From: Bugula neritina
Taxonomy: Eukaryota > Animalia > Bryozoa
Length of the DNA stretch: 64,000 bases
Assembly: GCA_964035545.1 (NCBI GenBank)
Contig: OZ037769.1
Span: 17,204,633 to 17,268,632 of the forward strand
Direction of reading: 5' to 3'
Position 1 is the stretch's first letter. Every line of letters begins with the position of its first letter. Both the position numbers and the translations under genes were made by a program. The notes under the pieces were generated by a model. That model searched no databases and was not told where the DNA came from. It worked only from the letters and a program-made list of their open reading frames with translations. This document shows, piece by piece, positions 1-64,000 of the stretch.

Positions 1-212
1 ATGACCTTAGCAACTAGGGTAAGAAATGTGAACATAATGGTAAACGTATTCATAGACACTATAAAAGAGAGACAACTCCCAGATACTGTCTGTACTAAGC
101 TGTATGTTCTACTTGGCACTCTGTATGTATTATAGTACAGCAAGGTAGTCACTTGACTATAAAGAGTTTCATTATGAATGATCATTACGGTAGTTGAGAG
201 TTGCACACCCAC

Positions 213-2324
213 CGGCACTATGATTCCAGCTACTCCAATCGGCTCTTTTCTTATAATGGATCTTCTATTAGTTACGGGGAACTCAATTGTCTCCCCATAC
301 ACTCTCCTAGCCTCAGCCGAATACCAGTCTAGAAATGAGGCTGCATACATCATCTCCCCCTTCCCTTCAGCTAATGGCTTTCCCTGGGAACGTAATGTGA
401 CAGTCTAAAGCTGTGAAGATGTGCTGTATGTATGCTGTGTTACGTCTAGTCACTTTAGAGTAGATGTACAGTCTACTTACTTTATTACACAACTTACATT
501 CTCTTCTGTTAACATCTCTCCAAGTTCTGGAATGTTCTCCAATATCAAACTGTACCATTTGTACAGGAGAGCACTTCTTTCCTGTAGAAATAGTAGTTTC
601 ACTTTGACACTAAAGTTTTTTCACTTTGATATTAGAGTAGTTTCACTTTGATATTAGAGTAGTTTCACTTTGCCACTAGAGTAGTTTCACTTTGACACTA
701 GAGTAGTTTCACTTTGACACTAGAGTAGTTTCACTTCATTATATAATATAAAGTCATACCTTTGCTGTCTTCTTACTCCACGGACCAAATGCCTCATAGG
801 CAGCATCTACCGCTGCCTTCGTATCTTCTGCGTCCAGATCATACACCTCTCCAATGAGACTGCCATTCTTAGGGTTGAACACTACAAACCATACTTCTGT
901 GTAAACACATTACCTTACTAACAAGCTGTACAGTTTCTAGGTACAGTTACAGTATTGTGACCTTATCCTGACCTTGAAACAGCTTCTCTGCTCTTCCTTT
1001 CACCCACTCTCCATTAATATATGACTCGGACCTTCTCAGACTCTCTGACATGATTGTTGAAGTGTGCAAGTTTTTACTCTGTAGGAACAAACAGATAGCA
1101 ATCAGTTTATAAGCTATGCTGCCAGGCAGCACCTTAGACACTACTGTCTACAGGCAGCACAGAGGGAAAAGTTTCAACTCCCCTCCCCTGAGCAGCTCCA
1201 TGTACTGGTTGAGTACAACAAATACTATTCTATAACAAATTTTGATTTTTTATAAATGATTAATGATTCGTGTGGTCAGGATCAGTGAGCCTAGCTTGAG
1301 AGTTATATATGGCATGCTATCCTAAGATTCTGTGATAATCACATTACTCACTGGGATGGTTTATAAGTTAAAACACAGGCTATAAACAAGGCTAAGTGAG
1401 AAAACACAGCTAATCTGTTAAAGACATTGAGCGTTAAAGATCCAACTATTAAAATATAGAGCATGTGTAAATTAAAACCAGCTACTAGCCACTCAGAAGC
1501 ATCAACACGCATGAGTTTGAATTCAAATTGATAACGTAGTAACTGAAGGTGTTATTACTATCATATTATTGCGTCTTATTCTAATCCTTTGGTAGTCATG
1601 CATAATCAGCATGCAAACTATACTAAATTGAAAACTTATCCTTTTAATTTATGTTTATCCCAAGTTCAAGATCACTAGTTACTATGAATATTAGTATTAC
1701 CTAATAATTGACCACCATTAACAAACTAATCATCATATTATAATGATAACAATAAAGGATCAAACCAAATTACAGTCTCAAACAATGAGAATATTAAAAT
1801 AATCTAGTGTAATATGCCAACCATAATTAATGGCAATTATAATAACCATAAAAGTTTATTCTATTGTACATTTAATATATGATCAAATAAAACACCACAA
1901 AAATATTCTGTAAATAACCTAATAAACATAGGACAACAGCAAAACAAAGCATCATAATAATCAAGTTAGGTAACCCACTCTAGGACATATATTATGGGAA
2001 CAATATGAACTGTAACGTAGATTTCATCTCCTATACAACTGTACAATATTGAATATGATTAGGTAGCCCTACTATAAGATGTGCTACAGAGATGACAATG
2101 CATCAGCTAGCAGGTTAAACACAACACGACACTAGCACTCATATACAAGCACTACAGTGGTGAATTACAGCCACATTCTTACATGATACTTTCATACTTA
2201 CAGAGAGAGCAGAGAGCAAAGGTGAGGAGTTATACAGAGCTGAATGCGTCACACACTGCCTGCTGACACAGTTAAGTGATGAGAGAAAGAGTCTAACAAC
2301 AGCACTAGGTTTGCAGCTGGCCAT
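213..2324 (-). CDS. ALDH5A1: Succinate-semialdehyde dehydrogenase, mitochondrial (5' part; continues off the left edge)
   Basis: Phase-consistent GT-AG exons 2202-2324, 973-1078, 760-881, 498-581, 213-383. They give a transit-peptide-like N-terminus (MASCKPSAVVRLF...SKNLHTS), then [90 protein letters not shown], the SSADH-type ALDH N-terminus. Confidence 0.88.
592..736. repeat. Intronic 22-bp minisatellite (gtagtttcactttgacactaga, ~6 copies)
   Basis: Direct tandem copies filling most of ALDH intron 582-759. Confidence 0.9.
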
Positions 2325-3349
2325 GTGACCTCTAGTTGACCTTGTGACACGCCCACTTCAACAAACCACTAATCAAGTTAAGATGAATACAAGAACCCTG
2401 GGAATGTCTATATGCATAAAGGGTGTATAACTTAGATGACATTTCCTTCACAGAGATGTTCTATAATGTCTCCAAGCCTACACTGTGGAATGTAAAGCAG
2501 TTAATGAATACGACAGAGCAGCTACCAATGCCTAGATGACATATATTAGAATAAACATACAAAATGCTAGAATGTTTAGTTAGTTGGCAGCTGGTATTCA
2601 GAGGTTACAATGTGTGTCTAATATATTGACACCATGCATTATATCAGCAAATTTAGTTACAAGCATTAAAGTGAGATCTTCCACATCATTATACCATTAT
2701 AACAATAATAACTTATGCAAAATACATAGAAACATATTCAATTTCCTACATTCATATTTTGTAGCTATTATGCAATATTTGATGACCATTATGTAGTACT
2801 TGTCACCATCCCTATTGGTATCCTTGACATTGTGATTGTGGATTCATGAACATAATCATTAGGAATCAATATTATTATTATAATTATTAATATTTTCACC
2901 AAAATCATGCATCTATCTCTACTTAGTATGAATATTAATTCGAAAAGTGAAATGGAATTTGAGTAAAATTAAATGTTAATACTAATAGTAATAGTATTAC
3001 TGCAAGTGTAATAGACTAATAGTATTATTATTATCAATTGCAAATACAATCAGCATCACCAATATCAATATGAATATGAAGACTTGAAGACTATCACCAA
3101 CATTCTCAATATTAGAAAATCAATACCAATATTATTACTATCAAATTTAAAGTATCAGTATGAGTATCACTGAGAGTGAGTATGACTATCACTATGAGTA
3201 TGAGACTGAGAGTGAGTAGACATGATATCAGTATGAGTATCATATGATCAGATCACTATCAGTATGAAATTCATAGTCCATATGTCTATGAAACATAATT
3301 ATCACTACAAATATCAGTAAGACTATCACAATGACTCAGACTTGGATGG

Positions 3350-3510
3350 AAAAAATCTCTCTATCTTCGCGCACATGACATGTAAACTCTTCGCAGGTAT
3401 TCGTTTTGTGCACCGCTCATTGCGGGGTACGCTGTTGTATTTTAACCTCTGCGTGTTCTTACAATGCTAATGAATAGAACATGCAAAATCCGACCAATCA
3501 GATGCGTTCA
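3350..3510 (-). promoter_or_regulatory. Probable promoter / 5' UTR exon region of ALDH5A1
   Basis: Local CpG-containing island with CCAAT (ccaatcag ~3495) in AT-rich surroundings, 1 kb upstream of the ATG. Confidence 0.4.
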
Positions 3511-4775
3511 CCAGTTCCAATATCTCGTCATCCTTATAAAATAATAATATTATTATATAAAATATTGTAAGTTCCGCTACAAAATGAATGCTTCTGAAAC
3601 TAGTTGTGCAACTTTTGTTATACATGTTTTAGTTTCTTCCATATCTTAAACTTGCGAGTCTGGAGTAAATGACTAATTAAAACCGGCAGCTGCAAATTAT
3701 ATTATACTGTCTGCAAGCATGCCCTAGATGAGTTTTACCACAACACTGGCTGTTGCTTTACTTTGTGGTTTCTACTCTAAAATGCACGGGTTGTCTGGCA
3801 GCTGGACATGGAGCATGTGATGTGAAGTTGACACATGAATCTGATTGGTTGGGCGTTGCTTGACCTGTTGACCTCACCGGTTGAGTTATTTATACGCTGT
3901 CTATCATCATGATTGGTGCTACTGGCATTGCAAATTACATAATAATAATATGATGGATTACAATGCAGAGTGACAATGCCATTGTATGTTTCTGGTAGAC
4001 CAGGACAAAAGTCACAAAATCTCAGGAAGTTCTGTATCACTTATTGAACTTGCTGTATGCAATATATACCCCACATATCCATGATTACTTGGTGACATAT
4101 CAGCTACAGGGTGAAATAGTCTGCCTTCGTTCAGCTGCCATATTGTTTACATATAGCCACATTCCTTAAGTGACATCCAAGCTAAGCTTTCCACGACCCA
4201 ACTTATAACCCCTACACTTACCCCATGCACATCAGTAGCCTTTAACCAACAGTGATCAAGATGTGTCCTAGACAGTCTGATAGAATACAATATCTAACAA
4301 ATGTAACCTTGCATATACATGGCAAATAAACATTGTATTCAATTACCTGATAGAACTATGCAACCCTGCAGAAAATATGCCAACTCTGTATTTCATAGCT
4401 AAAGCAAAGGAATTGGCTTTCAAGTTGGACTGCATGCAAAATTGTCACTAATAGAACATCAGATATATAATAAGTTTATACATTCTCTAAACTGACGTAT
4501 GCCTCAATGTCCAATAAAATAAACATGTGCAGCACAAAGTCATTTTGACGGCTGAAGCTCAATTATACAATTCCCGGCTTTACAATTGAAATATAAACTA
4601 CACTTAGTAAATGCAGGTGTATATAAGTACATGCATAACATTAGTAGAGTACCAAGGTTATTCTTGCATCTTCATGTTATACGAGAAGTTAGTACAGCTT
4701 ACTTTTCTCTTCCACCTCTTTAGCTGCCCTGACTCATACCATAACATGATAGCTAACTGTCAACAAGCTAATGCC

Positions 4776-4875
4776 AAAAAGCTTTCACCAAAAAGCTTTC
4801 ACCAAAAAGCTTTCATCATAGAGCTTTCACCAAAAAGCTTTCACTAAATAGCTTTCGTTAGAAAGCTGTCACTAA
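4776..4875. repeat. Short 14-bp tandem repeat (aaaaagctttcacc)
   Basis: About 6 degenerate copies seen directly. Confidence 0.8.
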
Positions 4876-5814
4876 ATGCTCCTGTTACAAACAATAATTT
4901 CATATACATGTGTATGACAATAACTTTATTGCACAAGAATTATTGGCCATCCCCAGACTAAGGGATTATATTGCTGCCAAAGCTTGAATATATCTAACAG
5001 TGGTGTGGTTACTGCACTGTAGACTGTAGAGGCAGCACTTGATATACTATGCTACTATTGCAACTATACCGCATATACTGCATGTCTACTCAACCAAATT
5101 TAACATGTCAGCTTTTCCTTTAGTCAATGAATAGCCACTTGCTTACTCAAGCAGAAGGATGCTGTGCTGATAATTCTGAGTTTTAAACTAACTAAAATTT
5201 AGATTTAATCTTTTCATTTTATCTTTTGTTATTTTGCAACCTCCCTTGAAACACTTTTATAATAGAAAGCAATGAAACTTTTTGTAATGTGCCCTATATA
5301 AGATAATCTGTAGGTATGCATTCTATTGAGAAGTTTTCAAGCATAATATTTCAACTCCACAATTTTGGAAAATGTGATTATAAAGTGTACTAAAGGAAAA
5401 TAATGCATGCTGTAGTAAAAGTTGCAGCCCAAGTATATTTCAGAAGCATACATGTTGCAGTCAAACTCACAGAATCTTTCTAAAAGTTTATTGGTGGAAT
5501 ATTTTGGTTAGTGCACACCTCTGATTGAAGTTGAGTTGCTGTCATACAAAGGTATAGAACAAGGGCAGACAACTCTACAGTTGCAACACTATCCGTAATA
5601 AAATGCCAATCAATATTAATTATAATATAGCCACTATGAACACTTAGTAGTGTGCGCTTCTTATTGGTCCACTTATATACTTTACAACAATGTAAACTCT
5701 TCATTGCAGAATCGATTGAAATTATGAGATTGTAAAAATATAAATTTATTTTTAGACCTTGAGCTTACAAATAATAAATTAAGTATTTAGCAAAATATAA
5801 CAACAAGGGGATCC

Positions 5815-5888
5815 ACTGGACTGATATCGGGTTAACTCAGTGACTAAGTCATTGCAGAGAAAACTGTCATTAATAATACAACTCCAAA
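5815..5888 (-). promoter_or_regulatory. Candidate type II SECIS element in the SELENOS 3' UTR
   Basis: Minus strand reads uggaguug-uauuauua-AUGAc-aguuuucucug-c-AA-ugac(uua)guca-cugaguuaacc-cGAu-au-cagucca. It shows an AUGA/GA quartet, helix II with 7 of 11 WC pairs, unpaired AA, an apical ministem and helix I. AATAAA follows at 5745-5750. Confidence 0.6.
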
Positions 5889-6044
5889 AATAATCAAAAC
5901 CAACCTCTGAATACTTTATGTAGAGAGAGCATAATGTATAACATATGTATAATATATATAAGACTGGTTTTGATATTTGTGATAAGTTGATTAAGTCCAG
6001 AAAATGCCTTGCCGACTCTCTCAGTGAATGCATAGCACCCTGTG

Positions 6045-6098
6045 GAGCACAACTCCTATATGTCAGTTAGTGAGCACAACTCCTATATGTCAGTTAGT
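6045..6098. repeat. 27-bp direct duplication containing a branch-point-like CTAAC (minus strand)
   Basis: gagcacaactcctatatgtcagttagt x2, just inside the acceptor of the putative 3' UTR intron. Confidence 0.85.
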
Positions 6099-6221
6099 GA
6101 GAGTTTCAGTATACAGGGGTGAAGGTCGCCTGTTAGCGGCCTGCTTAGAAAATGCTATGCAGAGCAGAGAGAGAGTCTGTAGAGAGATGCCGGCGAGTTA
6201 CCTCAGCGTCGGCATCGAACT

Positions 6222-8121
6222 TTAACCTCATCCACCCCCGGCAGCGGGGCCACGCCTCTCTCGTCTCCAGGAAGTTTCACTTCTATCGCTGCCCATCAGT
6301 GGACTATAGTCTAAGACAAGGTGAAGGTCATTATATAACTATATACTATATAATGATATACTGTATAATGATATACTATATAATGATATACTATATAATG
6401 ATATACTGTATAATGATATACTGTATAATGATATACTATATAATGATATACTGTATAATGATATACTGTATAATGATATACTGTATAATGATATACTATA
6501 TAATGATATACTATATAATGATATACTATATAATGATATACTATATAATGATATACTATATAATGATATACTATATAATGATATACTATATAATGATATA
6601 CTATATAATGATATACTATATAATGATATACTATATAATGATATACTAACCAGTATCTCTTAGCCGTGATCTATTACTTGGTCTGGTACTTGGTGTGGCC
6701 GAAGGCTCTTCTAGAGTCTATATAATAAAAACACAATGCTGAGTATCACAGGCTATCAATTAAGCCAATCACAGCACTCCTCGCTATATCTACTCACAAA
6801 GCAGCAACATGAGAGAGAGGGAGAAAGAGAGAGAAAGAGAGAGAGAGCTGTGTAAGTGAAATGGAGTCACACCTTTTTAACCTTTGACCTGTATCCTTGT
6901 CCAGATTGATGTCTCTCCCAGTCTTCCAGCTTTTCTTGTCTTTTCTTCTCAGCCAGCTACAAAATGACACGTGTTATCAATGTGGACATAACTCCAACCA
7001 CTAGTAAACTAGTTTTCCAAGCAGCGGATACTTACAGCAGCCTGCTTGGCAGCGTGTTCCGCTGACTTCTGGTCGTGCTCTTCTTGCAGACGTCTTCTGT
7101 GAGCGTCCATGGCAGCTTGTCGTCTCTCTATCTCTGAAGCGTCTGCAGAAGAACTCTTCAATTTATTATTGGGTGAAATATTATGTTAGTATTGTTCACA
7201 TAGATTTGTTATTCTACTTAATACGGTGCCACCAAAATCTTTTAAGTATCAAAAATAATGTTGATTCACTTATTACTAGAAACAATATTATACTGGTGAT
7301 ACATGCCATATTTCTTGTGAGCTGCAAGTTGAGATTTCTGCCGTAAGTTTGTGAGTATAGGCTCTAGAGCCGACTTCCACAAGAAATAAAGTGCGACAAC
7401 TCCAAAGAGTACGACCCAGCCATACTGAGCCAAGTATGAAGTGGCTGTAAAGTCAGAATGACAATATAACATGACTATTTTACTTTTCGAGGATAATCAC
7501 TTCAGCAACAACTTAACTGTTTTTAGTTTTTACTAGTACCAGTGCATTTGAAATAATTATATTAGCAGTCGAGCACTGCGTCTGCTGGAACACAGTGACA
7601 GTGGATGTGACAGTAATTACCAATTTAGATTACATTCCCAACTGAAGACAAATGAACTGAGGTTTGCCTATGACTATTGAGTATCACAATTTCTCAACAA
7701 AGCTACTCATACTGTTAGATTGTTAGTGGTAGAATTAGATTATCACCTGTAGGCTGTATCACTATCAGTTACAGTATCAGTGGCACTCACAGTATGAGCA
7801 TTACTATTAAATTTAATTAATATTATTATTACTATTAGAGTATTACTGTTGAAGTAAAAATCACCTATAGTCATACCGATACTCAATATCGTAGAAAGTT
7901 AATCATAGTGATACTATTAGTGATACTCATATTCGTACAAACTCATCTATCAGTGTCATACTGATAGTGATACTTAGGATTCTGTTCTCAAATTCAAATT
8001 GAAATGACAATACTGAAAGTGAATACCGATTCGGCGATTCCGAATACAGGATACCTGTGTAGTAAAATTGATATATGATTGGTGGATCTTGGTTAATAGG
8101 AAGTCTTTCTTCGCCGTCCAT
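6222..8121 (-). CDS. SELENOS: Selenoprotein S (VIMP), 183 aa, Sec at the penultimate residue
   Basis: Exons 8055-8121, 7307-7444, 7036-7142, 6873-6956, 6651-6717, 6222-6310. Contains a YGW TM helix, a coiled coil (ERRQAAMDAHRRRLQEEHD..EKKRQEKLEDWE), and the C-terminus DYSPLMG..SWRRERRGPAAGGG-TGA-GGT-TAA, matching the SelS ending SWRPGRRGPSSGGUG. Confidence 0.93.
6338..6647. repeat. Intronic 15-bp minisatellite (atatactatataatg, ~20 copies)
   Basis: Fills SELENOS intron 5; source of the spurious IYYIM ORF. Confidence 0.95.
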
Positions 8122-11100
8122 AAGGATGGCTAGCTAGTGCTAGATTGATGTTTAAGTGTGATTTAAGTTTATGTTTCTCAATCAGTGGATTGTGCCTTCA
8201 GTTTCTGTCTCAATAAGTTGCGTCACAGTGCGTTAGCAAATTTGAGGTTTTGTCTTTTCCTGTTTACACGAATGACGAATTTTCGTTAACATCGACGAGT
8301 AAAGTTTATACTTTAATATAGTATGTAATAAATGTGTTTATTGGTTGCTTCATTAATGTTTATTTACCACAGCAAACTTTTTCAAAAAAGATAAAGACAG
8401 CGAACTATACTAGTCGCATTTTTTATATAAAAATTTTTGTAATGTAAATAATAATAATATTATTATTATATTTAATGATTTATCAGAATATCGGAAGTGT
8501 TACTGCTAAGGATGAGCATAATAAGAAAAAAGCTGTTTTTTAAAACTGAAGTGCTAGCTGAAAGCAAACAAAGCAGCGTCTATTAACTTCAAAGACTAGT
8601 GACTTTTAGTTGTAGTTGTTGGCTGTTTACTTTTTAATTTATCATCACGCATAATGATGAAGTGATGCACAAGATAAATGATAAATCATAACATTAAAAG
8701 TTGTTTTGCGTTTACTGATAGTGATTAATTTTTAGATTCCATTTTTCAATTTTGCTTTACACACGTCCAAAGCCACACTCCAAGGGCTATGCTAGTGAAG
8801 TGTTCCACTCAATAATTTATTTTTCAGTTTAGAGTTGGTCATTAGTAGTGATTCAGACTTCAACAAAATATTATGCTTTAGACTGTACGAATATTGTAAT
8901 CCTGGCCTTGTGATCAAAGTTGAGAAGCATGTTTTAGTATGATTATAGTGTATTATTTATTACTCTTCTAAAGATTAACAAATGAATTACTGAATATGCA
9001 CTCGGCTTTTGAATTTATACCTATCACTGGACGTTAGTCAATTATACTTTTAGTATATTAATTTTCATGCATTACTTCACTACTTGTTATATAGCCAGTT
9101 GTTATAGTTCACAAGATTTTTGCTTTTAGACCTTTTGGCATATATGATTGCATATATTTTCTCTTCACTCCTATTTTCCTTAAACATCGTAAGCATCCAG
9201 GTTATTTTGATAAAATCAATTACTGTTAATTAGAAGATCATACTTTTTTAGTAGCATTCACAAAATATATACAAAAAATCTCAACTCAATATACCAGAAA
9301 AAATGAATTAAAATATATGTGTTAATAGCACTGATATTGACGTGACCGTGGCACATGAAAAATCTGAAAAAAGAGTTGTCTTCTTTTTTTCTATATCAAT
9401 ATATAGAGCTTGTCGTGAAAATAAAGATTTTTTTAAAAAAATATTGTGACCCTCTGGTAACTTCCTGAATTTAGAAAATTAGCTCATATATTTCTTTTCA
9501 TGTGGACAACAGCTCACTTTTTTTAAAATTTATTTTGAAGCTCTTTTCGTAAAAAATAATCAAAAGTAAAAAATCCAAAATTTTTACAAATTGGTTCGGG
9601 GCTTGACGTGAAAGGCATTTGGACGAAGATGTCAAGGTCACCATTAATAAATTTATTTCATCACAATTCACAATACTGCACGGAAAGTTAATGAAGTGAG
9701 CTGAAAATTAGGTTGCTAGCATATTGATATACATTATATTGATTGTTGCAGTATTATTTTTTAAATTTGTTTTGTTATCAGTTATGTTTAACTTCTTCAT
9801 AGAGCTGCTGTTAGACTAAGAGTAAGACATAATTATAATATTAGCAACAATGATAATAATAATATTTATATTAAATTAAAATTATTATTAAATTCACGGT
9901 GAAGTATCACTATCACTATGAGTATGAGTATCGTATAAATTAATTATGAGTATGAGTATCACTATGACATTAACTCAATCAATGATTGACTATTACTATG
10001 AATATGAATATGGCTTCTAATTCTTGTAACTTTTAACTATGACGATGCTGATACTGATAGTGATAATCACTGCCAGCCCAAGTCTCATACTCATAGTGAT
10101 ACTATTAGTATTAATAATTAGTATTACTATTAGTACAACTACTAGTATTACTCATAGTTCTGATAATGATGCAGATGATAGTTTTAAAAGTTCTACTTCT
10201 ACTTTTATAGTAAGCTAGATTGTATATGTTGAGCTCTACTCATTTTTTACTACTAATTTGCTAATACTAATAGTAATAGTAATACTAATAATAGTTATAG
10301 TTGTTATAATGATAGTAATACTAATAGTAATAATAACTATTTCAATTTGATAATTTATGTTTTATAACAGCATTATCGCTTATCATTTACATTGGTTCAT
10401 AATATGCTTATTTTAATTTTGCTTTGTGTGTTTTGTCATGTTGTAAATTTAAGTTCGTATGGTTACTTAACGAACTAGAGAACTAGCCAAATGTTATGTA
10501 GCGGTTGCAGTAATTTACTATAAACTCAGTGAAATTTAAAACCTAATTGATATTACTATGACATTGATTGTACAGAGGTAGCTAAAATATACATTAAATT
10601 ACCATTAATTTTAATTCGCCAATACACTATGAGTAGAACAATCAAATGCAATGATAGAAAATTAATTAGTCATAGCAGCCCGTTGCTTGAGGAACATTGA
10701 GCTACAGGTCTAAAATGATGTAGTTTTGTGATCCCTTATATAACAAAATAATTTTTTCAAACTGGTTTAATACTTTTATTATAAACACGCTCATCAAAGT
10801 AACATGTTTTTGATGTATATTCTATTAAAAAAGCAATCACATCAGGTTTTCAATTTGTATGTTGTACAAAGTTTATTATGGTGACAAGTTACTAAATTAT
10901 ATGGTTCAGCTTTGTAAAGTAAAGCTGATAAAATAAAAACAATTATGTGATTGTTTTACTGCTATATATTAAATTTAAATGAGTTGAATAATATCCTAGT
11001 GCAGTGAATTAGATATTTTTTTAGCTTTGGTACACCTGTTTGTTATAGGCTAACATTCCACCAATAGAAGAATGGTGCAAGTAGAAGAAATTTCAGGCGC

Positions 11101-14100
11101 AGAAAGCTAAGGAGCAGTCAGAATGCTGCCAGAGTTGTGAAGAGGCACTTGAAAAAGCTGAATTTCAATAATGACATGAAATTCGTAACAGATCACCCTG
11201 GTGTATTTGAACTGACATGGCCAGCAGAGTTCTCGAAGTCACATACAACAGCTATTTACATCATCATGGTTAGCTTAAATTTAATTCCTATATCAGTCTC
11301 TAATATATAGTTTGATATCTGCTGTAAATTTGCTTAAGGAGCATACACAACCAAAACTGAGTTACACTATAGTATTTGTTCTTGAATATATTTACCAAGA
11401 TAAGTAGATTTGCTAATTCATTAACAGTAAAATTATAATGATACAACAATTTTTCTTTTAGATGATTCAATCAATAACACAAGACACTACAACATGGTTT
11501 TGCAGTTATAGAGTATTAATTTTCTGGCTCTTTCCAAATCTTCATAGAAGGCAAAGAAAACCACTGTCAGCTTGCCTTTATAACTGAGTGCACGTGTCTT
11601 CCACCTACAGATGATGATAAACAATTTGCTGGTGTGGAACTTTCTAATTTTGTTTACAATGAAGATAGATTATAGGACATTATTCTTTATGTAAAGATTG
11701 TCAAGTTTTGTTATAATTGAGAACAGTTTTAGTTTCAATAAATCGGTTCAACATTATGGACATCATTGCACAAGCATTTTAATCTTTACTATCTACAAAG
11801 GTATCTGATGGACTACTTGAAAATACAAAACTATGCTCCAGATACACAATGAACTGACCAGCAAAGTTAAAATGAGTTGGAGATGTAGAACATAATATCT
11901 TGTTCAAGGCTTTTCCCTGCTGTTGGAACCTTCTACTTCAGAACACTGAATTGAACAAACATATGTAGATGTATGAAACTTTGCAAACAATAATAATGTG
12001 AAATTAGTTGCTAAGTATTACATTGCTAATAAATACAGCATTGTGTAATGTTTTATTTAATTTTTTTTGAGCCATTTGATCTATAGGCCTGCATAGTATT
12101 TACTATATTATAACTAATAAATTGCAGACACATTATGTCAGACCAGTTTCCATTTAAATAGAATCGTGTAGGCTATCAAATTTGTAGAAGTAAAAAACCG
12201 AATTCTTATTGAGTAAAATACTTGCCTTTTTTTTCATGATGCCTCTACTGCTAAAAAGAGAAGTTTTTATCAATACAGCTCCATCAATCTGTATCCTGAT
12301 GAAGCTAGTAGTTTAGGAACATTTGTGGCGGGGAGTGTAGGCTGAGCTGCAGTATAGGAAGAACCCCAACATATGTAATCTATTCAGCACATTATATGTA
12401 TATTTATTCAAAAAAGAATTTAGAAAATGCTTTATGAAGCATGAACAAAGTAAAAATTAATGCTGGTGAAAGTAATATTATTACACCCATTAGAATTACT
12501 AGCAGCTATAGCATTAAAATTATGTATTTTCATAAAAATGTGTCTAATTTATGCTACAAAGTTATTACTGCCAAAGGTTACAAAATTTACCAGTCACATT
12601 CATGCAGCTGGTGGAGAATAACTAACTTTCACATGCAATAAATACAATTAGTAGCTCAATCTAAAACTAATGCGCTATTAAATGTTGGGAGTATAAGTTA
12701 TAGTTATTCTAAGGAATAATTGCAAAAAAGTTACTTAGAGGAATTTAACTCTTATTATAATGTAATTATCTTCCAAGATATATTACAACATCACTACTTG
12801 GATGCATACAATGTCATATTTATATTGGCATCAACATAATTTTCAATAATTTCCAATCTATTAACTTGAGCATTATGATTGTGATTATTTTATAAATAAG
12901 GCGATGATTAGGCACTGTTGGTATTTTGGTTCAATTTATTAATAGCTGTAACAGGCAGAGTTGTAAATATAATGGATATATCAAAATTCCAATGGGTATA
13001 GTACTCTAACACAACATTGATACTAATAATTGTAGCCACTTACTCTTAGAGTTAGTGAATAATGATACAGTCATAACAATCTGAATTTCAATCAGCATTA
13101 GAGATAGGCTGACTGCTTTATAATATTATAGTTATGTCAAATTGAATTTATTCACTATAACTATAAAATTTATGATTATAATTATAAATTAAAATAATTT
13201 AAATATTATATAATATATTGATAATTATTGGACTCATAATTATATTTATTGTTATGATCATTATGATTATAATTATTTAATATTATCTTTGTTTGTATTT
13301 AAAGTTGTTCTTTAAATTTAAAGTTGTTTGAGTTTTATAAATTTATTATAATTATATTACTGTATAAGTATTGCTATTAGTATTAGTATAATTAAATTAT
13401 TATAATTTATATTTTATTATTTATATTATTATTTATTTTACTTTTTATTTTAAGACCAGCAGTTCAAATTAATACTTGTGTCGTTTGTTTTATATTATAA
13501 CTTACAAGTATAACTATTAACATAATAATTTTACATTTGTTATTAGTATTACTATGAATATAAATATTTATATTAATATAAATATAGCTATTGGTATAAC
13601 TTATACTTATAGTTATAACTAATATTATAAGTATTAGTTTCGAAACTGATTCTGCTCCGTAACTGATACTGTCATATGATTATCATTATGACTGATAATA
13701 GTATTAATAAATATAACCATTGAATATTATTAATAATAGTTCACCAATAGGCGACAGTCATAGACTTAGAGTGAGAGTCATAGACATAGTGATAGACTAG
13801 TGATACTCATAGTCATACTGATACTGTGATTCAGTTTCACTGATTCAGTTACAAATTTTAAAACTTGGTTTTACGTAGACAACTACTAACCTATAATTCA
13901 TCACAAAACGGTTGAAAATCATCATTTACTGCATATTTAAGAGTAATTTTCTGGTAGTGTGGTCGACATGATAATTGAAATTAAAATAGGGAAAATAATT
14001 ATTTTGTGATTTACAGCAAGTTACAAACTAGCGAAATGGAATAGTCCATTTGAAAACAGTCAAATTAGTTACCTTTCTTGATGTTGCGTAGCTAACGTTA

Positions 14101-15058
14101 GTTATTAGTAGCCGCCCGAAGAGTAACATTCATGTGATTTGAACTACGAATAACGAGAATCTGTGACAAACCCGCTTCTTAATAACTTTACGCGATATAA
14201 ACTCACGCTACAATAGGGCTATTTTGCCATCCCCACGTCAGAATAGGACACGGAGGGCACGCTCGCGGGCAAGTCTGGGCAAGTCCAAGACACCTAATAT
14301 GACCACTTTTACTTACATTTTTGTAGTGTTTTCGTATAAGAAATTGGATAAAATGCTGATAAAACAGTTGAAAAGCATGCAAACTTTTGCTCAAATGTAA
14401 TAAATAACCTGGAAGCTTACCGCCTTTAAGCAGTTAACCCAGTATGTTTTATAAAAGATGTGACAGTAAGCATGCTTACAGTTAAATGTGTTTAAATGTC
14501 ATGTGTAATTTTTAAATATATTTTATTAATGGTGAATGATAAAGAGTTGTGCATATAGATTAAACATTAACTGGTCATCCCTCATCAACAGCACCAGAAT
14601 GAATTATCAATTTCAGGAACATCTTCTATTTCATCCACATAAAAAACCACCCTATCCTAGTTTTATGTAATAATTATGAGGCTTGCACACAGGCAGTTGA
14701 ATGAGAAAGCCAGCTAATAAAACACAACACAACATATAGGCGATATTTTGTATACCCTGTAGCAAATCAGCAAGACAATGTGTTCCGGGTTTCAGGCTTC
14801 CTATAGAACTTGCCATTTTATTGTACAAAATACACAACTGCAAAGAACCAAGAGTATTAGTAATCAGGCTAGTACAACATTCACCATTATATGAAGACAA
14901 TCTGCAACATGACCACTTTACTTGTACAAATAGTTAGTGATTGGATGTTTTAATAGAGAAAGCCCATGTTGGGGTGGGAAATGCTAAATATAGAAAAAGG
15001 TAATCCCACCTCTAACAGATAATCGAATAAATGCTGTCAAAGATAGAATGGGTCGCCA

Positions 15059-18000
15059 TTACCGTCCTAATATAAGGTTAGATGTAAATAGTCCAGCGGA
15101 AAATGTAACAATAAATAAAAAGAATAATAAGACGACGTTACTGGTGTCGTGAAACAATAGGGATACGCCACTGGGCATTGAGCTCTTCTGTAGCTGCTGA
15201 GACTGAGACGAAGATGTCATTGTATCCGACATTGCCAGCTTCCGCATCCGCTCATTGTCTTTCTACAATATGATTACATGACAAGTGTACCTTTGCAATA
15301 CCACACTGCTAAGTGTACCTATACAATACTATACTACCTAGTGTACCTATATATACTATACTACCTAGTGTGCCTGTACAGTACTCGACTGCCAAGTGTA
15401 CCTATACAATACTATACTACCAAGTGTACCTATGTAACACTTACTCTAAGAGAGGATATTTCATCTAGCAGTCGTTTAGTTTCTAGCTTAACTCTACTCA
15501 ACGCCTCGTCATCAACTGAAGACCCTCCAGATGCAGCCTGTTTCAACTTCTCACTGTCCATCTGAAAGAGACACTCAACTATAAATGGGATACTTTAGCT
15601 GAACAGTAAATGTGACAGCATCAAGAGTTGGGTCAAGGTCATGTCTCAATGCATTCTATTCACGTCTCCATTCACCAGGTGTGCGAGACAAAACAAGACA
15701 GGAATTTCAGGTGAAGCACATGCAGCGCTGCAAGTAGACTACCTGACAGCCACCTGGGTACTATCTGACAGCCACCTGGGTACTACCTGACAGCCACCTG
15801 GGTACTACCTGACAGCCACCTGGGTACCACCTTCCAGCAAGCTAAGCACATCTAGTGTATAAAGTAGTGTAATACACTGCGTAGAGTAGTGTAGAAGAGT
15901 ATGTAGAGTATAGTGTGTAGAGTAGCGTAGTGAGTAGTGTAGTGTAGAAGAGTATGTAGAGTATAGTGTGTAGAGTAGCGTAGTAGAGTAGTGTATGCTA
16001 TGTAATGCTAGTATGTAGAGTAGTAGAGTAGCGTATGCTATGTAATGCTATTACCTCACGAATGTTACTCCGCAGCAACATGCTTGTGCCCATCTAACAA
16101 TGAACACGACAGAAGACTCTCAACAACCAATGAGAATCTCTCTAATCAAAATACTCTCATGACTTTCAGCAACTTCCGGGACCCAGAAATCATTACAAAA
16201 CTTTACTAAGCAGGACATAATCAGCAAGGAAGTTCGTTGAGAAAGCAGGCAGTGTGAACACAGAGCAACTGCATGAGTAGTAATACGGTGGAGGAGTAGT
16301 AATACAGTAGAGGAGTAGTAATACAGTAGAGGAGTAGTAATACGGTAGAGGAGTAGTAATACAGTAGAGGAGTAGTAATACAGTAGAGGAGTAGTAATAC
16401 GGTAGAGGAGTAGTAATACAGTAGAGGAGTAGTAATACAGTAGAGGAGTAGTAATACGGTAGAGGAGTAGTAATACAGTAGAGGAGTAGTAATACGGTAG
16501 AGGAGTAGTAATACGGTGGAGGAGTAGTAATACGGTAGAGGAGTAGTAATACAGTAGAGGAGTAGTAATACAGTAGAGGAGTAGTAATACAGTAGAGGAG
16601 TAGTAATACGGTAGAGGAGTAGTAATACAGTAGAGGAGTAGTAATACGGTAGAGGAGTAGTAATACAGTAGAGGAGTAGTAATACGGTAGAGGAGTAGTA
16701 ATACGGTGGAGGAGTAGTAATACAGACCTTGACATTGGCTTTCTGAGGAGTCATCTGCACATGGTCACCTGTTGAATCAAGGTCATTGAGTGGAGCAGCA
16801 GGTTGAGCAGGCGACTCCTACAAAAGAACCTGGTATACAGTGCACAGAATACAACATATATAATTCACAGTATAGAGTGTGTACAGTTAGATATCTACAA
16901 GTGCATAACTACCAGCATATCTCATCAGATTATCAACCAAACATTATAGGAATTTCAGTTAATTCTGTAGAGTGAAGAGCTTTTATTACAGCATAGTTCT
17001 AACTTACACTTACTGCTCTACTAACTTACACTTACTGCTCTACTAACTTACACTTACTGCTCTACTAACTTACACTTACTGCTATACTAACTTACACTTA
17101 CTGCTCTACTAACTCTTACTGCTCTACTAACTTACACTTACTGCTCTACTAACTTACACTTACTGCTCTACTAACTTACACTTACTGCTCTACTAACTTA
17201 CACTTACTGCTCTACTAACTTACACTTACTGCTCTACTAACTTACACTTACTGCTCTACTAACTTACACTTACAGCTCCACTAACTTACACTTACTGCTC
17301 TACTAACTTACACTTACTGCTCTACTAACTTACACTTACTGCTCTACTAACTTACACTTACAGCTCCACTAACTTACACTTACTGCTATACTAACTTACA
17401 CTTACTCCTCTACTAACTTACACTTACTGCTCTACTAACTTACACTTACTGCTCTACTAACTTACACTTACAGCTCCACTAACTTACACTTACTGCTCTA
17501 CTAACTTACACTTACTGCTCTACTAACTTACACTTACTGCTCTACTAACTTACACTTACAGCTCTATTAACTTACACTTACTGCTCTACTAACTTACACT
17601 TACTCCTCTACTAACTTACACTTACTGCTCTACTAACTTACACTTACTGCTCTACTAACTTACACTTACTGCTCTACTAACTTACACTTACTGCTCTACT
17701 AACTTACACTTACAGCTCTACTAACTTACACTTACTGCTCTACTAACTTACACTTACTGCTCTACTAACTTACACTTACTGCTCTACTAACTTACACTTA
17801 CTGCTCTACTAACTTACACTTACTGCTCTACTAACTTACACTTACTGCTCTACTAACTTACACTTACAGCTCTACTAACTTACACTTACTGCTATACTAA
17901 CTTACACTTACTGCTATACTAACTTACACTTACTGCTATACTAACTTACACTTACTGCCACAGTGCTGTCCATATTGAATACAACCCTAAGTTTTGTATC

Positions 18001-20496
18001 CATCAGTTGACTGGGTTCTGCAGCCTTCCACTAAAAACAAAGACAGAGAAACTGAGGCTACGGAGAGAAGGCCAAGAGGTACTGAGTTGTATAGACACAC
18101 CAAAGGTTCACAATGCAAACCAACACTAGCATAGTGTGTATTATAACACAAACCAAACACTCAACGCATGACTTGCAGTTATATATCTCATGTGGAATAT
18201 TCTTGATTTTGTGGGTTTAATCAATAAACTTTGTGGTACATGTGAGTATAGAAAGTTCTTCAACTGCATTTTGGTTGGGATATTCCCTGTTGATATCTAT
18301 GCCTGTCTAGAAATATGACAAGCAAACAAGAATAACAACAAAAGACAATTATTACTAATTCATTGCGTACCACATCTTTCTCATCAACGTCACCGGCCAT
18401 TACGAGAGACTGAATCATAAACTTATGCTTCGTCTTCTCCAGTGGATCGTACTCAAAGGGCTGCAGCATGACTACAACCAGCAGATAAACCAATATAAAG
18501 TAACAGTGAGTAGTACATAGTGACAGGAGTACATAGTGACAGAGTACTAGTGAGTAGTACATAGTGAGAGAGTACTAGTGAGTAGTACATAGTGAGAGAG
18601 TACTAGTGAGTAGTACATAGTGAGAGAGTAATAGTGAGTGACAGAGTACATAGTGACAGAGTACTAGTGACTACTACATAGTGAGAGAGTACTAGTGACT
18701 ACTACATAGTGACTGAGTGTGAGAGTAATACCTACCTGATACTGTAACTGACTCATTATGATCGAGTACTCCACTGTTTGGTCGTACACAATATCTTTTG
18801 GGAGCAGTTGTCTTAACTTTAAAGGCTACACGACTATCAGTGGGGTTTTGTAAGATGAGGTTTGAAGTAACTACTTCAGTAAATGGTCCTACAACAAAGA
18901 GCAGTTCAATAAAAAACACCCATTTGTAAACATTGATCAACAACATCATAACAATTAAAAATTAGTTACAAAACAGCTTTTCAGTGTGGTAGCAAAGCTT
19001 AAATCTTGAGTCACAGCAATGAGTGGTTTGTTTTGTTTAGTACTCAATGCTAAAGTTAATAACATTATTCTTTAAGAGAACGCATGCCCCAACTGATACT
19101 ATTACAGTTCTACTAGTACAGAGTACTATTACTATTAGTATTACTATTACCACTACATTCGGTCATTATGATTACATTAACATTTAGTAGCACTAAGGGC
19201 AAGTTTGCCAGCGACAGTCCTCACCAGTGCAAGTTTCATGGAGTCAGAGTGACCACCACCGTCCGATTGAAATTCAAACTATGTCTAATTACTGTCTTAG
19301 TCTAATGCTGATTAAAAAAAATTTAATAAAATTTTTTACTTATAGTAGGTACATCAAGTATCCTTTAGCCCCGCCTACTTTCGCAAAATCGAGTGGCATC
19401 GATAGCCCGGGTCCAATCTGGGGAGCATACAGCGTAGAAAACCTGTTTAGACCTCTTTTTGATTTGCTAATAACTTCTAGTATAGTTTATGCAGAGAAAA
19501 TTTGAAGATATCATTGTGAAGCAGAGCCTTATATTAAACTGATTTTATGATCACGAACCCCTTCAAATCATCTGCCCCTTGTAGTAAGTAGTGTTGAAGT
19601 ATATTAAAAATCCATTTTTTTCAATCGATAATTTAAGTTATAATTTGTGACAGATATGTAAAATGAATATATTTTAATACCATCTCTAAAGGTTTTCTAT
19701 CAATTGAAGTATTAATATGATGATATTATGCTTTAGCTATTTAGTTATAATGATTTAAGTCGATGGCTATGCTCGAGACTTGTAGATTTTTGAGATAGCC
19801 ATTACGCTATTGTTGCTGAACGCATGAAAATAAGTGGGTTCGCTAACGCATTCATGGCGTGAAGATTTAACTGACCGGGTAACTGGTTGAACATCATAAA
19901 TTTACAAGTTAATATCTGCACTGGTAGTTGATCTTGCCTCTTGAGAGTGCATTGAAGCTCACTCAAATTTTTTTGTCTACCGATCTAACCTAATATATAA
20001 ACTGTAAAGCGTTACTTGAAAATTATCATTTGATGTACCTACTTATAGGTATAAATTAAAATATAATCACTATAAGTATATTTATAATTTATAAATATCC
20101 ATTTCTATTAATTATAGCAATATTCGGATAATTATATTATAATTTATAAATTTAAATATAATGTATTAAATTTAATTATTAAAATTTAAACGAAATTTTA
20201 TTTGTTTAATTTATAATTAATATTATATTATAATAATTTTTAAAATTAGATTTACATTTAGTGATCTACTCGTACTGATTCAGTGATTGCCACTAACTTC
20301 TTTTCCATCAGTAGTTTTTAAATCAAGTTTGTATTTCACTTGAACGTGACTGTTGGACTTGAAGTTGTCAGTTGTATTCTAAATCTATTCAACCGGTCGC
20401 ACTCTCACTCTCAGTCTGAGTCTCACTCTTACCTTTAAACTCTAGAGCTTCAGGAGGATCAATTTTCAAAACTTGCGAAAGCCTTGGACTTGGCAT
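15059..20496 (-). CDS. VAP: Vesicle-associated membrane protein-associated protein (VAP-A/B family), ~280 aa
   Basis: Exons 20433-20496, 18736-18888, 18371-18471, 17956-18030, 16728-16817, 16055-16093, 15445-15561, 15059-15262. MSP domain signature [18 protein letters not shown] and KHKFMIQS, a coiled coil, and a C-terminal TM anchor. Confidence 0.95.
15740..15830. repeat. Intronic 22-bp repeat (ctacctgacagccacctgggta x4)
   Basis: Direct tandem copies in a VAP intron. Confidence 0.9.
16275..16725. repeat. Intronic 19-bp minisatellite (gagtagtaatacagtagag, ~23 copies)
   Basis: Begins immediately after the VAP donor at 16727. Confidence 0.95.
16999..17958 (-). repeat. 22-bp minisatellite built from the VAP exon-4 splice donor (~43 copies)
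   Basis: Minus-strand unit gtaagtgtaagttagtagagca; the first copy is the real GCA|gtaagt donor at 17956/17955. Confidence 0.95.
18505..18718. repeat. Intronic ~28-bp minisatellite (agtactagtgagtagtacatagtgagag)
   Basis: Fills most of VAP intron 2. Confidence 0.85.
19344..20043. mobile_element. Non-autonomous DNA transposon / MITE (700 bp) in VAP intron 1
   Basis: Perfect 14-bp TIRs AGTAGGTACATCAA ... TTGATGTACCTACT flanked by TAT direct repeats (alternatively a 13-bp TIR with TTATA TSD). No transposase ORF. Confidence 0.75.
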
Positions 20497-21063
20497 CGCT
20501 ATTTTTAAGTATAGGCAATTTAATTAACTAAACACACAATAATGCCAAATCATGTATTAAAAAAGAATTGAAATTAACTATGAATTTCAGAATCAGAAGA
20601 TCATTATCATCATGATAAAGGTACGAAGATGTTACAAAGGTTGAAAATTGACGGAAGTGGGTGGCGGACACTGCTGCAGCAAACTCTATGTTTCAAATGC
20701 AAAACATTGTATTTTATTTTTAAAAAAAATATTGATAGTCTAAAAAAACTTTTTAATTTAATTAAATTAAATAAATTAAAAAACAAAAAATAATGTTTTG
20801 TCTTTTTTCAACCCTAGCCTGTGAAGAACTCTTATTGATCTGATCGAAGAAAAGTTATATGGACAAAATAAAACATTGCGATGCGTTACATGCGTTTCTC
20901 AAATCCTCTAAAATATTACTAGGGTCAAGGTTGCTGTCAATAGATATTTGTCATCAAACTTGTTCAAAGTGTTATCACCTTCACTATGAGTATGAGTATA
21001 TCTATGAGTACATCAATGCAATAACTAGTGTGTTGTATCTATACTCTACTTAAATTCTTTAAA
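20497..21063. promoter_or_regulatory. Probable bidirectional promoter between VAP and the SEL1-repeat gene
   Basis: Head-to-head ATGs 568 bp apart; ETS-like cggaagt followed by GC-rich gggtggcgg at ~20652-20667. Confidence 0.55.
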
Positions 21064-22681
21064 ATGAGAAATCGAAAATCTGTACAAGAATTTTCTTCGG
21101 ACAATTATTATAAAAATAATGTTTCGCTCTTATCTAAAGCGAAGCAATATGCACTCTCATCTTCATCTTGGACAAAAAAGTCAAACTCAAAGCCGCTAAA
21201 AGTAAAAGGAAGCATCTGTTCGCTAAAGCTTTGGGAGGTATTATTGATTTGATTTAGTTCATTTTTGTTTCGTATATGTTAACCTATCTGCTGTATTAAA
21301 GCGTGATGAATTTATTGCTATATGAAATTGAATATAAATTAAAAAGAGAATGTGTTCTGCATATTTTAATCTTTGATACAATATGCATTAGCATGTCTTT
21401 TACTAGTTTAGTTTTTACTACAGCCTCATTCTTATTCTCATTGTTGTATCAACAATATTTGTTTTTCAACGATCATAAAATATAGTTTAAGTAATAGGTA
21501 TGAGCATCACAAAAAAGTTTAAGCAATAAGTGCTATGTTTTGAAACCGGGGTGTTGTCATAGTTGTGATTATACGCTTTAGTCTCTAAGAGAATGGTGTA
21601 ACCTGAAGAACTATGCTTAGGACTAATAAGAGCCATGTTTTATTTACCTTGCAAGTATATCACTGTTAATTTTGTTCTAGATTGCCATGCTGTTTGGAGT
21701 TTTTATATTTGCATGCTATGCCTATTGGTACTTTGATCATTTCAACTTCCACGTGGTACGCATGTATGCCTTGGCAGGGTATGATGAGGCTCAACATAAG
21801 GTTGGACAGTATTACATGCAAGGTGTGTCCTCATTTCTTAGCTAGGCTGTAAAATGTTGCATTTACCTGCTCTTGCTAATTGTAACTCTTGAAATATAGT
21901 TATTCTATTTTTTTTAAATTAATCAAAATAAATGGGTTTTTAGAACTTTTATTAAGTGTGTTTAATTTAGGTAAAGGAGTAGACAAACATCCAGCAAAAG
22001 GAATGGAATATTTTAGGTGAGCGTACATATAGTGTTTATAGTAACTGCATCAGAACATATATACAAGTAGGAATAAGAAAGTTTAAATTGTGACATAATA
22101 TTTTGCCTAATTTAGACTAGCCTCAGATCAAGGACACGCTGGTGCCAGCCATAACCTAGCCTTGGGTCACATTATGAGACACGTCAAGTTGAAAAAAGGG
22201 TTCGTGCATACATTATAATTATATATAGCCATATTGATGTACTGATGAATTTATAAAACAGAATTTACATTATTACTGCCAGTGAATGGTAGAGTAGGCC
22301 CTCGGCTTGTTGAACACTAAAGCTGAAGTGAAGCTGCAATCAGGAGATTTTGTCTCTTGTTACAAAGGTTTAGCTTAAGCTCTTTTTGTGTATACATAGC
22401 TCTGGTTCTTAGTCTATACATAGCTCAGGTTCTTCATGTATACATAGCTCAGGTTCCTAACTTTTCATAAACATACTGTGGTGGTTTCTTTGATTTCAAC
22501 TGAAGGTGCTGTATTATCAATACTTCTTAAGAAGTGACTTGTATAAACATTCTCTAGACTTCTGGCTCTTTGTTGTAGGGAAGCAAGAAATTTACTAAAC
22601 CACGCTCATCGTAATGGAATTCCACAGGCGGCCATTGCTATTGAGAAATACTGCGACGGACACCGCAGGTGTTCTGATTAG
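21064..22681 (+). CDS. Single-pass membrane protein with SEL1-like repeats (~182 aa)
   Basis: Exons 21064-21237, 21681-21822, 21971-22016, 22116-22199, 22579-22681, all phase-consistent. TM IAMLFGVFIFACYAYWYF, then AGYDEAQHKVGQYYMQGKGVDKHPAKGMEYFRLASDQGHAGASHNLALGH (SEL1 consensus). Confidence 0.85.
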
Positions 22682-24761
22682 CCAATCAGCATAACTACAA
22701 TATATGTTATATGAATGTTTTCATATACCTGACTGTTACTAACGCATGCACATGCAGCACATCTAATGGCACGCATTTCTCATTGAATTCTCAATACAAA
22801 TTGTTGGTTCACCCTTAAAATTATTTCATATTCACAATGAAATTTTTGCTACATTGGATGATTATTCTATCATAGTCTGAAATCTCATTTTTTAGTTTTA
22901 ACCAATATTAAAATTTATTGTATTTACTGCATTTATATGTTTATTACATATATTACATTATATATTTTGTAAGATTTATTTTAGTCGTCATTAAGAGACT
23001 ATTTATATATGTACTCTGACGTAGTTTATTGTGATATTTTTATGATCATAAAATCAATCATTTTTACTATTATCTACATTGTTTGTATATTTCAGTTTAC
23101 ATGAATTTGCTGACTTTCTCTGTGCAATAATAATGTTTGCTTGATGCACGAATCGTTGTGATAACTTATTATATATAATTTATACTATTATTATATAAAT
23201 ATTTTACTTATAATATACAAATAATATACATGTATACTTATCTTGTGCAATTGTTGTTCAAGTATATATAATATAATATTGTATTGTGAGAACATATAAC
23301 TTCTTTCACTACATTTTCTATTTAGAGCACAAGCTTTGGCTAATTAATTTTTCCATAACGCCTCACCTACTTCAAGACAAGTGTGGATCTGCAGTTTATA
23401 GATATTAGTTATAACTTGTTATACACCCTTATACAGCATTTTATTAGCTATCACAAGTCACAACAACATTAAAAAACTAAAATATAAATGTCAAACAGCC
23501 AAATGTCATATAATCACTGTTGGTGTACCTCCTAAATTGGAATGTTTGTTTCTTTTTGCGTTTAATTGCTCTTGAAATTTTGTAACTGTTTATGTACTAG
23601 TACTACATACATGTAGAACTATACAATGTTATATAATGTGAAATGCAGTAGGTTTGACGGAGTTGTGCTTTCTTACTTTATGAACCGCGTAGGACCGTTC
23701 AATTGCGTATTGGTAGAGACAAGATTGCTTGACCACAGATGACAAATAGGAAGAACACAACTTGAACTTGACGTGGCAAACCCATATGAAGTCATTGACA
23801 AAGCTTTTAGTTTTGTTTTGATTCAATTTTCTTGTTTATTGTATACTAGATTTACACAAATTTTATTTCCGAAATAATTCTATACCAATTGTTTTACCCC
23901 ACTATACCATTATCATTAGTCTTTAAAGGTAGAACTAGGTATAATTATGATTATTGATTATCATTATGATTATGACTATGAGAATGAGTTTGTGACTTTC
24001 ACTTTCAAGTGACTGTCTTTAAGTTTAGGTTAAGGTTTAATTTTATCATAATGATAATGATTAATGATAATCATTATCGTAATGATTATCATTGTTTGTT
24101 ATCAATATAATCATCAGTTTGATTCATAAATTATTACTATCTTGAAATTGATTACCAATATAAATATTACATTTAGTTTTACTAAAGTAAAACTAAATGT
24201 AAAAGTAATTTACATTTAGTTTAAGTTTTATTATCATTATCATTTTGTTATGACCATCATGATCACTATCAGTACGATTATCAGTATCAATATAAATTAC
24301 TTTGATATTCAGAACGATTATCATTATGATTGTAAGTACTACTAGTACTAGTAGTACTAGTAGAGTAGTATTAGTAGTAGTAGTACTCTACTAGTAGTAC
24401 TAACAGTAACTGTAAGATTGAATTTAACAGTAACCCACAGTGACAGTCAATTAATATTACTATTACTTTTAGAGTTGGTCTTAGTGGCTTGGTCCTAAAG
24501 TTAGAGTTAGTATTACTATTACTATTGCCATTGACTTTCACTTTGAGTCTTGCTCTTAGACTTAACTCTTTAAGTTTACCTAAGAGTTAAATTTAAAATG
24601 TTACACTTGTACAGTTGTAGTTGGACTTGATAGAACTAGAAGTGTTACTAATTAAGTTAGACTTAGACTAAGTCACTTATGGTTATACTCTCGGTGTTAT
24701 ACTTATTGTCTTACTGGGCTCTTGACTGTGAATCAGTTCTTGTGTTGGTTATTGTAAAATA

Positions 24762-25232
24762 GCATATAGTCATATAGTAACATAGCATATAGTAATATAA
24801 CATATAGTCATATAGTAACATAGCATATAGTAATATAACATATAGTCATATAGTAACATAGCATATAGTAATATAACATATAGTCATATAGTAACATAGC
24901 ATATAGTAATATAACATATAGTAACATAGCATATAGTAATATAACATATAGTAACATAGCATATAGTAATATAACATATAGTAACATAGCATATAGTAAT
25001 ATAACATATAGTCATATAGTAACATAGCATATAGTAATATAACATATAGTAACATAGCATATAGTAATATAACATATAGTAACATAGCATATAGTAATAT
25101 AACATATAGTCATATAATAACATAGCATATAGTAATATAACATATAGTCATATAGTAACATAGCATATAGTAATATAACATATAGTCATATAGTAACATA
25201 GCATATAGTAATATAACATATACTCATATAGT
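24762..25232. repeat. 30/38-bp minisatellite (catatagtaacatagcatatagtaatataa)
   Basis: Tandem copies upstream of the ARF ATG, probably in a 5' UTR intron. Confidence 0.95.
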
Positions 25233-25449
25233 ATAAGGATTATCTATACATTTACTGTACTTTTATAACCTCTGGCTATTAGTAAATGTATTTCTGCAGG
25301 TGTATAATGCAGCACATTCTAACAGAGCTCATATTCGTAGCTGTACTACTCAGTGTAGCATGCCCATACTTATTCAACAGCGTATGCAATATTTATTCAG
25401 ATATTTTTTAATTAAATAAACATTACTTTTGCAGATATCATTTGGCGGT

Positions 25450-26814
<1,365 letters not shown>

Positions 26815-27952
26815 CTCCTCCCACTAAGCTCCTCTCACTAAGCTCCTCCCACTTCCTCTACTTCTCTGTTGCTCCATCTAGCCAATGCCGGGGGGGCAGA
26901 TGATGTTACTGCTGGTACATAGTCTATGACATAAAATCTACTCATAGCCTCAGCATCCTCGAGTCTAGGCTAGCCTTAGGTACCCTTTATTTATTCTCCA
27001 ACTTGGTGTGGACTGTATATTCACCTTCTCCGTATCAAGTTCTCATTTTTATACAAAGTTACTCACATTATTCCAATGAAAGTGAGTTTTACACACGGCA
27101 CGTGGGACTCTTTATTCTTGTACTAACTGACGGACCCTCCGTGACGGACCCGCCGTGACGGACCCTCCGTAATGGACTAATAGCTGCTATACCAACTCTA
27201 GTTGCACTGAGTATTCGTATATTCTGAGGCTGTGTTTAGTTATTGTTTGCTAGTACTGTATGTGAAATGTTGTTGAGAATGTTATTATATGAAAATATAA
27301 ACTATAACAATACAAGTACTCTGCTGACTCGTTGTTGATGACTTTCCTTAGGGGGTGGAGCTAACATTACTTCTACCATTTTATCACTTTGTAATTGTAT
27401 ATCGAATAACTTTCCCAGAACCCAGTCTATACTGTGGGTATTCTTGGTGTTAACCCAACTACACGCATTGGTTTGAAATTCAACCAATTATGGCATGGCT
27501 TTCTTTCTTGAAACTTATTTTCACTGCATTGCATTAAATGAGTGGCTGGCAGTTGTCCAATCACAGCGCAGTACAGGGTCCAAGATGTGGGATATGAAAC
27601 TAAGCCTTCTGCTGCTACAGATAGTCTGTAAACTACAGGTGTAACTAAACCAAACCACCAATCAAACAATTCAATGCAGATTTGCTTTGCTGATGCTGAC
27701 AGTGAGCTGCCAATTTCTCTACAGGCAGCCAAGTTATGATATCTCATAGTTTATCATGTAGTAATGTGTAGTAGAGGTTTTAGTATTCTTCATGAGTTGT
27801 AGAGTTATACTGTAGCATCTGGGACAACTTGTGTATCTAGTCACTGTGATGACATTAACCTATTATACTCTGAGAGTATTGTTGGACGTGTAGTGATGAC
27901 ATTGTGTCTAGCATTACGCGATAGACTTCTCTCTACATTGTAAGATATCAAC

Positions 27953-30900
27953 ATGTTACCTGCAGTACTAGTATCTACACTCCTAGGGGGGTATACACTC
28001 CTAGGGGGGTGTATAGTCCTAGTACGTAGTCAGTGCCCACCTACATGTAACTGTGCTGACGTGCTGCTCAACTGCGCCAGAGATAGGCTAATAGACACTC
28101 TTGATAACACAACCATCAGCATTACCTCCTCCAGACTTCCCAACCTGCAAACTATACAGTCGAACAGTATTAAGGTATTTGCTATATATAGTTAACATTT
28201 ATTATATAAACACTATAATATATAGTCGACCCATTTCACTGCATACTGTTACAGATATCACCAACTTCATCTGCAGAGCGACTTCGTATTTCAGAAAACA
28301 CAAACCTTGAGGTTAGTAATCAACTATATTATCTATATTTCTGGTACTATATAATATATCATAGCAATTATTGTATTCACTAATATACTGTATCATATAT
28401 CTCATTAAACCATATCATATCATGTTATATGCCCTGGAAGGTGTGTTTTAGACAGTCTCACTAAACTTTCACCCAAGTATAGTTACGCTAAAGTCGGTGA
28501 CTATACACGGGAACTCCCGTCTGCGTTCCGTAGAGTACATGAAGAGGAATCAGGAGCAGGTCCTCAAGCTAGACATACATCAGTTACTCATCACTAGAAA
28601 CCGGCAGCTCTCTAAGCTAGACATAAGATTCTGGTGGGTGAACTTTTCAATTAGCAGTTGTCTCTCTTGTATATAGATTCGAGTTGATATGTAATGTAGT
28701 GTTTTGTTTCATAAGAGTTGTCTTCTCTATGGGTTGTTGAACTTGTTACTATGGCAACTGTATAGTTCAGAGTGGATGGTACCAGATACAGACATTCTGT
28801 TGCTATCAATCTTTTACGTAGAGCATGACATCCAAAGTTTTATTATATTATATTATATTATATTATATTGTATTATATTATATCCACGGTTCTAAACATT
28901 TTCTCTAAAGAATCTGTGGGATAACTCCTTTTCTTTATTTGTATTTCATATGAAGGGTGTTGGAGAATGTGCGAACTATCAACTTATCCCATAATTCCTT
29001 GGAGTATATCCTGCCTGGGACATTCGCAAGCAAGGCTCGCTTTCTCACCACGGTCTGTTCAATTTTTAGAACTATGTTAGTTTTGACCTTGACACTAGTA
29101 GGGGTCTATTTCTGCCTGTTTAACTCCCTCCAAACATTAGTGTGTCTTTTGTAAAGTATGCCGAGTTTGAATGTTTCTGGCTGTCCTTAAAAAATCAAAC
29201 TTATTTTCACTCGTGAGCATATTTTTATTGTAGGTAGATATATTGATAATGTAGGTAGATCTATTATTAATGTAGTTAGATTTATTATTATTGTAGGTAG
29301 ATGTATTACTATTGTAGGTAGATGTATTATTATTGTAGGTAGATGCATTATTATTGTAGGTAGATGTATTGTTATTGCAGGTAGATGTATTATTATTGTA
29401 GGTAGATGTATTTCTATTGTAGGTAGATGTATTTCTATTGTAGGTAGATGTATTATTATTGTAGGTAGATGCATTATTATTGTAGGTAGATGTATTGTTA
29501 TTGCAGGGAGATGTACTATTATTGTAGGTAGATGTATTATTATTGTAGGTAGATGCATTATTATTGTAGGTAGATGTACTATTATTGTAGGTAGATGTAT
29601 TATTATTGTAGGTAGATCTAAGTGGCAACAGGTTGCAGAGTCTTTACTATTGCTCGATATTTGAGTTGTTTGAGTTGTCCCCTCTTGTATCCTCCTCTGA
29701 CCTCACTCTGTATATACAAGATAACGAGTTTGTGTGTAACTGCCACCACCTCTACCTCACCAACATCACAAATGGCTCCTGGTACGTAAGTAATAGCAAT
29801 AAGTATGCACTTACTAGTAAGTATTAGCGGTAAGTATATACATAAAGGCTGTGTAAGTTAGTAATATTAGTAAGTATATTATACTTACATCACAGATTGT
29901 TCCAGACAAGTACTGCATGTTATAATATTTGAGATAGTTGTTTCTTGGATTCTCATTAATTAAACGCATTTCATTCTTTTTCCGAGTTTTATTAGTTTTT
30001 CTAAAACTCTATTTCCGTATAAAATTACATCTCAGTAGTTAATTTGGAATGATTTCTAACCTCTGAATACTCTATGAAAGGAGAGCCCAGAATCTGACTC
30101 AGAGGTTAGTTCTGATTGACAGAACAACAAATCTGGCGTGTGCATCTCCAGCCAAGGAAAGACAAAACACTCTTTTCTCATTCTCTGTTGACTCGTGTGA
30201 CGATCAACACACCTCCCCGTGTTCCAGCTGCCCCGAGTGTGAGTAAAGGCTAGGTTTTGTTCAGTACAATCAACATATATCGCTGTGTTATACCCGCTCT
30301 AGTTTGTTAGCACAACTCTCACAAGTCTATCTAACGATTTATTCTGAGCTTCTTTGTACTTTCTTGACTTGTTGTTTCACAGTGACCTCTAAACTGAAAG
30401 TAGACAATATCTGTGGCTGTGGCAAATGTCAAACGTGTGATAGAGATCATAGTTGTGCGAGGGGTCAATGTCAACACAACACGTGTGAACATGGTGGCTG
30501 TGTTTACATTCCTAAGTACGATCGGTTTGGTAAGTGTCGCATTGTGATATGTAAGTGCGTGTGCACTATAGAAACATGTAAGTACATCTGCACTATGCTA
30601 ATATGTAAGTACATCTGCACTATAATAATATGTAAGTACATGTGCACTATGATAATATGTAAGTACGTGTGCACTATAAAAATAATATGTAAGTACATCT
30701 GCACTATGATAATATGTAAATTCTTTTCATCACTAAGAGTCTTGTAGCTTTTGTACTCCCATTTTGTAAAGCGGACTATGTGTATAGTCTGTAACAGTTG
30801 TGGAGCTCAGTCAAGATGTGGGTATTTGCATTGTCTATGGAAGTGGACTGTAAGAAGACATTAACTGACATTATTGTAGAATGTCAATGTCAGAGTGGTT

Positions 30901-32810
30901 ACACGGGGACTCAGTGCTCTCTGCCACCATCACCTTGTCACATGACTTCCTGTCCGGCACTCCAGCGTTGTGTGGTAGAGACGGGGAATCAAGCAGTTTG
31001 TATCAGTCAGTATTGAGATAACTACAATGTATAATACAGAGTAGTAGAGTATAGATATACTGTAGATATTCACATATAATACAGAGTAGTAGAGTATAGG
31101 TATACTGTAGATATTCACATATAATACAGAGTAGTAGAGTATAGATATACTGTAGATATTCACATATAATACAGAGTAGTAGAGTATAGATATACTGTAG
31201 ATATTCACATATAATACAGAGTAGTAGAGTATAGATGTACTGTAGATATTCACATATAATACAGAGTGGTAGAGTATAGATATACTGTAGATATTAACAT
31301 ATATAATACAGAATAGTAGACATGTTGTATTACTTCCCACCAGCTGATCCGATGCACGTTCGAGCAAAGTTTGGTAACAGAAGAGCGAAGGCGTGTCTAG
31401 TGAAAGCCGACTGCACATTATTGAGGAACTCAGACTGTAAGACTGGGTACTGCGTGTGTGGTGACGAGTTAGTGGCACACAACTCCACTTGCATCACCTC
31501 GTGGGGTACGCCATCTCCCTTACAATTTTGTAGTGTATATGTAGTGTATTGCTGTAGTACTATGCAGTGTATTGTTGTACTAGATGTAGTGTATTGTTGT
31601 ACTATATGCAGTGTGTTGTTGCAGTACCCTGTAAAGAAGATAGACAATGCTACAAAGCAGACGTGGACGTAGAATGTGGAGGGAAAGCGGTTCTAACGTA
31701 TCACAGGAAACACCTAAGCTCCGAGTCCGACTGCTTGTGTTATCTTTACGCTTCCAGTGAGACAGAGAAAGAGGACTGCTTGAGATACAGTAAGTCGCTA
31801 CCTGCAGTAAGTACTACATGACGTGAGTTACTACGGGATGTAAGTTACTACATGAAGTGAGTTACTACGTGAAGTAAGTTACTACGTGAAGTAAGTACAA
31901 CGTGAAGTAAGTACTACGTAAAGTAAGTACTACGTAAAGTAAGTTACTACGTGAAGTAAGTTACTACGTGATGTAAGTACTACGTGATGTAAGTTACTAC
32001 GTGACGTAATATATATATACTTGTAGGGTATAAAACAAATTTGTTGTCCCTGAGATATTCAGCAGAGAAAAAATTCTACCAGTTTGAAGATCCATTCCTT
32101 CTCCCGATCATCATAGCCTTTGTGGGTATAATAGGAAACGTCGCTGTGTTCATTGGGAAAAGAGTTTTAAAAGAAAGGACAAAGAGAAGAAAGGAAGAGA
32201 AAAATGAGCGGAGTAAGCAAGCTAACCTTATATACTTTTTGTTGATCATAAACTCAACTATAAACATAAGGTAAATTCCTACTAAAGGTTATTACAGGAG
32301 ATGCTGCCACTTTAGAGAGAGACAAACAGTTTTCATGCTTCGTGCTTCTATTTGCTGTGTCGTCCTGCATGGTCTCATCATAACTGTATTATAGTACCAG
32401 AAAGAATGATATTAGAAAGGTAATTCAGGCAAACTCTCTCATTATGCGGGTCGTACACCATCAGCTCATGTTTCTCTTCTAGGAAAAAGGAGAGAAGAAG
32501 AGATGAATAAAAATATAGACGAGAAAAGACAGACTAACAAGTTGCGCAAGAAGGGAAGACGGCGCAGCACTTTTGATGATAACAGCCCGACTAACTCTGG
32601 ACATATCTTCAGTAGAGCAGGTCAGTTGGCTTTTTGGTTGCCTCAGTTTTGCCTTCTACTCCGTCTCGATCACTCATTTAATAGAAAGTTAGCTCCTTGA
32701 GTTAACAAGACAACCTAATGATTTCAGCGACACACGAAATTCGGCAGCTTCAGTGTAGAGCTTTCAATTTTCTAAAGTTTGCTGCAGCCATTTTGCTGCT
32801 AGAAATGTAG
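27953..32810 (+). CDS. Type I membrane protein: signal peptide, LRRNT, LRRs, LRRCT, EGF-like and Cys-rich (EB-like) modules, TM, basic tail
   Basis: Exons 27953-28174, 28255-28311, 28452-28633, 28956-29052, 29612-29781, 30081-30238, 30383-30529, 30880-31005, 31344-31505, 31625-31789, 32063-32212, 32483-32620 and tentatively 32728-32810. Motifs CPPTCNC, INLSHNSL, VDLSGNRL, NEFVCNC..CASP, CQCQSGYTGTQC, and TM FLLPIIIAFVGIIGNVAVFIG. Confidence 0.82.
29226..29617 (+). repeat. 21-bp minisatellite built from a 3' splice site (tattattattgtag|gtagatg, 19 copies)
   Basis: AG recurs every 21 nt from 29233 to 29611; the last one is the in-frame acceptor of exon VDLSGNRL. Confidence 0.95.
30530..30720 (+). 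repeat. 27-bp minisatellite beginning with gtaagt (donor-derived)
   Basis: gtaagtacatctgcactatgataatat, ~7 copies starting at the donor 30530. Confidence 0.9.
31030..31312. repeat. Intronic 45-bp minisatellite (~6 copies)
   Basis: atataatacagagtagtagagtatagatatactgtagatattcac tandem copies. Confidence 0.93.
31790..32008 (+). repeat. 16-17-bp minisatellite of gtaagt/gtgagt donor hexamers
   Basis: gtaagt(t)actacgtgaa, ~13 copies starting at the donor 31790. Confidence 0.88.
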
Positions 32811-33394
32811 GAAAACATTGCATGATGCTGGTAAATAGAGCAACATATTATAAGCTGCACTTAATTAAATGTGTTTGTAGATTATGTATGATATGAGAAG
32901 TACTGATGGGGCCTAGTAAGGAGTCTAGCTGTAGTCGTTTAGCAGAAGAACAGAAGTAATGTTTGAGCAGATGGCACTCTTCGTCTTGTCCTATTCCTGT
33001 ATATATTCAGTGTGACGTTATTATATTCTACTTGTCATATATCTTCACGGTTTGGAAATAAATGGGTTGATTTTGATAATATATATTTATTTAGTCACAT
33101 GTGCTGACCCTTCACTTAAGAGTCAGCATACGGTTGCTTTCTGCTTTGGGCTCAAGACGGTAGTAGTCTTAGATTGAAACTTACAGTAAAATAATTGTTA
33201 AAACATACAGGAAATTAATGAGGGTCTACAGTTGGTTAACGAGATAGTGTCTAAGTTACCGTTGCTAATGATAGCCATTATTACGTGGTTGAGGTATATT
33301 CTAAGATGTACAGACATAGGACTGTTTCAAGGGTAACTTTCAGTTTATTACAAATATTGACTGACAATAATACAGGACAACAACTAAAACACTT

Positions 33395-36300
33395 TTACAC
33401 AAACTTTAAAGCAGTTTTTCTTTTGTCATTTGCTGGTTCTTTGTTCACTTGATTACCAAACCTACAAGTGTAAATAGTGTGTTACAAAAACTTCTCTTTT
33501 TCAACATACAATCTCAAAGGGTGAACAACTAAATATTCAAAGGTTTATTTAGTTATCGTACTTTAGCAGCAAGATGGCAGCATGATGCGTATAATATGCA
33601 CGGAGTGAGAAATTGAGCACTTCAATCCCAATGAGCCAATCACACACAAGCTTCGTAAATGCTGCGAATAGCTACTTGATACTACAAGATAACCAATAGA
33701 GTTCTAGTATACAGAATTTAATCTTATGAACAGGTTTAATATACAAGCACTGGTTTTCAGGAATAACAGACTGTATTGGACGGTTTAAAAGTGTGAAAAC
33801 CCGAAAGTTATTTACAGTACCTTTCTCTCTGAGTCCCTGGGGCAGTCTTCACTCTCCCCTTACTTTTCACTAGAGTATCTGAGGCTACAAAGTTAACATC
33901 TGAAGAATAAACTATGCGGTGGTGGACAGGTGGTTGACAGGTGTTGGTCACATGTGTTGCCATGGAGACATAGTCTGATACACACATACACATTATCACA
34001 GTGCTACTTGGACTCATAGCTCTTACCTGTAGACTCTATCCTCAACCTCGCTGTTTTCATAGAACCAGAAATCATGGAATGAGCGGAATAGAAAGATCCA
34101 CTGTCTAAAAGTAATCAACCAACCATGTGCTACTTCTATATAACAAGTGTGCTGATTGGCTGATCATGTTTGTTAGAACCAGTTAAATGAATCAACACAC
34201 ATTAGTGTATATTAGACTATATCTATAACCTGTAATCACTGTAGACCTTCTCTCTTCTCTGAAAACTCCATCAACCAGTCTCGGAGCTGGAACTAGTTCT
34301 GTGGCTGTAACAGAGACAATCTGCTAGCACTTGTCATACTAGTTACTATCTGGTACTACTATTTAGTACTAGTTACTACCAGGTTCTACATTAGTTACTA
34401 CTAGGTACTACGAGTTACTTGTACTAACTCTAATAACCACTCAGTTTGTGCTGCTCAGATCAGACAGCCTCAACTCACCACTGACGTATTCTGAACTCTC
34501 ACGATTCAACTCTCTAGTCACCTGCCTGGCTCTTTTCTTATTGGCCGAACCTGTAACATGTCACCAACACAAAGTTTTGCTCATGTCACATGTATAATCA
34601 TAGCAGTTTGAAATCTGACAATCAAAGTTCAACACTCTCGCATCCTTAGAAGCCTCTTTAGTCTCGTATCACTCACCTTTAGAAGTCTCTCCAGTCACAG
34701 TGTCATCAGAGTCATCTCTCCTTACATTTTCTTCTTTAGTTGGTTCGGCAGCGGCTGCTGGCAGCTTCTCAAAACTGCCAGAAACAGAAACTCTTTTCAC
34801 GCTCAGCAGATTTGACTCGTCTATTTCCGGAAGATACTCGTAAGAAGATTTACTCGCTGACTCTGACAACGAGTCACTCTCAACACTTTCTTTAGACGCT
34901 GCTGCTGGTAAAACGACGTCTAGTGGTGACTCGTCCACTTCCTCCAGTTTCAGCTGCTTCCTGTGACTGATCTGCTCCTGGATGGCCTCCCTCGTCGAGT
35001 GGATGTACTGCTCATATGCCGCTTTCTTAGACTCACTCAACAGTAACTCAGTTATCGTATCGCACACGGCCTCCATCTTGTCCTTGACTTCTATACGTCT
35101 GTCGTAATACTCCGACCCTTTTAGCGGATCACTCTTCATTTCATCTTCCGCCTCTCTCAACCTCTTCAGATTTAGCCACTCATACTGGAGATGTTGTTGT
35201 ATCGCCACACGGCCGTCTCTCATAGCCATCTCCTGGTTGAGCCTCTTTTTTTCTTCACGTTTCAACTCTTTGATTGACGACTCCAAATCATGTCTGACTG
35301 GGTTTCTATTCTCAAAAATACTTTTTAGACTGACTGCCCCTAAAGCCTCCTCGCTGGTGACAGGGTGGTCTGCCCTGTCTGCCTCAACTGAGAGGAAATA
35401 CACAGACTCCGTGCCAAAGTCGTCTAGAAACTCGTACACGAAGTCTGTATCAGAGAGCGAAGACTTTGGTACAGTTTCTGGGAAGACATCGCCAATACTG
35501 ACGACATAATCTCCCCTGACTGCAACGTTCTCACCCTGAGATAAGGGAGGCAGTATTTCTAGCTTGGTAGCATCTCCTTTACTTTGAATGTTCAGCCCTG
35601 TAACCATGGCAACTGTGAATGTGAAACACATTATATACATTAAACTTCAACTCATAATTAATACGAAATATTGTTAGTAACTATATTGGAATAAGGAAGA
35701 CTTATAAAGAGACACGAAATATATTTTGCTGTTAGTATCTGGTCTACCTCGTAGCTCTGTATAAGGTCCAGTAACCTGGTGTATATCAGCTGCAGGACTC
35801 ATCCAGCCTCCCTTTGAGAATACACAACACAGGTAGTGTTTACTTATTCAAGTATTGACATGGTAGTAGAAATTTAATCAAAGGAACACATTTTAGGGGT
35901 TGCTTGAGTGAATCTCAGCATATACCAACCTTTTGGTGAAGGTGTCTACTAGCTGGTGAATGGGGAGATGAACCTGCGACCCTCAGTTGAGAGAGATCTG
36001 GGACTATGAGATCAGAACTCAGACTATCCACACTAGACACTGCATCAAAGTAGTACTGACTCCAGTCTCTGAGAAACCGGGGAGAGACCTAGCAGAGTAG
36101 AGGTCAAGGTAACACAGTATACAGTAGAGGTCAAGGTAACACAGTATAGAGTAGAGGTCAAGGTGATATAGTATACAGTAGAGGTCAAGGTAACACAGTA
36201 TACAGTAGAGGTCAAGGTGATACAGTATAGAGTAGAGGTCAAGGTGATACAGTATACAGTAGAGGTCAAGGTGATACAGAGGTCAATGTGTGTAGAGAAT

Positions 36301-39300
36301 AATCTACCTTCGGGGTTCCAACTGCAAAATTGTTTTCAGTGGAGATATGAAACTTGCTCATAGCAACATTGTTTGGTAACACGCCATGTGTAGATCTAAC
36401 AGCAACATTGTCTGGTAACACACCATGTGTAGATCCAACAGCAACATTGTCTGGTAACATATCATGTGTAGATCTAACAGCAACATTGTCTGGTAACACG
36501 CCATGTGTAGATCTAATAGCAACATTGTCTGGTAACACACCATGTGTAGATCTAACAGCAACACTGTCTGGTAACACGCCATGTGTAGATCTAACAGCAA
36601 CATTGTCTGGTAACACGCCATGTGTAGATCTAACAGCAACATTGTCTGGTAACACGCCATGTGTAGATCTAACAGCAACATTGTCTGGTAACACACCATG
36701 TGTAGATCCAACAGCAACATTGTCTGGTAACATATCATGTGTAGATCTAACAGCAACATTGTCTAGTAACACGTCATGTGTAGATCTAACAGCAACATTG
36801 TCTGGTAACACGCCATGTGTAGATCTAACAGCAACATTGTCTGGTAACACACCATGTGTAGATCCAACAGCAACATTGTCTGGTAACATATCATGTGTAG
36901 ATCTAACAGCAACATTGTCTAGTAACACGTCATGTGTAGAATTAAAAGCAACATTGTCTGGTAACATACCATGTGTAGATCTAACAGCAACATTGTCTGG
37001 TAACACACCATGTGTGGAATTAAAAGTAACAATGTCTGGTAACATATGTTTAGATCCAATAGCAGTATTCTCTGGAAATAACTGTTTAAAACCAGCAGTA
37101 AAACCGTTTGGTAATATATTATGAGTGGAATGAGGAACAATACTGTTTGGTAAGACGATTTGAGTAGACTCAGGTGTAATACTGTTTGGTAACATGTGTG
37201 TTGTGCTTGTGATGTTATTGTCAGGTAACACATAACTCGATTTAGTACGAATGCTATCAGCCATATTGCTGGTGTAGCTATAAGCATGAATATCTGGTGT
37301 GACGTGACTGCGTGAGTTAGCCCTGACATTGTCAGGTAACACGCTACTGTCGGAAATGCTGGTAATTCTGTCAAATGAGTTGATTCTTTGTTGTAACGAA
37401 TCTTTGTGAAGACTGACACCTGATGAAATGTTGCTGTATATGTCTACATTGTCTGGTAACACGCCCTTGTAAGAGGCAATATTATTTGGTAACGTGGTGA
37501 GGTAACTATTATTAGTACGAGGTGACAAGTCACCGAAAGTATTGGTATTGCTTGGTAACACATCAGAGTAACTTTTGCTGTTGGTTTGTTTGCCATCAAT
37601 TTTTAAGAAGCTGCTTTTGAAATCCGGGACTGTGTGTAGAGACAGCTTATCAGAGAGAAAAGTATTTTCCCTTGAGGGTATCTTTAGCCTACAGGTAATA
37701 TAATTATACAGCATATAATATATACAGTGTATAATATATACAGCATATAATATATACAGTGTATAATATATACAGCGTATAATATATACAGCGTATAATA
37801 TATACAGCGTATAATATATACAGCGTATAATATATACAGCGTATAATATATACAGCGTATAATATATACAGCGTATAATATATACAGTGTATAATATATA
37901 CAGTGTATAATATATACAGTGTATAATATATACAGTGTATAATATATACAGTGTACAATATATACAACGTATAATATATACAACGTATAATATATACAGC
38001 GTATAATATATACAGCGTATAACATATACAGTGTATAATATATACAGCGTATAATATATACAGTAGTACAGGTAATATATACAGTAATACAGGTAATATA
38101 TACAGTAATACAGGTAATATATACAGTAATACAGGTAATACACACCAAAGAACTCACCTGGATATACCAGAATCCCCAGCAAGCAAGTCACCAGCCGATA
38201 CTCTGGTGTAACCAGCAGACAAGGGGAGGGAAATCTTTCTCTCTACAATCAGTTGGGACTCTAACATCCCTTACATACTATATGATAGTAATAACTAACA
38301 TATGTTATAATAATATACCTTATAGTAATATATATTACAATTTAATATACATTATAATAATATCTTATAGTAATATATATTATAATTTGATATATTATAG
38401 TAAGGTATGCTAATGTTTTATTATTTCAATGCATTTTATTAAAAAAATAATTTTAAAATTATATAAAAATACTTATTTTCATGGCAGTACCAATTCCTAA
38501 TAATTATATAGAAACTCACTCGAAGCGTTTTGATTGGTCGATTTTCTACAAGGAAAACTCTTCAATGGAGGGAATTTAAGCTCAGCCGTTCTACCGACTT
38601 TCTCAGCACATTTAGCCTTAGCTCTGCTGTTTAGACGGCTCTTTAGTGAGGACGTAACAAACACACCCTTTGATGGTTTGGATATGACTCTACAAGGAGT
38701 TATCATACTTGTAGATGTTATTTCGTCTTATATTCTCAAATATTATGAAGTTTAAACTTATAAACTTTGCTAAATATCAGAGAATCTATTATTAAGATTA
38801 TAGAGAAAGTGAAACAGCATACCTGTTGAGTGTCTTTCTCACAGACCGCTGACTGGGATTGTATCGGCAGCATCTCTTTACGAGCTGTGAGGCATCGGAC
38901 TTTAGATGACGTTCTGTCAGCTCGTGAGGTACTGACTCTCTGAAATACAGAATACACTTTAGTTTACACAGTATAGTGTAGATATTATACAGTATAGTCT
39001 AGATATTATACAGTATAGTCTAGATATTATACAGTACAGTCTAGATATTATACAGTATAGTCTAGATATTATACAGTATAGTGTAGATATTATACAGTAT
39101 AGTCTAGATATTATACAGTATAGTCTAGATATTATACAGTACAGTCTAGATATTATACAGTACAGTCTAGATATTATACAGTATACTATAATTTCATTGG
39201 ATAAATCTTACCGACTATTTTTCTCAAACTCTTGCCAACTTCTACTTGGATGTGAAAGGACAGACTCTTCATTTGTGATCTTCTGAAAAAACATGCGACA

Positions 39301-40458
39301 ATGTATTGTGTGACAGTGTAGTGTGACAGTGTAGTGTGACAGTGTATAGTGTGACAGTGTAGTGTGACAGTGTATAGTGTGACAGTATAGTGTGACAGTA
39401 TAGTGTGACAGTATAGTGTGACAGTGTAGTGTGACAGCATAGTGTGACAGTATAGTGTGACAGTATAGTGTGACCACACTCACCTGAGCATCAAGCTGAA
39501 TGGAACTGTCAATAGAAATCTTGAACTTGCTACGAGCTGTTAGCCTGTTTATACTTCTTCTTTTTTCACCTTTAGAATAAAACTTCCCTCGACACTTTAA
39601 ACATCTAGGACCTGCATAATATTAACTTATTGTATAATATGCAAATATGACTTTATAAATAAATAAATATACAATATATAATACATAGTTAGATAAATCA
39701 ACATACAATGCTTATAAATTTATTCAATTTCATCAAAAGTTTAAATAAAAAACATGGTTAAAAATTTGACAGCTTCATTTAATTGAAATGCAAAATCTTT
39801 ACAGTTTGTATATTCTACAGTTACTCATACTATTCTACAGTTACTCATAATATTCTACAGTTACTCATAATATTCTACAGTTACTCATAATATTCTACAG
39901 TTACTCATAATATTCTACAGTTACTCATACTATTCTACAGTTACTCATAATATTCTACAGTTACTCATAATATTCTACAGTTACTCATAATATTCTACAG
40001 TTACTCATAATATTCTACAGTTACTCATAATATTCTACAGTTACCCATAATATTCTACAGTTACCCATAATATTCTACAGTTACTCATAATATTCTACAG
40101 TTACTCATAATATTCTACAGTTACTCATAATATTCTACAGTTACTCATAATATTCTACAGTTACTCATAATATTCTACAGTTACTCATAATATTCTACAG
40201 TTACTCATACTATTCTACAGTTACTCATAATATTCTACAGTTACTCATAATATTCTACAGTTACTCATAATATTCTACAGTTACTCATAATATTCTACAG
40301 TTACTCATAATATTCTACAGTTACTCATAATATTCTACAGTTACTCATAATATTCTACAGTTACTCATAATATTCTACAGTTAGCTACAATTAAATGAAT
40401 GTGTAGACAGCTACCAAATGTGCCAACTTTACTCACCACCAGCTTCAGTTAAACTCAT
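33395..40458 (-). CDS. Large uncharacterised multi-exon protein with a 13-aa tandem repeat and an acidic coiled-coil region
   Basis: Exon chain from ATG 40458 via ~39485-39612, 39212-39282, 38823-38939, 38518-38690, 38158-38242, 36308-37688, 35930-36088, 35748-35811, 34677-35611 and further small exons to TAA 33395. Central junctions are phase-checked; the others are approximate. No family recognised. Confidence 0.7.
36096..36285. repeat. Intronic 27-bp minisatellite
   Basis: gtagaggtcaaggtaacacagtataca x ~7. Confidence 0.9.
36360..37050 (-). repeat. Coding 39-bp repeat (HGVLPDNVAVRST x ~17)
   Basis: In-frame within exon 36308-37688; more degenerate LPxN copies extend to ~37570. Confidence 0.9.
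37706..38140. repeat. Intronic 17-bp plus 21-bp minisatellites
   Basis: cagcgtataatatata(ta) array followed by a cagtaatacaggtaatatata array, filling the intron. Confidence 0.93.
38968..39185. repeat. Intronic 21-bp minisatellite (cagtatagtctagatattata x10)
   Basis: Direct tandem copies. Confidence 0.95.
39308..39474. repeat. Intronic 13/15-bp minisatellite (gtgtgacagtata)
   Basis: Direct tandem copies abutting the donor. Confidence 0.93.
39810..40383. repeat. Intronic 20-bp minisatellite (tattctacagttactcataa x ~28)
   Basis: Near-perfect array. Confidence 0.97.
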
Positions 40459-40491
40459 GCCTGATGAGCAGAGGCGGGGTCAGGGGTCAGC

Positions 40492-40596
40492 TACAGACCT
40501 GCCAACTGTCACAGACCTGCCAACAGTCACAGACCTGCCAACTGTCACAGACCTGTCAACTGTCACAGACCTGCCAACTGTCACAGACCTGCCAAT
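40492..40596 (-). repeat. 18-bp repeat of an AG|GT acceptor-like junction (gtctgtgacagttggcag x ~6)
   Basis: Immediately upstream of the ATG-containing exon at ~40437-40498. Confidence 0.85.
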
Positions 40597-41066
40597 AGCA
40601 ACAGATTACATCACAAAATAAAAACATGGCATTGAATATGATTTTGAATTTGTTCTTTGAGCTAAAATATGGCAAGTCTAAAGCACAGATACCCTATAGA
40701 ACCTCATGCTAAGTGAGAAAGGGAGGGCTGAGGGGGAGAGTATGATGTCTTACCCAAGTCTTATCTATGGTTTTTAACCATTACTTTCACATTCTGCATT
40801 ACAGCATCTCAACATTTTAATTCTTTTTCATGTTTTTTTTCTGCATCATATTAAAAATAAATTTTTTAAGTATTGCATTTTAGTTTCATTCTTTAAATGA
40901 CTAAAATTACTAAAAAATATAGTTTGTATACAAGTGTTCTTAACTATTAATATAAAAATAATATTTATATACCAGAATAATTACACAGTTTGCCCCCAAA
41001 AAATACAATACATTTTGATTGTGTTAACTTAAAAGGTCAAAATACTATATCAATAACTAAAAAGAT

Positions 41067-41152
41067 CGACTCCGGTGGGACTCGAACCCACAACCTCCGA
41101 ATGGCATCTAACAACTAGAAGTCCGACGCGCTATCCATTGCGCCACGGAGCC
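41067..41152 (-). tRNA. trnR-TCT: tRNA-Arg(TCT) with a 13-nt intron
   Basis: GGCTCCGTGGCGCAATGGATAGCGCGTCGGACTTCTA[gttgttagatgcc]ATTCGGAGGTTGTGGGTTCGAGTCCCACCGGAGTCG. A and B boxes present, intron 41103-41115 one base after the anticodon, TTTTT terminator just downstream. Confidence 0.96.
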
Positions 41153-42133
41153 AGACATATATCTGCAAACCAGTTTCAAATCTGGTTTCCTTATCCCTAG
41201 AAAGATGGTAATTAATTATAAGATTTAGTTTTGCCATAACCAACTGTAGTATTATGGTAATTACTTCTTATTAATTACAGGAACTGTGAGACAGAGCCGT
41301 GATAGGAGAGATTTGTTACTATTATATGTACAAGTTTGTATATGCTTTGAGGTAAAGTATCCACTCAATCAAAATTAAATTTTCCTACACTTTAAAAATA
41401 CCAGAGCTCAATATTGCAAATAAATAAAATTAAATAAAGAAGATTTGCTAGGAATTTTAATTATTCAGTCATTAGCAGTTTTTGCATTTCATAAATAGTC
41501 AATTAAGTTACAAGGAATAATGTGTGTAGACCAAGGTATGCTCATAGAATATACTCCTACTTGAAAAATTATATTACTTTTAAAAAATAATCATAGATTT
41601 CTATGTTGTAATTGCTGCAGCAACTAGTTTAGCTTTTTGAATATTGATGTGATACACAGTGAATGGTAGAGTGGTGCTCAACTAATTGCCAGTCAAACAG
41701 TTGCCGGAGACAGAAGATAAATCTAAAAGTTTTTAAAGACTCGAGACAGTTATAGTTTGTCATTCCTAAATATGTTGTATATAAGTTATAGTAATATATG
41801 TTATATGTAAGTTATAGTAATTCAGTTTATTGTGGTGGGAATAAGGCCTTAGGTACTACTGTACTAATGGGCTTCAGATTAGGTGACATGTATATCTAGG
41901 ATATAGATATGATAATAGAGGTGTATTATAATGATGCAGTAGATAGGATATAGATATGGTAATAGAGAAGTATAATGATACATAGATAGGATATAGATAT
42001 GGTAATAGAGAAGTATAATGATGCAGTAGATAGGATATAGATATGGTAATAGAGAGTATAATGATACATAGCTAGGATATAGATATGGTAATAGAGGGGT
42101 ATACTGATATTCAGGCACTGATATTGCTGGATA

Positions 42134-45100
42134 ATGTCTTCCAAGAAAGAAAAATCAAGCAGGAAAAAGTCAGGGAGTTGTGAGATTCAGGAGCCATAGT
42201 AAGCAATGTTTCGCCATCTGTATGCAGTGAATATACTTTATTTAGATGTACTTCCAACTCTCTCCTCATTATTATTAGTTGGGAACTCAATCTTTTAACA
42301 GCTTCTAACACTTACTTTCTGAAAATATTTTATTACAGTTTGTCACAAGCATCATTTGTAAAGTCAAAAGTAAAAGTACTTAAAAACAAAAATTAAACTT
42401 TTGATTTAGGGCACACACATTAGTCACGCCTTTTGCTCTTGCTTGTATAACCAACCTACTATGATTATAAACTGCATGGCCCAAAGATAGTCATTTCATT
42501 GTTTTCATTCATTTGTTATATTAAGTTTCAAACTAGCCTATTCTATAGATTCAGAACCTTGTCATAACTTTACATGATAAAAATAGTTTCATGCAGGCTT
42601 GATACTCTTTTTGGAATTATATTTGGGCATCAACTTTGACTTCCATAACATTTTTAGCTATAGCCAAATTGCTGTTATACTTTTGACTTAGTAAGGGTCA
42701 ACTGAGTTTACCATTATTAAAATAAAGCTTTTTCTGCCTTTTTCTCTTATCCTGAAAACTTATTTAATATCCCGTTTGTAGTTGAAAAATAAAACACTAT
42801 ATTAGCCAGCCGTTTTGTAATATGTGATTTAGTACCCAAACTGAAGAAAACCAAATGGAAGAATCTACAGATGAGACTCATACAAATAATCACGTGAGAC
42901 ATCAATTTAAACATAACCGGCATGATGATAATGGATTCGTGGGCGCCCCGGCACAAAACTTCCTAGCACAGCCGTCTGATCACAAACAAGAAAGCTGCTC
43001 TGGTAATGAATTGCCTATATTATTTGTGTAAGGGTTTAGAATCTTAAAGTCTGTAATTGTAATAATTATTGGGTATAGATCAAGCTTGAAAAACTGTTAT
43101 AGGTAGGATAGGAGCAAAATTGTGTTCATGTGGCTTTCTCACCCTGAAGCTAATGGTTTCATTAAACTTGAATTTGATATTTGCATGATCAGTAATATAT
43201 ATCTATTTTAATATTTTATTATACGCACGAGGTATCTATAGGGAATATACTAGGTTATACCAGCTAGGATATATATATTGTGAATATACTATATTACACA
43301 CCAGCTATATACCCCATATTTACCACATGCTAGGTATATATTGTGTATATTATAGGCTACTGCGTATTTACTAGGCACATTGCATTATGTCCATTATAAT
43401 AGTATCATCATCATGAGCATATTATTAGTGCACCTATCTTTCATGTCATATGCATGTGATTTTCTTACAGAGTGCTCTTTGAAAGATGAGAACAAAATAG
43501 TCCCCGTATTCAGGTAAGAATAGAAAAGCCAGTTTGTATAAGCTATTACTTAATATTCCAAAATGTGAGATATACTATAGCTCATTTTAAAAGATAACTT
43601 GATCTACCGTAACCACAAGCTAAATTTAAATAAAGTATTCTGAGCTAGCCTTGGCAATCAGAGTCATAATATATTTATGGGTTGCGTGGTTTCAGAATAG
43701 ATCATATGGCCAAGGAAGGGCTGCTAGGTATTGCTGCTGCAAAGGATCCTCATGAAAAACCCCACAAGGAGAAAAATAAGGCTAAAAAGAAAAAGGCTAA
43801 AGCTCATCGGGATGTGGTAAGTTCGCGTGTCATGTTTCTAGCCAATCACTAAATATTAATATCCAATAGGTAGTTCAGCTGAGCAACAATTTGTATGATG
43901 CTAGGTCAAGGTGAATGCAATTCACTCCTGTTACACCGAGCAAGATGAGTTTGGTAACAACATTTATGTCCGGCTAGAAGATCATCTCAACAACACATTT
44001 ATACAGTTTGGTGAGGCAGAATTTGGCAATGAAGAACCAATGAATAATGAAGTTGGCTTCTTAGGCGACCCGTTGGATCCACAGCAGGTACTTGTTGGTG
44101 AACATCTTTTCTAGTGTGCAGTTTCCCATTTGCAAAATTGTCTATTTTCAAGTTGTCTATTGGTAATTTTTCTCTTTTCCTAAAAGGTGTCTTCCAATTG
44201 TCCTTTTTGAAATGTTGTGGATTCTATGCCAATCTTAGTATCAAAATGGAACATAAAGGTTAAGAAAGTTTAGGACAACTTTTTCAGTTATTGATTGTCT
44301 TTTGAGCTTCATGTCTGCAATATTTTGAAGGACCCTGAAACTGGTGAAAGGAAGATGTTAGTAAAATTTACGTGTTTGCAGAAAGGCTCTGATTCTGGAA
44401 ATGGGCCTAAAATAAATTCAGGTTATGCAGTAGGTAAGCTTCCTTTCTAGATTCAATTAATTTTAAAGTATTGAAGCTATTCTAACTTTCTAAATTAGTA
44501 ACTTTGTAACTAAATTTGAAACACTTCAAGGCATAAGGAGTTGTTAAACAAAATTCAGCTAGCAAGCCATGTTTAAAAGAAACTCGTTTTGGCATGAAAT
44601 TCTGCTCAATGCCATTACTTTGTTAATAGAATAATTACAAGCAAATTTTATGTAAAAGAGTTGGCATAAAGTCACTTTAAAAAATCAATTCATTTTCCTT
44701 GTAAAACAAACTTGCATTTATTTACATTTTTTAATGCTTCAGTGTTGAAAAAACTAGCTTTAACAAAACTGTAAAATGTTTTAGTACCAATATTGATCAT
44801 AAGAAAGATGTTGCATGGTGTATCATTAACATACAAACCATATAGATTAAAAGTAAAATCGAGGCAATAAATACTGAAGTAAGTGCAATGAGCCGGTAAG
44901 AGCGGAATTTCATGTTCACTGAACTCTTCAAAATGAGGTAAAAATAGTAGTTGTCTTGGCGTTGCCTCAAATCTAATGCTTTATATACTATAAAACTTGG
45001 AAACCTTGTATTGATTTACAGCAAAGAAAGTTGGGCATGCTACTAACACACCACTTAAGTCTTTGGTTGCTATCGGTAAGTGGGTGGCAATAAACTCGTG

Positions 45101-45958
45101 AACAAAATGTCTGCTCTTGCCGGCCATCGCGAGTCAAAAGCATAAAAACTGGCGAGAGTTCTAAGTAGTAAAATTGCACAAAATTCTGAAGCAGTATTTT
45201 CTCAATACTGTTTGAATAAAGCTATATATAGGATTAGGATTTGATAAGGATAAGAGAATATAGGTCAGTGTAACATTACAGCGTCGACTGTAGAGCAGCT
45301 GACCCCACATAGGGTAAACTTGCTCAGGGAAGCAAGAGAGACTCAGTATGAAATTAAAAAAGGACCAAGCAACATGATAACGTGGTTCATGCGTCTGGAT
45401 TGGCACAACCCTCGCCCAGGAACACCAAAGTATGTTATTACTTTGTTACTTAGAACAACTCACAGGAAAATTATTTAAAGATTTATTTTATTAGATTGCT
45501 TAAATGAAACCAGTCAAGCATCGCTTTTAAAGCTCAAGTTGCTGAATTTGAATTTCAGACCAAGAGTCACTGTCGACATAAGAGATGGAGACGAGACTCA
45601 AACTTCCATCAAAGAAGAAAAGGACAAACATCCAACAGTCCGTCTTCAAAATCTTTCAAAAGGGGCACATCAAGATTCAGATTTTAAGTTTGACTTCGTA
45701 GATAAAAAGTTTTTTAGAAGAGATTCGTATGAAGAAAATGAATGTGAGTTGTTTGGTGAAGAGGTGGCACAGGCCTGCAACAAGATCTCAAACCTGTATC
45801 AAAAGCGTCTTTTCATATGGAGCATTAGAGAGTTAATGCACAACGCCAGGACTCAAGCAGCTGGCCTGCGTTATAGTAGTGATGAGGAACCTGATTCAAG
45901 GCCATTTATTCCTCCAGTACTACCGGCTTTAAACTATCAGCAACAAAGTTTCCTATAA
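42134..45958 (+). CDS. Uncharacterised protein (~390 aa)
   Basis: Eight phase-consistent exons 42134-42198, 42833-43002, 43471-43513, 43696-43816, 43905-44087, 44382-44433, 45282-45429, 45559-45958. AATAAA at ~46010. No recognisable domain. Confidence 0.72.
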
Positions 45959-46299
45959 GCTCTTTGGAAAACTTACAAAATCATAAACAATGAATGTCGA
46001 TTAGTTTGTAATAAATTAAGGAAGTATTAAATACTTGTTTAAATTTTCCTCAATATAAACAAAATAGCATCAATACGCACAGTTTTCGATTATTTGAAAA
46101 AATCGTAGATGATAGTATTTATTATTAATAAAAGAAATACCGGCAGAAGCAGACATTGCGTTTACATATATATGTTCAATATTTCAAAACATATTTTGGT
46201 GAGTTGCTAGAGCATGCTTACACATTTATAGTATATATGCTAACTTCTCTCTAATTTTTTGCATAATGTGCTAGCCAATAACGAAGCTTATTTTAGCGC

Positions 46300-46600
46300 T
46301 GATATGATACTGCAATATGATACTGTGACATGACACCACGGTATGATACTGATAGGACACTATGATATGATACTGTGATATGATACTATGATATGATACT
46401 ATGATATGATACTGTGATATGATACTATGATATGATACTGTGATATGATACTATAATATGATACTGCGATATGATACTATATGATATGATACTGTGATAT
46501 GATACTGTATGACACCATGGTATAATACTGATATGACACTATAATATGATACTATAATATGAAGCTGATATGATGCTAGGATGATATTGATGTGACATAT
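46300..46600. repeat. 13-bp minisatellite (atatgatactatg)
   Basis: Degenerate tandem copies. Confidence 0.88.
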
Positions 46601-46919
46601 TATTATGATACTACTATGACATGATACTAATGACGTTCGACATGAAATTTGTGGTAATATTTATAATGTATAAAGAGCTACTCAATAAATATTGTAGCCT
46701 CGGACAGCAGCAATGTGACCTTGAACTTTGCAGAGCCCAATGCGATTTTGACTTACACTGCAATAACTGGGCGTGTACCAAAGAGTGAGAAAATAGAATA
46801 TCAAAATCACAACTACTGATTGCTAGCAATTTAATTAAACCTTGCAGAATTTAGCAGCTCCACTGCCTATAGATATGTTTGAACTTAATTGTTATATAGC
46901 TTAACTAAATTATTTACTT

Positions 46920-47709
46920 CTTTGCTATGACTATGTATTTGCTATGACCATATATTTGCTATGACCATGTATTTGCTATGACCATGTATTTGCTATGACC
47001 ATGTATTTGCTATGACCATATATTTGCTAATGCCATGTATTTGCTATGACCATGTATTTGCTATGACCATATATTTGCTATGACCATGTATTTGCTATGA
47101 CCATGTATTTGCTATGACCATGTATTTGCTATGACCATATATTTGCTAATGCCATGTATTTGCTATGACCATGTATTTGCTATGACCATATATTTGCTAT
47201 GACCATATATTTGCTATGACCATGTATTTGCTAATGCCATGTATTTGCTATGACCATGTATTTGCTATGACCATATATTTGCTATGACCATGTATTTGCT
47301 ATGACCATGTATTTGCTATGACCATGTATTTGCTATGACCATATATTTGCTAATGCCATGTATTTGCTATGACTATGTATTTGCTATGACCATATATTTG
47401 CTATGACCATGTATTTGCTATGACCATGTATTTGCTATGACCATGTATTTGCTATGACCATATATTTGCTAATGCCATGTATTTGCTATGACCATGTATT
47501 TGCTATGACCATATATTTGCTATGACCATATATTTGCTATGACCATGTATTTGCTAATGCCATGTATTTGCTATGACCATGTATTTGCTATGACCATGTA
47601 TTTGCTAATGCTATGTATTTGCTATGACCATATATTTGCTAATGCCATGTATTTGCTATGACCATGTATTTGCTATGACCATGCATTTGCTATGACCATG
47701 CATTTGCTA
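46920..47709. repeat. 17-bp minisatellite (tatttgctatgaccatg x ~46)
   Basis: Long array with recurring variants (ccata, aatgcc) in higher-order blocks. Confidence 0.97.
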
Positions 47710-47836
47710 GAAAATGTGCCATATATTGGGTTTTGTCAATTATTATGACCAACTCTAGTCATGCTAACTAAATAGCATTCTATTTGATTTTGAGCAGCTT
47801 TGGTTAGATTTTTGTGCCTTCTTTCCAGGAGTTTAC

Positions 47837-50800
47837 ATGACTCCTGCTGGTGACCAGCACATCTGGTATGCCTCCATATGCAAAGAGACTATTGCTTGGG
47901 GTAAAGCGAGGAAAAGGAACATGAATGCGCATAAGCGAAATGCCCGAAGGTATTTGACTCATGGACCAACATATCAAGCCCTTATTCACACTATTAATGA
48001 GCCATGTGAGCTGCTATGTCTACAATATGAAAACTTTAATACTTAGCAAGTTATTATATATACATATTTATGCCTAGCTTCTTCAACTATAGTAGTTTAT
48101 GTATTTCTTTTCAGTTGAAGCTGCTAGAGCATACAACCTCGCCCCTTTAGTTGCTCAAGCTAGAATAAAAATTCACCGCCACGGAAGTTTAAATGAAATT
48201 CAAGTAACAAGCCCAATTCCAACTATACAGTATTTAGTGCCCAAGCCTGCTTTATTGGATAGTAAAGAGACAAAGGTTTCCAGTGCGGTTAAGAAGATAT
48301 CTGCAAAGGAGATATTAGTATCGGATCATTCTGCCAGCAATGAGCTTCAACGTAAAGTTAGTGCACACAACCAATATTCCAGAAAGAGTGTTACTTATGC
48401 AGTTGATGAAGAGTTGTCTACTACTGAGCGGTCTGAACATCTAGAAGCAAAGCCAGGTGAGTGTCAGACTTTGAAATATATTGAGTGATAGCAAACTACT
48501 TTTCATGACACATTATTTCAATGCTGCATCACTTACTACAGTTGCTTAACTTAGAAATAATTTGTTCAAATATCTCAGTAAAAGCTAAAATTAAAGAACC
48601 AAGTGAACAAGTTGTATATCCAAGATCTTCCCAATCTCAACCTAAGGCTATGACTGCTGCAATCAAAGAGAAGACAACTCCTGCAGAAGAGTTTTATTCA
48701 GACAGCAGTGACTATGATTATGCATACATAAGGTGGGTATACCATGTTTACAATATCAGCTTAGTTGAACTAAATTATAGCAATCCACTACTTTTCATGT
48801 TAACATGATTTGATAATAATTGCAGCGAGAATGCTTTAGTAAGTCCTGAGAAAGGTTCATTAGAGGATCGAGAAGATAGGGAAAGTTTGGTGAGATATAT
48901 TTTATTTTTTATTTTATTTATTAAGCATTTTTAAAACTTTACTAATCTGTGTCCGTAAGATATATAAACATACTTAATGTTCATAGTTTATGAAAACTCT
49001 TTGTAGATATTATGGTAAAACAAAATGGATATTTATACATATTTAATAATTGATGAAGTTGCAGTAAATAGAATAAGAAGTGAATTAGCCATGTTTATTT
49101 ATAGCTCAGAATTTTTGAATACATGTTAATTTTTTTTCCACTTTTAGCAAGAAGATCTTGAAAAAGGTAATGCAAATATAGAAATGTTGGAAGGTATGTC
49201 ACAGTATTGGTCAATATATATGATAATCATAATAAATGCCTTACAACATGTGGGGAAAATTAGGCATTTATGCATCGACAAAGTGTGCAATTTTTTATGT
49301 TTGCACTGTTTGCTTTTTAGTTGTTGCACTAAAAGTTAATTGCAATATCATTTATGAATAGTTTTATTTTTAAAATTAAACGAACAGTTGTAACTATATT
49401 GTGTAAGTATAGGTAAAATTAATCCAATAAATTTAGTGTTTGACTTTGATCTTAGAGTTAGTTAATAATAAATGAGTATAATTATAAGTGTGTGCAAGTG
49501 TAACTAATAGTAATAGTAATACCATGACTATAAGTATAATATTAATAATATTATTATCACTATATTTTGAATATATTAGTTATTACCATTACCAGTTTCA
49601 CCATTCTGATTCTCATTTTGATAATATTTCTCAGAGTAAGCTATACCAAAACAGCACAAACTCATAATTAATTAATATAAATAATAGAGTATGATTATAT
49701 GAATATTTTTATTTTTTTTATTTTCATTTAATATAAATCTTGCCTAAGTTGTAATTCATGACAGCTGTTAAATATTATACGTTATAACATTATCATTACA
49801 ATGTTATAATGATAATACAAATTATATCACTTGCTAAAGAAATCAGTATAATACAATATCACCACACTTATACTTACCCTAATGTAATGGTGAGTAGCAC
49901 AGATACCATTCATGTAGCAGACATTACGAAATAAAGCTTTCTAACGGAATCGTCATTTGGTTGAAGTGTAAAAATAAGTTTGTTGGAATAGTTGAGCAAA
50001 TATTCGACTAATATGTTTGATATTTTAATCAAAAGTCGATAAGTGTAACGGCGGGACAAATCACGTAAACTCGCAGACAAATAATTTTTGTTGCAATGCA
50101 AAGTGAAAGTGGGTAAACGAAAACAAAGACTTCGAGCATTTATATCTAAGAAATAACTTGATGCAGCACGAAGTCTGAGATTAATTGGTGCAGTAGTTTG
50201 GCGGAGTGATGTGTTTACAAATGCTGCACTTATTGACCTTAGAATTTGTGCTACATCTACTAATTTTTTGATCCTAAAGATAATTGCATTACTTCTGGTT
50301 GCAACTTAATTACAATATCATCATCAATTGTATTTCAGAAGCCTCAAAACCATTTGAAGAGACTCAAGAAATTGATTTATCTGATAGCGAAAACAAAGTG
50401 AAAGTAGATGGTCACGGTAAGCTAATACTAATAGTAATAGTGATACTAAAAGTCGTAGTGATATTATAAATATATTTCAATATTTGTGATTATTTGTATA
50501 TATTTGGAAAGTACGAATTCTTATCACAATCATTATGAGTTTATCAATCTTAATCTAAAACCTCAAAGAATGGCTAGTCGGGCAACTAATACCAGTAGTA
50601 ATATAATTGTACATATAATCCTTGTGCTGAAATTGAATTGATACAGTGTCTAATAGTTGTGTTACGGAATATTAATTATGATTCACATGCAATCACTATC
50701 ACTATCACTATGAGTATGACTCATGTTCATAGTAATATGAACATATCGTTATCAATATCATTATAATTGGGGTATTTTATAAATCTAAGAACTTTTTAAT

Positions 50801-52637
50801 TGCATTGGAAGCAAAAAATGAAACTGGAATTTTGCAGAGACTAAATTTAATTAACTGAAATCGATTTGTGATTAATAATATACTTGAATTTGATTTTAAA
50901 ATATATGATGTTGGATACAATGAAAAGCATTTTGTAAATATTATTATTCTGAATCATTCATATTCTCAATTATTACTCCTGCTTTTCATTTAGCCATTAA
51001 TTAAATGAACAACATAAGCAGGCTATACACTTGTTTACATCCCAGCACTCTATCACATTGATAAATCCACTGCAACATATAAATCATTGTATCATGCTGT
51101 ATCATATATTATAGCTAACCAGTTTTCTGTGTTGTATGTTATAGAGCAGTACCAAAGTTTTGCATACCAATTATAATCAATATTTGTCAAGCTTCATGGT
51201 GTGTTACATCTGGATTGTTAGCTCATTCTTATGAATCTTTTTACAGACAATGAAAGCCAGTCAAGATGGTCAAAAATGCAGAAATCTATACTGAAGGTAA
51301 GTTAACAGATTTTTACCTTAATATTTCCTGAGTGTATCGAAGAAATAATATGGATCAGTTCAATAGTATTTGATTGTTGTGGGCTTTTGAATCAAAGTAA
51401 AGAGATTTACAAGTATAATATCTGTATTTATAAGTTTACTATTGGCAGTCTATACAAGTCATGTACTGAATTGTAGACGGAGCGAAAGAAAGTGGAGAAA
51501 TCTCAAAGTGAGGCTAAGAGGTTTGCAGCTATGAGGGGAGATGTAAGGCTAAGTCCAAGACCTCCAAAGAAGAGTGGTAAGTCATGCAGCTGGTCCAGCA
51601 GTGAGCAAGTACAGTATAACATACCACGTCAGTGTATTCAAGGCAGCTTCACTGATCAATGTTAAGTTTATTTGTTTTTGCATCAGTTTATTGGGTGGAT
51701 AGTTTCAGATAAACCTGCAGTGGCTGTGTCGAAGAAGGGAAGACAACCACTAATAGAACACGCCTTAGAGCCAGAAGGTCATAGTGAAGAAGGTTAGCGT
51801 TTTACAGTAGTGTTACACATCCCCCCCACCCATAGCCTTGTCTACAAATATATGCAGTAGTTACTATAAGGACCCCCCCTGAGTTAAAGAGATTATTCAA
51901 GCAAATCGTATTTGATTCACATTTAAATTCAAGTAAAGTTGAGGCAGAAGACCTAATCTTATGACTATTCACCCATAATTATAATTTTCATGCCCAACAT
52001 TAGGGATTCTTGTGTAGGGAAAGACAACTTTACATGCTATGTGTAGTGCAATGTGTACAAGAGAAGACAACTTAGCAATGTATATAACTCAAGTAGAACA
52101 CTGTGTGGTGTTGCAGAGGGAGTGCTGGAGTCAATGTGGACCTCACTAAGAAGGACAGCCAGGGAGTCGGCCATTAAATCGCCACGTCATCCTCACAATG
52201 ATCTGTCTGCACGTCCTCCAGCTAGCAGACGTACCCCTCGTAGAGCGCAGACTATCAGTAGCAATCCTGAGGCTTTCACCAACGAGCTGCACTACGACTC
52301 CGAGACCAACAGCTACGTGAAAAGGAATGTACGGTCCACAGGCTATCATCATCGTAGAACTCCCAGTTCTGTTGGTAAGAGTCTCAGACCAACTCATAGT
52401 GAGTCCTCATCCAAACAGTCTCCTCGCAGTACAATTCCCAAGAGAAATACTAAACCTGTGAAAAACGTCAAGGTCAAGTCTACAGTTTCCAGTAGAAACG
52501 CATCTGGTGATAAAACAGCTGAAGTGAAGACTGTCAAGAGGAAACCTACAGCAACCCGCGAGAAAAAACCAACCAAGGCAGTCACAACTAAGATATCCAA
52601 GAAGCCACTAAGTGGCAGAAGATTGCAAATGGTGTAA
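47837..52637 (+). CDS. Uncharacterised, largely disordered protein with a very basic K/R/S/T/P C-terminus (start uncertain)
   Basis: Phase-consistent exons approx. 48115-48456, 48579-48732, 48826-48889, 49148-49193, 50339-50416, 51247-51296, 51477-51576, 51708-51792, 52116-52637. AATAAA at 52691. First coding exon ambiguous. Confidence 0.7.
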
Positions 52638-53111
52638 TTTAGTTCATGTTCCAGTAGCAACTCTCGTACGTCTGTCTAAATGTGTTCTTGAATAAAGTTG
52701 TTAGCAATTATCTCCACTTGTTTCTTCAACTTAATTTGAAGACAATGACCAGATAACTGCTATCTGCCTCAAATTCTACTAAATCAAGTCTTGAATATAA
52801 TAAGTAGGTTATAACAAGTCAAGAAATTTTAGAAGTTATTGGGAAGTATTCAATTCAAAATTTATCAGCTGCTTATTTTCAACACAGATGCTTACTTTTA
52901 TTTCAACACAAATAAACAGAGTCCCTGGGTACAACTTATGACTGAGCTTATCATGAATAGTTGTAAAAACTAGAATCTGATATATTAGGGTTAGCAAATA
53001 TAAGACAGGATGTGTTGGTTTTAAGGTTTTATTTCTACTCCATACGATGTTATGTACAGACAACTGTTGATAAAACTGAAAGACGTTAAGCAGGTAGAAA
53101 CGAGACAAAGT

Positions 53112-54267
53112 TTAGTCAAACAGGCCGAATCCCATATCATCATCTTCCGACTCAGACTCTTCTTTCTTTACTTCTTTCTTTTCTGTTGAAAGAACAGAAA
53201 GATTGTTATGCAGCTTATTGCACCAAGACATGAATTAATGCAGTGCCATTAAACTATCAGACTCCAAATAAACCATCAGTTGTACTCAAAGCTTACCTTC
53301 AGCAGCGGCTGGGGCAGCTTCAGCGCTAGCACCACCAGCAGCGGGGGCAGCAGCACCGGCTCCAGACCCAACGTTGGACACCAAGTCTTTGATATCGATA
53401 CCGTCGAGGGCTTTGGCAAAGAGTCCTGGCCAGTAGGCTTCAACATCGACCTTGGCTGCCTTGAGTATAGCAGTGATCTTCTCACTCTGAAAGATACAAT
53501 ATAGCGATAAGAAATACACCAGATATCCAGGCTGTACAACACGCAACTGAGAATGACAGCAATAAATCAAATATTAATATTCTTTGACATACCAGATTTC
53601 ATCTTACAAATTCAAAGATTTTTGCTGTAATAAGACCATTGGACTATTGTTATTACTTTTAATTTACACAAAATAACTTGAATTAATAGAGTCAAAGCAA
53701 TTGCAAGTTCAAGTAAAAGATGTCTCATTAAAATCAGTAATGAATATCATAAACTTTAAGTGGTGAAGATCAATCTCAATTTGATAATGATTGCAATTTC
53801 AACGTATCACAATTAATATTATATTTATATCAACTAAGTTTAACCATCATCATTGATTGATTTCAAAATAAAATGAATAATTTGAATTTATATTTTATTT
53901 AATCATTGAGCTACAATAACAATATTAATAAACCAAATTATAATAATTTCTGCCAACATAGAACGTTGAAAGAAATGGCTATTTTTTGTTATCAAGTCAA
54001 CTTTAACTCTAAGCACAAAATAAATGTAACAGCAATGGATTGCAATTATTCCTAAAGGTTCATTACTTGAGGAAAGGTTTTACAGTGCTTACTGCGCTCC
54101 ATTCAAATTATTTTCACTCACACAAAGCTACTTTTCAGTACTAATGGGCATACGATTGAGAATATCAGTTCGAGTAACCAACACTTATGGCTTACCGTTA
54201 CGGCGAGACCATCATCAGCCAGCATAAGAGCAGCGTAAGTGCATGCTAACTCATCGTTGGAAGCCAT
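53112..54267 (-). CDS. RPLP1: 60S acidic ribosomal protein P1
   Basis: Exons 54196-54267, 53297-53486, 53112-53182: [58 protein letters not shown]. Confidence 0.98.
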
Positions 54268-54367
54268 TTGTAGTGTTCTTTACGTTAGATGTTATTTTAA
54301 AAGAGATGTACGTTGTCGATTTCGACCTTAGCTCCTAGGAGAACAGCACACCTTGGAAAACTTCTTA

Positions 54368-54378
54368 ACGGAAAAGGA
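54368..54378 (-). promoter_or_regulatory. Polypyrimidine initiator / 5' TOP motif of RPLP1
   Basis: Minus strand TCCTTTTCCGT about 100 nt upstream of the ATG, as typical of ribosomal protein genes. Confidence 0.65.
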
Positions 54379-55275
54379 CCGACCGTGACTGAGTATTACA
54401 AAACTTCGACAAATAATACAATGCTGCCAATTCGAAGTTTTTAAATTTTGAACAATTTCATTTAAATAAAAAGAATTTTAAATTAAAAAAACAATTAGTT
54501 TTGTACTACTCACAATTTGAAATTTTAACTCTTTCTATTCAGCATTGCACAATTACTAATTGGTTGTAGATGTGAGAAGACTACTCCCAAATTGTAACAT
54601 CGATTACCGATGAAATAATGAACAATGCTATTTACATGTATGTGGATGCTCACATTCACTGAACAAGAAATAATAACCAGTTCATCGAGCACAGTCTTTA
54701 TAAATAGATGAATAGTTATATAATTATATCCTTTGGCAACCATGTACTATGTTTACAATTGTATGTGTATGTAATATTATACAGTTGTAATATATTTCAT
54801 GCATGTTTGCATGTATGTAAAGTATTATATCATATTAACTGTTTAGAATATATTATATGGTTTTGCTTGATATTTTATGATTTTATTAATATATAGAGTA
54901 TATTGCATGATTATACAATAATAACAATATATTATTATAATAGGTTGATAGATGTATGCTGGAAATATGCAAGGTGTAAAGAGAAGATTAATCTGATATA
55001 ATAATATGACATATTATGCCATTCATATTCATATACTGTATAATATATTCTCTATAAATACACCAAATAGATATACCACATTAATATACTGTATATAATA
55101 GATATACAGTATATATATAGACATTAGACTAACTGTATATAGATGATATGTAGTGACTCATTAGCTCACTATAAGCAGTGGCAGCATTACATGGTCACCT
55201 CTGGCTGCCACAAGTTATTGTTTACGAAAAGTAAGTCAGTGCAAACAGCAGGTTGAGTTGCTGCCGTGCTGCCGC

Positions 55276-58748
<3,473 letters not shown>

Positions 58749-59847
58749 GGTTAGAGAACTATCTATCGTATATCCATCAACTGAGTGAATCTAGTATCAC
58801 CTTTGGTAGTGTATAGCTGGAGTATTATGAGCTGCCTTCAAGTAAGCGCTGCTGCCTGCCTTCTGTCTGCTGCCAGTGCATAGTTTAGCTCTGCTATACC
58901 TCACATTGCTAGCTAATAACTTAATAACTCTATAACATCTTTTAATAATTTCCTACGTCTGAGGTGGGGGGAGATAAATATCCGCCCTGTAACTATAACT
59001 AGCATGTTGAAAACTCGGACTAATATGAAATGAGTTGCATTAATTAGTGGAGAGTAATAAATGATTGTTTTACTTGCTGTGGAAATTATTGTAATAGTCA
59101 TTAATACATGATGCTTATTATAAAATTAGCATCAAATATAGTAGAGAGGTTTGCATATGTCCAGAAACTCAGACTATGCGCAGTGACTACTCCACAGCCA
59201 GAGCTGTAAGGATATACATGCTGTTGATAAACAACTCAGTTAATCTTGTATAAATATATATGCTGGAATACAGAAGCACTATTCCAAGTTTCTATAAAGT
59301 TTATATATTCAAAATAATATACTTTAGTATCAACAAATCATGCACATGTTGACCTATGAGAATAGAGCTACTAGAAAGCACTGTGGAACACTGTGTGCAC
59401 TGGGTTATTGCTAAATTTCTGCAGATAATACTTCCACAGCTCATGGATGAAAATTGTTAAACAATTTGACCTATTTCTGTAACCTACCACTTGGATTCAA
59501 CATATGGTTATGTCTGGGTGAATAGTTGTATTCCCAGAGAGGGTATATGTGTGTTATATGTGGAAGTAGACATGTATATATTTAGTATAGAGTATGGGGC
59601 ACTGTACAGGTTATATGGTGGTAGTGTTACACAACTTAGTACTATAGTTACTGAGTACAACACAATTGACAATTATTATACATAAAATACATAACATATA
59701 CAGTATTTAGTAGCTGGAGCTATTCCTTCTGCATTCGTAATAATAAAGAGTTTTCTAAGGCCATACATGATACAATGCTGATGGCTTTGAGGGTTCATGT
59801 TAGAATCAACGTTAACCAACATGCTGAAGGGAGAGACTGGGCTAAGT

Positions 59848-62800
59848 TCAAGGTCGTGCGTCGCCAAGAGACTTGGGAGAGAAAGCCAGTCTGGAAACTG
59901 CTTTCTGCTTAACCAACATCGGCTTAGAAGCTGTGCTGGAGGCAGCATACGAGCTGACTACGCTGCCAGCATAAGTTTTGTTAGGATCTAAAGGGATAGC
60001 CTTAGGCACTTGTGTGACAACCTCTGGGGTGGGGCTGGCCGGATCATTGTGCACTGGTTGAGTAGGTATGTAGACGGGCTGAGTCGAGTCTAGCATTACG
60101 TTGAGTTCGTCGGGAGAGTTGGGACTCGGCTCAACTCGTGACGGGTTCTTCACCTGCGAGTATCTCCCAGCCTGAAGCCCAGCAGCCTGCGCAGCATACG
60201 AGGTGGTGCTAGACTGGCGCTGGACCACCTCCGGCTTACGCTGAAACCCCTTTGGCTGACTGATGACCGGCGTTGGAAGGAGTGCAGGGCGTTTGGACGA
60301 GTCGACAGGAGGGAAGGACTTTGTCCTGCTGACGATACTCTGAGACGGAGCCTCCTCCGACTTGGCAGCCGGCAGAGTGCGAGTCGGCACTGGAGAAGTC
60401 CTTTGCCACTCAGAAGGAACACCCGGAGACTTCTGTTGAGCTGTAGGAGGAGTCGGCGATGTGGGACTGGCTTGACTCTCGCCTGGCTTGCGCTTCGGAA
60501 TTTTAGGCAGCGACTTGAGGTCACTCGCTCCGTAGAAACCCATTTTGATGTTGTCAAGAGGAGACGGCCTGCTTGCCGAGTCCAGCCCTCCGATAAATAC
60601 GGGAGGCGTTTTGGGAGTTTTCTTCTTTTTCTCTGATGGCTGTTTCTTGACCTTCTCTTTGGGAGACCCCCGATCCTCCTGCGGTTTGATGTTCAGGGAC
60701 GGCGTTGCACTCGCTGAAAGATCCAGCTTAGTCTGAGCTGATTTGGACTTGGACAGTTTCCCCGACACCTTATTACTGATTGTCTTCTTTCCAGGAGAAC
60801 TCGGTGCCTGGTCACATGACCTGCTTTCCTTTAACTTGATCTCAGTCGAGTCGGAACGCTTCAACTTCTTCTCATTAGCAGGTTTGATCACTTTCTTTTC
60901 TTCTTTCTTCACCCGAGAGTCTATAATCATGGTGGAGACCTTGGCTTCCGGGAGTTGATGTTCCTGTTTCATCGGCCGCTGTGAAGAGTCAAAAAAGTCG
61001 GAAATTGTCTTCACGATATGTTTCTTGTCTTCTTTGTTGTCGTGCAGCAGCTGAGCCAAGTGAGACTCCTTTGAGTTGAGTCGACCAGTTGACGGAGGGT
61101 TGAGGGAGGAGAGAACCGTCTGCATGTAAGTGGGCGGTATCACACTCATGTCATTCTTCATTTTCATTGATTGATTGATAGAGACAGACGGCATCATGAG
61201 AGAGGGCTGATCAGCAGGCTCTAACTTCACTCGGGACGCCATTTCCCGGGAGAAGTCTTCATTGTCACTCTTCTTCCTTTTCTTAGTAGCAGCAGCCGGC
61301 GACATGGAAGCAGCGGGCTGAGAATTTCCTTCCGAAGTTCTCCGTTTCTTGCGAACAGCTTTAGGCTTCTTATCGGCCGCAGCTGAATTGTCAGAGCTTT
61401 GCAGGAGATCAGACAGAGTGGTGGTGAACTGGTGTTGAGAGGTGGTATACTGGTGCTGAGAGGTACTCTGGGATTGATCAAAGGGAACAGGGAAGACTGA
61501 AGGTTTGATGTCAGGATATGGGTTGACATTGTCTTTGTCATCTAGCAGGCTGGACAACATTGGAGTGTTGTTCAGTTTAGACTTCTCGCTAGCCTGAGTG
61601 GGAATAGTGGTGAGAGCCAAGGCGGGTGGCGGAGCTTTGCCCCCGTAAGGTGCTAAGGAGTTGGGAGGGTTGAGATTGGTAAAGCAGGAGCGTTTGTATC
61701 CAGAGAACCTGCGCAGACAGAGCTTATAGTTGTTGGTCTCTATAGTTTTGGAGTAAGATGGAGAGGAGGTGTTGACGGAGCCGTACGGCATGTAATGACC
61801 TCGAGCTGAGTACACGGAGAACATCGTGTTCATTATCTCTCCGTGGTCTGCCTTCACTTTCTTTGTTGCAGGAGGTAGATTCTCTTCCTGATGACCGGCT
61901 TGCTGAAGTATAGCTCTCATCGTGATGGGAATCGAGAAACTCCTGGAAACATAAAGTATCACCATCAACCACACACACAGGGTGTGTGACAATAATTAGG
62001 ATGTTAACAGCGACTACCGACTAACCTTTGAACGACCTTGGAAGCGTGGATATTGCTGCAGATTTCACCGGAGCTACAGTGGATGACGGCCTTAGGTGAC
62101 CCGAGGTCGGTGAGGTCAAAGTCCACTGAAACAGGATGTGGAGCTAGTATGAGGGAGACAACTTCAACTTATACAAGTATGTGGAGCTAGTATGAGGGAG
62201 ACAACTTCAACTTATACAAGGATGTGGAGCTAGTACGAGGGAGACAACTTCAACTTATACAAGTATGTGGAGCTAGTATGAGGGAGACAACTTCAACTTA
62301 TACAAGTATGTGGAGCTAGTATGAGGGAGACAACTTCAACTTATACAAGGATGTGGAGCTAGTATGAGGGAGACAACTTCAACTTATACAAGGATGTGGA
62401 GCTAGTGTGAGGGAGACAACTTCAACTTATACAAGTATGTGGAGCTAGTATGAGGGAGACAACTTCAACTTATACAAGGATGTAGAGCTAGTATGAGGGA
62501 GACAACTTCAACTTATACAAGGATGTGGAGCTAGTATGAGGGAGACAACTTCAACTTATACAAGTATTACTAGACATTACTGATGCATTACAATAGTGTG
62601 AGATATGCTAAGCTTTGCTGAAGGTATTATTGCAGGTGTAATAGGACTTTATTTCCTATGTAAGTACATACAGAGTGTAAGTACATACAGAGTGTAAGTA
62701 CATACAGAGTGTAAGTACATACAGAGTGTAAGTATATACAGACAGCACATACCAGTAGCTATACTGTCAGCGTACACATACTGTCAGCGTATACATACCA

Positions 62801-63994
62801 GTAGCTATACTGTCAGCGTAGGGGTGTTTGAAAGTGGCCGTCAACAGCTGGTAGGTCACCACATTCAACTCCACACTCAGTGCTCTCGTCTTCACGGCAC
62901 CTAAACAGGGGAGATAATGATATGAGGTTACACCAGGATACCAGGAACTTAGTCTATATGAGTCACACACACACTAACAGAACCATAAGAAGAGACCTAA
63001 GCTGCTCGATCTCACACAGCTCATGATCAGAGTGTTGAGGAATAGTTGCTGTCGCAGCAGCCCGATCACGGACAGTATGAAGGCCGGGTGGGTGAAGGGG
63101 AGCTTCGTAACCAGACAGCCCAGCATTGGTTCTCCGCTAACCTTCAGCTCATTGATGAAATAATTCTGTACCTGACCAGGGAGAACCTATAAACACAGGA
63201 TATGACATCATCAACACAGGATATGACATCATCAACATACATACAGGGGCTGTGATGTCACGGAGACAGATAAACACAGGATGTGATGTCACGGAGACAG
63301 ATCAACACAGGATGTGATGTCACGGAAACAGATAAATACAGGATGTGATGTCACGGAGACAGATAAACACAGGATGTGATGTCACGGAGACAGATAAACA
63401 CCAACCACAGTGAAATTGTTGGTCGCAGGGGGTACTTTTACTCCACTCGACTCGACTATCGCATCCAACATGGGTTTCATCTGCAGACCTTCACTGAATG
63501 GACAAGCACCTGCAATATGAGAGTAATGACAGCTGGTAGCAGGTGCTTAGTGAGTATATACAGTGTAATGTAAGTATACAGCATACAGTGCAAGTATATA
63601 GTCCAAGTATATATAAAGTAAGTAGGAATAAGGTAAGTATATATAAAGTAAGAATAAGGTAAGTATATATAAAGTAAGAATAAGGTAACCCACCTGACAG
63701 CTTTTCAATCTGCCGAATGAGCTGATGACTCAGAGCCACGGGTTTCTTAAACTTGAGAATGAAGGCAGCCGGCAGCATGACGCTGTTGATGTTAGTCAGC
63801 GGGACAAACTGTGTGCCTCTGAAACAGCAAACAATGTCATGAGGAGACAACTCTGTGTACTGAGATGCTGAAAGCAACCGAAATGTATGAAATTATCTTC
63901 ACTTACGTTCTGTTATCAGAAAACCGGGAAACATTCACAAGAGGAATAGTTTGCAGCTGGTGAGACGCGGCCCGCTGTTCTATGCCAATGACTG
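59848..63994 (-). CDS. MED1: Mediator of RNA polymerase II transcription subunit 1 (3' part; 5' end off the right edge)
   Basis: Exons 63907-63994, 63694-63818, ~63405-63509, ~62996-63186, ~62800-62899, 62026-62126, 59848-61942. MED1 motifs NSVMLPAAFILKFKKPV, KLPFTHPAFI..LLRQQLFLNTLIMSCV, SKVVQRSFSIPITMRAI, then PMLSSLL (LxxLL) and a long S/K/P-rich IDR. Confidence 0.92.
62133..62567. repeat. Intronic 43-bp minisatellite x10
   Basis: gatgtggagctagtatgagggagacaacttcaacttatacaag, ending a few nt from a MED1 acceptor. Confidence 0.97.
63190..63401. repeat. Intronic 31-bp and 21-bp minisatellite filling a MED1 intron
   Basis: aaacacaggatgtgatgtcacggagacagat copies run from ~5 nt after the donor to ~2 nt before the acceptor. 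Confidence 0.92.
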
Positions 63995-64000
63995 CTGAGA

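Follow-up and report, generated by a model that had tools for sequence, protein, structure and literature searches.

A single-copy selenoprotein S gene

The window analysed here, a stretch of 64,000 nucleotides from contig OZ037769.1 of Bugula neritina, holds on its minus strand a six-exon selenoprotein S (SELENOS) gene with a reading frame that ends GGG-UGA(Sec)-GGU-UAA. Exon 1 (8055–8121; this and all features assigned below lie on the minus strand) starts with an ATG at 8121–8119 and ends at the donor CAG|GUAUCC, and the N-terminus that it encodes aligns with those of the relatives P0002 and P0005. Exon 2 (7307–7444) encodes the transmembrane segment; it matches positions 31–67 of Pfam family PF06936 (Selenoprotein S), is 49% identical to the 191-aa P0002 and is followed by a GC-AG intron with its GC donor at 7306–7305. 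The join between exons 2 and 3 gives ...HKKYD, the same as in P0002. Exon 3 (7036–7142) and exon 4 (6873–6956) match PF06936 positions 77–107 and 111–137 respectively; exon 5 (6651–6717) has an open frame with consensus splice sites and is colinear with P0002; and the coding part of the last exon, exon 6 (6222–6310), matches positions 168–192. Within this last exon the Sec codon TGA lies at 6230–6228, followed by GGT and by the stop codon TAA at 6224–6222.

The PF06936 matches of exons 2, 3, 4 and 6 fall in colinear order, each exon having been searched singly; with the exons unjoined, every score was below the 29.8-bit cut-off and the scores sum to about 90 bits. The penultimate Sec and the C-terminal G-G-U-G motif are both present, and the ending GG-TGA-GGT-TAR is common to all nine other taxa that were fetched. 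A preliminary description of this DNA had named the gene SELENOS, and the four colinear exons bear this out. PF06936 has no second copy in the 216-Mb genome and SELENOS is therefore single-copy.

To obtain relatives for comparison, exon 2 served as the query of a full HMMER scan, which returned P0001, a 68-aa genomic open reading frame (98% identical), and P0002, a full-length relative. P0001 is carried by both L009 and L010, Bugula neritina-associated contigs from host-associated metagenomes that share 84–94% identity with the window over the full length of the SELENOS gene and that represent a sibling genome. P0002 and the members of its cluster are carried by 13 polyadenylated metatranscriptome contigs (L007 and L012–L023) from 13 different sample records, here called species B. 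A profile search yielded 65 SELENOS proteins, mainly from molluscs, a brachiopod, a hemichordate and unnamed transcriptomes. The protein collections searched, including with the C-terminal half of P0002 as query, held no transcript-derived SELENOS of the window's own species. Contig L011 (from P0004) was rejected as SELENOS; it encodes a SelS-like N-terminus and then a glutaredoxin-like CPFC segment.

A weak type II SECIS element and a likely poly(A) signal

Comparison with species B revealed a SECIS block in the 3' UTR of the gene. The element is of type II and occupies 5818–5879, with the AUGA at 5870–5867, the AA 13 nt after it at 5853–5852, a mini-stem (UGAC/GUCA) at 5851–5841 and the 3' GA at 5828–5827. 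Helix II is weak, two of its nine positions being U.U and one A.C; it nevertheless shows two compensatory pairs (U-A to C-G and C-G to U-A), and at a third pair the three lineages have A.C, G-C and G-U. When 121 nt were searched, the Rfam SECIS_1 model (RF00031) aligned full-length in this register in both species, with 14.2 bits in species B and 12.7 bits in the window, the latter below the gathering threshold of 35. A genome-wide RF00031 search produced only two weak hits, the best at 25.5 bits, which marks the model as insensitive for this genome. Rfam reported no SECIS in the whole window at the gathering threshold, nor in 5000–7500 and 1–6300 at E values up to 10. Four custom SECIS scanners also missed 5879–5818 because of the U.U mismatches, although they found two control SECIS elements of this genome (L005 and L006). 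The candidate SECIS that the preliminary description had placed between 6040 and 5815 is thus real, though weak.

Other SECIS-like segments were rejected: 3419–3360 has an asymmetric core and lies 2.8 kb downstream in promoter-like sequence, 4872–4711 is a tandem repeat, and a GUGA at 6279 belongs to a stem within coding sequence. The AAUAAA at 5745–5750, 77 nt past the SECIS, is a likely poly(A) signal; in the species B mRNAs an AAUAAA about 80 nt past the SECIS is followed by a poly(A) tail.

Structures between the stop codon and the SECIS

Immediately downstream of the UAA, after a 5-nt spacer (AGUUC), lies a 31-nt hairpin at 6186–6216. It takes up nucleotides 6 to 36 of the 3' UTR and its first pair is 11 nt past the Sec UGA. 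The outer stem (GAUGCCG/CGGCAUC) is GC-rich and has 7 bp; it is followed by an asymmetric internal loop (5' ACGCU, 3' GC), a 3-bp inner stem (GAG/CUC) and a GUAA loop at 6201–6198. All details of this hairpin in the preliminary description (its position, stems, loop and 5-nt spacing) were confirmed. Over 53 nt, RNAfold gave the hairpin as both the MFE and the centroid structure at -17.2 kcal/mol, with z = -2.1 against dinucleotide shuffles (6/200 shuffles as good); z was only -1.2 when the first 70 nt of the window's 3' UTR were folded. Judged against the rest of the window, the first 40 nt of the 3' UTR (-16.7 kcal/mol) were matched by 0.07% of 40-mers from both strands, and by 0.8% of the 40-mers matched for GC content.

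The piece of 3' UTR at 5990–6225 occurs once in the genome, which rules out a transposon origin for it. A K-turn at the internal loop was likewise ruled out, the 3' strand having no GA.

A long-range stem is predicted further along the 3' UTR, in the window and in L009, with its 5' arm at 6153–6177 and its 3' arm at 6014–6037 forming two 9-bp helices around an internal loop (z = -4.7 in the window and -4.6 in L009). The 3' arm is unchanged in L009, and the two substitutions that L009 carries in the 5' arm are both in the internal loop. Enclosed by this stem, at 6045–6098, is a 27-nt minisatellite with two exact copies in the window and eight in L009; the 'duplicated CUAAC' of the preliminary description is present and derives from this exact tandem duplication.

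The hairpin is conserved and covaries in bugulids

Between the stop codon and the end of the hairpin, L009 has a single substitution in 36 nt and this is in the loop; the 3' UTR overall is about 7% divergent between the two genomes, with about 25 substitutions counted in roughly 350 nt. The L009 hairpin folds alike, and both the hairpin and the SECIS of L010 are the same as those of L009. Taken with the modest z against shuffles, the comparison with the sibling would also fit a GC-rich palindrome that arose by chance and has no function, its identity in the sibling being due to a short divergence time: at 7% divergence 2.5 substitutions would be expected in 36 nt, and the single one observed is not much below that number.

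Species B argues against such a palindrome. Its 3' UTR is otherwise unalignable to that of the window, yet the architecture of the hairpin is kept, 1 nt after the stop codon (z = -4.9). The outer stem is extended there, GAG again follows the ACGCU internal loop, and the inner stem, of 4 bp, ends in a UUGA loop. RNAalifold, run on four distinct sequences, identified two double changes in the outer stem (G-C to A-U and C-G to U-A) together with a single compatible change (C-G to U-G), so that the covariation comprises two double changes among three lineages. The ACGCU loop and the GAG stayed constant between lineages while the outer stem changed around them; the tetraloop varies, reading GUAA in the window, UUAA in the sibling and UUGA in species B. 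Given also that the hairpin is an outlier among the window's 40-mers and that analogous hairpins occur in oysters (see below), a chance origin is very improbable. On this comparative evidence we regard the hairpin as real, conserved in bugulids and a selected RNA structure.

The donor-like GU is not a conserved splice site

The GUAA loop of the window places a GU at 6201–6200 within a donor-like GAG|GUAACU (6196–6204), and an acceptor-like AG, in CCACAG|G, lies at 6040–6041; the interval from GU 6201 to AG 6040 is exactly 162 nt and contains a branch-like CUAAC. On these features, all of which are present in the window, the preliminary description had built a possibly ancient switch for Sec, inherited or convergent, in which a functional splice donor at 6202/6201 is concealed by the hairpin and splicing runs either to 6040 or to an acceptor past the SECIS. 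The model has several points in its favour. As a donor sequence, GAG|GUAACU is on a par with the gene's own five and the branch-like motif and CACAG|G lie at a suitable place 162 nt on; human SELENOS does splice from within its own stop-proximal stem-loop (SL1), losing the SECIS; and the window has both the GU and the AG, the sibling neither.

The boundaries of this interval are not conserved, however. In L009, G6201 is a T, so that GAG|GUAAC becomes GAGUUAAC and the GU is lost, and the acceptor CACAG|G becomes CACAT|G with loss of the AG; the two sites read UU and AU in both sibling contigs, and the UUGA loop of species B has no GU. Conservation of the hairpin or of the donor in related species had been named beforehand, alongside spliced reads from 6201, as a point on which the switch would turn: the hairpin is kept in the sibling and in species B, and the donor is lost in both. 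All 13 species B mRNA contigs (13/13) carry one continuous unspliced 3' UTR, colinear with the genomic 3' UTR and with no deletion variant, as contigs that show the dominant form only and in which a minor isoform could be missed. The distance from stop codon to SECIS in these mRNAs, 359 nt, compares with 351 nt for the unspliced 3' UTR of the window. The sequencing run that covers the locus itself consists of DNA contigs of even depth which run through intergenic DNA.

Two further considerations weigh against a functional donor. AGGTAA occurs in the window at a background of about 0.35 per kb per strand and can be expected by chance at that rate; and GUAA is a GNRA tetraloop, which supplies a structural explanation for the loop sequence. 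Nor would the proposed splicing have the proposed effect, since an intron ending at 6040 retains the SECIS and so could not turn Sec off, and no acceptor beyond the SECIS had any support. The human donor, moreover, lies in the stem at nucleotide 8, not in the loop. On these comparisons the GU is one species' version of a variable tetraloop and no conserved splice donor; in the main mRNA the 3' UTR is most likely left unspliced, and an on/off switch of the kind described is improbable.

The two sites could instead mark a young 3' UTR intron specific to the window's lineage. By our estimate, the probability that 7% divergence would alter both the GU and the AG in the sibling by chance is about 1.8%, and it is on account of their joint absence that we retain a lineage-specific intron as an outside chance. 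If it were true, excision of the 162-nt intron would take away the hairpin's 3' arm together with the 5' arm of the long-range stem, and the SECIS would come to lie 162 nt nearer to the UGA, giving a species-specific isoform in which Sec insertion would be retuned, not switched off.

Stop-proximal hairpins in other SELENOS genes

To place the bugulid hairpin more widely, the first 70 nt of the 3' UTR were folded for other SELENOS genes. Strong stop-proximal hairpins were obtained for L025, an oyster-like transcript encoding a C-terminus very similar to the Crassostrea one (z = -5.0), and for Crassostrea virginica (z = -4.4). The same 70-nt folds gave no hairpin above shuffles in Lingula, Saccoglossus or two unidentified taxa (L008 and L024), indicating that the element is not required for SELENOS in general. 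In bugulids and oysters the hairpin starts 1–5 nt after the stop codon, and the distance from the UGA to its first pair is 11 nt in the window, 7 nt in species B and about 10 nt in the oysters. The oyster hairpins have no sequence in common with that of the bugulids. The deep conservation suggested in the preliminary description is therefore not borne out by this sampling, with oysters having the element, Lingula, Saccoglossus, L008 and L024 lacking it, and no common sequence. A hairpin on the stop side is a recurrent but patchy feature of SELENOS 3' UTRs, for which common descent across phyla is not shown. Published SL1, by comparison, is structurally conserved in 32 mammals and four non-mammals, including Ciona and Xenopus.

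A proposed role in Sec recoding

Given the position of the hairpin and its conservation, we consider the locus to be the 3' end of a single-copy bugulid SELENOS gene in which a counterpart of the mammalian SL1 (also termed PSL) probably acts with the SECIS in recoding, the effect on recoding and its direction being the inferred part of this reading. The hairpin would come to lie at the mRNA entry channel of a ribosome whose A site is occupied by the UGA or, two codons on, by the UAA. Recoding stimulators, including the SRE of SELENON, sit at this spacing, which puts a helix at the ribosome's mRNA entrance. From there the bugulid hairpin may tune Sec insertion against termination, and it would do so together with the type II SECIS 351 nt downstream.

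On the sign of any such effect even the mammalian data conflict. SL1 in its native position promoted Sec insertion in vitro (Bubenik 2013, PMC3628699), whereas deletion of PSL raised recoding about 2.5-fold in cells, where unrelated sequences could also replace it (Cockman 2019, PMC6844570). We therefore suggest an influence on recoding that might be either positive or negative.

A different reason for conservation is suggested by the internal loop. The constant ACGCU-GAG, set in an outer stem that changes, hints at a sequence-specific partner, and the hairpin could be maintained as a protein-binding site serving mRNA stability, ER localisation or 3' end processing and not recoding. The deletion and replacement results for PSL in human cells, which suggested no active role in Sec insertion (PMC6844570), would agree with such a role. 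It accounts less well for the fixed position of the hairpin 1–5 nt past the stop codon in both bugulids and oysters, which fits an effect on the ribosome, and the Rfam searches matched no known protein-binding motif at the hairpin. We judge this explanation unlikely, if somewhat less so than the splice switch, and retain the recoding role as the preferred reading.

The stop-proximal SELENOS stem-loop, so far mainly mammalian, is extended by these results to bryozoans with covariation, and analogous hairpins are found in oysters. The element is patchy among invertebrates and its tie to a splice donor is not general, which helps to separate two ideas that are entangled in the mammalian data, namely that such a hairpin acts on the ribosome and that it gates splicing. 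The ACGCU-GAG internal loop provides a concrete target for mutagenesis.

Comparison with known systems

Among characterised elements, the SECIS is closest to the Rfam RF00031 type II form, with which it has in common the AUGA, the AA 13 nt on, the mini-stem above the AA and the 3' GA; it departs from it in its weak helix II and in a score of 12.7 bits against 35.

Human SELENOS variant 1 arises by splicing from inside SL1 with loss of the SECIS, and its transcripts make up 5–16% of the mRNA; the donor is 8 nt into the 3' UTR, within the stem, and is conserved in mammals. Its likeness to the window is the presence of a GU within a stop-proximal SELENOS hairpin. In contrast to the human event, which is documented by transcripts, the bryozoan sites are known from the genome alone, are not conserved, and bound a 162-nt interval that retains the SECIS.

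The SELENON SRE, as cited in PMC3628699, belongs to the coding sequence and lies 6 nt past the UGA. It resembles the bryozoan element as a stable hairpin a short spacer past a Sec UGA, where it would meet the ribosome during UGA decoding. The difference is one of location, in that the SRE lies in coding sequence and the bryozoan hairpin in the 3' UTR, 11 nt past the UGA and after the true stop codon.

The mammalian SELENOS SL1/PSL, which spans nucleotides 3–36 of the 3' UTR and modulates Sec insertion in a position-dependent manner (PMC3628699, PMC6844570), provides the most extensive parallel. In both cases the gene is SELENOS, the Sec UGA is penultimate, a stem-loop of about 30 nt begins a few nucleotides past the stop codon, its structure is preserved by compensatory change and the SECIS follows a few hundred nucleotides on. 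Likeness in sequence is not shown, and the GU is in the loop and unconserved here as against its conserved place in the stem in human. Between the hairpin and the SECIS, comparison of the window with species B showed no conserved block of the SPUR kind. By its position and shape, the bugulid hairpin is nevertheless likely to be a member of the known SELENOS SL1/PSL class of SRE-like elements.

A predicted long-range stem and a variable minisatellite in the SELENOS 3' UTR

Structure prediction of the SELENOS 3' UTR yielded a long-range stem, made up of two 9-bp helices around a 27-nt minisatellite, both in the window (6014–6177, minus strand) and in L009, the contig of the sibling genome (4926–5250). 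The minisatellite is present in two copies in the window versus eight in L009. Given that the stem was predicted in both genomes, and that the L009 substitutions within it were located in the internal loop, the variable 27-nt repeat occupies the tolerant apical part of the structure. Folding of this kind would shorten the effective distance from the Sec UGA to the SECIS.

Just upstream of the Sec UGA, a possible stem of 11 positions (nine pairs, several of them G-U) was also observed in the coding sequence, formed by ACUUCCUGGAG with CUGCCGGGGGU (window 6233–6275, minus strand). It was flagged by a purpose-written SECIS scanner and rejected, as it is without SECIS features; the Gly/Pro/Ala-rich codons alone may explain this pairing.

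Introns, repeats and other features of the window

The exon 2/3 join of SELENOS was set by alignment of the ...HKKYD segment with P0002, the 191-aa protein of a more distant relative (species B), and places a GC donor at intron 2 (AUG/GCAUGU; window 7305–7306, minus strand); no frame-keeping GT was found near this site. Intron 5 (window 6345–6650) consists almost entirely of tandem repeat, with approximately 18 copies of a 15-nt AT-rich unit, the period being taken from hit spacing in a broad motif search; copy number differs in L009.

A short tandem repeat of unit GTGAAAGCTTTTTG lies at window 4780–4870. In the sole sequencing run holding the locus, which is made of DNA contigs, contig depth rises here from about 115 to 500–830 and the contigs break, indicating that further copies of this unit exist at other genomic sites. 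A pattern search located a long tandem array of the 20-nt unit ATGAGTAACTGTAGAATATT at 39825–40368 (minus strand), and Rfam identified a tRNA gene at 41067–41152 (minus strand; 55 bits) that, at 86 nt, is long enough for a class II tRNA or an intron.

SELENOS-related sequences and the stop-proximal hairpin in other species

Contig L011, fetched via P0004, encodes at 119–708 an N-terminal transmembrane segment resembling that of SelS; downstream of it, in another frame, lies a glutaredoxin-like stretch that carries CPFC, and on these grounds the contig was rejected as an ordinary SELENOS.

The conserved internal loop of the stop-proximal hairpin carries a U/G polymorphism in species B: at position 728 of L007 the loop reads ACGCU, versus ACGCG in the other 12 SELENOS mRNA contigs (L012–L023). 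In oyster SELENOS the stop-proximal hairpins are approximately 60 nt long (L025, 649–718; L027, 16115–16184), each containing two mutually pairing CACGUG palindromes; GUAUCUG at UTR nucleotides 5–6, within the 5' arm of the stem, is common to both species.
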